Source: an uncultured delta proteobacterium (GTDB lineage: Bacteria > Desulfobacterota > Binatia > Binatales > Binataceae). Taken from it: DNA of 64,000 nt. Of the stretch, positions 1-64,000 are shown piece by piece (the stretch's first letter is position 1; the number at the start of each line of letters is the position of its first letter). Below the pieces are notes generated by a model. The model was not told the DNA's origin. It saw nothing but the letters and a program-made list of their open reading frames with translations, and did not search any database. Both the position numbers and the translations under genes were made by a program. Where the stretch lies: positions 1,088,001 through 1,152,000 of the forward strand of contig CAVQEQ010000003.1 of the NCBI GenBank assembly GCA_963711565.1, written 5' to 3'.

Positions 1-1151
1 ATTGCGGCGACGCCGGCCAGCGTCGCGGCGTAGCCGAATCGTTCCGCGAGGAGGGCCTGGCTGACGGCCGCTCCGGAAGCCATCAAGACGCCGATCTGAT
101 ACGCGAGGCCCGAAAACAGACCGCGCACTTCCGGCGGTGACAGTTCCGTCAGATGCGCCGGGATTACGCCCCACGCTCCCTGCACCATGAACTGCATCAG
201 GAACGCGCCGAGCGTCAGCACCGCGAGCGTCGAGGGATAAATCCACAGCGGGATGACGAGGCCGGCGCAAATCACCGCGGTCGCCATCGTGCGGCGCCGC
301 CCCCATCGGTCGGACAGGTAGCCGAAGGTCAGGCCGCCGAGCAAAGCGCCTACATTGTAGATGAGCGCGATCGTCGCGACGGTACGAGTGTCGAAGCCGC
401 GCGTTTTTTCGAGAAACGTTGGATACATGTCCTGCGTGCCATGCGAGACGAAGTTCATCGCTGTCATCAGCGCGCACAGATATAGGAACAATTTCCAGTT
501 GGCCCGAATCGCGTGCCGAATCTGCGACATGTCGGGGCGCGTGCGTTGCCATGCCTCGGATTCCGGAACCTTGGTGCGGATGTAGATCGTCAGCAGCGCG
601 GGCGCGCCGCCGAGAAAGAACATCGCGCGCCATCCGTAGTGCGGAAAGACGAAGAAGAACGCGGCCGCCGCCAGCAGGTAGCCGACCGCGTAACCCTCCT
701 GCAGCAGGCCGGAGAAAAATCCGCGCCATCGCGGCGCGACCGCTTCCATAGCCAGCGACGCGCCCACGCCCCACTCGCCGCCCATCCCGATTCCGTACAG
801 CGCACGAAAAAACAGGAACCATCCGTAGCTCGGCGCGAGGCCGCTCAGCACTTCGACGATGGAATAGAAGACAACGTTAACCATCAACGGGATGCGGCGG
901 CCGTAGCGGTCCGCAACCCAGCCGAAGATGAGTGCGCCGACCGGACGCAGCGCGAGCGTCGCGGTGATCGTGAACGCGATATGCGAGATGGGGCGATGAA
1001 ACTCGCGCGCGACCGCGGGCATCACGAAAATCAGGATGAAGAAATCGAAGGCGTCGAGCGCCCAGCCGAGAAAGCTCGCGAGGATCGTGTGCGCTGCCTC
1101 AGATGAGGTGATCGCGCGCACGGGCTCGACGGCAGCGGCGGAAGAATCCAT
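1..1151 (-). CDS. MFS transporter, SHS (NanT/JEN1-like carboxylate:H+ symporter) family; 3' end runs off the window
   Basis: Translated by hand from ATG 1151: MDSSAAVE...ASFLGWALDAFDFF, ADRYGRR, GMGGEWG, LLQEGY, SHGTQDMYPTFL. Absent from the ORF track because it has no stop in the window. Confidence 0.9.
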   Translation of the reverse strand, partial: MDSSAAAVEPVRAITSSEAAHTILASFLGWALDAFDFFILIFVMPAVAREFHRPISHIAFTITATLALRPVGALIFGWVADRYGRRIPLMVNVVFYSIVEVLSGLAPSYGWFLFFRALYGIGMGGEWGVGASLAMEAVAPRWRGFFSGLLQEGYAVGYLLAAAAFFFVFPHYGWRAMFFLGGAPALLTIYIRTKVPESEAWQRTRPDMSQIRHAIRANWKLFLYLCALMTAMNFVSHGTQDMYPTFLEKTRGFDTRTVATIALIYNVGALLGGLTFGYLSDRWGRRRTMATAVICAGLVIPLWIYPSTLAVLTLGAFLMQFMVQGAWGVIPAHLTELSPPEVRGLFSGLAYQIGVLMASGAAVSQALLAERFGYAATLAGVAA

Positions 1152-1245
1152 GGCGTGCAATGATTAATCGAACCAGCGGACTGGCGAAAGGAGCAATCCA
1201 GCGCGTTCGCTTGAGTTTGAGGGCGGCTGGCGCGATAAGTGACCT

Positions 1246-2373
1246 ATGTTCAACGGCAACAAAGTGATTGACGCCGACGGGCATGTGATGGAGCCCAACG
1301 AGCTCTATGACCAGTACCTCGATCCGAAGTTCAAGCCCGAGCTCGACGAACTGAAGAAGATCGCGTCAACGCGGGCGTCGAAATATTTCTTCGGCTACTT
1401 CCATCAACTCAACACCGGCCGACCGCTTGGGATCGCGGCGCTCGACAAACCGCTGACGCGGACCGGCCGCAAGCCGCATGGCGAGCGGCCCGACATCCGC
1501 GGCGGATTCGATCCCCATGTGCGCATCAAGGACATGGATCGCGAGGGAATCGACATCGCCGTGCTGTTCGCGACCGTGGTCTCGAGCTTCTGCGCGCTCG
1601 ATAACGTCGATTTCGAAGTCGCGATGATTCGCGCGTACCATCGATGGCTCGCCGATTATTGCGCGGCCTATCCGAATCGCTTGAAGGGCGTTGCGATTGT
1701 GCCAATGCGCGCGCCGGAGCGTGCGGCCGACGAAATCCGGCGCGTCGCGAACGAGCCGTGGTGCGTCGGCATCTACCTGTCCGCGCACATGGAGGACAAG
1801 CTGCTCGACCATCCCGCGTTCCATCCGATTTGGAATGCGTGCGTCGAGACCGACCTGCCCGCGTGCTTCCACGGCGGCACCGCGCGCCCGCCCTACGGAA
1901 TGGGCACGTTCGAGATGGGCAACAATCTCTTCATCCAGCATTCGGCGACGAATCCGTTCGAGGTGATGCGCGGGATCGCGTCGCTCGTCGGTGGCGGCGT
2001 GCTCGACATTTTCCCGAAATTGCGCGTGGCGTTTCTCGAGGCGGGCGTGGGCTGGCTGCCGTTCTGGATGGAGCGGCTCGACGAGCATTACGAGCTGATG
2101 CCGGAGTACGTGCCGTTCCTGCATCGCAAGCCGTCCGACGTGATTCGCAGCGAAAATTTTTTCATCTCATGCGATCCCGACGAGGAGACGCTGCCGTATG
2201 TGATCGAAACCGTTGGCGCAGAGCACATTCTGTATGCGTCGGACTACCCGCACTTCGACGGCCGATTTCCGCATACGGTGAGCCTGACTGCGGGGCGTAA
2301 GGAGTTTGCGCCTGGCGTGGCGAAGAAAATTTTGGATGAGAATCCGACCAGGCTTTATCCGCGATTGAAGTAG
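1246..2373 (+). CDS. Amidohydrolase_2 family metal-dependent hydrolase/decarboxylase
   Basis: IDADGH metal motif, DMDREGID, FLEAGVGW, YASDYPH. Confidence 0.9.
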   Translation: MFNGNKVIDADGHVMEPNELYDQYLDPKFKPELDELKKIASTRASKYFFGYFHQLNTGRPLGIAALDKPLTRTGRKPHGERPDIRGGFDPHVRIKDMDREGIDIAVLFATVVSSFCALDNVDFEVAMIRAYHRWLADYCAAYPNRLKGVAIVPMRAPERAADEIRRVANEPWCVGIYLSAHMEDKLLDHPAFHPIWNACVETDLPACFHGGTARPPYGMGTFEMGNNLFIQHSATNPFEVMRGIASLVGGGVLDIFPKLRVAFLEAGVGWLPFWMERLDEHYELMPEYVPFLHRKPSDVIRSENFFISCDPDEETLPYVIETVGAEHILYASDYPHFDGRFPHTVSLTAGRKEFAPGVAKKILDENPTRLYPRLK

Positions 2374-2410
2374 GAACCTAACCCCTTCCCGAGCGGGAAG
2401 GGGAACCGGA
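2373..2410. repeat. Palindromic REP-like element, family C (CCCCTTCCC-N4-GGGAAGGGG); may act as a terminator
   Basis: ggaacctaaccccttcccgagcgggaaggggaaccgg; near-identical copy at 40434-40477. Confidence 0.75.
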
Positions 2411-2424
2411 TTGTTAGATATAGA

Positions 2425-2922
2425 GTGAAGATCAGAAGAATTGCGGCGGCTTTGATCGCGATTGTGCTCGTGGCTTGCTGCGTGCGGAACGCGAAGGCGC
2501 AGGCGACGGATCAGGAGCAGGCTGCGCAGGATTTGCGCGACGCCGAGGCTGTCAGCAAGCGGCATCGCGCGGAGCTGATGAAAATCCCGCACGTCACGGT
2601 CGTCACCGGCGAAGTCGATCGACAGAAGGAGGCCGCGATACTAGTCGAGGTGGACGATCAAAAGAACGTCGATGAGGTGACGCGGCAACTGCCGTCGCAA
2701 ATCGAAGGCTTCCCGGTGGAAGTTGACGAGGGTAGTGAAGAACCGGGTGGCTCTAATGCTTTTGGAAGCCTGGCTGCCGCCACTCCGACGCCGTTGCCGG
2801 AGATCGACAAGTACGGTTACCACCATCACAGCTGGATAAAGAAGTCCGCGCCGGCGGCGAGCCCTGACGCGCCGCAGCGATCTCTTAATTTCGGAACCCG
2901 GCGTACGGAACATCCAACTTGA
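2425..2922 (+). CDS. Exported hypothetical protein
   Basis: Signal peptide ending AKA; small domain HRAELMKIPHV...LPSQIEGFPVEV. Confidence 0.7.
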   Translation: MKIRRIAAALIAIVLVACCVRNAKAQATDQEQAAQDLRDAEAVSKRHRAELMKIPHVTVVTGEVDRQKEAAILVEVDDQKNVDEVTRQLPSQIEGFPVEVDEGSEEPGGSNAFGSLAAATPTPLPEIDKYGYHHHSWIKKSAPAASPDAPQRSLNFGTRRTEHPT

Positions 2923-3025
2923 CTGCAATTCCGGCGACTCCTTATAGTCTAATCTCAGAGTCCGGCGAATCTGCGGCGAACGCAGGAAACCCCGTTCAGA
3001 CAATGGATTTCGCGCTGGTTTAGAG

Positions 3026-3733
3026 ATGCAAAGAAGCGAACAAATGACCTTCTGGGAGCGGATTTATATCCCCGAAATCCTGCGAGGTTTGGCGATCACC
3101 AACTATCACTTCGTGCGCAATTTCATGCTGCACACGGCGCATCTGTTCGGGATGAAGAAGGACGTCAACGCGACTTCGACGACGCAGTACCCCGAAGAGC
3201 GCAAGCACTATCCTGATAATTTTCGCGGCAGTCATCGGCTGACCCTGCGCGAAGATTCCTCGGTGCGATGTACCGCGTGTTTTCTGTGCGCAACCGCGTG
3301 CCCCGCGCAGTGCATATATATAGAAGCGGGCGAGTCGCCCGATCCGCACGTCGAGAAATTCCCGGTGCGCTACGAGATCGACACTCTCCGCTGCATCTAC
3401 TGCGGCCTGTGCGTCGAGGCCTGTCCGTGCGATGCGATTCGGATGGACACCTACGTACACCCGCGCATCTGGGGTTTCGACCGCAAGGATTTTGTCGAGC
3501 AGAAGGAACTTCTGATGCATCGCTCGCGCGTGCTGGCCGAGAAGGGCCGCGACGGCAACATGAACGAGATGCTCGAGTGGTACAAACAGCAGGACGCCGC
3601 GGTTTACGATCCGCAACGGCCCGAGATGAAGACCTACACCAATCGCGAAGCGCCCAAGCATTACGCGGAGGCGCCGGACCATATCGACGACCTCACCGTG
3701 ATCGACCGGCATCCTGTCCGCGCCGGTAAGTAG
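3026..3733 (+). CDS. nuoI: NADH-quinone oxidoreductase subunit I (2x[4Fe-4S]); alternative start 3044
   Basis: [43 protein letters not shown]. Confidence 0.88.
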
Positions 3734-3737
3734 TCAG

Positions 3738-3983
3738 ATGACGCGAGTGACTATCGGCCTGACGCTGGCGGGCCTGATCGTTTTGTTCATCGCTTACGCG
3801 AAGGGCGTCGGCGTGATTCACGGCGGCGACGTGCTGAGCCACATGTATTGGGCGACGGGCGCGCTGACGCTGGTGGCGCTGGCGAATTTTATCGCGGTGG
3901 CGCATCTGGCGCGCGCAGAGCGGATGATCCAGGAATTGCGCGCGCTGTGCGAAAAAAACGGCATCGAGTACGGAGAAGATTGA
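3738..3983 (+). CDS. Small two-TM membrane protein
   Basis: Two hydrophobic segments; 4 nt after nuoI. Confidence 0.7.
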   Translation: MTRVTIGLTLAGLIVLFIAYAKGVGVIHGGDVLSHMYWATGALTLVALANFIAVAHLARAERMIQELRALCEKNGIEYGED

Positions 3984-4043
3984 GCTATACTTAACGATCC
4001 AAGGCCGCAGCATCCTGATTGTCCCGGCCGCGGAGGTGACGCG

Positions 4044-5354
4044 ATGACCCAGATTGAAGCTGCCCGCAAAAATATTATTACCCGGCAGATGACCGAAGTT
4101 GCCGAGGACGAAGGTTTCGCGCCCGAAGAAATTCGCGCGCTGGTTGCGACCGGCGAGGCCGTGATCCCGCACAACCTCCATCACGATTTCAGGGCGATCG
4201 GAATCGGCAAGGGCCTGCGCACCAAGGTCAACGCCAACATCGGCGCGTCCAACTTCCATCAGCTGATCGAAGAGGAAGTCGAGAAACTTTACACCGCGGT
4301 CCGCTACGGCGCCGACTCCGTGATGGATCTTTCGACCGGCACCGACCTCGACAAAATCCGCGCGGAGATCCTTTCGCGATGTTCCGTGATTCTCGGCACT
4401 GTACCGATTTACCAGCTCGGCTCCGAGCGTTCGATCATGGAGATGGAGGCCGAATACTTCCTCGACGTTATCGAACGGCAGGCGCGGCAGGGTGTCGATT
4501 ACATGACGCTCCATTGCGGCGTCACGCGTGAGAGCGTGAAGCGGCTGCGCGGACATCAGCGAATCGAGGGCATCGTGTCGCGCGGTGGCGCGATGCTGGC
4601 GTCGTGGATCGAGCGCACCGGCAACGAGAATCCGCTCTACGAGCACTTCGACGAAGTCTGCGCCGTACTGCGCGAGCATGACGTGACGATCTCGATCGGC
4701 GACGGGCTGCGGCCCGGCGCCACCGGCGACGCGACCGATCGCGGGCAAATCGGCGAGCTGCTGCTGATGGGCGAGCTGACCGATCGCGCGCGCGCAATGG
4801 GCGTGCAGGTGATGATCGAAGGTCCCGGCCACGTGCCGCTCGATCAGATCGAAGCCAACGTGAAGCTCGAGAAGCGAGTCTGCGGCGGCGCGCCGTTTTA
4901 CGTGCTCGGTCCGCTAACCTGCAACGTCGCGCCGGGCTACGATCACATCACGGGTGCGATTGGCGGAGCGATCGCGTCGGCTGCCGGCACCGACTTCCTG
5001 TGCTACGTGACGCCGGCCGAGCATCTGCGGCTGCCCGATATCGACGACGTGCGCGAAGGCGTCATCGCGACGCGAATCGCGGCTCACTCGGGCGACCTGG
5101 TCAAAGGCGTGCGCGCGGCGAAAGTCTGGAACGACCAGATGTCGCGATACCGCAAGGCGCTCAACTGGGAAGGCATGTACGCGATGGCGATGGACCCCGA
5201 CAAGGCGCGCCGCTACAAGGAAGAGAGCGAGGCGGCGGGCTCCAACGTCTGCACGATGTGCGGGTCGCTGTGCTCGATCAATATCGACAACGCGGCGATC
5301 AAATTCACCAAGCGGCGCTCGATTGCCGAGGCCGAAGCGCATGCCGCCGGCTGA
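4044..5354 (+). CDS. thiC: Phosphomethylpyrimidine synthase ThiC (short form)
   Basis: TKVNANIG, MDLSTG, IVSRGG, EGPGHVP, YVTPAEH, C-terminal CTMCGSLC; GGAGG RBS. Confidence 0.9.
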   Translation: MTQIEAARKNIITRQMTEVAEDEGFAPEEIRALVATGEAVIPHNLHHDFRAIGIGKGLRTKVNANIGASNFHQLIEEEVEKLYTAVRYGADSVMDLSTGTDLDKIRAEILSRCSVILGTVPIYQLGSERSIMEMEAEYFLDVIERQARQGVDYMTLHCGVTRESVKRLRGHQRIEGIVSRGGAMLASWIERTGNENPLYEHFDEVCAVLREHDVTISIGDGLRPGATGDATDRGQIGELLLMGELTDRARAMGVQVMIEGPGHVPLDQIEANVKLEKRVCGGAPFYVLGPLTCNVAPGYDHITGAIGGAIASAAGTDFLCYVTPAEHLRLPDIDDVREGVIATRIAAHSGDLVKGVRAAKVWNDQMSRYRKALNWEGMYAMAMDPDKARRYKEESEAAGSNVCTMCGSLCSINIDNAAIKFTKRRSIAEAEAHAAG

Positions 5355-5826
5355 CGCGAACAGCATTCCGGATCTTTCGACGGCGCTCGAGCTGGCTGTC
5401 CCCGACGCTCGCGGCGAGCTGCGCCGTTTGAAGGATTTTCGCGGCCACAACGTCGTCGTTTATTTCTATCCAAAGGACGACACGCCCGGCTGCACCGTCG
5501 AGGGCAAGGAATTTCGCGACAGCTACGATCAATTCAAAGCGCTGGATTGCGTCGTCATCGGCGTGAGCACCGATTCAGCCGAGCGTCATCGCGCGTTCGC
5601 GGAAAAGCACGCGCTTCCCTTCATCCTGCTCGCCGACGAGGACGGAAAGCTCGCAGCCGCATTCGGCGTGCTCAACGGCAAGTATGCGGCGCGCTCGACC
5701 TTCGTGCTTGACAGCACTCTTCGCCTGCGCCGCGCCCTTCAGGACGTGACGCCGCGCGGGCATGCCGCACAAGTGCTGAATTTCGTGCGCACGCTGGTCG
5801 AATCGCATCGAATGATTGGCGGGTAG
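5323..5826 (+). CDS. bcp: Peroxiredoxin, BCP/PrxQ type
   Basis: YFYPKDDTPGCTVE; exact start uncertain (overlaps thiC end). Confidence 0.85.
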   Translation: MPRPKRMPPADANSIPDLSTALELAVPDARGELRRLKDFRGHNVVVYFYPKDDTPGCTVEGKEFRDSYDQFKALDCVVIGVSTDSAERHRAFAEKHALPFILLADEDGKLAAAFGVLNGKYAARSTFVLDSTLRLRRALQDVTPRGHAAQVLNFVRTLVESHRMIGG

Positions 5827-5916
5827 CGAGCCGCGGCGCCACGTGGCGTGACTCGCGCGCATGGTTATAGTTGTATATTGAAACTGAATCCGCCGACGGA
5901 TTTGACGGGAAAATTT

Positions 5917-7152
5917 ATGGCGAAAACTTCGAAGAATATTCTCGACGAAGCACGCTCGACGATTAAGCAGCTCGGTATCGACGAGGCGCGCGCGATGATC
6001 GACAAGCCCGGCACCGTGCTGGTCGATGTGCGCGAAAGCGACGAATGGCGGCAAGGGCATATCCCGCAGGCGGTTGCGATTCCGCGCGGCTTCCTGGAAC
6101 TTCGCATCGAGGAGAAGGTTCCCGACCGCAAGACTCCCGTGATTTTGCAATGCGCCTCGGGCACGCGCTCTCTGCTGGCGGCGCGCACGCTGCGCGAGCT
6201 TGGCTACGAGAACGTGTACAACATGACCGGCGGCTTCAGCGCGTGGAAGGATCGCGGCCTGCCGTGGACCGCGGATCGCGCGTTCACCGCCGACGAGTTG
6301 ACGCGCTACTCGCGCCATTTCGTGATCCCCGAAGTCGGCGAGAAGGGGCAAGCGAAACTGCTCGACGCCAAGGTGCTTTTGCTTGGTGCGGGCGCGCTCG
6401 GCTCGCCGTCGGCGCTGTACCTCGCGGCGGCGGGAGTCGGCACGATTGGTCTGGTGGATTTCGACGTGGTCGATCTGTCGAATCTTCAGCGGCAGATAAT
6501 CCACACCACCGAGCGCGTCGGGACGCCGAAGACCGAGTCGGCGCAGAAGGCGATCAACGCGCTGAATCCGGGCGTCAAGGTGATTCGTCACGACGTGCGG
6601 CTCACCTCCGACAACGTGATGGACATCGTCAAGGACTACGATGTCGTCGTGAACTGCGGCGATAATTTCCCGACCCGATATCTGATCAACGACGCGTGCG
6701 TGTTCTCGAAGAAGCCGTTGGTGGACGGCGCGATTTACCGCTTCGAGGGCAACACGACGGTTTTCTATCCGGCCAAGGGCGGACCGTGCTACCGATGCCT
6801 GTATCCGGAGCCGGCGCCACCGGACATGGCGCCGTCGTGCGCGGAGGCGGGCGTGCTCGGCGCGATTCCGGGACTCATCGGGTCGATCGAAGCGCTCGAG
6901 GCGATCAAGCTGATAATTGGCGCGGGATCGCCGCTAATCGGCAAGATGGTTTACTTCGACACGCTGTCGGACAAGGACTTCGTGCGCGTTCTGAAGATCC
7001 GCAAAGATCCGAAGTGCCCCGTCTGCAGTGAGCATCCCACGCAAACGACGCTGATCGACTACGAAGCGTTCTGCGGTCTGGGCGCGCCAGCCAACGGCAC
7101 CGCGCACGCGGAACCGACAGGACAAACGAGCGCGGCCGCATCGGCGCGGTAG
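5917..7152 (+). CDS. moeB: Rhodanese-ThiF/MoeB fusion (MoeZ-type sulfur-carrier adenylyltransferase/sulfurtransferase)
   Basis: N-terminal rhodanese (DVRE, GHIP, CASGTRS); RYSRH, GAGALG, SNLQRQ, CYRC, CAEAGVLG, CPVC. Confidence 0.92.
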   Translation: MAKTSKNILDEARSTIKQLGIDEARAMIDKPGTVLVDVRESDEWRQGHIPQAVAIPRGFLELRIEEKVPDRKTPVILQCASGTRSLLAARTLRELGYENVYNMTGGFSAWKDRGLPWTADRAFTADELTRYSRHFVIPEVGEKGQAKLLDAKVLLLGAGALGSPSALYLAAAGVGTIGLVDFDVVDLSNLQRQIIHTTERVGTPKTESAQKAINALNPGVKVIRHDVRLTSDNVMDIVKDYDVVVNCGDNFPTRYLINDACVFSKKPLVDGAIYRFEGNTTVFYPAKGGPCYRCLYPEPAPPDMAPSCAEAGVLGAIPGLIGSIEALEAIKLIIGAGSPLIGKMVYFDTLSDKDFVRVLKIRKDPKCPVCSEHPTQTTLIDYEAFCGLGAPANGTAHAEPTGQTSAAASAR

Positions 7153-7194
7153 CGTTCGCGCGACTGTCAGCACAGTCGAAAATCTGGTTTGATT

Positions 7195-7233
7195 GCGGCG
7201 GGCGCGCATGAGCGATGGCCCGCCGCTTTTTTT
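7195..7233 (+). terminator. Intrinsic terminator
   Basis: GCGGCGGGC...GCCCGCCGC stem followed by T7. Confidence 0.75.
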
Positions 7234-7313
7234 ATGGCATTTCAATCACCGAGGCGATTTAGATGGCGCTGGGACCGTTTTACGTTGCGGATAAATTGAA
7301 AGGTGGCAACGGG

Positions 7314-7958
7314 ATGAGAGGTATCGCGCTGTTGATGCGCCATGGCGAGACCGCGTGGAACCGCGAAGGCCGAGTGATGGGCCGTAATCCGATCGAACTC
7401 GACGAAGATGGGCGCGCGCAGGTGCAGGCCTCGATTCCGTTCGCGCGCCTAATAAAGCCGGAGCTTATCGTCACGAGTCCGCTGGCGCGTGCGCGACAAT
7501 CGGCGGAGATAATCGCGGCCGGCGTCGGCGGCCTTCCTGTGGCCGAAGATCCGCAACTGTCGGAAGTTCAATACGGGCGATGGGAAGGCATGGTGTACGA
7601 CGATTTGATCGAGGATCCCGACTACCTGAACTATCGCGAGCATCCGCTCGACGCGCCGACGCCCGGCGGCGAGACGATCGCGCAGGTGCAATCACGCGGC
7701 GTCGAGGCAGTGCGGCGCGCAATCGGCGACAACAGCGGCCGGCGCATCCTGTTCGTCTCGCACGGCGACATAATCCGCACCGTCCTGTGCCATTTCATGC
7801 GGCTCGAACTCGCGCATTTCCGGCGAATCCGAGTGGACAACGCGGCGTTCTCAGGCTTCCAGCTGATCGGCGATTTCGCCGAAATGAAATTCCTCAACCT
7901 GTTACCCGATCCGGATCGCGCGTTCGTCGCTCCATTCGTATCGAAAAAAAGCGAGTAG
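7314..7958 (+). CDS. Histidine phosphatase (phosphoglycerate mutase family)
   Basis: RHGET, SPLARARQ, GRWEG, VSHG. Confidence 0.9.
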   Translation: MRGIALLMRHGETAWNREGRVMGRNPIELDEDGRAQVQASIPFARLIKPELIVTSPLARARQSAEIIAAGVGGLPVAEDPQLSEVQYGRWEGMVYDDLIEDPDYLNYREHPLDAPTPGGETIAQVQSRGVEAVRRAIGDNSGRRILFVSHGDIIRTVLCHFMRLELAHFRRIRVDNAAFSGFQLIGDFAEMKFLNLLPDPDRAFVAPFVSKKSE

Positions 7959-7963
7959 CCATA

Positions 7964-8800
7964 ATGGAGAGCGCGGAAAGCTTGCCCGAGTTGCACGAAC
8001 TCAATCGCGGTTTCACCTGGACGCCGGTGCGGCCGCCCTTCAGCCTGATCAGCGAGGAGCAGGCGCGCTCGTACAACCAACACGGATACTTCGTGTTCGA
8101 TAACGCGTTCGACCGCGACACGATCGCGCGCGCGATCGCGGAGATCGATCCATGGGAGGCCAAAGTCGAAGGGTATTTGCGCACGCAGCCCAACGGCCGG
8201 AAGTTCATCGCCGAGGCCGGCGGAATCAGCTTCACCACCGACCTGGTCATGCGCTCGCAGTTCATTCGCGATCTGTCGGCGAGCCCGGCGATCGCCGGCG
8301 TCTGTCGCGACCTGTTGGGTCCTAGCGTGCGGCTGTATCGGGACCAGGCGGTGTACAAGAAACCCGAGTACCCCAAGCTGTTCCCGTGGCATCAGGACAA
8401 CGGCTACAACTTTGTCGAGCCGCAGACTTACCTGACCTGCTGGATCGCGCTGACCGACGCAACCGTCGATAACGGTTGTCCGTGGGTGATGCCGGCCGGA
8501 CACCTGCGAGGCACGCTCAAGCATCATTTGACGGAGCTCGGATGGGTGTGTCGCGAGGAGGATCCTCCTGAGGCACTCGCGGCCCCGGTGCAAGCGGGCG
8601 GCATGATCGTGTTTTCATCGCTGATGCCGCATCGGACCGGACCGAACCTCACCGGCGACGTGCGCAAGGCCTGTATTCTGCAGTATGCACCCGACGGCGC
8701 CCGTTGGATTCAACCGCAGGTGCTGTGCAACGCGGATCGACAGTACTTGATCGTGAAGGACGGCGAGCGCGTCGCGCCGCCGCCGCTAGATCCGCACTAA
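7964..8800 (+). CDS. Phytanoyl-CoA dioxygenase (PhyH) family Fe(II)/2OG dioxygenase
   Basis: WHQD...H facial triad, WIALTDATVDNGC; start reassigned to ATG 7964. Confidence 0.88.
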   Translation: MESAESLPELHELNRGFTWTPVRPPFSLISEEQARSYNQHGYFVFDNAFDRDTIARAIAEIDPWEAKVEGYLRTQPNGRKFIAEAGGISFTTDLVMRSQFIRDLSASPAIAGVCRDLLGPSVRLYRDQAVYKKPEYPKLFPWHQDNGYNFVEPQTYLTCWIALTDATVDNGCPWVMPAGHLRGTLKHHLTELGWVCREEDPPEALAAPVQAGGMIVFSSLMPHRTGPNLTGDVRKACILQYAPDGARWIQPQVLCNADRQYLIVKDGERVAPPPLDPH

Positions 8801-8822
8801 GGAATCGCAATCCTGGAAGTAA

Positions 8823-10019
8823 TCAGGGTCCGCCGGCGAATGATGGATCTATTCCCGTGTGCGCCGAGGCTGACCCGACATCGATCCCCTTGCGGACGCG
8901 AACGTCAGCACCTGATTTGCCGGGAACGTCCACTTTCAGGCTGCGGTATCCGCCCGCGGACGGGTCGGGCGCCAGAAATCCGATTGTGTACTGTTCGCGC
9001 AATTCGAGACTGATGTTCTCGCACGCGCGGCGCAGAGCCTCGCCGTCGCCGGCCTGGCGGACGATGTAGGTCTTGGCGCCGGTTTCGGTCGATAGAGTAT
9101 GTAGCGTCTCGGCGTCAACGTGTTCGCTATCGTCGCCGCCGATTATGAATGGTCCGACGACGAGTCCACCGGTGCTCTCGCTCGGATCGCCGATTCCGAT
9201 CGAGTACACGAGCACTCCCATTCGCCGCGCCTGCTCGACGACGTCATTCACCGTCGAGGCGCTGGTGTTGTCCATGCCATCGGTGACGACCAGCAGCGCT
9301 TTTTTGTCATAACGCCCGCGTTGCACCATCTGCAGCCCTTCCATGATCACGTCGAACAACGCAGTCTGGCCGTAGGCATGCAGCAATGCGAGCCGGCGCA
9401 TCACGAGATCGTGATTGGTCGTGAACGGCTGGAGCAGGAACGGAGAGCTCGAAAAAGCGAACAGGAACACGTCGTCCCTGTCATTCAGATCGTGCAGGAA
9501 CTCCGCGATCGCGGCGCGCGCCTGCGGGATTTTAGTTACCATGCTGCCCGACGTGTCCACCAGGATACCGACCGACACCGGCGTGTTCAGGTCCTGCCGA
9601 AAAAATTCGATCGGGCGCTGCTGCCCGTCCATGTAAAGTTTGAAGTCGCCCTTCTGCAGCCCCGTGATATAGGTGCCGCTCGGTTCGGTCACCGTCACCG
9701 TGACTTGTTCGTAACCCGGCTGCTGGCGCAACTCGCGCGTCGGCAGCACCAGCTCCTGGCCACCTTGCGGAACCTGCGGCAGGATGTTGAGCGAGTCGGC
9801 ACCCTGCTTCGCCGGCATCGACGGCAGCTCGAGCGTCGAGGATTCCTTGCCCTGTCTTTGGGGGATTACGAGTGGCGGCGGACTTGATGGCGGTGGACTC
9901 GCCAGACCTTGCTCGAGCTGAGCCTCGGCAGGTCCGCCAATCATGATCGCGATCGCGATCACCGCGACGGCGATTGCGGAAATCAAGTTGCGTCGTGTGA
10001 CTGGAATTGTTGTTCTCAT
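8823..10019 (-). CDS. Exported VWA-domain protein
   Basis: Signal peptide, Pro-rich linker, MIDAS DTSGS, TALFD, TDG, ETG. Confidence 0.88.
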   Translation of the reverse strand: MRTTIPVTRRNLISAIAVAVIAIAIMIGGPAEAQLEQGLASPPPSSPPPLVIPQRQGKESSTLELPSMPAKQGADSLNILPQVPQGGQELVLPTRELRQQPGYEQVTVTVTEPSGTYITGLQKGDFKLYMDGQQRPIEFFRQDLNTPVSVGILVDTSGSMVTKIPQARAAIAEFLHDLNDRDDVFLFAFSSSPFLLQPFTTNHDLVMRRLALLHAYGQTALFDVIMEGLQMVQRGRYDKKALLVVTDGMDNTSASTVNDVVEQARRMGVLVYSIGIGDPSESTGGLVVGPFIIGGDDSEHVDAETLHTLSTETGAKTYIVRQAGDGEALRRACENISLELREQYTIGFLAPDPSAGGYRSLKVDVPGKSGADVRVRKGIDVGSASAHTGIDPSFAGGP

Positions 10020-10340
10020 CGCGAAACGATTGCTCCCGCCGAAGCGGCGTGCCTTCATTGATAATGATCCTATTTGCTCCCGCATCGGGCAAGCCGGTTA
10101 ATTTTTCCTGTTGGTTGAGGAACGATCCTATACCAGTTTCGACGAATTCGCCGGAGCAAAGTTTCAGGCGCGAAACCGTGCCGTGCGCCTTCATGGACAA
10201 CCAATGGTGAATCCTTCCTGAACGATCGTTTAGTCTGGCGCGGCGGCTTTCTTGTTTCGCATTCCGATTTCGTCGTAACCTGATGCACCTTCCGTGGCCC
10301 TGAACCGCCACTTCGGACCCCGCCCGATTAAGGAGAACCG

Positions 10341-11561
10341 ATGAAGTTCGGAATTTTCATGGCCCCTTTCCACCGCGTCGGCGAAAACCCGACCCTCTGC
10401 TTCGAGCGCGACATGCAGCTGATTGAGTGGCTCGACCAACTCGGCTACGAAGAGGCGTTCATCGGCGAGCATCATTCGTCGGGATGGGAAATCATCTCGT
10501 CGCCGGAAATCTTCATGGCGGTCGCTGCGACGCGCACCCGGCACATCATGCTCGGCTCCGGCGTGGTCAGCATCCCGTATCATCACCCCTTCCACGTCGC
10601 CAACCGCTTCGCTCTGCTCGACCATCTGACGCGCGGGCGCGTGATGCTCGGATGCGGTCCGGGCGCGCTGGCGGCCGACGCGCACATGCAGGGGATAGAT
10701 TCGACCACCCAGCGCAAGCGGATGGTCGAGGGCGTCAGCGCGATCCTACGGCTGTTCAACGAGCAGGGCAAAATCTCGATCGACGGCTCGTACTTCAAAC
10801 TGGTCGATGCGCACTTGCAGGTGAAGCCATTTCAGCAGCCGCATATGCCGATCTTCGTTGCGAGCACGATTTCGCCGTCGGGGATGGTCGCGGCGGGACA
10901 GCTCGGATGCGGCGTGTTGTCGGTCGCCTCATACGCGCCGGGCGGCCTGGACGATCTGATGAAGCGCTGGGCGATGGCGGAAGAGTCGGCGGCTGAGCAC
11001 GGCAAGACCGTCGATCGCAAAAACTGGCGGATGGTTTTCCCGATTCATCTCGCGGAGACGCGCGAACAGGCGATGAACGATATTCGCGACGGCGCCAACT
11101 CGTGGATTCGCGAGTACTTCATCGACACGCTCGGCACACGAGTCCAATTCGAGGAATATCCGAATCAGCCGATCGAGGAGATGAATATCGATCGGATGAA
11201 CGGGCGCGGCGGCATTATCGTCGGAACGCCGGACGACGCGATCGCGAGAATCAAGGAACTGCAGCAAGCGACCGGCGGCTTCGGGGGCATCCTTGGGCTC
11301 GCGCACGAATGGACGACCCGCGAAAAGACGCTGCGCTCGTACGAGCTGTTCGCGCGCTACGTCGCGCCGCAATTCCAGGGGCAGGTCGCCGAGGGCATCA
11401 AGTACTCGAACGACTGGGCGCGCGAGAATCGCGACCTGATGTTCGGCAAGGCCGTCGCGGGAATTCTAACCGCAGTACAAGACTACGCGCAGCACAAAGT
11501 CGAAAAGGGCGAACCAGTCCCCGACGTGATGACCCAGCCGGGCACCCGCATCCGCCCGTAG
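10341..11561 (+). CDS. LLM-class flavin-dependent monooxygenase (limonene monooxygenase-like)
   Basis: FGIFMAPFH, GEHHS, LDHLTRGRVMLGCGPG; AGGAG RBS. Confidence 0.88.
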   Translation: MKFGIFMAPFHRVGENPTLCFERDMQLIEWLDQLGYEEAFIGEHHSSGWEIISSPEIFMAVAATRTRHIMLGSGVVSIPYHHPFHVANRFALLDHLTRGRVMLGCGPGALAADAHMQGIDSTTQRKRMVEGVSAILRLFNEQGKISIDGSYFKLVDAHLQVKPFQQPHMPIFVASTISPSGMVAAGQLGCGVLSVASYAPGGLDDLMKRWAMAEESAAEHGKTVDRKNWRMVFPIHLAETREQAMNDIRDGANSWIREYFIDTLGTRVQFEEYPNQPIEEMNIDRMNGRGGIIVGTPDDAIARIKELQQATGGFGGILGLAHEWTTREKTLRSYELFARYVAPQFQGQVAEGIKYSNDWARENRDLMFGKAVAGILTAVQDYAQHKVEKGEPVPDVMTQPGTRIRP

Positions 11562-11731
11562 CGAGGTGTTGAAAAAAAAGCCCGTTGAGCATCGGTTTCG
11601 ATTTCAAGTGTCTCAGCACCTGCGTTAATTTCTCGCTTGCGACCATCTATACCGGATGCCAAGCGTGGATCCTGCGATAAGCCTTGGCGCGGCAGACAGG
11701 TAAACATTGGGTCGCAAGAGGTCGTGCAAGA

Positions 11732-12706
11732 GTGCCTTCTGACAATCAAAATCGAGGTGTCAACAGGACCAAGCCAGACCGCTGGAAGGCTGACATCCTT
11801 CAATCGGTCGACATGTACAACGATTGGTTTCTGAAATTCGCACCCGCTGCCTACCGCAAAACACGCGTCGAGACGACCAAGGACGTTGAATCGACTCTCG
11901 TTAAAACGGAAAACCTGACGGACGTGAGTGCGGTTGTATTGAGGCGAGAGCCCCGCGTCCTGCCGACATTGCGCATGTCGTGCTGCCCGCCCCTTGCGGT
12001 TGACAGGTTGATAGGTCTGGCAGGCGTATCGCGCAATCTAGTCGGCTGCATGGAAAAAGGAAGTATTCCCGCGTTAGTCAGCACAGCGCTGCTTGAAAAA
12101 GGTCTCAATAAGATTGGCGCTATCATTGAGCGAATGGCCGATCCGGATATTTTTGTATGGCTCGGCCGCAGAGCGGCCGCAACGGAGTCTGAGATACATC
12201 GCGCGGCAACGATAGTGGCTGACCGTTTGTGTGGATCTGTAGCAAATCCAATTATCCGCAATGCCCAGGAGAAGCGCCAGCTCGCGGCAATTGGAGCATG
12301 GCTACAAACGCGCGGTTATCGTGCACTCCCACCGAAGATTAAATTCGACGCTATGCCCCCTGGCACTTTCGGCTTCCGTCTGAACGTGCCGGTTAAGGTG
12401 GGAGGTCTTGCATTGATGACCAATCTCCCTGTTGACACTGTGGTCATGCCGAAAAAGGGGAAGGCAGGCGAACTGCCACTGCTGATCGAGGCGAAGTCGG
12501 CAGGCGACTACACCAACGTGAACAAACGCCGCAAAGAAGAGGGCGCCAAAATGAGTCAACTGCGCGCCACCTACGGCGCGCGGGTTCGCTTCATCCTGTT
12601 CCTGTGCGGATACTTCGATAGCGGTTACCTTGGATACGAGGCGGCAGAGGGCATCGATTGGGTGTGGGAGCACCGGATCGATGAACTCGCCAAGTTTGGG
12701 TTGTAG
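11732..12706 (+). CDS. XamI-family type II restriction endonuclease
   Basis: WKADILQSVDMYNDWF, NPIIRNAQEKRQL, PVD...IEAKSAGDYTNVNKRRKEE (PD-ExK), GIDWVWEH; start uncertain (11684 or 11732). Confidence 0.85.
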   Translation: MPSDNQNRGVNRTKPDRWKADILQSVDMYNDWFLKFAPAAYRKTRVETTKDVESTLVKTENLTDVSAVVLRREPRVLPTLRMSCCPPLAVDRLIGLAGVSRNLVGCMEKGSIPALVSTALLEKGLNKIGAIIERMADPDIFVWLGRRAAATESEIHRAATIVADRLCGSVANPIIRNAQEKRQLAAIGAWLQTRGYRALPPKIKFDAMPPGTFGFRLNVPVKVGGLALMTNLPVDTVVMPKKGKAGELPLLIEAKSAGDYTNVNKRRKEEGAKMSQLRATYGARVRFILFLCGYFDSGYLGYEAAEGIDWVWEHRIDELAKFGL

Positions 12707-12708
12707 GA

Positions 12709-14289
12709 ATGGATGAGATATCGGCAATAGAATTACGCCGAGTCGCCCTTCAGGAAGAACTAGACGGGGGCAAAACACAGAAAGAGCGCAATCGCTTGGG
12801 GCAGTTCGGGACACCGACACTGCTTGCTTCTGATATGTTGGCGCACGCGCGCACGCTGGTCCCGGACGATACGCCAGTGCGGTTCCTGGATCCCGCGATT
12901 GGCACCGGTTCTTTTTATGCGGCGCTGTTGCGCCACTTCAGGGCAGAACGGATCGAGGTTGCGGTAGGGATCGAAGTTGACCCTCACTACGGCAATGCCG
13001 CGCGCGAACTCTGGCAAGGTCACGGGCTCAAAATCGAGCTCAACGACTTTACGACCATGAAGCCTCCCGTCGCAGCGAGACGCTTCAACCTCATAATCTC
13101 CAATCCGCCCTATGTCCGACACCATCACATGGGAGTGAATGAAAAGGGACGTTTACAAGCCGCTACAACTACCGCCTCTGGCATCCGGATGGCAGGCCTA
13201 ACCGGGTTGTATTGTTACTTCCTGGGGTTGGCGCATGCGTGGTTAGAGGATGATGGAATCGCAGGATGGTTGATCCCCAGCGAATTCATGGACGTCAACT
13301 ATGGCGGGCCAGTAAAGCGCTATCTGCTCAATAAAGTTCAGTTGCTCCGCGTTCATCGGTTCGATCCAAAAGATCTGCAATTCGGAGATGCGCTTGTCTC
13401 TTCGGCGGTGGTCTGGTTTCGCAAACGCCGCGCGGAGTCTGGACACCAAGTGGAATTGACTTATGGAGGTACGCTTTCGCGACCAACTCACTCGCGACTT
13501 GTGTCTGCCTCGGCCCTCCAAAATGAAAGGAAGTGGACGGGGTTGGCGAAGGCCGGACTGAAGGAGCCGACCGAAGGATTTCGACTTGCGGATTTCTTCT
13601 CAATCAAGCGCGGCCTAGCCACTGGCGACAACGGATTTTTCATTCTGTCGCGCGCAGAGATCGAACAACACGAACTGCCGATTGAATTTTTCAAACCGAT
13701 CTTGCCGGGGCCCCGTTTTCTTCCTTCAGACGTGATCGAATCCGAAGCTAACGGGGTACCTAAGATTGAGCGGCGCCAGTTCATCCTCGATTGTCGGCTG
13801 CCGGAAGATAAGGTGCGCGAGCAATTTCCTAAGCTATGGGCATATCTGAAAACCGGCAAGTCAAAGGTGTCCGATACTTATTTGTGCAGCCGCCGAAATC
13901 CCTGGTATTCGCAGGAAACGCGTCCGCCGGCACCGTTCGTTTGCACTTACATGGGCCGGGGCCTCTCGAAGCGAGAGAAACCATTTCGTTTCATTCTCAA
14001 TCGTTCGCAGGCAACAGCCGCAAATGTCTATCTGATGCTCTATCCAGTTCCTGCGCTGGCGAAAGCTCTCGAGGCTGCTCCCGAACTAGCGCGCCAAATT
14101 TGGGAATTTCTGAATTCGATTCCCTCTGAAACTCTTCTCGGAGAGGGCCGGGTCTATGGGGGTGGGCTCTACAAGATGGAACCGAAAGAGCTGGCTAACG
14201 TACCTGCGGACGCAATCGCGGCGCTACTGCCGACGACGGAGCGACAGCCCCCCAAGCAACGCGAGATGTTTCCGAAACGGGCTGTATAG
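12709..14289 (+). CDS. N6-adenine DNA methyltransferase (gamma class), cognate of the XamI-family endonuclease
   Basis: GQFGTP, motif I FLDPAIGTG, motif IV NPPY; 2 nt after the endonuclease gene. Confidence 0.9.
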   Translation: MDEISAIELRRVALQEELDGGKTQKERNRLGQFGTPTLLASDMLAHARTLVPDDTPVRFLDPAIGTGSFYAALLRHFRAERIEVAVGIEVDPHYGNAARELWQGHGLKIELNDFTTMKPPVAARRFNLIISNPPYVRHHHMGVNEKGRLQAATTTASGIRMAGLTGLYCYFLGLAHAWLEDDGIAGWLIPSEFMDVNYGGPVKRYLLNKVQLLRVHRFDPKDLQFGDALVSSAVVWFRKRRAESGHQVELTYGGTLSRPTHSRLVSASALQNERKWTGLAKAGLKEPTEGFRLADFFSIKRGLATGDNGFFILSRAEIEQHELPIEFFKPILPGPRFLPSDVIESEANGVPKIERRQFILDCRLPEDKVREQFPKLWAYLKTGKSKVSDTYLCSRRNPWYSQETRPPAPFVCTYMGRGLSKREKPFRFILNRSQATAANVYLMLYPVPALAKALEAAPELARQIWEFLNSIPSETLLGEGRVYGGGLYKMEPKELANVPADAIAALLPTTERQPPKQREMFPKRAV

Positions 14290-14338
14290 AATCGAGAGAA
14301 GGTTTCGGACGGCTGCAGAGCTTGGATGATTTGCGCGC

Positions 14339-14408
14339 TCGGTGCTACTCACAAAGCTAGCCAGCATCGAGAGGAATGCACCGATGGACCATACCGAGAT
14401 ATCCCGCG
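14339..14408 (+). repeat. Diverged duplicate of the M20 gene upstream region and start (copy 1)
   Basis: tcggtgctactcacaa...gcatcgagagga...ccgatggac...ga(g/a)ata.cccgcg matches 15685-15756. Confidence 0.85.
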
Positions 14409-14433
14409 TGTTCGACCCGCATCCGCCCGTAGC

Positions 14434-15267
14434 ATGAGCGACGATGTTCCATTTGCGGTGCGGCGCGGCGAGCTGATCGAGCGCGCCGTCGCGATTTTAT
14501 CCACTGATGCGCGCTTTCCGGCGGGGTGGCTCGAAGGGAGTCTCGCAGACGGTTCCGCGGACTCGTACTCCGATATCGATTTGCATCTTTGCGTTATCGA
14601 GAGCGCGTGGGACGAGGTGTGGAACGCGCGGCGCCGCGAGATCGAGCGGGTCGCGCCGATCCTTGCGTCGGCCGATATCATGGGCGCGTTCGGCGTCGGC
14701 TGTTTGATCGAGGGGCCGGTGAAGCTCGACGTCTTCTTTGAGCGCGAAGCCGGTCTGGCGTCGAGACCGCGCATCGCAGTGAAGCGGCTTTGGGGTAACC
14801 ACGAAATTTACGAGCGCTTCAAAATCGGCGACGACTTGGGTGACGCCGCAATTGCGCGCGCACTCGAATCCAACCTGCTGGGATTTCTGCAGGGTGCGAC
14901 CTGGCCCGTGAGAATCCTCGCGCGCGGGCAAATCAACACCTTCCTGTTCAACGAAATACTGCTGGTCGAGACTGCAATCGTCCCGCTGATGCTATTAGAA
15001 ACCGATCGCCGCGCGTTTCATCGCAACATGTTCACGCGCGCGAAGCTGATCTCGCTTGCTCAGCGCGACGAATGCGGGCGGCTTGTCGGTCGAATCGAAA
15101 CGTCGGTGCTCAAGGCCGATCGCGCGGCGATGCGCGACGTGCATATCGAGATTTTCCGCAAGATCTGCGAACTTGCGAGGGCAGCATTCGCCCGCTACGG
15201 TCTCGAGTTCCCGCCGAGAGTCGAAAATGAAATGATCGCCTTCTACAAACGCGAGTGGCCAGTGTGA
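14434..15267 (+). CDS. Pol-beta superfamily nucleotidyltransferase (resembles aminoglycoside/lincosamide adenylyltransferases)
   Basis: GSLADGSADSYSDIDL motif, third Asp in KLDVFF, helical C-terminal domain. Confidence 0.75.
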   Translation: MSDDVPFAVRRGELIERAVAILSTDARFPAGWLEGSLADGSADSYSDIDLHLCVIESAWDEVWNARRREIERVAPILASADIMGAFGVGCLIEGPVKLDVFFEREAGLASRPRIAVKRLWGNHEIYERFKIGDDLGDAAIARALESNLLGFLQGATWPVRILARGQINTFLFNEILLVETAIVPLMLLETDRRAFHRNMFTRAKLISLAQRDECGRLVGRIETSVLKADRAAMRDVHIEIFRKICELARAAFARYGLEFPPRVENEMIAFYKREWPV

Positions 15268-15279
15268 GAGGAGGAAATC

Positions 15280-15675
15280 ATGGCTGATGAAAGTCGTCTC
15301 CGAAACCTGCGGATCGCGCTGATCCTGGTCGGCGTGATTTTTATCCTCGGAATTTATCCGCTGATGATCATCTGGCCGTCGGGCTGGACGTGGCACACGG
15401 GTCATTCGGACTACCCGCTGATGATCGTCGGCATCTACGCGACCCTCGGCGTGTTCCTCATTATGGCGTCGCGCGACCCGCTCGAAAATCTCAGCCTGAT
15501 CTGGTTCACGGTCTGGTCGAGCGTCGTCCATGCCGTAATCATGGCCGGCCAAGCTCTTGAGATGCCTGAACATCATGGACACCTGCTCGGCGACGTGCCC
15601 GCGCTCTTGATCGTCGCGATATTGCTGGCGGCACTGACTCCGCGCGGTGGCTTGGCGGAGAGCAGGGTTGGATAG
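15280..15675 (+). CDS. Four-TM membrane protein (DUF6632-like)
   Basis: WPSGWTW, GIYATLG, WSSVVH, HLLGDVP; GAGGAGG RBS. Confidence 0.75.
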   Translation: MADESRLRNLRIALILVGVIFILGIYPLMIIWPSGWTWHTGHSDYPLMIVGIYATLGVFLIMASRDPLENLSLIWFTVWSSVVHAVIMAGQALEMPEHHGHLLGDVPALLIVAILLAALTPRGGLAESRVG

Positions 15676-15728
15676 TCCGACTCGTCGGTGCTACTCACAA
15701 TGCTACCTGCATCGAGAGGAGCACGCCG

Positions 15729-16895
15729 ATGGACGCTCACGCCGAAATAGCCCGCGCGATCGATAATTACCGCGACAAGGTCGTCGCGCTCAGCCACGAA
15801 ATCCATGAGCATCCCGAGCTCAAGTTCCAGGAGGTTTTTGCCGCCGGCATCCTGACCAAGGCGGCGACTGAGTTGGGGCTCGAGGTCGAGCGCGAGGTCG
15901 GCGGACTCAAGACCGCGTTTCGTGCCGAGTTCGGCGGCAAGGGTCCGACGGTCGCAATTCTCGCGGAATACGACGCGCTGCCCAACGGACACTCGTGCGG
16001 GCACAACCTGATCGCCGGTGCCGCGTTGAGTGCCGTCGCGGGATTGAAGAGCGTCGCGAGCCAATTGCCGGGGCGAGTCGTTTTTCTTGGCACGCCGGCC
16101 GAAGAGGGCGGCGGCGGAAAAATAATCCTGATCGACAAGGGCGCGCTACGCGGCGTTGACGCGGCCATGATGGCGCATCCGACCGACGCGGAATTCTGCA
16201 CGATGCCCGCGCTCGCCACCCAGCATCTCAAGCTGACGTTTCATGGCCGCGGCGCGCATGCGGCGCTGGCGCCGTGGGACGGCGCGAGCGCGCTGTCCGC
16301 GGTGATCCAGACATTTCAGAGCGTCGATGCGATGCGGCTACACTTGCGCGACGGCTCGCGCATCCACGGCATCATCACCGACGGCGGGCAGGCGGTGAAT
16401 ATCATTCCGGAGCGGACCGAGTGTCTGTTTCTCGCGCGGGCCAAGACCAGCAAGTACGCCAAGGAGATCGGAGCGCGCGTGATCCGATGCGCCGAGGCCG
16501 CCGCGATGGCGACCGGGACCCGCGTCGAGCACGTCGTCGAAGGTGGTTACAAAAACCTGATCAACAATCTCAGCATGGCGCATCGTTACGCGGCGCATAC
16601 CGAGGCGCTCGGAACAAAGTCCGTCGAGGCGCCGGAGAACACGCCCACCGGCAGCACCGACATGGGCGACGTCAGTCACGTGATGCCCGCGATACATCCG
16701 GCGTTCGCGATCGCGCGCCATGGCGAGGGCAATTGCCACGAGGACGCGTTCGTCGTGCACGCCGATTCGAAGCGCGGCTACGACGCGATGATTCGGGTGG
16801 CGAAGGCGATGGCGATGACGGCGTACGATTTGCTCGCGGAGCCGGAGCTGCTGGCGTCGGCAAAAAACGAATTCGAGGCGCGCAGAGAGAGCTGA
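15729..16895 (+). CDS. M20 family amidohydrolase (PM20D2/AbgB-like)
   Basis: HPEL, EYDALP, HSCGHN, PAEEG, GSTDMGDVS. Confidence 0.92.
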   Translation: MDAHAEIARAIDNYRDKVVALSHEIHEHPELKFQEVFAAGILTKAATELGLEVEREVGGLKTAFRAEFGGKGPTVAILAEYDALPNGHSCGHNLIAGAALSAVAGLKSVASQLPGRVVFLGTPAEEGGGGKIILIDKGALRGVDAAMMAHPTDAEFCTMPALATQHLKLTFHGRGAHAALAPWDGASALSAVIQTFQSVDAMRLHLRDGSRIHGIITDGGQAVNIIPERTECLFLARAKTSKYAKEIGARVIRCAEAAAMATGTRVEHVVEGGYKNLINNLSMAHRYAAHTEALGTKSVEAPENTPTGSTDMGDVSHVMPAIHPAFAIARHGEGNCHEDAFVVHADSKRGYDAMIRVAKAMAMTAYDLLAEPELLASAKNEFEARRES

Positions 16896-16914
16896 AGCGA
16901 ATGCTCAGGCGGCG

Positions 16915-17424
16915 GTGAAGGAAAATCAGGGCGCGGTGTACGCTTATCAGATCGAATACTGGACCGTCTTCCTGTCAGTTACGGCCGGTGTCGCGGCAAC
17001 GCTGACAGGTCTCATCTTCGTCGCCATATCCATCAACCTCAGCCGTATCCTCGAGTTCCCGCGACTGGCCGACCGCGCCGCCGAATCAATTCTGCAGATA
17101 CTCGGACCCTTGATCGTATCGATCTGGGCGCTCGTGCCCGGTCAGCCGAGACTGGTGATCGGGATAGGAATGGCTGTGGCAGGATTCGTCCTCTGGATAC
17201 TGCAGACGCTACTTCAGTATCGATCGTTCACGCGAGAACATCCGCGGCCGGTAATATCGATCCTGCTGGGGCAGTCCTCCACGCTTACCTTCCTGATTGC
17301 CGGAATATCGCTTGCTACGGAAACGCTCGGTGGCCTCAACCAATGGCTCGTTCCCGGCGTAATCCTGTCGATCACGGCCGGAGTGTCGAACGCCTGGGTG
17401 TTGCTCGTCGAGATTTTGCGTTGA
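16915..17424 (+). CDS. Multi-pass membrane protein
   Basis: AATLTGLIFVAISIN...NAWVLLVEILR; about five TM segments. Confidence 0.75.
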   Translation: MKENQGAVYAYQIEYWTVFLSVTAGVAATLTGLIFVAISINLSRILEFPRLADRAAESILQILGPLIVSIWALVPGQPRLVIGIGMAVAGFVLWILQTLLQYRSFTREHPRPVISILLGQSSTLTFLIAGISLATETLGGLNQWLVPGVILSITAGVSNAWVLLVEILR

Positions 17425-17428
17425 GGGG

Positions 17429-17683
17429 TTAGTGGCAGCCGCAGCCGCCGCCGCAACATCCGCCGCCTGAGAATCCGCCGCCGCTCGATGTGCCCGAATT
17501 AGCCATCGCCGACACGACCGCCGCGGCGCTGTCGCCATTGCTCGCGCGCGCCGCGAACGTGGACATCTCGCGCCTCAGCTTGGAGCCGTGGCAATGCGGG
17601 CATTGCGCGCTCTCATCGCTGGGACGCACGAACGCCTCGAACGAGCGGTCGCAGTTGATGCATCGGTATTCGTAAATCGGCAT
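17429..17683 (-). CDS. FmdB-family zinc-ribbon protein
   Basis: MPIYEYRCxxC, CPxC, GGCCGGGCGCH tail. Confidence 0.9.
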   Translation of the reverse strand: MPIYEYRCINCDRSFEAFVRPSDESAQCPHCHGSKLRREMSTFAARASNGDSAAAVVSAMANSGTSSGGGFSGGGCCGGGCGCH

Positions 17684-17691
17684 ATCGTTCT

Positions 17692-18096
17692 CTACTCGGC
17701 GGGCGGCTGCGCGTATTCGACCAGCACGCCGCGCGTGGCCTTGGGGTGCAGAAAGCAGATCATGCCCGCCAGGCCCTTGCGAGGATTCTGATCGATTAGC
17801 TGGATACCCTTGCCGCGTGCCGCTTCGAGCTCACGGACAACGTCGTCGGTCTCGAAGCATACGTGATGCAGGCCGCCGCCGCGCCGCGCGAGAAATTTGC
17901 CCACTGCATTCTCCGGGTCGAGCGGCTCGAGCAGTTCGATCTCGCTCTCGCCGGCCTTGAGCAGAGCGGCGCGGACGCCCTGCTCTTCAATCGTGGCGCT
18001 CTTCGTGAAATGCAGGCCGAGCGTGTCGCGCCAGAATTTCAAGCCAGCGTCGAGATTCGGCACGACGACGCCGATGTGGTGAATCTTCTTCAGCAT
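17692..18096 (-). CDS. mce: Methylmalonyl-CoA epimerase
   Basis: IHHIGV, IELLEP, GGLHHVCF, FLHPKATRGVLVE. Confidence 0.85.
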   Translation of the reverse strand: MLKKIHHIGVVVPNLDAGLKFWRDTLGLHFTKSATIEEQGVRAALLKAGESEIELLEPLDPENAVGKFLARRGGGLHHVCFETDDVVRELEAARGKGIQLIDQNPRKGLAGMICFLHPKATRGVLVEYAQPPAE

Positions 18097-18104
18097 CTCA
18101 GCCG

Positions 18105-20528
18105 CTACTGGCCCTGGTGATCGAGGCATAGCGAGCGCTGCAGCTTATCCCACCTGACCTTCATGTCGTCCGAGCCCAAGGTAGGATGCTCGGCGCGCGT
18201 TTGTGCCAGCTTGCTGCATGCACCAGAGATGTTGCCCTGCTTCGAGTAAATCACAGCAAGGTGATACTTCGCTTCGTACCAGAGCGGGTCGGATTCGGCG
18301 GCAGTGTTCTCGACCGCGGTCCACCGTTCGTTTGCTTCCTTCCAATCACCCTTGGCTTCCGCGCGACGAGCCAGACCTGCGTTCGCATCGGGCGAGGCCG
18401 GATCGGCCTTCACGACCTCTTCGAAGACCTTGTCCGCCTCGTCGTCATTGCCGGTAGCTTGAAGCGCCTGGGCGTAGATCGACAGCGTACCCGTCAGATT
18501 CTTGGTCGGGATCTTGCCCGACGCGGCCATTTCGGCGAAGCCCTTATACGCAGTCGCGGTCAGCTTCGCGTTGGCGAGATATGTCTTCTGGTCGTTGTCG
18601 TCCTTGGCCGCCTGCGCGGTCTTCCAGAACTCGATTCCAAGTCCCTTGACGAAATCCTGCTTGGAGGTGTCGCTCATGCTGCGTTCGACGAGCGCGGCAA
18701 CGTCGGTATTAACTTCGTCATACCTGCCAAGGTGATCGAGCGCCGTGATGCGCCAATCGACCACGTCCTGGAACTTCGCGCTCATCATCGGGTAATTCGT
18801 TTCGTAGCCGACCAGCAGCGGCGCAACCTGCGCGTAATCGACATGCTCTTGATCTTCTTCGAGGATCGAAGCGAGCATGTAGGTCGCTTCGCCGCGAATC
18901 TCGCGCACCGCCCTCTTGGCGGCGGCAGTATTGGCCGTTGCCTCGGCGTCGTGCCCCATCTTGATCGATTCGTTCAGGTCCGCGACCGCCAGCTTTCTGA
19001 GTTGATCGGTATCGACCTTGGGCGCCGATTTGCTTGCCTTGGCAGTCTCGCCCGCGCCCACGAGTATCTTGTAGTAGCATTCGGCGGCTTTGAACTTGGC
19101 GGTGAAGGTAAACTCAGGGTCGCCCTTGACCTTCGAATACATCTCGGCAGCTCCGAGGAGATCGCCTTGCCGCTGTTTGCGCTCGGCCAACGCCACGCCC
19201 ATCTCGGCGGCATGCTCGCCATTTGGATTTTTCTGCAGGTAATCCTGCGCGTCCTTCGACCACTGATCTTCCAGCGCAGTATCCTTCTCACCGCCCTGCT
19301 CCCATCGGTTATGCTGGAGGCTGAACTTCACGTACTCGGCCCATTGCGCATCGCCGCCGCCGGCCGATGCAATCTTGCTGAGCATCGCCTCGACCTGGTC
19401 GTAGCGCTTCTCGCGCAGATAGATGTCGATGGCGAACTTGTAGGCCTTGGGATATTTCCCGCTGGCGCCCGCCTCCTCATAGTACTTCGCGGCGCCGGCC
19501 TCGTCTTTGCGCGAGAGCAGCACCGCGGCGAGCAGCCACTTCTCGAACGGATCGCTCGAACTGCCGAATTCCTCGACGGCGTTGCTCGGGAACTTGGAGG
19601 CCGCAGCTACATCGACCGCCCATCCTTCCTTGTCGTTCTGCTTGGCCTCCATCAGGTCGATGATCTGCTTGTGATAGGCGGCCTTCTTTGCAGGATCGCT
19701 GGTCGCGCGTTCAGCGCTGAACAGGGTCTGCAACTGAAGCATGAACTGGCCGGATCCCGCGTGCGCGCCGCCCTCCATCGGCAGCGTCTTGGCGGCCTCT
19801 TCAGCATTGCCCATCTTGGCGTAGGTCGTGGAGAGTCCCTGGCGCGCCGCGTTGTATTGCTGCGTCCCTGGACCGTCGTCCATTATTTTCTTGAAGTCGG
19901 CGATCGCGTTGTTGTATTCGTTGTGATCGAACTTGCCCAGCTCGCGCTCGCAGTACGCACGGCCGAGCGTGTTCTCGCGGATCAGGTTGGGATCGGGCAT
20001 CGCCAGCATGCTGTTGGTGAAACCGTCGATCGACTCGTTGAGCAGTTTCTTCGATTGTTCGGCGTCATCGTCGAACAGGGTGGTCGCCGCGGTGAATCGC
20101 AGCCAGGCCAGCGGATATGCGGCGCGCAAGGCCAACTGCTCGGGCTGGTCGTAGTCGCACTGCCCGCCGTTGTCGATCGTGTTGATGCAATCGTCCTTCT
20201 TCTTCGAATAGGTCGTCTGCATCCGATCGAGCATTCCCTCGAGCTGATGGAAAAGCGGTATCAGCGAGCCCTTGTCAACCTTGCCGCTCAACGTCAGCTT
20301 GGCGAAATCCGCCTCGGCACTGTCGAGACGGCTGATCACCTGGTCGGCGGTCGATGCGTTGTTTTCGGCCGAGGACATCTGGCCCGAGAGACTCGAAAGC
20401 TCTCCTTCGAGCTGACTGGAGCTCTGCGCCGCGGCGATGCCGGCGGTGAAAACAAGCGCGAAAAATGCGATTAGCATCGCGGTCAGGCGATGCGAAAAAA
20501 GCGGACGGTTCATTTGTATGGTCCCCAA
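18105..20528 (-). CDS. Large exported TPR/alpha-solenoid protein
   Basis: Signal peptide, 807 aa of helical repeats, host-like codon usage. Confidence 0.8.
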   Translation of the reverse strand: MGTIQMNRPLFSHRLTAMLIAFFALVFTAGIAAAQSSSQLEGELSSLSGQMSSAENNASTADQVISRLDSAEADFAKLTLSGKVDKGSLIPLFHQLEGMLDRMQTTYSKKKDDCINTIDNGGQCDYDQPEQLALRAAYPLAWLRFTAATTLFDDDAEQSKKLLNESIDGFTNSMLAMPDPNLIRENTLGRAYCERELGKFDHNEYNNAIADFKKIMDDGPGTQQYNAARQGLSTTYAKMGNAEEAAKTLPMEGGAHAGSGQFMLQLQTLFSAERATSDPAKKAAYHKQIIDLMEAKQNDKEGWAVDVAAASKFPSNAVEEFGSSSDPFEKWLLAAVLLSRKDEAGAAKYYEEAGASGKYPKAYKFAIDIYLREKRYDQVEAMLSKIASAGGGDAQWAEYVKFSLQHNRWEQGGEKDTALEDQWSKDAQDYLQKNPNGEHAAEMGVALAERKQRQGDLLGAAEMYSKVKGDPEFTFTAKFKAAECYYKILVGAGETAKASKSAPKVDTDQLRKLAVADLNESIKMGHDAEATANTAAAKRAVREIRGEATYMLASILEEDQEHVDYAQVAPLLVGYETNYPMMSAKFQDVVDWRITALDHLGRYDEVNTDVAALVERSMSDTSKQDFVKGLGIEFWKTAQAAKDDNDQKTYLANAKLTATAYKGFAEMAASGKIPTKNLTGTLSIYAQALQATGNDDEADKVFEEVVKADPASPDANAGLARRAEAKGDWKEANERWTAVENTAAESDPLWYEAKYHLAVIYSKQGNISGACSKLAQTRAEHPTLGSDDMKVRWDKLQRSLCLDHQGQ

Positions 20529-20591
20529 AATACTGTTCCCCAGGGAAATTTGGCCTTAACTAAGGATAACGCGGCGATAACGTCAAGCGAC

Positions 20592-21309
20592 TTACAATCC
20601 TCTCGCAAGTTCATGGATGCTGGCAAGCGAACGAATTCGGGCGGTGCGGCCCGCGATCAACGGCTTGGCCCGCCGATCTTCGCGATCGATCAGCACCGCA
20701 GCCATGCCGAGGGCCGCCGCCGGCGCGAAGTCGAGATGCTCCGAATCGCCGACATGCATCGCGTCGGGCGCGGTCACGCCTCCAAATGCAAGGGCAGCGT
20801 CGTAAATCTCCCGCCGCGGCTTCGCATAGCCGGCTTCGGAGGAAATCGTGATCGAATCGAAGTAACGGGTCAGTTCGAGGCCGTCGAGAATTCGATACAG
20901 GCGATAGTCGAAGTTGGAGATCACGCCGAGTTTGAATCCATCATTCTTTAGACGTGCGAGCATCGGAGCAGCTTCAACATCGGCAATCCAATGGCCGGGA
21001 TCGGCGAGATGGGCAAAAAGGGCGTCGAAGTAAGCGTCGAAGTCTGGGAATTTGCCAATCGGCGCGAACGTTTCGCCCACACGCTCCCGCCACCATTGGC
21101 GCTCGAGCCGTCGCAGTTCGTCATGCCGAAGTCCGAGCCCGAACGCCAACCCCGGCGCCGCACCGAAAGCACGGCGAAAGCCGGCGGCGACGGCCTCCTC
21201 GGAGAACGTTGAGGCCGAAATCCCGTGCCAGGCTTGCGTACGTGCGTCCGATAGGCTCGCGCGACTCGAACAGCGTGCCGGCAGCGTCGAAGAATACGGC
21301 GCGAATCAT
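20592..21309 (-). pseudogene. HAD-IA hydrolase (REG-2/HDHD3-like) split by a +1 frameshift near 21205
   Basis: FFDAAGTL in one frame; ISNFD, KP, HVGDS in another. Removing one base at ctc-aac-gttctcc restores GLNVSEEAVAAGFRRAF. Confidence 0.8.
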
Positions 21310-21513
21310 ACGATTCAGTTTATTGGAGCCTTTTCAGAATACGAAACCTCGAGAGGCTATCGCGGTTTGTTCCATTTGTGTTCTGGTGTGAGAGTGGCGT
21401 TCAAATTCACCTGGCGTCAATTGATCGTTAATGTCTCGGTAACGTCGATTTGGCAGAACTCACCTACGGTCGCGGTCATTCGAACGCCACCAAAAGGAAG
21501 AAAGAGAGAACCT

Positions 21514-21870
21514 ATGGGCATGCGGAAAACCGCGATTGTGGCATTCGTGGCGTTGGCCGGGATGAGCGCACCGCTTCTACAGAACGTGTCGTTTGCGCAG
21601 GGCGCACCGGCCGCAATGGCAACCGAAGCGATGGCGTCCAGCTTGTCAGCGGCGGACAAGGATGCGCTCATCAAAAAGCTTGCGGATGCTAAGGCACGTG
21701 ACAAGCGGGCGCGCAAGCAATATTCGACGGAGCCGTTGACCCAGGCCGGGTACGACCGGAAGATCGCTCAGATAAACCGCTTGACCGCAAAGCTGAACAA
21801 GGGCCAGGACTTCCCTCTGAGCGACGCCGACAAAGCGGTTGAGTCACCGGGTAAGCCGGAACCCAACTGA
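21514..21870 (+). CDS. Exported small helical hypothetical protein
   Basis: Signal peptide MRKTAIVAFVALAG...SFA. Confidence 0.7.
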   Translation: MGMRKTAIVAFVALAGMSAPLLQNVSFAQGAPAAMATEAMASSLSAADKDALIKKLADAKARDKRARKQYSTEPLTQAGYDRKIAQINRLTAKLNKGQDFPLSDADKAVESPGKPEPN

Positions 21871-22230
21871 CCCTGGTGCCTTATTCAATCCGCTTTGTTG
21901 GCAAATTAAGCCCTTGGCGGATTCAATTGGCGCCACCTATCCTCCGTCGAGGGTGAAATGACGCCAGCACCTACGGGGTTCAACTGATTTCCTGCCGTTC
22001 GCCAATCGGCTAGCATCTCCCCGCAATGCCGCTCGACGACAAAGCCGGCGCTCCCGCTTCTGCTTCGCGTTCTGCTGCCGCGCACGTCGAACCGCCGAAG
22101 ATCTACATCCCGGCGTGTGGCGTGCTATGCGATATTTTCTGGTGGGCACGCCGCGATCCTTCCACCGATAAGCAGGATCCACTTCCCGCTTCGGACGATA
22201 GGAGGCGCAAATCCTGAGAAGTCCCCTGTG

Positions 22231-23964
22231 ATGGATGTCGCAAAAAGATCCGTCATTGCGGCTCTGCTCCTCGCCACAATCGCAGCCGCTCCCGCACGCG
22301 CTGCGGAGAAGCGGGAAATTCGCTACCATCCGCACGAACTGCACTTCGGGAAAGTCGAGGTAGGCACGTCTTCGGACGTCAAGTCGGTCAAGCTGAGAAA
22401 TCTCGACGACGTGACGATTACGATACAAAAAATTTCAGTGACTGTAGGCGACGATGCATTCGTCATCACCGATGGGACCAACAGATGCTTCAACATGGTA
22501 TTCGCACCGGGCGCAAACTGCCTGATTTACGTGGTGTTCGTCCCGCCCGCGGATTCCGAACAAGGAGAGGAGGAGGGCGGCGATTTAACGATTGTATCGG
22601 AGCCTCTTAACGGGAACGTGGCCCATCAGGTTGTGGACCTTGAAGGGACTGCGGTGAGACCGAAGAAGATGAAAAAGCATAAGCCGACGCCAACTGCCAC
22701 TCCGACTGCAACTGTCCCACCCACTCCGACAGCCTCACCGACGCGGACCGCGTCGCCAACCGCCACCACGACCGCAACCACGACCGCGACGCCGACCGCG
22801 ACACCGACTACTGCGCTCGTAGGCGTGGGGAATTTCTCGTCAAACAACGTCGAGTTTTTCTTGTACTACCCGGGTCCGAAAGGATTCTCTCCGACGCCCG
22901 GTGACAACAATGTGGCTCCGCTCGCCACTATCGCCGGCGCAAATACCGGCCTGAACTCGCCCTACGGCATAGCGCTGGATGCAAATAACAACATCTACGT
23001 GGCGAACAGGTTCGGCGGACCGGCACTCCAGGGCAGCATCACGATCTATCCTGCGCTGGGAAGTAGCACCGGCACACTGAACGAATCTCCCGTCGCGACC
23101 ATCGTCGGCCAGCCCAACATCGGGTGTACTGCCGCCGGAGTTCCGTTCGCTTGCTGTACCGGTGACGAGATCGGCACCTGCGTCAACAATACCCAGCTCT
23201 CACAGCCCACCGGCATCATCGTGGATGGAGCAACCGGGACCATCTTTGTGGCGAATCTCGACGGTGGGACTGGCTTCCAGGGAAGTATCAACGTCTATCC
23301 CCCGCTGGGAGGCAGCACCGGCACTCTGAATGAGTCGCCAACCGCGATTGTCGCCGGACAATTCAACAGCGCATGTATCGCGGCCGGCAATCCTTACGCG
23401 TGTTGTAGCGGCTCCGGGACCGGCACCTGCACCGACAACACCGGCTTGGAGAACCCCACGGGCCTCGATCTGATTTTCAATCCAAGCTCTGAAATGGTGG
23501 ACCTCTACGTGACAAACTCCACGGGCGGACCGCCGGGCTGTTCCGCCACGTCCAGCTGCAACGGCAGCATCACCGCCTACTCGCCGGCCCTCAGCGCCAA
23601 CGGCAACGCGACGCCCTCCGTAATTCTGACGGGGTCCAATACGCAGTTGTCCGCGCCGCAGGGACTCAGCCACAATGAGGATACTAACCTCTTTGTAACC
23701 AACGGCTTTAACAACACTGTGACATCATATCCGTCGGGGACTAGCGGCAACCTCGTACCAATTTTCTCGATCACGGGCGACCTCGAGGGGCCCGAGGGCA
23801 TCGTTAACGCTTCAGTGGAAGGGAACGAGCTAACCTTCGTGGTCAATTACAGCGGTCCCGGCGTCAACGTGTATGACTCCTCGGGGGACCTGCTAGGCAC
23901 GCTCACCGGCAACAACACCGGTCTCAGTGGCCCGCTCGGGATGGTGGTCCTTCCAGCGCCGTAG
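22231..23964 (+). CDS. Exported protein: Ig-like (ASH/choice-of-anchor D-like) domain, Pro/Thr linker and NHL-like beta-propeller with Cys-rich inserts
   Basis: Signal peptide ARA; LHFGKVEVG...C...PGANC..V.F.P; PTPTAT run; repeats NTGLxxPxGIxxD...YVAN. Confidence 0.8.
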   Translation: MDVAKRSVIAALLLATIAAAPARAAEKREIRYHPHELHFGKVEVGTSSDVKSVKLRNLDDVTITIQKISVTVGDDAFVITDGTNRCFNMVFAPGANCLIYVVFVPPADSEQGEEEGGDLTIVSEPLNGNVAHQVVDLEGTAVRPKKMKKHKPTPTATPTATVPPTPTASPTRTASPTATTTATTTATPTATPTTALVGVGNFSSNNVEFFLYYPGPKGFSPTPGDNNVAPLATIAGANTGLNSPYGIALDANNNIYVANRFGGPALQGSITIYPALGSSTGTLNESPVATIVGQPNIGCTAAGVPFACCTGDEIGTCVNNTQLSQPTGIIVDGATGTIFVANLDGGTGFQGSINVYPPLGGSTGTLNESPTAIVAGQFNSACIAAGNPYACCSGSGTGTCTDNTGLENPTGLDLIFNPSSEMVDLYVTNSTGGPPGCSATSSCNGSITAYSPALSANGNATPSVILTGSNTQLSAPQGLSHNEDTNLFVTNGFNNTVTSYPSGTSGNLVPIFSITGDLEGPEGIVNASVEGNELTFVVNYSGPGVNVYDSSGDLLGTLTGNNTGLSGPLGMVVLPAP

Positions 23965-23970
23965 AGACCG

Positions 23971-24846
23971 CTATTGCAAGCCGTCCCAGATCTGGATCAG
24001 CACGCCGAAAGCTGACTGTGGCGAGATGAAGTATTGACGCTCGCCGCGCCAGTTCTTCTTTTCATCCACCACGCGGACGCCATCGCGTTTTAGTTTCTCG
24101 CGCGTCTCGTCGAAACTTTTAAGGTCGAGCGACACGTGATGCATCCCCTCGCCGTAGCGCGCGATAAACTTGCCGACGAAATCGTTGTCGGGCTTGTGCG
24201 CCGGGCTCTGGATGAATTCGAGCTTGAAGCCGGCGACCTCGAGATGACCTAGGTCGAAGTTGCCCTCTGAATTGCTCGTGTGAATCTCGTGGCTGATTTT
24301 CGTCCCGGGAAAGTAGCTCGTGAAAAACTTGTAGGCCGCGGCAATGTCCTTGACCGCAAGCGACACGTGATCGAAATACGCCAGGCCGTCGGGCGCCGGC
24401 TTGGGATGCGCCTGCTCCCAGTTCGGCGTGTGCCAGAACTGAATCAGCGCGCCGAAAGCGGATCGCGGCGAGATGAACGCGGTCGCCGAACCTGAATCGT
24501 ACTTCTGCTCGTCAACCACGCGCACGCCGCCCGCCTTCAGATTGGCAACGAGCGCGTCGAGACCGTCCGTCTCGATCGACAAATGATGCATCCCCTCGCC
24601 GTGGCGCTCGATAAACTTGGTGACGAAGCCGGGCTTGCCGGGCGGGTCCTCGATCAGCTCGACGACGAATCCGCCGAGATGAAAATCCTGCCAGTAGAAC
24701 GATCCGCTGACCTGCTCGTCGAGCGACTTGGCGCCGCGCAACTTGATCGGAAAGTACTTCGCGAAGAAATCGTAGGCGCGGTCGATGGACTTCACCGCGA
24801 TCGAAACATGATCGAACCTCAAGCGAACATTGTCAGTCGCAGCCAT
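23971..24846 (-). CDS. Tandem VOC (methylmalonyl-CoA epimerase-like) protein
   Basis: Two copies of FDHVS.AVK...GEGMHH...FISP..AFG.LIQ.W. Confidence 0.85.
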   Translation of the reverse strand: MAATDNVRLRFDHVSIAVKSIDRAYDFFAKYFPIKLRGAKSLDEQVSGSFYWQDFHLGGFVVELIEDPPGKPGFVTKFIERHGEGMHHLSIETDGLDALVANLKAGGVRVVDEQKYDSGSATAFISPRSAFGALIQFWHTPNWEQAHPKPAPDGLAYFDHVSLAVKDIAAAYKFFTSYFPGTKISHEIHTSNSEGNFDLGHLEVAGFKLEFIQSPAHKPDNDFVGKFIARYGEGMHHVSLDLKSFDETREKLKRDGVRVVDEKKNWRGERQYFISPQSAFGVLIQIWDGLQ

Positions 24847-25015
24847 GCTGAAACGAATCTCCCTTCGACAAAATTGTGCGCCTTACTTCGCGGCGCGTCC
24901 GGGCCGGAAGCGCCACAGTAGCCGGAACGAGTTGCGCAAAACCAGCGGCCATCCGTTGGCGATTTTCCCGGCGTACATGCGAACTGATTGATCGACGCGC
25001 GAGATTGTCGGCACG

Positions 25016-25672
25016 TCAAAGAAATTCGAGCCTCGCGTCCAGCCGCCCGTCTTCGGTGCGCACAACTATATAGCCACCGCCCTTGAACGGGCCCGCGTTG
25101 AAAATCTGCGTCGGACCGATCCGATCGACCCCCGCCGACTCGTGGATGTGCCCCGAGATGCAAACGTCGGGCTTTACCTCTTCGATAAATTGGCGTGCGG
25201 CGGTGCTGCCGACCGGCTTGCCGCTCATGATTCGATCGCACTTCGTATCGAACGGCGGCGTGTGACAGATCATCAGGAGCGGACGCACGTCGCGCACGAA
25301 GTCGTAGCCGGCGCGCAGCGTCGAGTAGATTTCGTCTTCGCTCAGCTCGGTGGGAGTGCCGAACGGCGTGATGTTCGAGCCGCCGCATCCGAAGATGCCG
25401 ACGCCCTCGATGACGCGGCCCTTCCCGTGCAGCGCGATCCCGTCCTGCTCCAGAAACGGGATCACCTCGCGCTGGTCGAGATTTCCCGACACCGCCAGCA
25501 CGGCAGGACACGCGCGGCGAACGTCGGTGATCACCTTGCGCGCGTCGTCGATGCCGCCGAAGTTGGTGAGATCGCCCGACAGGATTATCAAATCGCAATC
25601 GCGCATCACCTCGCCCATCCGCTCGAGATTGCGAGTCGCCATGTGAACGTCGCCGAAGGAAATGATCTTCAT
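25016..25672 (-). CDS. Metallophosphoesterase (Icc-like)
   Basis: GDVH, GDLT, GNLD, HTPP, GHIHE. Confidence 0.9.
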   Translation of the reverse strand: MKIISFGDVHMATRNLERMGEVMRDCDLIILSGDLTNFGGIDDARKVITDVRRACPAVLAVSGNLDQREVIPFLEQDGIALHGKGRVIEGVGIFGCGGSNITPFGTPTELSEDEIYSTLRAGYDFVRDVRPLLMICHTPPFDTKCDRIMSGKPVGSTAARQFIEEVKPDVCISGHIHESAGVDRIGPTQIFNAGPFKGGGYIVVRTEDGRLDARLEFL

Positions 25673-25734
25673 CGCAATAACTTAATTCTAGTGAAACCCA
25701 AAGCATGATTCACGCGCTTTTTCCTTGCCCGTGA

Positions 25735-25997
25735 TCCTAACCTCTCCTTGTCCGAGGAGAGGTCGGCGTAAGCCGCGCAGCGGTGTCGCCGGGTGAGGTG
25801 CAACGCACGACAGCGCGCAAATCCCAACTCGTTTAACCGCAATTGTTGGACACTCAGGCCGCCTTCAGAAAGCAGCGTCACTTTCTGACTTGCTGCAAAA
25901 ACTACAACGCGCTTCTTCGCGACGGCCAGCGTTGCACCTCACCCGTCGCTCGCCTTCGGCTCGCGCCGACCTCCCCTCGGACAAGGGGAGGTCAGGA
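25735..25997. repeat. MITE/REP-doublet-like element with about 70-bp imperfect terminal inverted repeats
   Basis: 25735-25806 is the reverse complement of 25929-25997 apart from the internal loop and a few substitutions. Confidence 0.85.
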
Positions 25998-26048
25998 TTC
26001 AGACCCGCCACCCTTCCCTTGCGCCAACCGGAACCGCATAACCAGAGG

Positions 26049-26816
26049 ATGGCGTCGCGCGACAAATTTGCGTTCGTGCTGTATCGGCCGCAGTCGGCCG
26101 GCAATATCGGCGCGGCGGCGCGGGCGCTCAAGAATATGGGCTTCGACGATCTGCGCCTGGTCGGACGCGGACCGCTCAACGATCGCGAGGCCGTAAAGAT
26201 GGCGGTACATGCCGATGACCTCCTCGCGAACGCAACCGTTTATCCCGATCTCGCCGCAGCGCTCGCCGATTGCTCGCTCGCCGTCGGCACGACCAGCCGC
26301 CGCGGCGGTTATCGCAGCCGCGCGACCCCGCTGCGCCCCGCTGCCGCGGAACTCGACGCACTGGCAGGCGCGAACAAGGTCGCGATCGTCTTTGGCCGCG
26401 AAGATCGCGGACTGACCAATCGCGAGCTCAAACTGTGCCATCGCCTGATCACGATCCCAACCGCGCCTGAATATCCGTCGCTCAACCTCGCGCAAGCGGT
26501 GATGGTCGTCGCGTACGAGCTGATGATGGCGGCGACTGCTGCGGTCTCATCCCCGCGCGCGCCCGAGTTCGTGGCCGCATCGGTGAGCGACCCGATGCTC
26601 GAGCGGATGGCGGAGGCGCTGGTCTCGATCGGTTTTATTCCCGACGACAACCCGGACCATATCATGCTCGCGATCCGCGAGATTTTCGGCCGCAGCGGAT
26701 TGACCGCGCGCGAGGTCGAGATTCTCAACGGCATGGCGCGGCAGATGCGATGGGTCGCCGAGGGGGGGCATCGCACGCTCGCGGAGAAACGTCGCGCGGG
26801 CAAGAAGTTGAGATGA
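26049..26816 (+). CDS. trmJ: tRNA/rRNA 2'-O-methyltransferase, TrmJ/LasT SPOUT family
   Basis: NIGAAARALKNMG, FGREDRGL, SLNLAQAV. Confidence 0.88.
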   Translation: MASRDKFAFVLYRPQSAGNIGAAARALKNMGFDDLRLVGRGPLNDREAVKMAVHADDLLANATVYPDLAAALADCSLAVGTTSRRGGYRSRATPLRPAAAELDALAGANKVAIVFGREDRGLTNRELKLCHRLITIPTAPEYPSLNLAQAVMVVAYELMMAATAAVSSPRAPEFVAASVSDPMLERMAEALVSIGFIPDDNPDHIMLAIREIFGRSGLTAREVEILNGMARQMRWVAEGGHRTLAEKRRAGKKLR

Positions 26817-26879
26817 CTCTCTCGTGGTTTCCACGTGCATGCGCGATGCGCGATAATCAGCTGAAGACGTGAATCGCAA

Positions 26880-27140
26880 ATGGCCGAGATAATCGATTTT
26901 GCCGAGATCCAGGAGGCGCGGCGCAAAGCCCGCGCGCGCATCCCCGAGCGCGAAAACCTGGAGCGTGCGGTGCAGCTGATGCGCGAGAACCTGGCCGCCG
27001 TCGCCGCCGAGATGGCCGACGCGCCGCGCGAAGAGCAGGCCGAACTGCTGACCCGGGTCGAGCGGCTGGTGGCGATGATTCGCTATGGAATGCGAATGCT
27101 CGGCGAGCCGGCCGCTGCCCGCTGGAACGCTGGCGGCTGA
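26880..27140 (+). CDS. Small helical hypothetical protein
   Basis: MAEIIDF start, host codon usage, 2 nt from the next gene. Confidence 0.7.
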   Translation: MAEIIDFAEIQEARRKARARIPERENLERAVQLMRENLAAVAAEMADAPREEQAELLTRVERLVAMIRYGMRMLGEPAAARWNAGG

Positions 27141-27142
27141 AT

Positions 27143-27790
27143 GTGGACGAAGGCCTGACGCTCAGAATTACCGGCGTCGAATCGGGCGACGAGATCGCCG
27201 GCGCGCGCAAAGTGACGATCAAAACGACGCGCGGCGCGATTCCGCTGATACTGCATTCCGCGCCGGAGAAGGGGCGGGCCGTGCTGTGCGTCAGCGGCGC
27301 GATGGGCGGATACAACGGTCCCTCGATGCTCTACCCGCGGCTCGGACTGGAGATGCCAAAACGCGGATTCACCATCGCGCGACTGGATTATCGCGCGCCC
27401 AATGAGTTCGGCGAATGCCTGCTCGATGCGATGGCGGCGTTGAGCTTTCTCGGCGGAATCGGCAACCATCGCGTCGCTCTGATCGGGCATTCGTTCGGTG
27501 GCGCGGTCGCGATCAACGCGGGCACGGTCAGTCCAATCGTCACGACGGTTATCGCGCTGTCGAGCCAGCTCGCGGGCGCGCACGTGGTCGGCGAGCTCGC
27601 GCCCAAACCGTTGCTGTTGATTCATGGCGGGGCGGACACGATTCTCTCGCCCGAAAGCTCGCAGGCCCTTTACGATCGCGCGGGCGAGCCGAAGACGATC
27701 AGGATTTTACCCGGCGTCGGACACGGCCTGGCGGAAGCGCACGACGAAGTATTCGACCTGCTCAGCGACTGGCTATCGCAAAAAGTTTGA
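27143..27790 (+). CDS. Alpha/beta hydrolase
   Basis: GHSFG nucleophile elbow, HGGAD, GVGH. Confidence 0.88.
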   Translation: MDEGLTLRITGVESGDEIAGARKVTIKTTRGAIPLILHSAPEKGRAVLCVSGAMGGYNGPSMLYPRLGLEMPKRGFTIARLDYRAPNEFGECLLDAMAALSFLGGIGNHRVALIGHSFGGAVAINAGTVSPIVTTVIALSSQLAGAHVVGELAPKPLLLIHGGADTILSPESSQALYDRAGEPKTIRILPGVGHGLAEAHDEVFDLLSDWLSQKV

Positions 27791-27841
27791 GCCTGAACGG
27801 CTATTCACTGCGGCGACCGCGTCAATATAAAGTGATGCGCG

Positions 27842-28384
27842 ATGCAGATGACTCACCACCGCTTGCGCGGCGAAATCGCAATCCTGACGTTGGCCGTGGC
27901 GCTGGCGATTTCGGCTTCCGCGGCGCCGGAAAGCAAAACTTACTATCTGCCTGACGCCGCCGCCTCGCGCGTGGTCACGGTGACGAAATCAGGACCCGCG
28001 CAAGCCGCGATCACGATACTCACGCAGGCCGTGGCAGAGAAAGAAGAGGACGAGGGCGGCAGAATTCCGGTATGTCAAATCTACGCCTTCAACCCATCGA
28101 TGATCGTGGTTCGCCGCGACGAACCCACGATGATAAGTTTTCGTAACTACCAGGCCGACGACGAGCACGATTTTATGCTGGTTGCGCCGGATTCGACCGT
28201 GCTGATGTTCGAGCCGTTGCCGGTGCTGACCGAAATCTCCTACGTCTTCACCTTCCATCAGGAGGGCTTGTTCACCTTCTATTGCACGATCCATCAGCCT
28301 GAGATGACCGGTCAAATCCTGGTAGTGCCGCCGCTGCCGCATCCCGGCTCCAAGAGCCATCGCGGCGCAATTGCTCCTGATTGA
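27842..28384 (+). CDS. Exported cupredoxin-domain protein
   Basis: Signal peptide; type-1 Cu ligands EHDF...YCTIHQPEM. Confidence 0.8.
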   Translation: MQMTHHRLRGEIAILTLAVALAISASAAPESKTYYLPDAAASRVVTVTKSGPAQAAITILTQAVAEKEEDEGGRIPVCQIYAFNPSMIVVRRDEPTMISFRNYQADDEHDFMLVAPDSTVLMFEPLPVLTEISYVFTFHQEGLFTFYCTIHQPEMTGQILVVPPLPHPGSKSHRGAIAPD

Positions 28385-28395
28385 GGGAGAAATCC

Positions 28396-28944
28396 ATGCG
28401 AAGCTGTCGATGTCTCGCGCTTGCGGCTGTTTTGATCGTCGCTACGGCGGTTAGCCTCGAGGCGCAGGTGCGATTGCCGAATTGCCAGGTGCGGGGAGAC
28501 CAGCTCGAAGAGGATATGTGGGAAAATCTCTGGAAGCAGAATTGGGACGGCGCCGCCAAACTGATCGCGCCGGGTTTTCAATCGATCCGCGACAACAAGA
28601 TTCGGGATCGCGATGGCGAGCTTGCCTTCATCAAGACACAGTCCTTCAAGCTTCATTTCCCGCACAACTACCAGACGACGTATAGCGGCGACGCCGTAAT
28701 CGTCAGCTACAAAATCGGCCACTACGCCGATGCGCCCGGCGGCAAGGGCAAAAAAATCAGGGTCGATGTGGAAGCATTGAGCGTATGGCGGCATACCCCC
28801 CGCGGCTGGCAATGGGTAGCACACGTTGAAACCGCCGGCGCTCCGCCTGCCCAGTCCGCCAAACCCGACAATTCTGCGCCGAGGGCTTCGCGCGGCACAG
28901 TTGAGCGTTGGGACACTGGCTTGGCTGATGCTGAAGCGAAGTAA
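28396..28944 (+). CDS. Exported NTF2-like (DUF4440-like) protein
   Basis: Signal peptide; LSVWRHTPRGWQWVAH. Confidence 0.7.
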   Translation: MRSCRCLALAAVLIVATAVSLEAQVRLPNCQVRGDQLEEDMWENLWKQNWDGAAKLIAPGFQSIRDNKIRDRDGELAFIKTQSFKLHFPHNYQTTYSGDAVIVSYKIGHYADAPGGKGKKIRVDVEALSVWRHTPRGWQWVAHVETAGAPPAQSAKPDNSAPRASRGTVERWDTGLADAEAK

Positions 28945-29011
28945 CAACGGCTGTTCACTCCAACAGCGATCCCACTATAGAATCGAGTAAATTGAACGAG
29001 AGAATCGAATA

Positions 29012-30019
29012 ATGGCTAATGGACAAAGAATCGCGGTGGCTGGTGCGACGGGCGCCGTCGGCCAGACCACACTGAAAATCCTCGAGCAGCGCAAGTTCCC
29101 GGTGCGCGAGCTGCGCGCGTTGGCGTCAGCGCGCTCGGCCGGCAAGACCGTCACCTTCGCCGGCGAGTCGATAAAGGTTGAGGTGCTCGACGCCAACTCG
29201 TTCAAGGGAATCGATATTGCGCTGTTCTCGGCCGGCTCGGATCAATCTCGCGAGTTCGCGCCGATTGCGGTAAAAGCCGGCGCTGTCGTCATCGACAAGT
29301 CGAGCGCATTTCGGATGGACCCCGAGGTGCCGCTGGTGGTGCCTGAAATCAACGGCGCCGCAGCGCGCAATCACAAGGGTATCGTCGCATGCCCCAACTG
29401 CACGACGATCGTCACGGTGATGCCGCTGAAACCGCTCCACGACCTTGGGCGTTTGCGGCGCGTGGTCGCGACCAGTTTCCAGGCGGTATCAGGCGCGGGC
29501 GTCAACGGTATCGCGGAGCTGCGCGAGCAGACGATGGCGTGGTCGAAGGGCGAGGCAATCAAGTCGAAATTTTTCGCGCATCAGATTGCGTTCAACCTGA
29601 TCCCGGCCGGCAAATTTGTCGAGGGCGGCTACACCGACGAGGAAATCAAGCTGGTCAACGAGATCAGGAAAATTCTCGACCAGCCCGAATTGCTGATTTC
29701 CCCGACCACCGTGCGGGTGCCGGTCTTCACCACCCATTCGATTTCCGTCAACGCCGAGACCGAGACGAAGATCGCTGAGGCCGACGCGCGCGAGGCTTTC
29801 GCGCATTTCCCGGGACTTCGGCTGCTCGACGATCCCGCGCAGAACCGCTACCCGATGCCGATCCTCGTCGAAGGACAGGACGATTGTTTCGTCGGCCGAG
29901 TCCGCGAGGATCTGAGCCGCCCCAACGCCCTGAACTTCTGGGTCGTAGGCGACCAGTTGCGTAAGGGCGCCGCGCTCAACGGCGTTCAGATCGCCGAGTT
30001 GCTAATCAGCAGCCATTAG
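29012..30019 (+). CDS. asd: Aspartate-semialdehyde dehydrogenase
   Basis: GATGAVG, SSAFRM, PNCTT, QAVSGAG, RVPV, DQLRKGAALN. Confidence 0.96.
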   Translation: MANGQRIAVAGATGAVGQTTLKILEQRKFPVRELRALASARSAGKTVTFAGESIKVEVLDANSFKGIDIALFSAGSDQSREFAPIAVKAGAVVIDKSSAFRMDPEVPLVVPEINGAAARNHKGIVACPNCTTIVTVMPLKPLHDLGRLRRVVATSFQAVSGAGVNGIAELREQTMAWSKGEAIKSKFFAHQIAFNLIPAGKFVEGGYTDEEIKLVNEIRKILDQPELLISPTTVRVPVFTTHSISVNAETETKIAEADAREAFAHFPGLRLLDDPAQNRYPMPILVEGQDDCFVGRVREDLSRPNALNFWVVGDQLRKGAALNGVQIAELLISSH

Positions 30020-31335
30020 GTACCGCAGCCACCAGGTTGTGCGCATATAAAAGTCACTATGCCGGCCGGAATCGGGCTGGTCACCACATGCGCGCCGGTG
30101 CGCGGCGCGCTCAGCATCGCCTGGATATCGATCACCGCCACGTAGCTGAAGTCCATGTTCTCTATTACTGCCAGCGCTTTTTTGGAGTTGGGGCTGACAT
30201 ATGCCGTCACCGTATGAGGATCGTTACCCTGCGACCAGGAATCCTCAGTCGGTGGGCTGGGCACGGTGAACGCCGCGTAGTCCACAAAGGACGGCGTTCC
30301 GCTGCCCGAGGTGGACGGCAGCTGAAAAACGCCTTCCAGGTTGCCGCCAAACTCACCGACAGTCACGCCAAGATGGGAACCTGGTGCGACGGCGATTCCG
30401 CAGGTGCCGGCGGCAAGATCGTCAAACTCCGGAAAGTTCACAAGCTGGCTGGCTGTGTCGGTCCACGTGCCGGGCGTCCCCGCCGTGAATGTCGCCTGGG
30501 TCAGATCGGCGATGAAGAGATTGCCCGTAAATTCATCGGTAGAGAGCGCGATGCCGGTGGTGCAATCTTCGGCCGCCGAGTCGTACGTCCCTCCCTCATC
30601 CGTGTCCCCCAAGTCATTGTTGAACAGCGCGGGCGTCGAAGTGCTGACATTGACGATTTGGTAGATCGAAGATTCATTCGGCGATAACACTAGATGGCGG
30701 ATAGGATCGATCGAAATGTTTTCGGAGGTAGTCGTTCCGGCAGGAATTGGTGATTCAAAACTGGGCGTGCCGCCGAGGTCGAGGAATTGGTAACCGCCCG
30801 GGCCACCGCTTTCCAGTCCAATCGTAAGCAATGCCCTGTTGGTCGAGGAATCGACCACTACGCCGCAGGTTTCGCATGAGCCGCCCGAGAAACTTTCATC
30901 GGCGCTCGCGGCACTGGTCAAAGTGCTGGTCAGGGTCGTGCCGTTAATGAGGTAAACATCGGTGTCGTTGCCGGCGCATACCGTCTCGCCCGTCGTGGAG
31001 TTGGAGGAGCAGGAGTTCGGGACATTCCCGGTCGTTATTGCAACAGGAGTACCGCCGGTGCCAATACCGCTGCTCGTCTCAATCGGTACAACGTTAACGG
31101 CGGCCGTTCCTCCCTCCCAGCTTCCCTGTGGAAGATAGACAGTCGCGTTCTTGCCCTGAACCAATACCCCTACGGAACTCGACGGCAAGCATGCATTCGG
31201 TGCGGCGGTTGGCGTCGCAGTTGGCTTCGACGAACTGGAACAGGATGAGCACGGGTCACATCCCGTCATCTCCAGCGACACCGATACGACCGCGACCAAT
31301 AGACAAACAACCATCCCCACCCATCGAGCTCTCAT
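30016..31335 (-). CDS. Ser/Thr/Cys-rich exported probable lipoprotein, beta-rich
   Basis: Hydrophobic leader ending MTGC, then PTATPT linker; GGAGGA RBS. Confidence 0.75.
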   Translation of the reverse strand: MRARWVGMVVCLLVAVVSVSLEMTGCDPCSSCSSSSKPTATPTAAPNACLPSSSVGVLVQGKNATVYLPQGSWEGGTAAVNVVPIETSSGIGTGGTPVAITTGNVPNSCSSNSTTGETVCAGNDTDVYLINGTTLTSTLTSAASADESFSGGSCETCGVVVDSSTNRALLTIGLESGGPGGYQFLDLGGTPSFESPIPAGTTTSENISIDPIRHLVLSPNESSIYQIVNVSTSTPALFNNDLGDTDEGGTYDSAAEDCTTGIALSTDEFTGNLFIADLTQATFTAGTPGTWTDTASQLVNFPEFDDLAAGTCGIAVAPGSHLGVTVGEFGGNLEGVFQLPSTSGSGTPSFVDYAAFTVPSPPTEDSWSQGNDPHTVTAYVSPNSKKALAVIENMDFSYVAVIDIQAMLSAPRTGAHVVTSPIPAGIVTFICAQPGGCGT

Positions 31336-31503
31336 AGTCGATCCTCCTCCGTGTTACGCCCGCAGTATCCGCGGCCACCGTGCGATAAATCGTTTCCCCA
31401 CCAAATAGCCCGCGCACGGTTGCGGCGAAGATAGACAAATGCGCGGGGAGTAGCAAGGAGTAGCAAACGGATTCGGAGGGCGGCTGACCGATTGGTCCGG
31501 CGA

Positions 31504-31533
31504 TTGACAACGTCTGCGTTCGCATATTACCCT
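31504..31533 (+). promoter_or_regulatory. Sigma70-type promoter for the riboswitch leader
   Basis: TTGACA-N18-TACCCT about 25 nt before the aptamer. Confidence 0.55.
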
Positions 31534-31555
31534 CACTCAACTGCAAACGATTGCA

Positions 31556-31673
31556 GCCTTATCGAGAGCGGCGGAGGGACATGGCCCGCTGATGCCGCAG
31601 CAACCGGCCCGTGATGGGTGCTGGTGCTAACTCCTGCAGGGGTTCTATCCGAGAATCTCCTGGAAGATAAGGC
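31556..31673 (+). promoter_or_regulatory. SAM-I (S-box) riboswitch
   Basis: P1 GCCTTATC/GATAAGGC; GAGAG-CGGCGGAGGGA-CATGGCCC-GCTGATGCCG; GCAACC; GGTGCTAACTCC; lies upstream of sulfur amino-acid genes. Confidence 0.93.
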
Positions 31674-31778
31674 GAGAGTATCCAGCCCTCGTCTTACCGT
31701 CCCCGCAGGATTTTTCACCGACTTCCTGTCAGCACTGACCGCGTTGCACTCTCGACAAAACGGGAGAAGCGCGAAGTA

Positions 31779-32486
31779 GTGGAATCGGATCGAATACTGA
31801 TCGTCGGCATCGGAGGACTTGGCGTCCCGGCCTTGTGGGCGCTCGCGCGTGCGGGCGCTCGACGGCTGACACTCGTCGATCCCGACCCGGTCGAGCTGTC
31901 GAACCTCGCGCGCCAGGTGATCTATCGCAGTCGTGACATCGGCGCGCCGAAGGTCGAAGCGGCGGCGCGGTGGCTCGGCGAGCGCTCCCCCGACATCAAC
32001 GTCGAGCGACATGCGATCGCGCTCGACGCGTCCAACGCGGCGCGTTTCGTCGCCGCCAGCAATTTTGTAATCGATGCGACCGACAATCCCCTCGCGAAAT
32101 TTCTGATCAACGACACTTGTATCGCGGCGCGGACGCCGTTCGTTTACGGCGGCGTAGTCGGGATGACGGGTCAGGCGATGACTGTGATCCCCGGCGAGAC
32201 GGCGTGCATCCGCTGCGTGTTCGAAACGCCGCCCGATGAAAGCGAAATCCAGAGTTGCCGCGAGGCGGGGATCGTCGGTCCGGTCGCGGGCGCGATCGGC
32301 GAGATGCAGGCGGGCGAGGCGATGCGCGCCGCGCGCGCGCAGAAGTTCTTGCTCTCGGGAAAAATTCTCACATACGACGCGTCCCGGTCGAGCCGGGTGC
32401 GTATTACGGCGGTTAGACCGCGCCCCGGATGCGGTTGCGGCGCATGGAAGCAGGATCATCACGAATCGCAAGCGCCGGGCAGGTAA
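31779..32486 (+). CDS. HesA/MoeB/ThiF family adenylyltransferase
   Basis: GIGGLG, SNLARQ, DATDN, CIRC, SCREAGIVG. Confidence 0.88.
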   Translation: MESDRILIVGIGGLGVPALWALARAGARRLTLVDPDPVELSNLARQVIYRSRDIGAPKVEAAARWLGERSPDINVERHAIALDASNAARFVAASNFVIDATDNPLAKFLINDTCIAARTPFVYGGVVGMTGQAMTVIPGETACIRCVFETPPDESEIQSCREAGIVGPVAGAIGEMQAGEAMRAARAQKFLLSGKILTYDASRSSRVRITAVRPRPGCGCGAWKQDHHESQAPGR

Positions 32487-32503
32487 CAGGAAACGAGGAG
32501 ACG

Positions 32504-33769
32504 ATGAGCTACATCACCAATCTGAAATGTCGCGAGTGCGGCCAGGAGTATCCCATCAGTCCGCTCCACGTCTGCGAGACGTGCTTCGGGCCGCTCGAAG
32601 TCACCTACGACTACGCGCGGATTCGTGCGGCGATCTCGCGCTCGATAATCGAGCGGCGCCCGCACAATCTGTGGCGCTATCGCGAATTGCTGCCGGTCGA
32701 TTTCAACGAGAACGACGTTGTCGGCCCCAACTCCGGCTTCACGCCGCTGTTGCATTGCAAGCGGCTCGGCGCCGAGCTCGGCCTGAAAAATCTCTACATC
32801 AAGGACGACACTGTCAATCATCCGACGTTGTCGTACAAGGACCGCGTCGTGTCGGTGTCTATCACCAAGGCGCGCGAGTTCGGCTTCACCACCGTGTCAT
32901 GTGCAAGCACCGGCAACCTGGCGACTGCGGTCGCGGCGCACGCGGCACGCGCGGGACTGCAATGCTACATCTTCATGCCCGAAGGCGTGGAGGCCGGCAA
33001 AGTAGTCGGCTCGACGATCTACGGCGCCAAGGTCATCACGATTCGCGGCAACTACGACAACGTCAACCGGCTGTGCAGCGAGATCGCAGACAAGTACGGT
33101 TGGGCCTTCGTCAATATCAACCTGCGCCCGTTCTACACCGAAGGCGCGAAGACCTTTGGCTTTGAAGTCGCGGAGCAGCTCGGCTGGCGCTTGCCGGATC
33201 ACATCGTGGTGCCGACTGCCGGCGGCACGATTCTGCCGAAGATCGCGAAGGCGTTTAAGGAGATGAAGGAAGTCGGGCTCATCAAGAGCGGCGAGTTCAA
33301 GATTCACTCCGCGCAGGCCGCCGGCTCCGCGCCTGTCATTCACGCGCTGCACAAGCATACCGACCTGATAACGCCGGTGAAGCCCGACACGATCGCGAAG
33401 TCGATCGCGATCGGAAATCCGGCCGACGGTTTCTACGTGCTCAAGGCGGTGCGCGATTCCGGCGGATGGGGCGACGTCGCCACCGACCCGGAGATAATCG
33501 ACGCGATCAAGCTGCTCGCGCGCACCGAGGGAATCTTCGCCGAGCCCGCCGGCGGCACCACGCTCGCGGTCGCGCTCAAGCTGGCCAGGCAGGGGCGCAT
33601 CAAGCCTGAGGAGACCGTGGTCGTGTCGATTACTGGCAATGGCTACAAGACGCTCGAAGCGGTCGCGAGCACGATCGAACAACCGTCGATAATCGACGCG
33701 CGGCTGAAAGACTTCGACGCTTTGTTCGATCGGCTCACAGGAAAACGCGCCGCCGACAGCGCCGCGTAA
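32504..33769 (+). CDS. thrC: Threonine-synthase-like PLP enzyme with N-terminal Zn ribbon
   Basis: CREC...CETC, LWRYRELLP, PTLSYKDR, ASTGN, EGAKT, TGNGYK. Confidence 0.88.
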   Translation: MSYITNLKCRECGQEYPISPLHVCETCFGPLEVTYDYARIRAAISRSIIERRPHNLWRYRELLPVDFNENDVVGPNSGFTPLLHCKRLGAELGLKNLYIKDDTVNHPTLSYKDRVVSVSITKAREFGFTTVSCASTGNLATAVAAHAARAGLQCYIFMPEGVEAGKVVGSTIYGAKVITIRGNYDNVNRLCSEIADKYGWAFVNINLRPFYTEGAKTFGFEVAEQLGWRLPDHIVVPTAGGTILPKIAKAFKEMKEVGLIKSGEFKIHSAQAAGSAPVIHALHKHTDLITPVKPDTIAKSIAIGNPADGFYVLKAVRDSGGWGDVATDPEIIDAIKLLARTEGIFAEPAGGTTLAVALKLARQGRIKPEETVVVSITGNGYKTLEAVASTIEQPSIIDARLKDFDALFDRLTGKRAADSAA

Positions 33770-33840
33770 CAGCGGCTGCTTGTTTGGCAGAAGCGGCGAG
33801 CATAACTGTAAGAATTCAACCAGGAGGCTAGTCCCCAATC

Positions 33841-34119
33841 ATGGCAGTACGCGTCAGAGTTCCAACCCCACTTCGCAGATTCACCGCGGGCGTCGATGAA
33901 GTCCCGGCCGACGGCGCGTCGATCAAGGCGGTTATCGAAGACCTCGAACGGCGCCATCCGGGGATGCGCGAGCGGCTGCTCGATGAGAAAGGCGACATCC
34001 GCCGCTTCGTCAACATTTATCTGAACGGCGACGACATCCGCTTCCTCGACGCGATCAACTCCAAGGTAAAGGATGGCGACGACATCTCAATCGTTCCCGC
34101 GATTGCCGGCGGACGCTGA
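33841..34119 (+). CDS. MoaD/ThiS/CysO ubiquitin-like sulfur carrier
   Basis: VRVPTPLR, RFVNIYLNGDDIR, ends PAIAGGR. Confidence 0.92.
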   Translation: MAVRVRVPTPLRRFTAGVDEVPADGASIKAVIEDLERRHPGMRERLLDEKGDIRRFVNIYLNGDDIRFLDAINSKVKDGDDISIVPAIAGGR

Positions 34120-34141
34120 CGCCTACGCGCGCGAGCGCGTC

Positions 34142-35134
34142 GTGCCGTTAGATGAGATCGTTCCGGCCGGGCGCGCTAACAGCGTGCTCGATCTGGTCGG
34201 CAATACTCCGTTGTTGGAGATCAAGCGGCTGACCGGCGGTTTGATGCCAGCGGGCGTGCGGATTTTCGCCAAGCTCGAGGGCTTCAACCCCGGCGGCTCG
34301 GTCAAGGATCGGCCGGCCAAGAAAATGCTCGAGGTGGGAATCGCCGCGGGCAAACTGAAACCGGGCAAGGTGATCCTCGACTCGACCTCCGGCAACACCG
34401 GGATCGCGTTGGCGATGCTTGGTGCGACGCTCGGCTATCCGGTCGAGCTGGTGATGCCGTCGAACGTGAGCCGCGAGCGCAAGAAGATCGTCGAAGCTTA
34501 CGGCGCGAAGATTCATTTCTCGGATCCGATGGAAGGCTCCGACGGCGCGATCGTCATGTGCCGCAAGATGATCGAGCAGAATCCGGCGCGCTACTTCAAG
34601 CCCGACCAGTACAACAACGAGGCCAACGCGCTGGCGCATTTCGAGACCACCGGCCCCGAAATCTGGCGTCAGACGCGCGGCCAAGTGACGCATTTCGCGG
34701 CCGCGATCGGCACCGGCGGCACCGTGATGGGCACCGGCAGATTTCTTAAATCGAAGAACCGCGCGATCAGAGTGATCGCAGTCGAGCCCGACGACGCGAT
34801 GCACGGGCTCGAGGGCCTCAAGCACATGGCGAGCTCGATTGTGCCGGGCATCTATCACGAAAAAGAGCTCGACGAGAAAATCCAGGTCGGCACCGAAGAG
34901 GCGTATGAGATGGTGTACGCGCTCGGGCAGACCGAGGGCATCCTGGTCGGCCAATCGTCGGGCGCTGCGATGATCGCGGCTCTCAAACTGGCGCGTACGA
35001 TTCGCGAAGGCACGATAGTCACCGTGTTCGCCGACTTCGGTGACAAATACCTCTCGACGAATTTGTGGATCGGATGGCAGGAATGGCGTCCCGAGCGCCT
35101 GCAACAAGTTATCGCCAAGTGGAAAAACAAATAA
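34142..35134 (+). CDS. cysM: Cysteine synthase B family PLP enzyme
   Basis: GNTPL, NPGGSVKDR, TSGNTG, DQYNN, GTGGT, SSG. Confidence 0.9.
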   Translation: MPLDEIVPAGRANSVLDLVGNTPLLEIKRLTGGLMPAGVRIFAKLEGFNPGGSVKDRPAKKMLEVGIAAGKLKPGKVILDSTSGNTGIALAMLGATLGYPVELVMPSNVSRERKKIVEAYGAKIHFSDPMEGSDGAIVMCRKMIEQNPARYFKPDQYNNEANALAHFETTGPEIWRQTRGQVTHFAAAIGTGGTVMGTGRFLKSKNRAIRVIAVEPDDAMHGLEGLKHMASSIVPGIYHEKELDEKIQVGTEEAYEMVYALGQTEGILVGQSSGAAMIAALKLARTIREGTIVTVFADFGDKYLSTNLWIGWQEWRPERLQQVIAKWKNK

Positions 35135-35139
35135 CGCAA

Positions 35140-35385
35140 ATGGAACGTATCCACGAACGCTACTACCTGAGCTATCCGCGCACGCTGATTAAGGAACCGA
35201 TCCTTTATCAGTTGGTGAAGAAGTTCGATCTCGTTTTCAATATCCGCGGCGCTAGCGTGTCGGAAGAGATGGGCCTGGTTGCCGTCGAGTTCGAAGGCAC
35301 CAACGATCAGATCGAACGCGCGCTGACGTGGCTGCGCAGCACCGGCGTCACCGTCGAGCCAATAGAAAAAAACGTGATCGAGTAG
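35140..35385 (+). CDS. Stand-alone NIL-domain protein
   Basis: EPILYQLVKKFDLVFNIRGA...GV.VEP. Confidence 0.85.
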   Translation: MERIHERYYLSYPRTLIKEPILYQLVKKFDLVFNIRGASVSEEMGLVAVEFEGTNDQIERALTWLRSTGVTVEPIEKNVIE

Positions 35386-35402
35386 GTCTGCGCGAGCGCG
35401 CG

Positions 35403-35975
35403 ATGACCCTAACTGACGCGCAAATCGATCGCTACAGCCGCCAGATAATCGTGCCGCATGTCGGCGGCCGCGGCCAGGAACGATTGCTCGCCGCGCGGAT
35501 ACTGCTCGCGGGCGATGCGCGCGATATCGAAGCGCCGCTTGCTTATCTGGTCGGCGCAGGAGTTGGATCGATCAGCGTCAAAGCCGCTGTAAGCATCGAA
35601 AAAATCGGCGCAATGCGCGAACTGAATCCCGACGTGATCGTAACGGATGAACTAAAAGCGCCGATCGACCTAGCGCTACTGATCGTCGGAAGTGAGGCCA
35701 CTCGAATAGTTGCGAAAGAGATCGCGAACGATCGCGGTGTGCGATCATTTGTGATAGCGCGACTCGACGCACCGGGAACAATCGCGATCATACCCGACAC
35801 GCACGGCCCGCAAATCGTCGAGGCACAGTTCGGCACGCGCTCCGAAGCCGCGGACTTTATCGCGATGCTCGCTACCGTCGAGGCATTCAAGCTGATCGCC
35901 GGCTACGCGGAAAATCCATCGCTCACTACAATCGAGTTCGACGGCTACGCGACCAGGGTCCGCGTTCATCCGTGA
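35403..35975 (+). CDS. Degenerate ThiF/MoeB-like protein
   Basis: RYSRQII...GQERL and AGVG retained; GxGxxG, SNLxRQ and CxxC absent. Confidence 0.7.
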   Translation: MTLTDAQIDRYSRQIIVPHVGGRGQERLLAARILLAGDARDIEAPLAYLVGAGVGSISVKAAVSIEKIGAMRELNPDVIVTDELKAPIDLALLIVGSEATRIVAKEIANDRGVRSFVIARLDAPGTIAIIPDTHGPQIVEAQFGTRSEAADFIAMLATVEAFKLIAGYAENPSLTTIEFDGYATRVRVHP

Positions 35976-36658
35976 TGTACAAACTCTGGATGTTCGATTT
36001 CGACAACACGATCGCGCGGCTCGAGCCCGAGGTCGATTGGGCTGGCGGACGAAAGATCCTCGAGCCATACCTGCGCTCGATAGGCGCGCCCGACGAATTG
36101 TTCACCCGAATCCCGCGCGGCAATCTCCCGCTCTATGACGCCTATCGCACACTCACCCTTCACGACTCCGACCAGCCGAATGTAACCGAAGTGCTCCAAC
36201 ATGCTTCGGCTATAATTGAGAAAATCGAATTGGCGGGAGTTGATCGCGCGCAACCGCTTGAAGGAGCAACCGAAATACTCGCAGCCCTGAAGGCGAGCGG
36301 CGCGGCAATCGCGATCGTCACATCCAACTCCTCGAAAACAGTTCAGCGATGGTTCGACCGACATGGCGGCGCATCAGTTGACGCGATCGTCGGACGCGAC
36401 ACATTGCTCGGACTCAAGCCGGCACCCGACATGGTGATTCGCGCACTCGAAACATATTCTGTCGATCGATCGGAGGCCGCATTCGTCGGCGACAGCGACG
36501 CCGACATCCGCGCCGCGCAAAGTTGCGGCGTGCGATTTTACGGTATCGCACCCACCGACACCGTGCGCGATCGATTGCTCGCGGCAGGCGCCACAGAAAT
36601 TTTCGCTTCGCCGGCCGCGCTCGCGATTCATCTGAACTTGTCCGCTCCGTCATCCTGA
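35972..36658 (+). CDS. HAD-family phosphatase (phosphoglycolate phosphatase-like)
   Basis: FDFDNT, TSN, KPAP, VGDS..D. Confidence 0.88.
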   Translation: MMYKLWMFDFDNTIARLEPEVDWAGGRKILEPYLRSIGAPDELFTRIPRGNLPLYDAYRTLTLHDSDQPNVTEVLQHASAIIEKIELAGVDRAQPLEGATEILAALKASGAAIAIVTSNSSKTVQRWFDRHGGASVDAIVGRDTLLGLKPAPDMVIRALETYSVDRSEAAFVGDSDADIRAAQSCGVRFYGIAPTDTVRDRLLAAGATEIFASPAALAIHLNLSAPSS

Positions 36659-36738
36659 CGAAGCGAGCAACGCGAGCGGCAGGAAGGATCTCGGACAGCG
36701 CCGCGTTAAGCGCCGCCCGTACCGGTTTTGACATCGCG
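36645..36738 (+). repeat. REP-like repeat family B (GTCATCC-type), copy 1; supplies the HAD stop codon
   Basis: ctccgtcatcctgacga.gcgagcaacgcgagc...ggaagga.ctcggacagc...ccggtt.tga.atcgcg; matches 52106-52197. Confidence 0.85.
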
Positions 36739-36832
36739 AAGCGATCCTTGCCGACTTGTTTCCTTCCATAAGATTAAGTAACTTGTGGAGTTCAGTAAGT
36801 AATCTATTCTTAAGGAGCATCAGTTTTAGCCG

Positions 36833-37375
36833 ATGGATCAAGGGTTTACCTTGTGGTTTACAGGCCTGTCCGGGGCCGGAAAATCAACGCTTGCGAATCT
36901 GGCCGCCGCTGAACTGCGCAAACGCGCGCATTGCGTCGAAATCCTCGACGGCGACGAAGTCCGCACCAATCTTTCCAAGGGCCTCGGGTTTTCCAAGGAG
37001 GATCGCGACATCAACATCCGGCGGATCGGCTACGTGTGCCATCTGCTGGCGCGCAACGGAGTCATCGCGATCTCGGCGGCGATTTCGCCCTACCGCGACG
37101 TGCGTGACGAAGTGCGGCGCAATCACGATCGCTTCTTCGAGGTGTACGTCCGCTGCACCATCGACAAGCTGGTCGAGCGCGACGTGAAGGGACTCTACAA
37201 AAAGGCGCTGGCCGGCGAGATCAAATCTTTCACCGGCGTGTCGGACCCCTACGAAGAACCGCTGAAACCCGAACTGATCGTCGATAGCAGCATCGAAACC
37301 GTCGATCAGAGCCTGGGCAAGTTGCTTGGCCGCCTCGAGGAGCTGAACTACATCAGCAAGGGAGCACGGCGATGA
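36833..37375 (+). CDS. cysC: Adenylyl-sulfate kinase
   Basis: [38 protein letters not shown]. Confidence 0.96.
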
Positions 37376-38547
37376 GCGTGCGCGACGACGCGATCTCGGC
37401 GCACGGCGGCGGCGAGCTGGTCGATCTGAAAGCGCCGGCGTCCGAACGCGGTGCGCTGGCCGCGCACGCGGCGAAGCTCGCGAGCGTCACGCTCAACGCG
37501 CGCGACATCGCCGACCTCGAGATGCTCGCGACCGGGGCGTTCTCGCCGCTGACCGGCTTCATGGGCGAGGCGGATTACACGCGCTCGCGCGACGCGATGC
37601 GGCTTGCGTCGGGCGTGCCGTGGTCGATTCCGATCACGCTCGGCGTCGATGAAGCGACTGCGAAATCTTTGAAGACCGGAACCGAGATCGCGCTCACGAC
37701 CGAAGATGGCAAGCGGCTGGCGATTCTCAAGCTCGCGGAAATCTACAAAGTCGATCGCAAGAACGAAGCGCAGAACGTGTTCGGCACCTCAGAGGACGCG
37801 CATCCGGGAGCGAAGAACGTCACCTCGATGCCGCCGTATTGCCTCGCGGGCAAGGTCACGTTGATCGAGGAGATACCGGGGCGCACGTTCCTGGAATTTC
37901 CGCGCGAGCCGCGGCAGACGCGCGCGGCGTTTCGCGAGCGTGGCTGGAAAAAGATCGTCGCCTTCCAGACTCGCAACCCGACTCATCGCGCGCACGAGTA
38001 TATCCAGAAAGCAGCGCTCGAAATCTGCGACGGCCTGATGATTCATCCGCTGGTCGGCGAGACCAAGGGCGACGACGTGCCCGCCGCCGTCCGGATGGAA
38101 ACCTACAAGGTGCTCCTTGACGCGTACTATCCGAAGGACCGCGCGATGATCGGCGTGTTCCCGGCGCATATGCGCTATGGCGGACCGCGCGAGGCGATTT
38201 TGCACGCGATCGCGCGGCGCAATTACGGATGCACGCACTTCATCGTGGGGCGCGATCACGCCGGCGTCGGCAATTACTACGGCAGCTACGACGCGCAGAA
38301 AATCTTCGAGCGCTTCAAGCCGGATGAACTCGGCATCACCCCGCTGACCTTCGAGAACACTTTTTACTGCAGGCGATGCAACTCGATGGCGTCGTTCAAG
38401 ACCTGCCCGCACTCGGATGCGGATCGCGTAATACTGTCAGGCACGAAAGTCCGCGAGATGCTGCGCGCCGGCGAAGCACCGCCGCCCGAATTCACGCGCC
38501 CCGAGCTCGCGGCGATTTTGGTGAAATCAATGCGCGCCGCGAAGTAG
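37372..38547 (+). CDS. sat: Sulfate adenylyltransferase
   Basis: [38 protein letters not shown]. Confidence 0.96.
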
Positions 38548-38548
38548 C

Positions 38549-38613
38549 TTTTAATACTGAGGTGCAGGGGTTACCCCTGCCCAAGGAAGTTTGAAACCCA
38601 CGGCGGGTTTCAT
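38549..38613 (+). repeat. Double-hairpin repeat family A, copy 1
   Basis: GGTGCAGGGGTTACCCCTGC-CCAAGGAAG-TGAAACCCACGGCGGGTTTCA. Confidence 0.85.
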
Positions 38614-38618
38614 TTCGA

Positions 38619-39497
38619 TTAAGTTCCTCTCTTGAGCGCGCGCTCCTTCGCGGCGCGCTTCGCGCGATTGGGGTCACCGGACCAGGTCCAGGCGTGCTCG
38701 GTGCGGCTGACGCCTACCAGCACGCCCAAGAACGCCGACGGGTGGATGAACAATTCGGCGAGACCGGCCTCGTCTTTGTGATGCGCCGCGAAACGCGCGC
38801 CGCGCGCTTGCAGGCGATTCTCGAGAGCACCGACGTCGTCGGTCTCGACGAAAAACATGTACAGCGAGTCGCCGCGGCGTTGATGGAACCGGCCCATCGC
38901 GAGGTTCGCGTCGGTGATTTGCGCGATCTCGATTCTGTCCAGGCGCGCGGGAGGATCGAACAGAGTGAGCGTGCCGGTGTAGCCGAACTGCTTGCTCTCA
39001 ATCGGGCTGAACTTCGCCACGTCGAGGACGAAGATGCGCGCGTAGCGGTCGGATGCCGCTTTCCAATCGCCGACGACGTTAGTGACTTCGTAGGCCCACT
39101 TGATCGCGCCGGCGGGTGCGCGCTCGTGATGCTGCGAGATGACGGTGCGCATCCCAAACGTCGCGCCGGGGTCGAGATACAGTTGTCCCGCGGATTGCTC
39201 GAAGCTGACGCCGCACTTCGCGAGATGATGCGCGGCAGCGTCGGGATCGTCCACCGAGAATCCCGCGCCGAATAATCCGCTGCCCCATTTCGAGACGAAA
39301 TCCTGGACCGCGCCGGTGCCGTCCGGTTCCAGAATCTCGATGAGGCTCGACCCGGCTTGCATCGTGGATCGCTTGGCGACGAGCGGCGTCGCCTTGTCGC
39401 GACGCACAAGTTCCCCGCCGAAGACTTCCGCGACGACCTTCTCGGCCGCACCGCTGTCGGCGACCGCTATCTGAACTCTGTCAACGCGTTTCAGCAT
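38619..39497 (-). CDS. Tandem VOC/glyoxalase-like protein
   Basis: RVDRVQIAV, IEILEP, GDSLYM, FIHPSAFLGVLV. Confidence 0.78.
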   Translation of the reverse strand: MLKRVDRVQIAVADSGAAEKVVAEVFGGELVRRDKATPLVAKRSTMQAGSSLIEILEPDGTGAVQDFVSKWGSGLFGAGFSVDDPDAAAHHLAKCGVSFEQSAGQLYLDPGATFGMRTVISQHHERAPAGAIKWAYEVTNVVGDWKAASDRYARIFVLDVAKFSPIESKQFGYTGTLTLFDPPARLDRIEIAQITDANLAMGRFHQRRGDSLYMFFVETDDVGALENRLQARGARFAAHHKDEAGLAELFIHPSAFLGVLVGVSRTEHAWTWSGDPNRAKRAAKERALKRGT

Positions 39498-39516
39498 CGT
39501 CGATCCTTCCTCGCGG

Positions 39517-39930
39517 CTACTGGAGTGGCGGCTCGTCGTCGGGCGGCGCGATCACCGGCGACCCATGATGCATCACCATGAACCACGCGTTGCCGACGCG
39601 CTCGAACACATTGGTGGCGAGCACATTCGAGCGCTGCGTACCTTCGTAGCCTCGCTGCGTGAGGTTTTCCTCGACCACGACGATCGCGAGGTCGCCGCTG
39701 ATCATCACCTCGAGCTCGCCGAGCTCGAACTTCATCTCGAACACGTTGTCGAGGATGCGCTCCCAGCTCGACATGATCGGACCCCATCCGGAAAGTTTGC
39801 GCCATCCGGGATGGATACAAATGATGCGCGGGTCTTTCAGCCAGACCGCTTCCATCTTTTCCGCGTCAAGACTCTCGAACGCGTCGTAGAAAGCGCGGTT
39901 CGCAGCGAGCACTGATTCACGATCTGACAT
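39517..39930 (-). CDS. SnoaL-like/NTF2 family protein
   Basis: ANRAFYDAF, CIHPG, ATNVF, HHGS. Confidence 0.85.
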   Translation of the reverse strand: MSDRESVLAANRAFYDAFESLDAEKMEAVWLKDPRIICIHPGWRKLSGWGPIMSSWERILDNVFEMKFELGELEVMISGDLAIVVVEENLTQRGYEGTQRSNVLATNVFERVGNAWFMVMHHGSPVIAPPDDEPPLQ

Positions 39931-39981
39931 CAGATTTTACAGCGTAGTTTTTCCGATAAGCAGGCGCCAGCGGCGGTGGTG

Positions 39982-40788
39982 TCATGACGGTGGCGACGAT
40001 TTTTGCGCCAGCGCCGCGCCGGAGGCCTGGAATCGGATTGCGTCGTCGATCAGCGTCGCGATTTTGCGCGCGGCTTCCGCTATCGGAATGCCGCCGCGGT
40101 GGATGTTCGAGATGACGGTGCGGTCGGGCTCGATCGATTTGAGCGTGGGGCGATAGATCACGTACGCACTCAGGCTCTCGGCGGTGACGAGGCCCGGGCG
40201 CTCGCCGACGATCATGCAGATGACGTTGGGGCGCAGGATTTCGCCGAGATGGTCTTCGATTCGGACGCGGGCGTTGCGGATGAAGATCGGCGTCAGGAGG
40301 CGGTAGCGCGGCGCGAGCATCTTCGTAAGTGCGCGCAGGAGAGGCGCCGCGTTTTTCTCGACCGCGGCCGACGAGAGGCCGTCGCCGACGCATACCAGGA
40401 CGGTGGGAGTCGGAGATTTGGTGCGGCCGCCTCGGAACCTAACCCCTAACCCCTTCCCGCGCGGGAAGGGGGACCGGTGTAATGGAGGTTTGATGCGCGC
40501 GACCCGGGCCGCGTCGGCGTCGGTGAGACGGCGGCCGCGCTCGGGATAGCGGATGTAATCCTCGCGCGTGAGTGCTTGCGAATGAATTTCGAGCAGGCCG
40601 TTGCGCCGCGGCCAGTCGTGCGCGACTTCGGTCATCACCGCATCGACGGCGCGCGCGTGATCGGCGCGCAGCGAGAGCATCGCTGCCGTGGTGTAGCGCG
40701 TGCCAGCGCGTCCGAGGCCGAGCCGCGCGGGAGTGGACTTGCGCATTGCGTCAAAATCGGTGTTCGCGTCGGGATCGATCTTTTTCAA
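39982..40788 (-). CDS. eutC: Ethanolamine ammonia-lyase small subunit, with an in-frame repeat insertion
   Basis: TPARLGLGRAG, DHARAVDAV, DGLS, GERPGL, RTVISNIH; TTG start overlaps the eutB stop. Confidence 0.9.
   Translation of the reverse strand: MKKIDPDANTDFDAMRKSTPARLGLGRAGTRYTTAAMLSLRADHARAVDAVMTEVAHDWPRRNGLLEIHSQALTREDYIRYPERGRRLTDADAARVARIKPPLHRSPFPRGKGLGVRFRGGRTKSPTPTVLVCVGDGLSSAAVEKNAAPLLRALTKMLAPRYRLLTPIFIRNARVRIEDHLGEILRPNVICMIVGERPGLVTAESLSAYVIYRPTLKSIEPDRTVISNIHRGGIPIAEAARKIATLIDDAIRFQASGAALAQKSSPPS
40434..40477. repeat. Family C palindrome inside the eutC coding sequence
   Basis: ggaacctaacccctaaccccttcccgcgcgggaagggggaccgg, read as RSPFPRGKGLGVRF. Confidence 0.8.
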
Positions 40789-42155
40789 TGCGAGTCCATC
40801 ACGATTCGTGCGTCGCCGGCGCGCGGTGTGAGATGGCCGTCGCGCAGGATGCCGCGACGCTCGCACCATTCCTCGAACTCGGGCGCGGGGCGCAGATTGA
40901 GTACCGCGCGCAGCGCCGCGGCGTCGTGGTAGCTGGTCGATTGATAGGAGAGCATCACGTCGTCGCCCATCGGCACCGCCATGAAGTAGTTGCATCCGGC
41001 GGACGCGAGCAGCACCGCGAGATTCTCGCAATCGTTCTGATCGGCGCGCGCGTGATTGGTGTAGCATGCGTCGGCGCCGTGCGGAACGCCGAGCAGCTTG
41101 CCCATCAGGTGATCCTCAAGGCCGGCGCGCGTGATCTGTTTCGCATCATATAGATACTCAGGCCCAATGAATCCAACGACGGTGTTGACGAGCAGCGGCG
41201 AGTAGCGGCGCGCCAGGCCGTAGCATCGCGCCTCGAGCGTGACCTGATCGGCGCCCTCGTGCGCGCCGGCGGACAGCTCCGAGCCCTGCCCGGTCTCGAA
41301 GTACATCAGATTGGGTGAACGCAGGCGGCCAGTCTCGCGAATCATCGCGTAGCCGTCATCGAGCATCGCGACCGTGATGCCGAAACCGGCGTTGCCCTTC
41401 TCAGTACCGGCGAGACTTTGAAACATGATGTCCATCGGCGCGCCGGCTTCAAGCGCGCGCATCTGGGTCGTGATATGGCCGAGCACGCAGTTCTGCGTCG
41501 GCACGCCGGTGCGATCGATAATGCCGGCGGTGAGTTCGAGCAGGCGGCGGATGTTGTCGGGCTCGTCGATGCACGGGTTGATGCCGATCAGCGCGTCGCC
41601 GGTCGCGTAGGCGAGGCCTTCGTAGGTAGCGGCGGCGATGCCGGTGAGATCGTCGCGCGGATGGTTGGGCTGCAGGCGCGTCGAGAGGCGGCCGGGAAGA
41701 CCAAGCGTGGTGCGCGCGTGAGTGACGACGCGAATCTTCGACGCGATCGCGATCAAGTCGAGATTGGTGCATAGCTTGGCGACCGCGGCGGCAATCTCGG
41801 CGGTGATGCCGCGACCGGCCGCGAGGATCGCGTCGCCGGTCGTCGCGTCGTCGAGCAGCCATTCGCGAAACTCGCCGACGGTATTGTTGCGCACGTTGGC
41901 GAAGGCGTCGCGGTCGAGCGCGTCGTCGATGACGCGCGTCACCTCGTCGCGATCGTAGGCGACGACCGGATGCTCGCGCAGATCGTTCAGCGTGAGATTG
42001 GCGAGCACGGTCTTGGCGGCGATGCGTTCCTGCTCGGAGCGCGCCGCGATACCGGCGAGTTCGTCGCCCGAGCGCGCTTCGTTGGCGCGCGCGAGCAGTT
42101 CCTTCACCGAGCGAAACCGATACGAAGTGCCGAGCAGTCGAGTCGAGAGTTTCAT
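40785..42155 (-). CDS. eutB: Ethanolamine ammonia-lyase large subunit (AdoCbl-dependent)
   Basis: RSGDELAG, RLQPNHP, GDALIGINP, YFETGQGS, VNTVVGFIGPEY, GDDVML.YQ. Confidence 0.96.
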   Translation of the reverse strand: MKLSTRLLGTSYRFRSVKELLARANEARSGDELAGIAARSEQERIAAKTVLANLTLNDLREHPVVAYDRDEVTRVIDDALDRDAFANVRNNTVGEFREWLLDDATTGDAILAAGRGITAEIAAAVAKLCTNLDLIAIASKIRVVTHARTTLGLPGRLSTRLQPNHPRDDLTGIAAATYEGLAYATGDALIGINPCIDEPDNIRRLLELTAGIIDRTGVPTQNCVLGHITTQMRALEAGAPMDIMFQSLAGTEKGNAGFGITVAMLDDGYAMIRETGRLRSPNLMYFETGQGSELSAGAHEGADQVTLEARCYGLARRYSPLLVNTVVGFIGPEYLYDAKQITRAGLEDHLMGKLLGVPHGADACYTNHARADQNDCENLAVLLASAGCNYFMAVPMGDDVMLSYQSTSYHDAAALRAVLNLRPAPEFEEWCERRGILRDGHLTPRAGDARIVMDSH

Positions 42156-42174
42156 TCCAGCTTTTGAAGCACCA

Positions 42175-42543
42175 TCATGCGGCAAAGTGAAAAACGCGGA
42201 CGCTGCTGATCAGTGCGTCGCGCCATTCGATCAGCTCGAGCACGTGCACCGGCTTTGCGTCGAGGTTCGAATGGAGGCGGTACTCGACTGCCGCGCGATC
42301 GCCGGATTCGGTGACGGTGAGGATCTCGAAACGCAGTTCGCGATAGCGCTCGAGGCCGCGACGCGCATACACGGCGATTTCATGATGGCCATTCAGCTCG
42401 AGCCTGCCGAGTTCGGGATAGATTTTCGCGATAAGCGCGCTCTGATGAGTCGCGTCGCGAGTGTAGAGCGCGACGACGCGGGCCGGATCGCGGCTTTCCC
42501 ACGCGGATTTCCATGCTTCGACGCGGGCGCTCGATGTGGGCAT
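42175..42543 (-). CDS. SnoaL-like/NTF2 family protein
   Basis: WKSAWESRD...LY..DA pattern; directly upstream of eutB. Confidence 0.75.
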   Translation of the reverse strand: MPTSSARVEAWKSAWESRDPARVVALYTRDATHQSALIAKIYPELGRLELNGHHEIAVYARRGLERYRELRFEILTVTESGDRAAVEYRLHSNLDAKPVHVLELIEWRDALISSVRVFHFAA

Positions 42544-42731
42544 GGAAAGAACTTAACGCGGCGCATTGATAAGTGGAAATGGTGCGCGACGGCAGTTGGT
42601 ACCATCGGTAGTGGTTTTTGCGTGCGCGAGCTATCGCCACCGAGATTACGCTCATTACGGTAACCGCAAGAACCCAGTAATGATTGCCGCGTGCGTGACC
42701 GAAAGATATGGACTGTCATGTGGACTGATTA

Positions 42732-42938
42732 GTGAATCCGAGCAAGATCGTTTCAGTTGCGCCGATCTTCAATAGCGATCCCCAAAGCGTGCATATTGAG
42801 GTTCTCTGTTCTCTCTGCGGTGAGCTCGATAGCGTAGTGCTTAACCTCGAAGAACCAAGAAATCTGACCTGGCTACGGCGCCACGATTTCTATTTCCTCT
42901 GCGGGCGCCATCGCCGCCCTTCGGCCGGGTCGGCTTAG
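42732..42938 (+). CDS. Possible small Zn-binding protein
   Basis: CSLC...CGRH; GTG start, weak RBS. Confidence 0.35.
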   Translation: MNPSKIVSVAPIFNSDPQSVHIEVLCSLCGELDSVVLNLEEPRNLTWLRRHDFYFLCGRHRRPSAGSA

Positions 42939-43079
42939 GACGATCTGAGAGAATCAGCGCAACGGACAATTGCGCCGCAAAGTGTCCTCCACTCTAACGC
43001 TCCTCCAACGTAAAGCAGGGAATCGGACGGAGTCGGAGTAGCGCGCGATGCACGACGCCCGTAAGATACCAGTCCGCGT

Positions 43080-43886
43080 ATGAGACTGCTTCGACTGCTT
43101 GCCGCCATCGCTTTGCTCGCCGCTGTTTCGATTTTCGCGACGATTGTGCATGCGGCGCAGATGGGGAACCTCAAGCTCGATGTGCTCGGCGATAACGGCG
43201 CTGGAGCGAAAAATCCGGCGCATGTGATTGCGGCGAACGGCAAGGAGGTCGGACAGGTGATCGCGGGTTCGTCGATCACGCTGCCGCCGGGGGAGTACAA
43301 GCTAGTGCTGCCGATTGTCGGCGGGCAGATCGTCAAGGACGGCGTTCAGATCGAGGCGGGGCGCACGCATACCGTGCTGATCGAAAATGTCGCGGCGCTG
43401 CAGGTCAGCGTGAAGTACAAGACCGGCGCCGATCCCGGTTTCGGCGTGACCGTGACGACCACCGACCTCCCGCACACCAAGGTCGTCAGCTTTATTTCGG
43501 GCGATAAGTATCTGTTCGCGCCGCAACAGGTGGACGTACACGTCAACGCGCCGCCGCAGGGATACGACTGGCACGCGGTGGCGCTCGCGCCGGGGCATCG
43601 CGCGCTGCTGACGCTCGACGAAGTGGTGCAGGCCGATTTGCTCGTGCAGCCGGTGATGTCGAAAATCACGATCAACGATTCGACGCGGGTGGTCGTCCTG
43701 CGCGCGGGCACACAGACCAAAGTCGCGGAGAGCGACCCCGGCGGCGAGCATCGGTTCAAACTTGACCCGGGCGACTACGACGTTTTTGTGGAAAACCGCT
43801 CCGGCAAGGGCAGGCCGTTCGTGACCTCGGCTGGAATCCATCTCGATTCCGGTGCAAAGGTGGTACGGACGGTCCCGCTGGACTAA
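43080..43886 (+). CDS. Exported protein with repeated beta-sandwich modules
   Basis: Signal peptide VHA; LPPGEY and LDPGDYDV motifs. Confidence 0.75.
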   Translation: MRLLRLLAAIALLAAVSIFATIVHAAQMGNLKLDVLGDNGAGAKNPAHVIAANGKEVGQVIAGSSITLPPGEYKLVLPIVGGQIVKDGVQIEAGRTHTVLIENVAALQVSVKYKTGADPGFGVTVTTTDLPHTKVVSFISGDKYLFAPQQVDVHVNAPPQGYDWHAVALAPGHRALLTLDEVVQADLLVQPVMSKITINDSTRVVVLRAGTQTKVAESDPGGEHRFKLDPGDYDVFVENRSGKGRPFVTSAGIHLDSGAKVVRTVPLD

Positions 43887-43908
43887 GGAAAAAAAGAAGA
43901 GAGGTCAG

Positions 43909-44016
43909 ATGGCAAGCGAACGGCAAAAGGAAATCAAGCGGCGGCGCAAACGGAAAAAGTCCAGGCTGCAGGCGAAGACCAGGGAGTCAAGGAAGAAGGC
44001 CCGGAAGAAGAGGTAG
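43909..44016 (+). CDS. 35-aa Lys/Arg-rich small protein (DUF6800-like)
   Basis: GAGGT RBS, then MASERQKEIKRRRKRKKSRLQAKTRESRKKARKKR*. Confidence 0.7.
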   Translation: MASERQKEIKRRRKRKKSRLQAKTRESRKKARKKR

Positions 44017-44043
44017 GAAGAAATAATCGCCTGCGCGGCGGGC

Positions 44044-44074
44044 GGCAGGGGTGACCCCTGCACCCAGTGTGAAG
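44044..44074 (-). repeat. Repeat family A, partial copy (first hairpin)
   Basis: ggcaggggtgacccctgcacccagtgt. Confidence 0.8.
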
Positions 44075-44161
44075 CGCAAAGTTGCGCGCGGCGCGCTACT
44101 TTGCTCTCAGGGGCGAGGCTCGATGGCGTACGCGGGGAAGAATTTCGGAGCGAGGTCTGAG

Positions 44162-44968
44162 ATGACATACGAGACGATCCTCTATGACGTGACGGATGAG
44201 ATTGCGACGGTTACGCTCAATCGTCCGGCCAAGATGAACTCGTACACCACGACCATGGGCGCGGAGATTACCGACGCGATGATTCGCGCCGATGCCGACG
44301 CTGTTGTGCGCGTGATCATGATCACTGGTGCGGGCGATCGCGCGTTCTGCGCGGGCGCCGATATGAGCATGTTCGCGTCGGACATCAAGACCCGCGAAGA
44401 AAAGCCGGCAGTGACCGAGCGTCGCGCACGCGCGGTCGTATCGCTGCCGCAGGTGATGCGCAATCTGTCCAAGCCGACGATTGCCGCGATCAACGGCTAC
44501 GCACTCGGCGTAGGATGCACGATTCCGCTGCTGTTCGACGTGCGAATCGCGTCGGACAACGCCAAGATGGGCGTGATCTTCCCGCGCGTCGGCCTGATGA
44601 GCGAGCTGGGATCGAGCTACCTGATGCCGCGGCTGATCGGGCTCGCGCGCACGGCCGAGATGATGCTGACGGGGCGGCAATACCCCGCCGGCGAATGCCT
44701 CGCGATGGGTCTCGTGAGCCGCGTCGTGCCTTTGGCGAACCTTATGACGACAGCGCGCGAGCTGGCGGGCGACATGCTGCAATGCTCGCCAACGTCGCTG
44801 GCGTACACGCGCAAGGCGCTGTACCAGGGACTCGACGGCACGCTCGAAACGGCGATGGCGTTCGAGGGCTTCGCGCTCGAGAAATGCTACGTGAGCCCCG
44901 AGCACAAGGAATACGTCGCGGCATTCCTGGAAAAGCGCAAACCAAATTTCAAAAAGGCGAAAGCGTAA
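44162..44968 (+). CDS. Enoyl-CoA hydratase/isomerase family protein
   Basis: TLNRP, AFCAGAD, KPTIAAINGYALG, FLEKRKP. Confidence 0.92.
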   Translation: MTYETILYDVTDEIATVTLNRPAKMNSYTTTMGAEITDAMIRADADAVVRVIMITGAGDRAFCAGADMSMFASDIKTREEKPAVTERRARAVVSLPQVMRNLSKPTIAAINGYALGVGCTIPLLFDVRIASDNAKMGVIFPRVGLMSELGSSYLMPRLIGLARTAEMMLTGRQYPAGECLAMGLVSRVVPLANLMTTARELAGDMLQCSPTSLAYTRKALYQGLDGTLETAMAFEGFALEKCYVSPEHKEYVAAFLEKRKPNFKKAKA

Positions 44969-45148
44969 GACCCACCAAGGAGGGCGGGACAAGGCCCATC
45001 GCAGAGACTTGACCGAGGCGATGCCAGAGACTAAGTTTTGCCAGTAGATAACTTAGTGAGTCTTATTTATCATCTTAATCAAAGCAGGCTCCGCCGTTGA
45101 GTTTGGCGGAGGTCATCAAAAAGAAATTCCAAGAGGCAGGTAAGGATT

Positions 45149-45787
45149 ATGGCACTTCATATCGGAAGCGTGGCACCGGATTTTACCCAGGAATCGACCG
45201 AGGGCCCGATTCATTTTCACGAATGGATTGGCGACAAGTGGGCGATTCTGTTCTCGCATCCCAAGGACTTCACCCCCGTCTGCACGACCGAGCTCGGCAC
45301 CGTGGCCAAGCTCAAGGGCGAGTTCGACAAGCGCAATATCAAGGCGATTGGCGTGAGCGTCGATGACGTGCCGTCGCATAAGAAGTGGGTCGGCGATATC
45401 GAGGAGACGCAGAACACCAAGCTGAACTTTCCGCTCCTCGGCGACGCCGACAAGAAAGTCGCGAAGCTCTACGACATGATTCATCCGGAATGGAACGACA
45501 CGCTGACGGTGCGCTCGGTTTTCGTGATCGATCACAACAAGAAAATCCGCCTGACGCTCACCTACCCCGCCAGCACTGGGCGCAACTTCCAGGAAATCCT
45601 GCGCGCGATCGACTCGCTGCAGCTCACCGACAAGTACTCGGTGGCGACGCCGGCCGACTGGAAGAAGGGCGAGGACGTGATCATCGTGCCGTCGCTGCAG
45701 GATCCTGAAGTTATCAAGCAGAAGTTCCCCAAGGGCTACAAGGCAGTGAGGCCGTACTTGCGCATCACGCCCGACCCGAGCAAGTAG
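45149..45787 (+). CDS. 1-Cys peroxiredoxin (Prx6)
   Basis: FSHPKDFTPVCTTE, YPASTGRNF, ATPADW. Confidence 0.95.
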   Translation: MALHIGSVAPDFTQESTEGPIHFHEWIGDKWAILFSHPKDFTPVCTTELGTVAKLKGEFDKRNIKAIGVSVDDVPSHKKWVGDIEETQNTKLNFPLLGDADKKVAKLYDMIHPEWNDTLTVRSVFVIDHNKKIRLTLTYPASTGRNFQEILRAIDSLQLTDKYSVATPADWKKGEDVIIVPSLQDPEVIKQKFPKGYKAVRPYLRITPDPSK

Positions 45788-45819
45788 CAGGGGTGACCCC
45801 TGCACCCAGTATTAAGAGA
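45787..45819 (-). repeat. Repeat family A, partial copy
   Basis: gcaggggtgacccctgcacccagtattaagaga. Confidence 0.8.
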
Positions 45820-45852
45820 AGCGGCTCTCCTCGCGGAGGGCCGCTTTTGTTT
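45819..45852 (+). terminator. Intrinsic terminator
   Basis: AAGCGGCTCTCC-TCGC-GGAGGGCCGCTT followed by TTGTTT. Confidence 0.75.
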
Positions 45853-45863
45853 GTCGTCATGCG

Positions 45864-46979
45864 TCAGGGGTCGAGATCGATCGCGCGCTTCTCGCGCGCG
45901 CTGCGCTCCGCCGCGACGCCTATCGCTACGGCCCGCAATCCGTCCTCCGCCGTGACTTCGACCGCGCCCTGACCGCGTATCGCGGCGAGGAACGCGCCGT
46001 GCTGATAGTAGGTCGCGCCGTGATGGTGCCCGGCGCGCAGCACCTGCTCATCGACCACGACGTGCTCGCGCTCGACTTTCTTCGGGGCGAATCCTACCCG
46101 CGGACTGAAGACGATGTCGCCGTCGGGAATCAGGACTTCGAGCTTCGCGCGATCGCCCACCGCCGCGATCTCCTGCTCGTTGCGCGAGCCTTCGGCGAAC
46201 ATGCACAGATCGAGCATCGCACGCGCGCCGTTGGCAAAATCGACGATCGTGTAACTATTGTCGATGATGTCGGGCTTCTCGCCGGCGTATCTTTCGTCCC
46301 GGTGATTTACGTCCATCGCGCCCGAGCAGAACACGCGGGTTGGCTCCGCATCGACGATCAGCCGCATCAGATCGAAAAAATGGCAGCACTTCTCGACCAT
46401 CGTTCCGCCCGTATTTCGGTTGAAGCGATTCCAATCGCCGACTTTCCGCAGGAATGGAAACCGATGCTCCCGAATCGCGAGCATCCGCAGGTTCCCGACC
46501 GCCCCAGCCTTCACCCGCGCGACGAACTCGGCCACCGGCGGCATGTAGCGATACTCCATGCCGACCCAGAAGACGCCGCCCGTCCGCTCCGTGTGCGCGA
46601 GCGCAGCGTCCACCGTTCGGCGCGCGTCGTCGAGCGTCGTGCACAACGGCTTCTCGCACAGGATATGCAATCCGGTGCCGAACAGCGGCTTGAGCGTGTC
46701 ATGATGAGTATGGTTGGGTGAGGCGACGATGACCGCATCGAGCGCAAAGCCGGAATTTCTCGCCGCGACTAGCGCGGCGCAATCGTCAAACGTCTCGACC
46801 TTGTTCGCATCCTCGCCGAGCGCCGCCTTCGCCTTGTCGAGCGATCTTCGCGTCGGATCGGAAAGCGCGACGATTTGCGCATCTGGACGAAGCTTGAGAT
46901 TCCTGATGTGCTCGATTCCCATCAGGCCCGTGCCGACGATCGCAAAGCGCACCTTGCCGCCGTCATGTTTCACCGCCAT
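45864..46979 (-). CDS. Gfo/Idh/MocA-fold protein, probable NAD+-dependent sulfoquinovosidase (GH188/SqgA-like)
   Basis: GTGLMGIEH, CEKP, MEYRYMP, EHRFPFLRKVGDWNRF, GGTMVEKCCHFFDLM. Confidence 0.75.
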   Translation of the reverse strand: MAVKHDGGKVRFAIVGTGLMGIEHIRNLKLRPDAQIVALSDPTRRSLDKAKAALGEDANKVETFDDCAALVAARNSGFALDAVIVASPNHTHHDTLKPLFGTGLHILCEKPLCTTLDDARRTVDAALAHTERTGGVFWVGMEYRYMPPVAEFVARVKAGAVGNLRMLAIREHRFPFLRKVGDWNRFNRNTGGTMVEKCCHFFDLMRLIVDAEPTRVFCSGAMDVNHRDERYAGEKPDIIDNSYTIVDFANGARAMLDLCMFAEGSRNEQEIAAVGDRAKLEVLIPDGDIVFSPRVGFAPKKVEREHVVVDEQVLRAGHHHGATYYQHGAFLAAIRGQGAVEVTAEDGLRAVAIGVAAERSAREKRAIDLDP

Positions 46980-47038
46980 GAATTCTCACTCCGTCGCTCA
47001 GCCGAAAACTCTACTATGAATCCTGTCGAGTCGCTGCC

Positions 47039-48119
47039 GTGAGCGATCCATCGAAACTCCCGCCCGTCGAAGTGAGCTGGTTCTCCGCACTGTGCGACGA
47101 CGACTACGAATTCCTCGGCGTCCCCGACGAGCGCCTGCGCTCCAGCTACGAACATTGCCGCGACATCGTGCTCGGTGCGGAGCGCGGCGGCTTCGACAAT
47201 ATCCTGCTGCCGTCCGGCTATCAGCTCGGCATCGATACCATCGCGTTCGCCGGCGGGATCGCGCCGCTCATCAGCCGCATCCGCCTGCTGGTGGCGGTCC
47301 GATGCGGTGAGATGTGGCCGCCGCAGCTCGCGCGCCAAATCGCCACGCTCGATCGCATGCTCGGCGGACGGCTGACGATCAACATCATCTTCGAGCGAGC
47401 TGCCGGGGCAGCCGATGGAGTCCGGGCCGCGCTACCGGCGATGCGTCGAGGTCATGCGCATCCTGCGGACGCTGCTGGATAGTGAATCTCTCGCGATCGA
47501 CGGCGAGTTCTACAAGGTCAAACTCGAGCCGCCTCGCCTCGCGACGGTTTCGCGCCGGTGTCCCCCGATGTACTTCGGCGGCCTGTCAGACGACGCGCGC
47601 GAGGCCGCGGCCGAAGGATGCGACGTGTACCTGATGTGGCCGGACACACTCGACAACGTGAAGGCGATCATCGACGACCTGTCGGCTCGCGCGGCGCGCC
47701 GCGGACGCAAGCTCAGATTCGGCTATCGCGTGCACGTGGTGGTGCGCGAAACTGAATCCGAAGCGCGCGGCGCCGCCGATCGATTGTTGTCGCGGCTCGA
47801 CGCGGACGTGGGCGACCAGATCCTGCGCAAGTCCCTCGACCATCAATCGACCGGCACCCGCCGTCAGGCGGAACTACGCCAAGGCGCGACCGGCGACGGC
47901 TATATCGAAGAGAATCTGTGGACCGGCATCGGGCGCGCACGCTCGGGATGCGGCGCGGCAATCGTCGGCGACCCCGATCAGGTCCTGCGCAAGCTCAACG
48001 CCTATCGCCGCCTCGGAATCGAGGCCTTCATCCTGTCCGGCTATCCCCACGCCGCCGAATGCGACCTGTTCGCGCGCCACGTCCTGCCGCACCTGGATCA
48101 CGGCCCGCTGACCATCTGA
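47039..48119 (+). pseudogene. LLM flavin monooxygenase, sulfoquinovose monooxygenase (SmoC)-like, with a +1 frameshift near 47389
   Basis: EVSWFSALCDDDY..LGVPD..LRSS.EHC, RCGEM, CDVYLMWP, NLWTGIGRARSGCGAA, SGYPH. Removing one T restores NIISSELPG. Confidence 0.78.
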
Positions 48120-48197
48120 CCGCGGCCGGCGCACTTGACGCCGCTACGCGCGCAGACTGCAAGAAGGGCGCGTAACCTTCGTGGCGACGACCGGGGC

Positions 48198-48680
48198 CTA
48201 CTCCTCTGTCTCCGTCAGTTCGAATGTCCCCTTGCCCTTGCAGTGCCCGCCGCCCTTGACCAGGAACGTGCCCTCCATCGTGGGCGGCATCGCGTCAGGA
48301 TCGACGGTCGCCAGCACCTTGGCGGTACAATCGTGACTAGCCCCGCTCGTAGTATGAAATGTGATCTTGAGGTCGTCTTTGGAAATCTTGCCGCTGACGT
48401 TTCCGGCGGGAGTCTCATCGTCGGTTGTCACACTGAAAGTACCGCCGAGTTTTTTCTGATTTTGAGTGAGCACCAGCGTCATCGGACCCGGGCTGCTGCC
48501 GTCCTGAGTGTCCGTGCCGGTCCAGGTGCCCGCGACCTGGGTAATCGGTGGCTTGTTCTTCGCTTCGCCCGTGCCGGATTCGTCGGCATCCTGCGCGTGC
48601 GCGGCGGTCAGGCAAAGCAAAGCCAACAGTATCGACGACGCGGCGAATATCGCCCCGACGCGCTTCATTGGTAACTTCAT
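48198..48680 (-). CDS. Exported small beta-barrel hypothetical protein
   Basis: Signal peptide AHA; VAGTWTGT; one Cys pair. Confidence 0.7.
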   Translation of the reverse strand: MKLPMKRVGAIFAASSILLALLCLTAAHAQDADESGTGEAKNKPPITQVAGTWTGTDTQDGSSPGPMTLVLTQNQKKLGGTFSVTTDDETPAGNVSGKISKDDLKITFHTTSGASHDCTAKVLATVDPDAMPPTMEGTFLVKGGGHCKGKGTFELTETEE

Positions 48681-48931
48681 ATCGTTCCTCCCCCTCAATC
48701 CCTTCGACGGAATTATGGCTGACAAACTAATGCCAATGCGGTTCATAGTACGATCTCAATCGTTAAAGGTTACAGAATCATTCGATTGTGACTTGTGTTT
48801 AGCAGAAGCGCGCTGGCTGTGTCTGGAAACAGACGGCTACGTCAAATCGGCGCGGAAGCGGGTGCTGTCCCCCGGGCGAGGGCGCTGAGGAAGAATGAAA
48901 GTGCCGATATAAGTTGCGCGAGGCCGCTTGG

Positions 48932-48960
48932 CTTGACACTGCAACTTGACAGTGTCAAGT
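48932..48960. promoter_or_regulatory. Palindromic operator (probable TetR site) containing TTGACA hexamers
   Basis: Perfect ACTTGACA-G-TGTCAAGT plus an extra upstream half-site CTTGACACTG. Confidence 0.7.
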
Positions 48961-49005
48961 ATTCATCCTATGCTCCGTCGCAGAACAAGATGAGGAGCAC
49001 CGCCG

Positions 49006-50283
49006 ATGGAACCTTCAGAATACGTCGCCCCGGATGGCTCGTGGATTCAGCCTGAAATCTTCTCCGACCCCGCGCTCTACGAACTCGAAAAACAGCGCGT
49101 GTTCGGACGCTCGTGGCTGCTGCTCGGCCATGAATCGCAATTGCCAAGGCCCGGATCATTTCTGCGCACGTTCATGGGCGAGGAGTCCGTGCTCGTGACG
49201 CGCGACCGCAACGGCAGCCTTCGCGCGCATCTCAACGCGTGCCGCCATCGCGGCTTCCAGGTATGCCAGGAGGATCGCGGCATCGCGCATCGCTTTCAGT
49301 GCCGCTACCACGGCTGGACCTACGACAGCGACGGCAGCCTGGCCGCGGTGCCCGGCGAGGCGTCGATCTACTACAACGAAATCGACAAGCAGAAATGGGG
49401 ACTGGCGCCGGTCGCGCGCCTCGACACGTACAAGGGACTGATCTTCGGCAATTTCGATCCGGACGCGCCGACGCTCGAGGACTTCCTCGGCGACATGGCA
49501 TGGTACCTCGACGTGATTCTCGACCGCCGCGCCGGCGGCACCGAATTCCTCGGGCCGCAGCGATGGCGTATCGCGAGCAACTGGAAAGTCGTCGCGGAGA
49601 ATCATTGCGGCGACGAGTACCACGTCGGCTTCGCGCACGGCTCGGTCTTCCCGCCCGACCTCGGCGCCAATCGCGCCACTCCCCTGCCGTTCGCGCGCGA
49701 AGTTCGCCCGGCTCTCGGCCACGGTCTCGGCATCAATATCTTCCCCGATGAAATGTCGCCCGCGGAGCATTTGACTCAGAGCCCGGCCGCCGACGCGCCG
49801 CCGGAAGTTCGCGATTACCTGATGCGCACGCAGGACGAAGTCGTCGAGCGCCTGGGCAAACAGCGCTCGCACATCGTGCTCATCCACGGCGCGGTGTGGC
49901 CGAATTTCGGAATGGTGCCAATCGTGAACTCGCTCCGCATCATCCAGCCCCGAGGCGTCGGCGAAGTCGAGATGTGGGCGTACAGCCTTGTCGATCGCGA
50001 CGCGCCGGCCGCGGTGAAGGCCTGGATAGCCAGCCTGACGACTCGCACGTTCGGACCCGCCGGCAGCTTCGAGCAGGACGACGCCGCCAACTGGGCCGCG
50101 GTGACGCGCTCGAGCCTCGGCGTCGAGGCGCGCAAGCATCGCCTCAACCTGCAGATGGGCCTTGGGCACGAGGAGCGCTCCGATCGCGTGCCCGGCGAAC
50201 TCGGCATGACGGCGAGCGAGATCAATCAGCGCGGCTTCTATCTCCGCTGGATGCGCGACATGTTCGGAGGTGAATGCCGATGA
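49006..50283 (+). CDS. Rieske aromatic ring-hydroxylating dioxygenase, alpha subunit
   Basis: CRH...CRYH Rieske ligands; NWK..AEN...DEYH....H; EQDD. Confidence 0.93.
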   Translation: MEPSEYVAPDGSWIQPEIFSDPALYELEKQRVFGRSWLLLGHESQLPRPGSFLRTFMGEESVLVTRDRNGSLRAHLNACRHRGFQVCQEDRGIAHRFQCRYHGWTYDSDGSLAAVPGEASIYYNEIDKQKWGLAPVARLDTYKGLIFGNFDPDAPTLEDFLGDMAWYLDVILDRRAGGTEFLGPQRWRIASNWKVVAENHCGDEYHVGFAHGSVFPPDLGANRATPLPFAREVRPALGHGLGINIFPDEMSPAEHLTQSPAADAPPEVRDYLMRTQDEVVERLGKQRSHIVLIHGAVWPNFGMVPIVNSLRIIQPRGVGEVEMWAYSLVDRDAPAAVKAWIASLTTRTFGPAGSFEQDDAANWAAVTRSSLGVEARKHRLNLQMGLGHEERSDRVPGELGMTASEINQRGFYLRWMRDMFGGECR

Positions 50284-50828
50284 ATGCGAGCGTGAACGCC
50301 GAGAATTTCACCCTGCTGCTCAGGGTCCAGCAATGGCTCTATCGCGAGGCGCGGATGCTTGACGAGCGCCGCTTCGATCTGTGGCTCGACCTGCTCGACG
50401 AACAGATCCGCTACCGAATCCCGAGCCGCGCCTATGTGCGGCAGGGGCACGTGAAGGATTTCTCGACCTGGTCGGTTGATCGCGAGTTGGAAGCGGCCGA
50501 CGCGCTGCCGTTGATCGACGACGATTTGCGCGCGCTGCGCAACCGAATCGAACGTTTGCAAACCGGGATGGCGTGGGCGGAGACGCCGCCCTCAATCGCG
50601 CGCCGGCTCGTCAGCAACGTGATGATTCTCGACGTGGAAGAGGCCGGGCGCCTGTCGGTCGTAAGCACGATTTTCCTGCACAAGGTCCGCGGCGACAGCC
50701 GAATGCTGTTCACGGCCGAGCGCCGCGATCGGCTCGTCCCCGTGGGCGACGGCTTCCGCTTGCAGGAACGCTACGTCGTTCTCGACGACGTAGTTCTCGC
50801 GTCGGAGAACCTGTCGCTCCTCTTCTGA
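50280..50828 (+). CDS. Ring-hydroxylating dioxygenase, beta subunit
   Basis: LYREARMLD, WAETPPS..RR.VSN, RRDRL; ATGA overlap with alpha. Confidence 0.9.
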   Translation: MNASVNAENFTLLLRVQQWLYREARMLDERRFDLWLDLLDEQIRYRIPSRAYVRQGHVKDFSTWSVDRELEAADALPLIDDDLRALRNRIERLQTGMAWAETPPSIARRLVSNVMILDVEEAGRLSVVSTIFLHKVRGDSRMLFTAERRDRLVPVGDGFRLQERYVVLDDVVLASENLSLLF

Positions 50829-51433
50829 GCGATTCGTTTCGTCGTCGCGCCCGCCTGGCTGAACATTTCCGCGGTCGTGTCGATGAACGATGCGATCGAC
50901 ACTCCGCGCAGCGTTGCGGCGAGCGGGCCGTCGAGCCACAAGGTCGCGACGCCGTGCACAGCGGCCCAGAGCGCGTTCGCGACTTCGATCAGCCGCTTGT
51001 CGTCAATCGCGGCGCGCGGATGGCATCCGGCAAGCGTATCGACCAGCCGCTGAAAGGTCAGCATCGCCGCCGCGCCCGTCTCGGGATAGCGCCGCATATT
51101 GACCAGCTCCGGCCGGAACATCACGCCGTAATGGACGGGATTGTCGATCGCGAAGGTCATGTAGGCGCGCAGCAGATGCCGCAGAATTTCCGGCGGACGT
51201 TTACGGCGATACCTCGTGCGCGCATCCACCAGCCGCTCGTCGAGCCGGCTGAACCCCTCGTGCGCGATCGCCGCAAGAATCCCCTCGCGATTATTGAAGT
51301 GATGATACGGCGTCTGATGACTCACGCCGGCCCGCCGCGACATCTCGCGAAAGCTCAAGCCGCCCAGCCCATGCTCGCCAATCAGCCGAACGCTCTCATC
51401 CACCAGCCTCTTCTTGGCCTCAGCCGCCTTCAT
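50771..51433 (-). CDS. TetR/AcrR regulator with WHG-type C-terminal domain
   Basis: LSFREMSRRAGVSHQTPYHHF; WAAVHG; converges on and overlaps the beta-subunit 3' end. Confidence 0.88.
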   Translation of the reverse strand: MKAAEAKKRLVDESVRLIGEHGLGGLSFREMSRRAGVSHQTPYHHFNNREGILAAIAHEGFSRLDERLVDARTRYRRKRPPEILRHLLRAYMTFAIDNPVHYGVMFRPELVNMRRYPETGAAAMLTFQRLVDTLAGCHPRAAIDDKRLIEVANALWAAVHGVATLWLDGPLAATLRGVSIASFIDTTAEMFSQAGATTKRIAQKRSDRFSDARTTSSRTT

Positions 51434-51450
51434 CAAGCCAAGTATAAACC

Positions 51451-51541
51451 TCTCTTAACACCGGGTGCAGAGCCCGTCCTGAGCCAAGCCGAAGGAGGTC
51501 ACCCCTGCCCAAGGAAGCATGAAACCCACGGCGGGTTTCAT
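51451..51541 (+). repeat. Repeat family A, full copy interrupted by a second REP-like unit (51471-51496)
   Basis: gggtgcag[agcccgtcctgagccaagccgaagga]ggtcacccctgcccaaggaagcatgaaacccacggcgggtttcat. Confidence 0.8.
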
Positions 51542-51578
51542 TACAATTGAGTTCTGCGTTTGCAATCTGGAGGCACAC

Positions 51579-52010
51579 ATGAAGATTCCGCAAATGTTGC
51601 ACGAGCTGATCGCGAAGGCGCCGCTAGGTCATCTGACGACGCTGAATCGCGACGGCAGCCCGCAGGTCACGTTGATCTGGGTTGGAATCGAGAACGACGA
51701 GTTCGTAATCGGCCACCTGGCGTTGCATCAGAAGATCAAAAACATCCGGCGCGATCCGCGAGTCGCGTTGTCCCTGATCGGCGACAAGACGAGTCTGCAG
51801 GGGATGCGCGAATACCTGGTGGTTTACGGCAACGCGCGCATCACCGAAGGCGGCGCCGTTCCCCTTCTGCAACGCCTCGCCCCACTTTACTTAGGCCCAA
51901 AAGCCAACTTCCCTCCGCCAAGCATGCAGCAGATTCCCGGCTACATCACGAGAATCGCGCCGTCCCGATTCTCGGGCATCGGCCCGTGGGCCGAGAAATC
52001 CGCTGAGTGA
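51579..52010 (+). CDS. PPOX-class (probably F420-dependent) split-barrel oxidoreductase
   Basis: LTTLNRDGSPQVT..W, K.KNIRRDPRVALS; GGAGG RBS. Confidence 0.85.
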   Translation: MKIPQMLHELIAKAPLGHLTTLNRDGSPQVTLIWVGIENDEFVIGHLALHQKIKNIRRDPRVALSLIGDKTSLQGMREYLVVYGNARITEGGAVPLLQRLAPLYLGPKANFPPPSMQQIPGYITRIAPSRFSGIGPWAEKSAE

Positions 52011-52105
52011 GCGATCGTCGAATCACGGGCCGACGTAGGCCGACGATTAGGACACAATTCCCTCAAAGTCGGTCGGCTGGATGAGATCAGCAGCGGGGCG
52101 CGCCC

Positions 52106-52197
52106 CTCCGTCATCCTGACGATGCGAGCAACGCGAGCTGAGGAAGGACCTCGGACAGCTTCGCGCACGCGAAGCCGGTTCCGGTTCTGAAATCGCG
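52106..52197 (+). repeat. Repeat family B, copy 2
   Basis: Matches 36645-36738. Confidence 0.85.
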
Positions 52198-52266
52198 CAT
52201 GCGCGAACCACACGATGACTGATGCTCATTTTTGTCGCTCCGTCTGCTAAGCTCGTCCACCGAAAA

Positions 52267-55200
52267 GTGCATCCGCTCGAAACCTATCTTCGCGATTTGT
52301 CTGAGGCGCACGCCGCCGGCGTTCCTGAGACGACCCATTATCCCGCACTGCGGGCGCTGCTCAACGAAATCGGCGGCACGCTCAAGCCGAAAGTGCGATG
52401 CGTCATAAATCCAAAGAGCAAGGGTGCAGGAATTCCCGACGGCGGGCTCTATACCCCTGATCAATTGCCAAAGGGCGGCGACCCGGAACCGCCGCTCGGG
52501 ACGCTGCCTGCGCGCGGAGCGATCGAGGCGAAATCAACCACGGACGATGCGTTCGCCGTCGCAAAGTCGGAACAGGTCGAAAAATACCTCAAGCTTTACC
52601 GCCAAGTGCTGGTCACCAACCTGCGCGATTTTGTCCTGATCGCATTGGATGGTGACGGTGGCCCGCGAATTCTTGAAAGCTACAAGCTCGCCGTCGATGA
52701 GGAATCGTTCTGGAGTGCGGCTGCGCATCCGCAGGCGATGGCGAAGCGAGAGGGAGATCGTTTCGCCGATTTCATCCGGCGCGTAATGCTCCATCCGGCG
52801 CCACTGGCTTCTCCCAAAAACGTCGCATGGTTTCTTGCGTCGTATGCGCGCGAGGCGCGCTGGCGAATCGAGAACCATCCGATACCTGCGCTGGCTGCAT
52901 TGCGCGAGGCGCTCGAACAAGGGCTTGGGCTCAAGTTCGAAGGCCCGGAAGGCGAACATTTCTTCCGCTCCACGCTGGTCCAGACGCTCTTCTATGGCGC
53001 GTTTGCGGCGTGGGTTTTGTGGAGCAAGGAGCATCCGTTTTCCGACCTCAGGGTAAAGTTCAACTGGAAGCTCGCCGGCGACCATCTTCATGTCCCGATT
53101 GTCGGGGTGCTGTTTCATCAACTGATCGAACCGTCGCAACTGAAGGCGCTTGGAATCGACGAAGTCCTGGATTGGGCCGGCGACGTGCTCAACCGTGTGG
53201 ATCGGGGGGCGTTCTTCAAAGCTTTCGAGGAGGAGCATGCGGTCCAGTATTTCTACGAACCATTTCTGGAAGCGTATGATCCTGCGCTGCGCAAACAGCT
53301 CGGAGTCTGGTACACGCCGCCTGAGATCGTGACCTACATGGTTGAGCGAGTCGATTCCGTTTTGCGCTCTGAACTCCATATCGCGGACGGGCTCGCAGAT
53401 CCGCGCGTGGTCGTACTCGATCCGTGCTGTGGAACGGGCAGCTACGTGGTCGAAGTGTTGCGGCGGATAGAAAAAACGCTGATCGAGAAGGGCAAGACTG
53501 CGCTGACGGCGAACGCGGTCAAAAAAGCTTCGATAGAACGCGTCTTCGGTTTCGAAATCATGCCCGCGCCGTACGTGATCTCGCATCTGCAAGTCGGAAT
53601 TGCTTTGCAGCAAATCGGCGCACCTCTATCTGAAGATGCGAACGAACGCGCGGCGGTCTATCTGACGAACTCGCTCACTGGCTGGGAGCCGCCGAAAGGT
53701 CCGAAGCAACACATAGTCGCGTTTCCGCAGTTGGAGCAGGAGCGCGACGCCGCCGAAGAGGTGAAACGGACCAAGCCGATCATCGTGATTCTGGGCAACC
53801 CGCCTTACAACGCTTTTGCGGGCGTCAGTCCAGCCGAAGAGATGGGTTTGGTCGAGCCGTACAAGGAAGGACTCGTCGCGGAGTGGAAGATCAAGAAGTT
53901 CAATCTCGACGATCTATACGTCCGATTCTTTCGGATCGCGGAGAGAAGAATCACAGAGGGCAAAACAGGCACTGGCATCGTCGCGTTCATTTCTAACTTT
54001 TCCTACATCGAGGATGCTTCGTTCGTAGTGATGCGGCAGCGGTTGATCTCGGAGTTCGACCGAATCTGGATCGACTGTATGAACGGCGACAGCCGCGAGA
54101 CCGGCAAATTGACTCCTGATGGAAAGCCCGATCCAAGCGTGTTCTCGACCGAATATAACCATGAGGGAATTCGAGTCGGCACGGCGGTAGCAGTGATGGC
54201 CCGCGCGGAATCGAACGCAAAGCGGGCAAGCGTCGGCTTCCGTGAATTTTGGGGCACGTCGAAGCGCCAGGACTTGATCGATTCATTGAACGCTAAACAT
54301 TTTGATGCACGATATGAACCCGCAAACCCCGAGAAGTCCAACCGCTATTCGTTCAGACCCTCAAAGTCGTCGAAGCAGTATTCGAGCTGGCCGAAAATCG
54401 TCGAGTTATGCGCGATGCCACCGGTAAATGGTCTAATGGAGAAGCGCGGAGGCGCGCTCATCAATATTGATCGAGCTAAGCTGGCAGAGCGCATGCACGC
54501 GTACTTCAATCCGAAGCTCGATTGGACCGAGTACTCGGCGCTCGGTTATGGCCTAGTCGAGGAGCAGGCGGGATTTGATCCGAAGACCGCGCGTCGGAAG
54601 GCTCTTGAAAGTGAGGTGTACGACGCGGAGCGGATTGTTCGCTACGCGATAAGACCATTCGACACAAGATGGTGCTATTACACTGCGGTGCCTCCGATTT
54701 GGAATCGGGCGAGGCCGCAGCTATGGGCTCAAAACCACAATGGGAACGAGTTCCTGATCACCCGCCCGGCGGGCGTTGCATCGCCCGAAGGAGTTCCGTT
54801 CCATTTCACGCGCTGCTTGGGTGACAATGATTTGCTCCGCGGCCATGCCTATTACACTCCGACGACATTGAAGGGACCGATATCCAGGAAAAACCTCAGT
54901 TCGCTCGGCAAATCATATTTAGAGAAAATCGAGCTCCCATCGCCAAAAGACGATCTTCTATTGTCGCACTCTCTAGCGGTCGGATACGCGCCGTCATATT
55001 TGTCGGAAAACGCTGACGGCATACGAGGAGACTGGCCGAGAATCCCACTGCCGGACTCCAAAGACGCACTCATCCGCTCCGCAGAACTCGGCCGTCAGAT
55101 CGCGGCCCTGCTCGACACTGAAAATTCGGTTGCGGGAGTTACGGCAGGTGCGATCCGTCCCGAACTGAAAGAAATCGCCGTTATCTGGAGCGACGGAGGC

Positions 55201-55668
55201 GGCTCTCTTGAGCCAGCGAAGGGACACCTGGCCTTGAGGGCGGGATGGGGTCATGCCAGCAAGGAAGGGGCCGTAATGCCAGGTAAGGGTCTCGCGAAGG
55301 TACGCGACTACAGGAAGTCCGAGCTAACTGCATTAGAGGAAGGCGCCAAGAAACTCGGCGTGTCGCCCATTGAACTGCTGACGCCGCTTGGCGTGCAGAC
55401 GATGGACATCCATTTGAACAACGTCGCGTACTGGAAGAACATCCCGGCGCGGGTCTGGGAATACACGATCGGCGGCTATCAGGTGATCAAAAAGTGGCTA
55501 AGCTACCGCGAGCGCGACCTGCTCGGCCGCGACTTGAGTACCGATGAGGTTGACGAGGTTACCGCGATGGCCCGGCGCATCGCGGCGATTGTATTGCTCG
55601 AGCCGTCGCTCGACGCGAATTACGCAAGCATAAAGTCCGCCACCTACGATTGGCCTTCAGGCAGCTAA
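52267..55668 (+). CDS. Single-chain restriction-modification enzyme (nuclease + m6A MTase + type ISP-like specificity domain, no helicase)
   Basis: IPDG...IEAK, FYEPFL.AYD, GVWYTP, LDPCCGTG, GNPPY, C-terminal YTIGGYQVIKKWL. Confidence 0.88.
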   Translation: MHPLETYLRDLSEAHAAGVPETTHYPALRALLNEIGGTLKPKVRCVINPKSKGAGIPDGGLYTPDQLPKGGDPEPPLGTLPARGAIEAKSTTDDAFAVAKSEQVEKYLKLYRQVLVTNLRDFVLIALDGDGGPRILESYKLAVDEESFWSAAAHPQAMAKREGDRFADFIRRVMLHPAPLASPKNVAWFLASYAREARWRIENHPIPALAALREALEQGLGLKFEGPEGEHFFRSTLVQTLFYGAFAAWVLWSKEHPFSDLRVKFNWKLAGDHLHVPIVGVLFHQLIEPSQLKALGIDEVLDWAGDVLNRVDRGAFFKAFEEEHAVQYFYEPFLEAYDPALRKQLGVWYTPPEIVTYMVERVDSVLRSELHIADGLADPRVVVLDPCCGTGSYVVEVLRRIEKTLIEKGKTALTANAVKKASIERVFGFEIMPAPYVISHLQVGIALQQIGAPLSEDANERAAVYLTNSLTGWEPPKGPKQHIVAFPQLEQERDAAEEVKRTKPIIVILGNPPYNAFAGVSPAEEMGLVEPYKEGLVAEWKIKKFNLDDLYVRFFRIAERRITEGKTGTGIVAFISNFSYIEDASFVVMRQRLISEFDRIWIDCMNGDSRETGKLTPDGKPDPSVFSTEYNHEGIRVGTAVAVMARAESNAKRASVGFREFWGTSKRQDLIDSLNAKHFDARYEPANPEKSNRYSFRPSKSSKQYSSWPKIVELCAMPPVNGLMEKRGGALINIDRAKLAERMHAYFNPKLDWTEYSALGYGLVEEQAGFDPKTARRKALESEVYDAERIVRYAIRPFDTRWCYYTAVPPIWNRARPQLWAQNHNGNEFLITRPAGVASPEGVPFHFTRCLGDNDLLRGHAYYTPTTLKGPISRKNLSSLGKSYLEKIELPSPKDDLLLSHSLAVGYAPSYLSENADGIRGDWPRIPLPDSKDALIRSAELGRQIAALLDTENSVAGVTAGAIRPELKEIAVIWSDGGGSLEPAKGHLALRAGWGHASKEGAVMPGKGLAKVRDYRKSELTALEEGAKKLGVSPIELLTPLGVQTMDIHLNNVAYWKNIPARVWEYTIGGYQVIKKWLSYRERDLLGRDLSTDEVDEVTAMARRIAAIVLLEPSLDANYASIKSATYDWPSGS

Positions 55669-55812
55669 TCACGTGGATGGGAGACGGAATAAATTCCGTC
55701 GTACGAACTTTTCTCGCTGACCCGCGAGGCGGAAGCCGAAAATTCCATGACGGAGAGAAGTAATCCGGGATTCTTCGCCGCGGCGGCTCTGAATGACAAC
55801 GAGCTTCCGGTG

Positions 55813-57573
55813 CTACATCCCCAGATACGCTGGGACGAACAACCCCATATCCAGCGTCCCCCAGCCGCTGGCTTTGTCGTAGCCGGGGCCGGCGGAAAAT
55901 CCGGTGACGCCGTTGAAGTTCGTGTTGCCCATCGTCACGTCGCGGATTCCGGTCGTCGCGCCGTTGGCTTGCACGCCTAGCTGGTAGATTCGCGTGTTCA
56001 AATTGCCGACCGGAGCGCCGTTGGCCTGCGAGATCAGCTGGCTGATGCCTGCCCATGTCGGAGCGCCGATGCTGGTGCCGCCGACGCAGCATGTCACGGT
56101 CGGCACGCCGTCACCGTCGCGGCTGCCGTAGAAGAAACCGGGCGATTCGGGACTGGCGCCGAACGAGATGTCGGGAACGTCGCGCTTCTTGTCGGTGGGG
56201 ATGATCCCCTTCTGAAACTTGGGCTTCTTGAAGTATCTACTCTCGCCGCCCCCAGCCGCGCCTGAGCCGTCATTCCATACCGACTCTGCGACGAAGCCGA
56301 CGTCGTTACCGGCTTCGTAGTCAGGTGTGAACTCGGTGCCGCCAATCGCGGTCACGTTTGGCGAGCCCGCCAGTTCATTGATGCTGCGCGTCGTGCCGGT
56401 GACGCAGCTTTCCGTCTTTGCATCGACCTTCAATCCCGCGGCACCGTTGTCGCCGGTCGCGACGAACACCGACTGACCTTGCGCGGCCGCCTGCGCGAAA
56501 AATCCGTTCTGAGTTTTGTAGAAGCCCTTCGATCCGCCGCAGAAGCCGAAGCTGATGCCGATCGCGGTGCACGGGCTGTTCTTTTCCCGCACCGCCGCGT
56601 GGATTGCGTCGAGAATCGCCGACGACGCCGAGTGCTGTTCATCGCCGAGATAAATCCGGATGTTCGAGCCGGGCGCGACCGCGTGCGAGTAGCTCACATC
56701 GACCATCGTCTCGAGTTCGTCGCTGTTCTGCCCCGGGTCCACGCCGTCAACCAGGACCGTACTGAAGTTCGATCCGGTGAGCGCGGGCAGGCCGAACTGG
56801 CTGTTGAACTCGTTCGCGGCAACCTCGTCGATATTGGAATCCTCGACCACCGCAACGCATCCGTTGCCGCTGCCGTCGAGGTCGCGGTTCAACAGCGGCG
56901 TCTCGTCGTAGAAAGTATAAATGTCGGCGGGACCGAAGGCCGGCCCCGTATCATCGACGACCGAGGCCGGCGAAGCGCCGCCCGGCGCCGGCTTCGACGC
57001 GCGACGGATAAGCGGCGCGCTGTGGAGCAGGTTGTCGAGGCCGCGGATCGATTCGATCAGTGGTGCCAACTCGGCCGGCACAGTCGGGTCGCGGAGGTTC
57101 GAATACAGGCGGCCGTCTGCCGTCGCGGCAATCTTCACGCTGAAAACGTTTTGCGCCTCCGCGACCGTGCCGGTGAAAGAGATCTCACGCGTCGAGGCGT
57201 CGGCAGAAGTGACGGCGAAACCCTTCCGCTTGAGCCATCGCGTGACGCGCGCGAGGTCGGCGTCGGTGGGTCCGAAGCGGCTGGTAAACTCGTCGGGCGT
57301 CAGCCATCGATGGTACTCCGGCGACGCGGGATCCTGCTGAGCGGCGATCAATCGTGCGAGGTCGCCGGAGTTGCGTAGCGCCATCGTAAGACGCATCGCG
57401 AGCGTCTGCGAAGGCGATGCGGCCGCCGCGCCTACGATCCCGGCGGCTTCGTCGGGATGGTTGCCGTCGAGGATGGTCGCGGGACCATCGGCCGCCGCCG
57501 GATGAGCGAGCGCGACAATCAAACAAAGCGCTGCCGGGAGGATAAACCGCCGCGACGCCCCAAACCTGCCCAT
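55813..57573 (-). CDS. S53 (sedolisin/kumamolisin) peptidase with pro-domain
   Basis: Signal peptide, YHRWLTPDEF..RFGP pro-domain, ETMVD, GDNG, RDVPD, GGTS, GYD..SGWG. Confidence 0.92.
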   Translation of the reverse strand: MGRFGASRRFILPAALCLIVALAHPAAADGPATILDGNHPDEAAGIVGAAAASPSQTLAMRLTMALRNSGDLARLIAAQQDPASPEYHRWLTPDEFTSRFGPTDADLARVTRWLKRKGFAVTSADASTREISFTGTVAEAQNVFSVKIAATADGRLYSNLRDPTVPAELAPLIESIRGLDNLLHSAPLIRRASKPAPGGASPASVVDDTGPAFGPADIYTFYDETPLLNRDLDGSGNGCVAVVEDSNIDEVAANEFNSQFGLPALTGSNFSTVLVDGVDPGQNSDELETMVDVSYSHAVAPGSNIRIYLGDEQHSASSAILDAIHAAVREKNSPCTAIGISFGFCGGSKGFYKTQNGFFAQAAAQGQSVFVATGDNGAAGLKVDAKTESCVTGTTRSINELAGSPNVTAIGGTEFTPDYEAGNDVGFVAESVWNDGSGAAGGGESRYFKKPKFQKGIIPTDKKRDVPDISFGASPESPGFFYGSRDGDGVPTVTCCVGGTSIGAPTWAGISQLISQANGAPVGNLNTRIYQLGVQANGATTGIRDVTMGNTNFNGVTGFSAGPGYDKASGWGTLDMGLFVPAYLGM

Positions 57574-57690
57574 CAAACTTGTAGATCCTCCCATTAATAT
57601 AAACGAATCGGGGGTCGATTGATTCAACGCGAGCCAAACGCGCAATGGAGCAAAATATAACAACTAGTAGAGACCCAGGGAAGGAACAAT

Positions 57691-57748
57691 CACCGGGTGC
57701 AGGGGTCACCCCTGCCGAAGGAAGTATGAAACCCACCGCGGGTTTCAT
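57691..57748 (+). repeat. Repeat family A, full copy
   Basis: caccgggtgcaggggtcacccctgccgaaggaagtatgaaacccaccgcgggtttcat. Confidence 0.85.
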
Positions 57749-57784
57749 GTGAGATTAAATGACCTGCCCTTCCGAATTGCCGCG

Positions 57785-57813
57785 TTGACAAGAGCAGCCG
57801 CGCACCGGACAAT
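57785..57813 (+). promoter_or_regulatory. Sigma70-type promoter of rpoZ, implying a near-leaderless mRNA
   Basis: TTGACA-N17-GACAAT ending 9 nt before the ATG; no SD. Confidence 0.6.
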
Positions 57814-57822
57814 CATCTCCTA

Positions 57823-58017
57823 ATGGCACGAATTACCGTAGAAGATTGCCTGGAGAACATCCCCAACCGCTTCGAGCTTGTGCTCGGCGCGGCGCGGCGC
57901 GCCAAACAGTTGCTCAAGGGCGCGCGCCCACTGGTGGAATCGGACAACAAGGAAGTAGTCACGGCGCTGCGCGAAATCGCCGCCGGCAAGGTCACGATCG
58001 AACAGCCCGACGCCTGA
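57823..58017 (+). CDS. rpoZ: RNA polymerase omega subunit
   Basis: [10 protein letters not shown]...[21 protein letters not shown]. Confidence 0.96.
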
Positions 58018-58122
58018 CCGGGCGCGATCGGATATCAACCGACACGGCTCGAAGCCGACAGCGGCCAGAGCATTAGTGGTCCGCATCTCTTCCCTGCATT
58101 GTGGTGAAGCTGGAGCCGTTCT

Positions 58123-59271
<1,149 letters not shown>

Positions 59272-59357
59272 GTATTCTTTATCTACCCCATTGCCGCTGA
59301 TAGGCGCCGCTTGCGATAATGACAATCGAGGCGGATTGCGCAAGGAGCTTGCAATCA

Positions 59358-60089
59358 ATGCGAGAACGCAGTTGCGCGCTGGTGGTGGTGGGTAACGAAA
59401 TCCTTTCCGGCAAGGTTCAGGACTCGAACGCGTACTTCGCGGCTCGCGAGCTGCGCAAGATTGGCGTCGCCCTCGCTCGCATCGCAACTATCCCCGATGA
59501 ACTCGATCTGATCGCCGGCGAAGTCGCGTACTGCTCGCGCAACTTCGATTTCGTAATCACTTCTGGCGGCGTCGGCCCGACGCATGACGATCTCACGATG
59601 GAAGGAGTGGCGCGCGCGTTCAAGCGGCGCCTCGTGATGAATCCTGTGCTCGAGGCGCTCGTCCGCGAGCATTTCCGCGAGCGCTCGCTCAACGCCGGCA
59701 TGAGGATGGCCCAGGTGCCCGAGGGTGCGGTGCTCAACGACGCCGGCGACATCCGCTTTCCGACCGTGCAGATCGAAAACGTGTACGTGCTGCCGGGAAT
59801 CCCGCAACTGTTCGAGGCCAAGCTGCGCGGGCTCAGCAGCCGCTTCGCAACCGACCCGTATTTCATGCGCGCGATCTATCTCAGCGCGAACGAAGGCGCG
59901 ATCGCCGAGCACCTGAACGAATGCATGCGCAGTTTTCCCGAGTTGATGCTGGGTTCGTATCCGCGGATCGGAGATCCCGATTACCGCGTGAAGTTAACGC
60001 TCGAGTCGAAAAACGCGGAGTATCTCGAGCGCGCGTTTCGTCATCTGATGCGGCTGCTGCCGGCCGATGCGGTGGTCAAAACTGAGTAG
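59358..60089 (+). CDS. CinA N-terminal / molybdopterin-binding-fold protein
   Basis: GNEILSG...DSN, GGVGPTHDDLT, LPGIP, GSYP. Confidence 0.88.
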   Translation: MRERSCALVVVGNEILSGKVQDSNAYFAARELRKIGVALARIATIPDELDLIAGEVAYCSRNFDFVITSGGVGPTHDDLTMEGVARAFKRRLVMNPVLEALVREHFRERSLNAGMRMAQVPEGAVLNDAGDIRFPTVQIENVYVLPGIPQLFEAKLRGLSSRFATDPYFMRAIYLSANEGAIAEHLNECMRSFPELMLGSYPRIGDPDYRVKLTLESKNAEYLERAFRHLMRLLPADAVVKTE

Positions 60090-60131
60090 CAAATTACCCG
60101 TGGTGGTGGTGGAGGAAATCAGGAGGAAATC

Positions 60132-60731
60132 ATGAGGCAAGGAAATTTCAGATTCGGATTGATCGCAATCGGACTCGCGGTGATGCTCGCGATGCCGGCC
60201 GGTCCGCTCTCGCAATACGCCGCGGCCCAATCCGCGCAGCCGGTCGGCGCCCCGGGCGGAACGCAGATCCCGCAGCCGCCGGACAATAGCGTCAACTGGC
60301 CCGGCGCGGGCTACGGTGCCGGCGCGCTGCTCTGCAACGTGCTCTACATCCCGGCCAAGCTGACCTACGCGATCCTCGGTGGAATCGTCGGCGGCGGAAC
60401 CTACCTGGTGACCGCCGGCAATCAGCAGGCGGCCAACACGGTCTGGCGCAGCTCGCTCGGCGGCGATTACGTGGTAACGCCGCAGATGCTCGCGGGGACG
60501 CAGCCGATCAATTTCAGCGGGCCGACGAGCACCCCGCCCAACGTCCCGGCGCCCTCGACGAGCTCATCGTCGAGCATGACGACGACAACCGCGAGCTCCG
60601 GTGGCATCGCGCCGATCACGCCGCTGCCGGCGGCGGGCACGTCCGCAAATAGTTCGTCGCCAACCGGCGGCCAGCCGCTCGATCACGGCGCTGGCCCCGC
60701 AGGCGGACCCTCGGGCGCGAACATCGAGTAG
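60132..60731 (+). CDS. Exported/membrane hypothetical protein with Ser/Pro-rich tail
   Basis: AGGAGG RBS, signal peptide, NVLYIPAK. Confidence 0.75.
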   Translation: MRQGNFRFGLIAIGLAVMLAMPAGPLSQYAAAQSAQPVGAPGGTQIPQPPDNSVNWPGAGYGAGALLCNVLYIPAKLTYAILGGIVGGGTYLVTAGNQQAANTVWRSSLGGDYVVTPQMLAGTQPINFSGPTSTPPNVPAPSTSSSSSMTTTTASSGGIAPITPLPAAGTSANSSSPTGGQPLDHGAGPAGGPSGANIE

Positions 60732-60755
60732 TCGCAGCTAAACGGCGAGTCGTGC

Positions 60756-61106
60756 ATGAAGAAAATCCGTTTCTTTTGGAAATCGACATGCACGACTTGC
60801 CGCGACGCAAGAAACTTCCTGCGCAATGACGTGGGCGCCGCCCTCGACGAACGCGACTACGCGAAGATCCCTCTGCGCGAATCCGAACTGAAGGATCTGT
60901 TCGCCGGCCGCGACCCGCGCGATTACCTAAACCCGCGCAGTCCGGCTTTCAAGGCGATGGGTCTGGAGGGCAAATCGCTGACACCCGAACAGGCGTTGGC
61001 CCTGATGGCAAAGGAACCGAATCTAATCAAGCGCCCAATCGTAGTCGTCGGCAAAGAAATGATCGCCGGCTTCGACCGCGAACGGCTGCGCTCTGCACTG
61101 AAGTAG
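60756..61106 (+). CDS. ArsC/Spx family protein
   Basis: CTTC, PNLIKRP, GF. Confidence 0.88.
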   Translation: MKKIRFFWKSTCTTCRDARNFLRNDVGAALDERDYAKIPLRESELKDLFAGRDPRDYLNPRSPAFKAMGLEGKSLTPEQALALMAKEPNLIKRPIVVVGKEMIAGFDRERLRSALK

Positions 61107-61239
61107 CCACCGCTGAGAGCAGACAGTATGTACTGCCGTCGTTCGGAGAGGTTGACTCGACTGAGCACTACAGGGCCGGACTCACACCCGATCTCGGCTT
61201 GCGCTAGAATAGTCACGACCTTAGAGGGCAAAAACTGCG

Positions 61240-63054
61240 ATGGACAACACGAGTTCGGAACAGCGGATTGGCGACTATCGGTTGCTGTCAAAGATTGGCG
61301 AGGGCAAATCAGGCGTGGTGCACCTAGCAACGCCCGCAGTCACCAAGCCGTTCGCGGTTCCCGGACAGCCGGTCGCTCTCAAGATCTATCGTCCTGAAAT
61401 TCTACACGAACCGAATCAAGTGGACCGGATCGAGAATGAGGCGCGGGTCGGGCAGGAGATCGCGCACCCCAACGTCGCGAGAATCTACGAGCACGAGATA
61501 CTAAGAAATGCCACTTCCAAGGAGATCGACCAGGCATTCTTAGTGATGGAGTACGTGGACGGAATAACACTTCACAAGTGGCTCTCGATGTTTCATCGGA
61601 TTTCCGACCGCTTGTTGCTGAGGATATTTCGCCAACTGGTCGATGGCACCAACGCGCTACACGAAAAAGGCGTGATCCATCGGGACATCAAGCCCACGAA
61701 CATCCTCGTCTCTTCGACTTTCCAGGCGAAAATTACCGACTTCGGCGTGGTTAAGGTTAAAGACACGCCGCCTGGCGGGAGCACTCCGGAAGACAAGTTC
61801 CTCGGCACAATACGCAACGCGTCACCCGAACTTCTTTTTGGAGAAAAGTTCGATCATCGCGCCGACCTCTATTCACTTGGAACTGTATTGTTCGCGCTGC
61901 TTCATGGCGTTGAGATTTTCGCCGCAGAGAATCAGTTCGCTCGACTCATTGAACTCAAGAAACATCAAGATCCGGAGTTCGATACGGCATTCGCCGGCAA
62001 GCCGATCCGCAGTAGGCTTGCGGCTCTCGCGAAGAAGTTATTGAGTCGCGACCCAATGGAGCGGCCCGAATCGGCCCAAGCCGTCCAGCAGGAAATCGCG
62101 GAGATTGAAAAACTTATGCCCACGGGTGAGGACGAGCCCGAGCCCCTCCATGGTTACATCGCCACGGCATTGACCGGATTGGGTCCAGACGTACGCGAGG
62201 CCATAGTTTTCGCTTCACATTCCATCGTGGCAGAGTGTAAGGAACACGAGCTCTACGTATATCAGCCTCGACTAGCGTCCGATCCCGTCTCTCATTCAGA
62301 CGTGAGCGCCGAGGAGGTTTATCGATTGGATCGGGGTCGAGTGGTCGCGGCCGATGTCCTTTTCGTGTTGGCCAATCAGCCTAGTCTCGGGGTCGGACAG
62401 GAGATTGAGATCGCTTCAAGCTATGGCAAGCCGACGATATTGATAGCGCGTGAAGGAGTCACGGTTTCCCGGATGACCAAGGGTAGCTATGCGAACTTGA
62501 TCGGTGAGATCACTTACGCCTCGCCCGAGGATCTTCACAAAAAACTCGGAGAGCTGCTGCGGACCAACATCGGAAGGCTGCGTTCACTCAGGGCGGGTCT
62601 CAATGTCCGCGCCGTGACGCCACTTGCCGATCGATTTTCAGAGGCTCGGAAGGCCGCAGGCTATTCGCTGGCAGAGGCTGCGATGAAGTGTGGAATTTCT
62701 CAGGCACTCTTGCGCGCGATCGAGAACGGGCAGAATGATAATTTCGGAATCGTGATCATCAACAAGCTGTGCGTTCTATATGGCATTTCTGTAGACGAGC
62801 TCCTGAAGACCGAGCCGGTCAGGGCGAAGCCTACAGGACCTGATCCGAACGTGCGCCGGTTGGAGAGCGTTGCACGACGCTTAAGCTGGCCGACCACGGA
62901 TCTTCTTGAGCTTCGCGATGAATATTCCGCAGAGCTAGCGGCTTCGGGTGCTCACACAGACATCTCTGAGGAAGAGTGGGAACAACGGCACGCTGCATCA
63001 CAGAAGCAGAAGCTCAAAGAAGCAACTCATCAAAAGAAATTCGAGGGTTTTTGA
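61240..63054 (+). CDS. Fusion: Hanks-type Ser/Thr kinase + nucleoside 2-deoxyribosyltransferase-like domain + XRE HTH
   Basis: Kinase: GEGKSG, VALK, HRDIKPTN, DFG, SPE, DLYSLG. NDT: YIATA..YQP..D...AADV..SLGVGQEI..A...KP. HTH: ARKAAGYSLAEAA..CGIS....IENG...LYGISVDELL. Confidence 0.85.
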   Translation: MDNTSSEQRIGDYRLLSKIGEGKSGVVHLATPAVTKPFAVPGQPVALKIYRPEILHEPNQVDRIENEARVGQEIAHPNVARIYEHEILRNATSKEIDQAFLVMEYVDGITLHKWLSMFHRISDRLLLRIFRQLVDGTNALHEKGVIHRDIKPTNILVSSTFQAKITDFGVVKVKDTPPGGSTPEDKFLGTIRNASPELLFGEKFDHRADLYSLGTVLFALLHGVEIFAAENQFARLIELKKHQDPEFDTAFAGKPIRSRLAALAKKLLSRDPMERPESAQAVQQEIAEIEKLMPTGEDEPEPLHGYIATALTGLGPDVREAIVFASHSIVAECKEHELYVYQPRLASDPVSHSDVSAEEVYRLDRGRVVAADVLFVLANQPSLGVGQEIEIASSYGKPTILIAREGVTVSRMTKGSYANLIGEITYASPEDLHKKLGELLRTNIGRLRSLRAGLNVRAVTPLADRFSEARKAAGYSLAEAAMKCGISQALLRAIENGQNDNFGIVIINKLCVLYGISVDELLKTEPVRAKPTGPDPNVRRLESVARRLSWPTTDLLELRDEYSAELAASGAHTDISEEEWEQRHAASQKQKLKEATHQKKFEGF

Positions 63055-63878
63055 TCGTGGACGCAACTCACCGTCGCTTCGAGACGCTATTCGACAGCAT
63101 CCGCCATCGTCGAGGCAGTTGGCGAGCCACGGTTGCTGAGAAACTGCGAATGGTTAGACTTGCTGTCCAAGAGGCTGGATGCGGAGCGGTCCCTACAGAT
63201 CTTACGCGTCTCGCTCGGCACCTTCGCGTTGTGAAAATTACCGAAAGATCGCTCACGATGCGCGGGCGCATCCTTCGCTCCGAGCTGGGTTACGAGATCC
63301 AGATAAACGAGGAACTACCGGATACATCGAAACGCGACGTTCTCGCGCACGAGCTTTCTCATCTGGTTGTCGAGGATAGAAGTATTGCGACTTCGAACAG
63401 GCTCAATCGCGAGCGCAGTGATTTCGCTTCCTCCTACGGCTCCGTTGAGAAACTATGCGACGAATGCGCGTTCGAGATACTGTTGCCACTTGGCTGGCTG
63501 CGCGATAGGTTGCGCGGCACTCGACCGTCCGCCGAGGTCTTGCGTAACATCGCAGAGGCTGCGGGATGCAGTGTCGAATACGCAGCCAAGCGGATATGGA
63601 CCGAGGCACTGTGGGATTGCAGATTTTCGGTTTGGCAGAGCGCAGGGGATAGAACATTTGCGTTGCGGTCCTACCCGCCCGAGCCGGCTGAGACGCTCGC
63701 GTCATGGGCTCTTGAGTTAGCTGCTAAATCCGCCCCGTCCTCGCTGTCCCCGCATGGCAATCAGAGCCTTCGTGAGATCTCTGCGCGATTCGAATGTATG
63801 GGCGTTCGACGCACCGTGGCTTGTCTTGTGGAAGAATCAACGGTTTTGGTCGTTGACCTAGGCAAATCAAAGCCTTAA
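63051..63878 (+). CDS. ImmA/IrrE family Zn metallopeptidase
   Basis: I.INE, AHELSH (HExxH), EKLCDECAFEILLP, then an HTH-like segment; TTG overlaps the kinase stop (alternative GTG 63057). Confidence 0.82.
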   Translation: MIVDATHRRFETLFDSIRHRRGSWRATVAEKLRMVRLAVQEAGCGAVPTDLTRLARHLRVVKITERSLTMRGRILRSELGYEIQINEELPDTSKRDVLAHELSHLVVEDRSIATSNRLNRERSDFASSYGSVEKLCDECAFEILLPLGWLRDRLRGTRPSAEVLRNIAEAAGCSVEYAAKRIWTEALWDCRFSVWQSAGDRTFALRSYPPEPAETLASWALELAAKSAPSSLSPHGNQSLREISARFECMGVRRTVACLVEESTVLVVDLGKSKP

Positions 63879-63962
63879 CCCGGAGCGTGCTTCAGCATCG
63901 TGCGCGCGCGTGCAATAGCCTGTGCGCGATGCTATTTCCTGAGTCAGGCGAGGTGTTTCTTC

Positions 63963-64000
63963 ATGCCATTCTCTGACGATCTCTTTTTCGCTCCCGCTCA
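63963..64000 (+). CDS. Start of a further gene, truncated by the window edge
   Basis: GAGGTG RBS, then MPFSDDLFFAPA. Confidence 0.5.
   Translation, partial: MPFSDDLFFAPA

Follow-up and report, generated by a model that had tools for sequence, protein, structure and literature searches.

Layout of the locus and its insertion site

Close to the right-hand end of the analysed window (the whole 64,000-nucleotide stretch of DNA) lies a two-gene cassette, a repressor-type fusion protein with an adjacent protease, that is spread over unrelated bacteria. Gene 1 (61240..63054, + strand) encodes a 604-aa protein composed of a kinase, a nucleoside 2-deoxyribosyltransferase (NDT)-like domain, an XRE helix–turn–helix (HTH) and a C-terminal domain (CTD), defined by its open reading frame, Pfam and a structure model (pLDDT 84, pTM 0.76); the kinase–NDT–HTH fusion of the original prediction is borne out by Pfam and PDB profile matches, and its catalytic sites are intact. 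Gene 2 (63057..63878, +) encodes a 273-aa IrrE/CapP-like M78 zinc metalloprotease. The fusion stop had been thought to overlap the protease start, which it most likely does not: the likely start is the GTG at 63057, 2 nt past the fusion TGA (homologues begin M-D at the same spacing), and an upstream in-frame GTG at 62976 is the only start that would overlap.

The cassette is bordered on the left by a host arsC/Spx-like gene (60756..61106, +; present in 44 of 47 genomes of the genus) and on the right by the start of a gene named from its sequence as a host amidase (63963..64000, +), both outside the system. The latter had been put forward as a possible third member; on retrieval, its host-like GC3 (0.78), its 88–94% identity in congeners and its position directly adjoining arsC in congeners that lack the cassette led us to reject it, and the cassette is therefore of two genes. 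Codon usage does shift past arsC, as originally noted, with a GC3 of 0.62 in the fusion gene and 0.58 in the protease gene vs 0.72–0.84 in the flanking host genes. Ahead of the cassette, a sigma-70-like promoter match (CTCACA-18-TAGAAT, 61181..61210, +) is by itself at chance level (2 matches seen vs 1.1 ± 1.2 in shuffles); by eye, similar −10 elements are found upstream of several homologues. An inverted-repeat scan of the 170 nt upstream of 20 genes returned no conserved operator palindrome.

At the arsC locus, 12 of 19 congeners have no insert and 6 hold an addiction-module antitoxin-like gene (a RelE/ParE toxin being confirmed at 1 of these 6). The ends of the insert carry no target-site duplication of at least 6 nt, and the two 20-kb regions examined contain no tRNA. 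The cassette is absent from 60 relatives, and within one myxobacterial family 3 of the 201 genomes carry it; phage records gave no match, plasmids two (HTH-only) and viral contigs a single stand-alone NDT relative. This patchy spread, the low GC3 and a slot that is empty or filled by addiction modules in congeners support horizontal acquisition. Soil-metagenome contigs from three studies carry the cassette at ≥ 99% identity (the best-matching sample may be the source sample), those of run X1 spanning both the arsC–fusion and fusion–protease–amidase junctions; no RNA data set is listed as containing the cassette.

Domains of the fusion protein

The N-terminal domain (residues 13–285; 61276..62094, +) is a Hanks Ser/Thr kinase of PknB-like fold (Pfam Pkinase, E 1.8e-42), and the fusion model superimposes on 1mru with Z 29.6 (rmsd 2.7, 260 aligned). 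Residues K48, E67, HRD 147–149, K151, N154 and D167 are intact in the window, HRDxKxxN is kept in 35/35 sequences, and the activation segment has a family-specific GTxRNxxP. The Stk2-type is a defence kinase with a Hanks kinase domain. PADLOC kinase models match residues 3–305 in a manner generic to the kinase fold, the PD-T4-6 models likewise matching the fold only (with none of the partner genes beside the cassette), and NCBIfam scores fall far below their cut-offs (MAD6 107.6 vs 460; PglW 58.6 vs 990). Together with the failure of any PADLOC model to match the middle domain (0/25 NDT rows), this agrees with the original view that the locus matches no named system.

The middle domain (residues 302–445; 62143..62574, +) resembles the nucleotide N-glycosidases DNPH1 and MilB, of NDT fold. 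Pfam Nuc_deoxyrib_tr alone is below its cut-off (residues 327–405, E 1.5e-4, 22.4 bits against 28.8), and the NDT-like assignment is upheld by PDB profile matches to Rcl/DNPH1 (E 2e-7), an NDT (3.4e-7) and MilB (2.8e-6) and by a predicted five-stranded α/β arrangement; fold searches using the whole-fusion model as query returned kinases alone. A putative triad of Y306, D364 and E388 and equivalents of the phosphate-binding serines (S382, S410) are present in the window, mapping onto DNPH1 Y24/D80/E104 and S98/S128′ (Y24 by position only). Over 161 rows, conservation is 154 for Y306, 157 for D364, 158 for S382, 161 for E388, 157 for S410 and 160 for M412, and all six are found in 47/47 kinase forms. 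The alternative that the NDT domain serves as a sensor only is thus disfavoured, the nucleophile E388 being present in every row. According to PMC10603095, a Tyr at the Y24 position favours deoxyribose, DNPH1 and MilB prefer hydroxymethyl-pyrimidine nucleotides, and DNPH1 is a non-toxic sanitiser of the nucleotide pool. No counterpart of the DNPH1/MilB base-recognition residues (H56/E55, R30) was matched in the window domain. The stand-alone relatives occur in dUTPase/thyA/dcd operons; the closest either have a dUTPase gene on one side and a thymidylate synthase gene on the other or carry a fused dCMP-deaminase-like domain. We conclude that the middle domain is a likely nucleotide N-glycosidase, predicted from its residues to be intact.

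The XRE HTH (residues 462–521; 62623..62802, +; Pfam HTH_3/HTH_31) has SinR and DdrO as its best solved relatives, and is followed by a conserved CTD of three predicted helices (residues about 535–595; 62842..63024, +), helices 1–2 of which align with the SinR oligomerisation region. Neither this domain nor the terminal motif described below had been remarked upon in the original prediction. Within it a conserved AA(S/K/R)G loop (residues 567–570; 62938..62949, +) is a candidate protease cut site by analogy with DdrO (cut at L106–R107) and CapH (F82–R83). A profile comparison of HTH–CTD and protease gave no similarity, and the Protein Atlas offered one 0.92 match, to an unnamed HTH cluster that provides no functional lead (and nothing usable for the protein upstream of locus L054).

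Long-tailed homologues end in a sliding-clamp-like QxxLF/QxxLxL motif in 24 of 60 cases (shuffle mean 2.9, max 11; host background 17/2321), vs 1 of 33 short-tailed members; one homologue (L016) ends in QPDLF, as do Phage Mu MuC/Mor. The heptapeptide at this position in the window (63031..63051, +) is atypical, with no match to the pattern, and overlaps the likely ribosome-binding site of the protease gene. Modelled with host DnaN, the tail scored 0.59 (best of three controls 0.01; at least 76% of contacts agreeing between runs, partner pLDDT at least 64), against a mark that 116 of 157 solved pairs and 2 of 215 mismatched ones attain, where scores of ≤ 0.60 belong to 18 of the 157 solved pairs and to both mismatches; this pass may come from likeness, because clamp–peptide complexes have already been solved. 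The motif is absent from the tails of other same-class XRE/M78 ORFs, a weak control in that few are separate XRE genes, and a search for an archaeal PIP-box switch was uninformative (2/401 genomes matched, one the seed genome). The modelling lends weak support to clamp binding by the tail in long-tailed members.

The partner protease and its association with the fusion

The downstream ORF matches Peptidase_M78 (E 3.8e-11) and a capP-like profile (6.9e-16), as expected of the HExxH ImmA/IrrE peptidase first proposed here, and its model has IrrE, PprI and CapP as top full-length matches (E 5e-9 to 2e-7 over 258–300 columns). The predicted fold is a three-domain peptidase–HTH–GAF-like arrangement (pLDDT 50–60 in the C-terminal part). 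H98, E99, H102 and E131, the HExxH and distal Glu, are kept in 18/18 proteases; the Cys of the cysteine switch is absent from the window protease. The ssDNA-binding Arg (IrrE R85/CapP R90, seven residues before HExxH) is replaced by Ser91 in the window, and is retained in 1/15 kinase-clade proteases vs 15/15 (as R/K) from kinase-less loci. The original supposition that the protease senses DNA damage is therefore doubtful for the kinase clade, at least by way of ssDNA, as judged from this residue.

Fusion and peptidase co-occur, as the original prediction would have it. An M78 gene lies downstream at 18/18 kinase-clade loci (counting loci in which 700 nt or more follow the NDT domain), at 18/20 kinase-less NDT–HTH loci and at 0/16 stand-alone (HTH-less) NDT loci; the two uncoupled kinase-less loci are IS-interrupted (L051) or catalytically degenerate and lacking the CTD (L056). 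The family core is therefore NDT–HTH plus protease, kinase-less forms being the commoner, and the kinase is an add-on of a single clade, whose counts are not independent because the clade represents one evolutionary event. Distances of NDT and protease correlate (Mantel r 0.66 for 29 pairs, 0.42 for 12 pairs), which shows co-inheritance only and was not counted as evidence of co-evolution.

Association with defence islands, the other expectation, holds weakly for the kinase form. By raw count, 1 of the 10 kinase-clade loci that have neighbours shows a clear defence neighbour (type II R-M, at L034), vs 4 of 15 loci without the kinase; most kinase-clade loci sit amid housekeeping genes. Kinase-less forms are bordered by genes of CD-NTase-like, type I R-M and HerA/DruA type, the first two adjoining L016 and L017. 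No third regulated gene or adjacent target operon is conserved beside the cassette.

A candidate protease-triggered switch and its relatives

The reading that we favour, and to which we attach an even chance, is of an autoregulated, protease-triggered cassette that carries its effectors inside the repressor, cleavage upon stress or infection likely leading to a block of growth or replication. The intact fusion would dimerise and repress its own promoter, given that no third regulated gene is conserved. Were the outputs instead host genes at a distance or defence operons alongside, as for CapH/CapP, the fusion could be purely a signalling regulator, its NDT domain binding or turning over a nucleotide signal that gates kinase and HTH and the protease resetting the system. 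Domains belonging to the TIR/DrHyd/SLOG class act as sensors, signal generators and effectors, CapH/CapP regulate adjacent operons, and L016 and L017 have suitable neighbours; we nonetheless consider this unlikely, as the full NDT catalytic set is kept, no adjacent target operon is conserved, and a cassette moving between phyla would hardly possess a fixed distant regulon.

In the protease-triggered switch, the terminal motif would dock long-tailed members on the replication sliding clamp, and the activated protease would then cleave in or close to the AA(S/K/R)G loop, so that the fusion loses its final helix and tail and binds DNA less strongly. Cleavage was originally envisaged as freeing the enzymes from the HTH; the DdrO/CapH analogy would place it within the CTD instead. 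The operon would be derepressed, allowing the cut kinase–NDT–HTH form to build up while the protease is still active. The polarity could be the reverse, with the intact fusion a toxin (for example, one that occupies the clamp and works at the fork) and a constitutive protease its antitoxin, such that shutoff of host synthesis releases toxicity. The addiction modules at the same site in 6/19 congeners fit such a scheme, as do proteases lacking the ssDNA-binding Arg (kinase clade) and also the cysteine switch (window), the lethality of clamp-binding MuC when overexpressed (PMC12867686) and the proposal of XRE–COG2856 pairs as toxin–antitoxin-like (PMC2701414). The characterised relatives IrrE, CapP and ImmA are inducible repressor-cleaving enzymes, and this counts against an addiction module, which we regard as very unlikely; loci where frameshifts or IS interrupt the fusion gene and the protease gene is kept (L011, L037, L044, L046, L051) do not discriminate.

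For the favoured switch, the accumulated NDT domain would hydrolyse a 2′-deoxynucleoside 5′-monophosphate, most likely of dUMP/dTMP type or a modified pyrimidine, and DNA synthesis by phage or host would be starved. Cleavage might rather induce an enzyme that resembles DNPH1, is non-toxic and breaks down damaged or modified dNMPs (e.g., hmdUMP, dUMP) near forks, protecting the cell or blocking only modified-base phages, with no killing. The substrate preference of DNPH1 and MilB, the operons of the stand-alone relatives, the housekeeping surroundings of the kinase clade and the control of DNA repair genes by IrrE/DdrO all lean that way; a sanitiser is rather unlikely in view of the very patchy spread, insertion at an addiction-module slot and the defence-type neighbours of kinase-less forms, and it leaves the kinase unexplained. 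Within the protease-triggered switch, the kinase could be a second effector or have taken over the trigger, its protease having lost the key ssDNA-binding arginine. Several observations weigh against that switch: DNPH1 is itself non-toxic, no operator palindrome was found, defence linkage is weak, the ssDNA Arg is lost, the window tail is atypical, and the gene order is co-oriented and repressor-first vs the divergent capH/capP.

A bolder and quite unlikely version is a replisome-anchored immune switch, its tail on the clamp, in which the kinase replaces ssDNA as protease trigger, cleavage frees a dNMP-destroying enzyme from fork and promoter, and the N-terminal module (kinase, second HTH or separate helical protein) is exchangeable; if so, one repressor would also be sensor and effector. 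Were the switch real, bacterial stress or phage defence would gain an enzyme of DNPH1 type, a trigger by regulated proteolysis and possibly clamp tethering. The two-gene unit is easily cloned and testable with clean catalytic mutants, and kinase-less (ssDNA arginine kept) vs kinase members (lost) offer a natural contrast for the rewiring of a protease to new signals. The literature, supplementary tables (which may list it) aside, yielded no description of this architecture.

Individual parts have recognisable counterparts. The motif of the homologues recalls Phage Mu MuC/Mor, transcription factors with a terminal clamp-binding motif, although those activate phage late genes and have neither enzyme domains nor a protease partner. 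PD-T4-6, MAD6 and CapK/CapS share a Hanks kinase with a possible defence role; the cassette scores below the PD-T4-6, MADS and BREX kinase families and lacks their partner genes, and CapK, activated by ssDNA, is a kinase that stands apart from the repressor on which it acts. DNPH1/Rcl and MilB have the same catalytic triad and phosphate-binding serines, but are stand-alone metabolic enzymes. Type VIII Thoeris ThsI, a CMP hydrolase with TPR, is likewise a MilB/DNPH1-like hydrolase and proposed nucleotide-depleting effector, triggered by TIR-made cADPR where the cassette has no TIR gene; the available portion of that text contains no protease, kinase or HTH terms (bioRxiv 2025.12.03.692087). The retron type II-A effector (Ec86 NDT–wHTH) also joins an NDT-fold enzyme to a DNA-binding domain, there in a defence setting, whereas the cassette HTH is XRE rather than winged and its active site DNPH1-like; no reverse transcriptase was seen among cassette neighbours. 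The XRE–COG2856 putative TA/three-component modules (Makarova 2009, PMC2701414) are similarly mobile, toxin-linked XRE and zincin pairs, their toxin being a separate RelE or PIN gene where the candidate toxin domains here lie within the XRE protein.

The closest parallel is with CapH/CapP, DdrO/IrrE (PprI) and ImmR/ImmA, where an XRE HTH with helical CTD again stands beside a three-domain M78 protease, HExxH…E intact. In contrast to these, the cassette repressor is fused to an N-glycosidase and a kinase and often ends in a clamp-like tail, the kinase clade has lost the ssDNA-binding Arg, and the window protease has no cysteine switch; capH/capP are moreover divergent and upstream of an immune operon, whereas the cassette genes are co-oriented with host genes on both sides. 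What IrrE/CapP-type proteases are known to switch on is an operon separate from the repressor gene; in this cassette the repressor itself houses the candidate effectors.

A fusion gene and its neighboring protease in an insertion slot

The fusion ORF (604 aa, 61240-63054, + strand) carries the predicted kinase (Pfam, residues 13-285) and XRE HTH (Pfam, residues 462-521). The Pfam match to the predicted nucleoside 2-deoxyribosyltransferase-like (NDT) domain between them is weak and below cut-off (residues 327-405, E 1.5e-4), but profile comparison, in which Rcl/DNPH1, an NDT and MilB are the best solved relatives, backs the assignment. Fold searches with a model show the kinase to be PknB-like, and in profile comparison the HTH and first two helices of the C-terminal domain (CTD) align with full-length SinR, with DdrO second. 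The ORF directly downstream (ending at 63878) matches Pfam Peptidase_M78, bearing out the predicted ImmA/IrrE peptidase, and its model resembles IrrE, PprI and CapP. The genes most likely do not overlap, contrary to what was first proposed: the most likely protease start, GTG 63057, sits 2 nt past the fusion stop, a spacing that is the same in homologues. A shift in codon usage is evident (GC3 0.62 in the fusion and 0.58 in the protease, versus 0.78 in the gene at 63963), and this last gene, formerly taken as a third member, is host-like in GC3 and reads as an amidase. Near-identical DNA to the cassette is present in soil contigs from three studies. At 52222-55668, 5.6 kb upstream, a gene of lower GC3 (0.67) encodes a 1148-aa N6 methyltransferase whose C-terminal specificity domain is of Type ISP.

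The non-kinase half of the fusion, searched in 60 relatives, found matches in five, at HTH level only. The left-hand neighbor, arsC, was found in 44/47 genomes of the genus; among the 19 best congener arsC loci retrieved, the amidase lies within ~300 nt in seven, lysR adjoins in five, six hold an XRE gene resembling an antitoxin, in some cases next to a RelE-type toxin, and one has another insert. The label “antitoxin” is our presumption for this XRE gene, which has no NCBIfam match; the one toxin tested matches TIGR02683. Since congener arsC loci hold antitoxin/toxin-like genes, the slot filled by the cassette is one that small selfish modules also use. The arsC-amidase junction (window 61107-63900; congener loci L074-L092) is an insertion hot spot in the genus, where addiction modules of the RelE/ParE type occur along with short palindromic repeats and further small genes. 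An integrase lies upstream of a cassette homologue at locus L037.

Family core and coupling to the protease

Fusion residues 298-604 recovered 25 proteins from 7996 scored candidates, 23 of them with a kinase domain. When 1.84 billion representatives were searched by profile, 231 matched at E <=1e-30 (some being multi-HTH proteins). The best 150 included 139 new proteins; 128 have the NDT domain and 18 of these a kinase. Across genomes and metagenomes, kinase-form loci include Betaproteobacteria, Pirellulales and Cyanobacteriota, and kinase-less loci Myxococcota, Planctomycetota and one Bathyarchaeote. Kinase forms make up one clade of the NDT tree (support 99/99, 21 rows) and most homologues lack the kinase; the family core is thus NDT-HTH-CTD, and ahead of it the sequences show either a kinase or a second HTH, or no further domain. 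Automatic JGI names of some members read “XRE HTH/nucleoside 2-deoxyribosyltransferase”.

In a third subfamily, a separate 400-460 aa gene lies directly upstream of the NDT-HTH and protease genes (L054:150-1430, L066:921-2309, L070:2198-3397); its products share ~20% mutual identity, match no PADLOC family and may be an alternative partner replacing the kinase. Five loci (L011, L037, L044, L046, L051) have a fusion gene broken by a frameshift, a truncation or an IS, and four of these keep an intact protease gene; assembly error is a possible cause of the breaks. One viral contig places an NDT relative beside a deaminase-like gene (L153:4941-5765).

Pairing with the protease, a check proposed in the original prediction, held for nearly all NDT-HTH loci that could be judged. 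Of 63 loci, nine ended too early for a call; an M78 gene comes next in 18/18 kinase-clade loci (three being identical copies, and two 5′-truncated and placed by similarity), 18/20 kinase-less NDT-HTH loci and 0/16 HTH-less NDT loci, using a profile built from 18 of the counted proteases; an independent Pfam M78 test matched 6/6 proteases, one slightly below cut-off. Of the two NDT-HTH loci that lack it, one is interrupted by an IS and the other is degenerate and has lost the CTD. Stand-alone relatives occur in operons for dUTPase, thymidylate synthase and dCTP deaminase, or carry a fused dCMP-deaminase-like domain. Among L019-L027, L060 and L026, 142-aa DNPH1-like genes in Anaerolineae lie between dUTPase and two thymidylate-synthase-like genes, and a Saccharibacteria record has a deaminase-NDT fusion inside a thyA-DHFR-dcd cluster, a possible uncharacterized pyrimidine pathway.

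Catalytic residues, the ssDNA arginine and a clamp-like tail

The available text of PMC10603095 describes DNPH1 as using Y24, D80 and E104 and as binding phosphate through S98 and S128′, and states that a Tyr at the first triad position favors deoxyribose. Between 154 and 161 of the 161 rows (duplicates included), and 47/47 kinase forms, retain the equivalent Y306, D364, E388, S382 and S410; HRDxKxxN is present in 35/35 full kinases.

CapP R90 and IrrE R85 bind ssDNA, and single CapP mutants retained some activity (PMC13228613, available text). Their position, seven residues ahead of the HExxH histidine, holds R/K in 15/15 kinase-less versus 1/15 kinase-clade proteases, six of the latter 15 being acidic there (five proteases were left unscored); 17/18 keep R179, a further basic residue. 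The loss is one evolutionary event and, given this together with the residual activity of the CapP mutants, the case for ssDNA sensing in the kinase clade is weakened, though such sensing may persist.

Many homologues end, beyond a variable linker, in QxxL[FL] or QxxLx[LF], a pattern defined after the first tails had been viewed and found in 31/62 distinct tails of that set versus 17/2321 host ORFs. A later set, sharing a few proteins with the earlier loci, has it in 25/93 tails (shuffles: mean 3.3, max 9), comprising 24/60 long and 1/33 short tails. In the available text of each source, a published clamp consensus agrees (bioRxiv 2026.05.27.728225) and the transcription factor MuC uses QPDLF for the clamp (PMC12867686). 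The tail of the window's fusion departs from this pattern. Its last 35 residues, folded with host DnaN, scored 0.59 (best control 0.01; agreement >=76%, partner pLDDT >=64), above a mark reached by 116/157 solved and 2/215 mismatched pairs, with 18 of the 157 solved and both mismatched pairs passing at <=0.60; the score may reflect likeness to solved clamp-peptide complexes, and the model lends weak support to DnaN binding. The kinase-less P0146 ends QxxLxxFF, PIP-box-like by what we take to be the consensus; were its host archaeal, this would point to a change of partner to PCNA.

Proposed mechanism and relation to known systems

A PADLOC scan of 111 neighbor proteins (heuristic gene calls, no background rate) gave a weak defense association for the kinase form: a clear defense neighbor was present at 1/10 kinase-clade loci (type II R-M, L034), against 4/15 loci of the kinase-less form (CD-NTase-like cyclase, type I R-M, HerA/DruA and MBL protein), and no NDT row matched a PADLOC model. 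The cyclase gene (PADLOC E 4.8e-97, L016:5458-6381) immediately follows the HTH-NDT-HTH and protease pair of a myxobacterium. The window's genome (G000) has two further M78 loci (G000:C4:about 38700-42200 and G000:C3:about 287400-297000), both adjoining genes whose translations read as ubiquitin-like, E2-like and E1-like; at one, XRE and M78 genes are divergent in the manner of CapH/CapP, and at the other an M78 domain is joined to a protein of 1133 aa.

We give an even chance to a protease-cut, autorepressing fusion. The intact protein would repress its own promoter; the protease would cut the CTD near an AA(S/K/R)G loop, which we take to resemble locally the DdrO cut region; and the derepressed, tail-less kinase-glycosidase would deplete a deoxynucleotide, arresting replication. 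Among the rival readings, an inducible sanitiser and a pure regulator are both unlikely, the second very slightly more so, and a protease acting as antitoxin is the least likely. We infer this cut site by analogy, since DdrO (L106-R107; PMC12828697) and CapH (F82-R83; bioRxiv 2022.04.27.489752) are, in the available text, both cut in the CTD.

The original prediction knew of no description of the architecture, and full-text literature searching, covering main text and few subscription papers, found none, nor did term look-ups in the available text of PMC9503650, bioRxiv 2026.10.19.760177, bioRxiv 2025.09.30.679545 and PMC2701414. Retron Ec86 and Thoeris type VIII supply examples of NDT-fold effectors, as far as the accessible sources describe them. 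The NDT-HTH-protease family is real, conserved and apparently undescribed, and would function as a variant of the protease-repressor kind. The cassette would work in the manner of CapH/CapP and DdrO/IrrE, as those are described in the available text (bioRxiv 2022.04.27.489752; PMC12828697), but differs from CapH/CapP in gene layout and in the ssDNA arginine, placing it outside that system in the strict sense.
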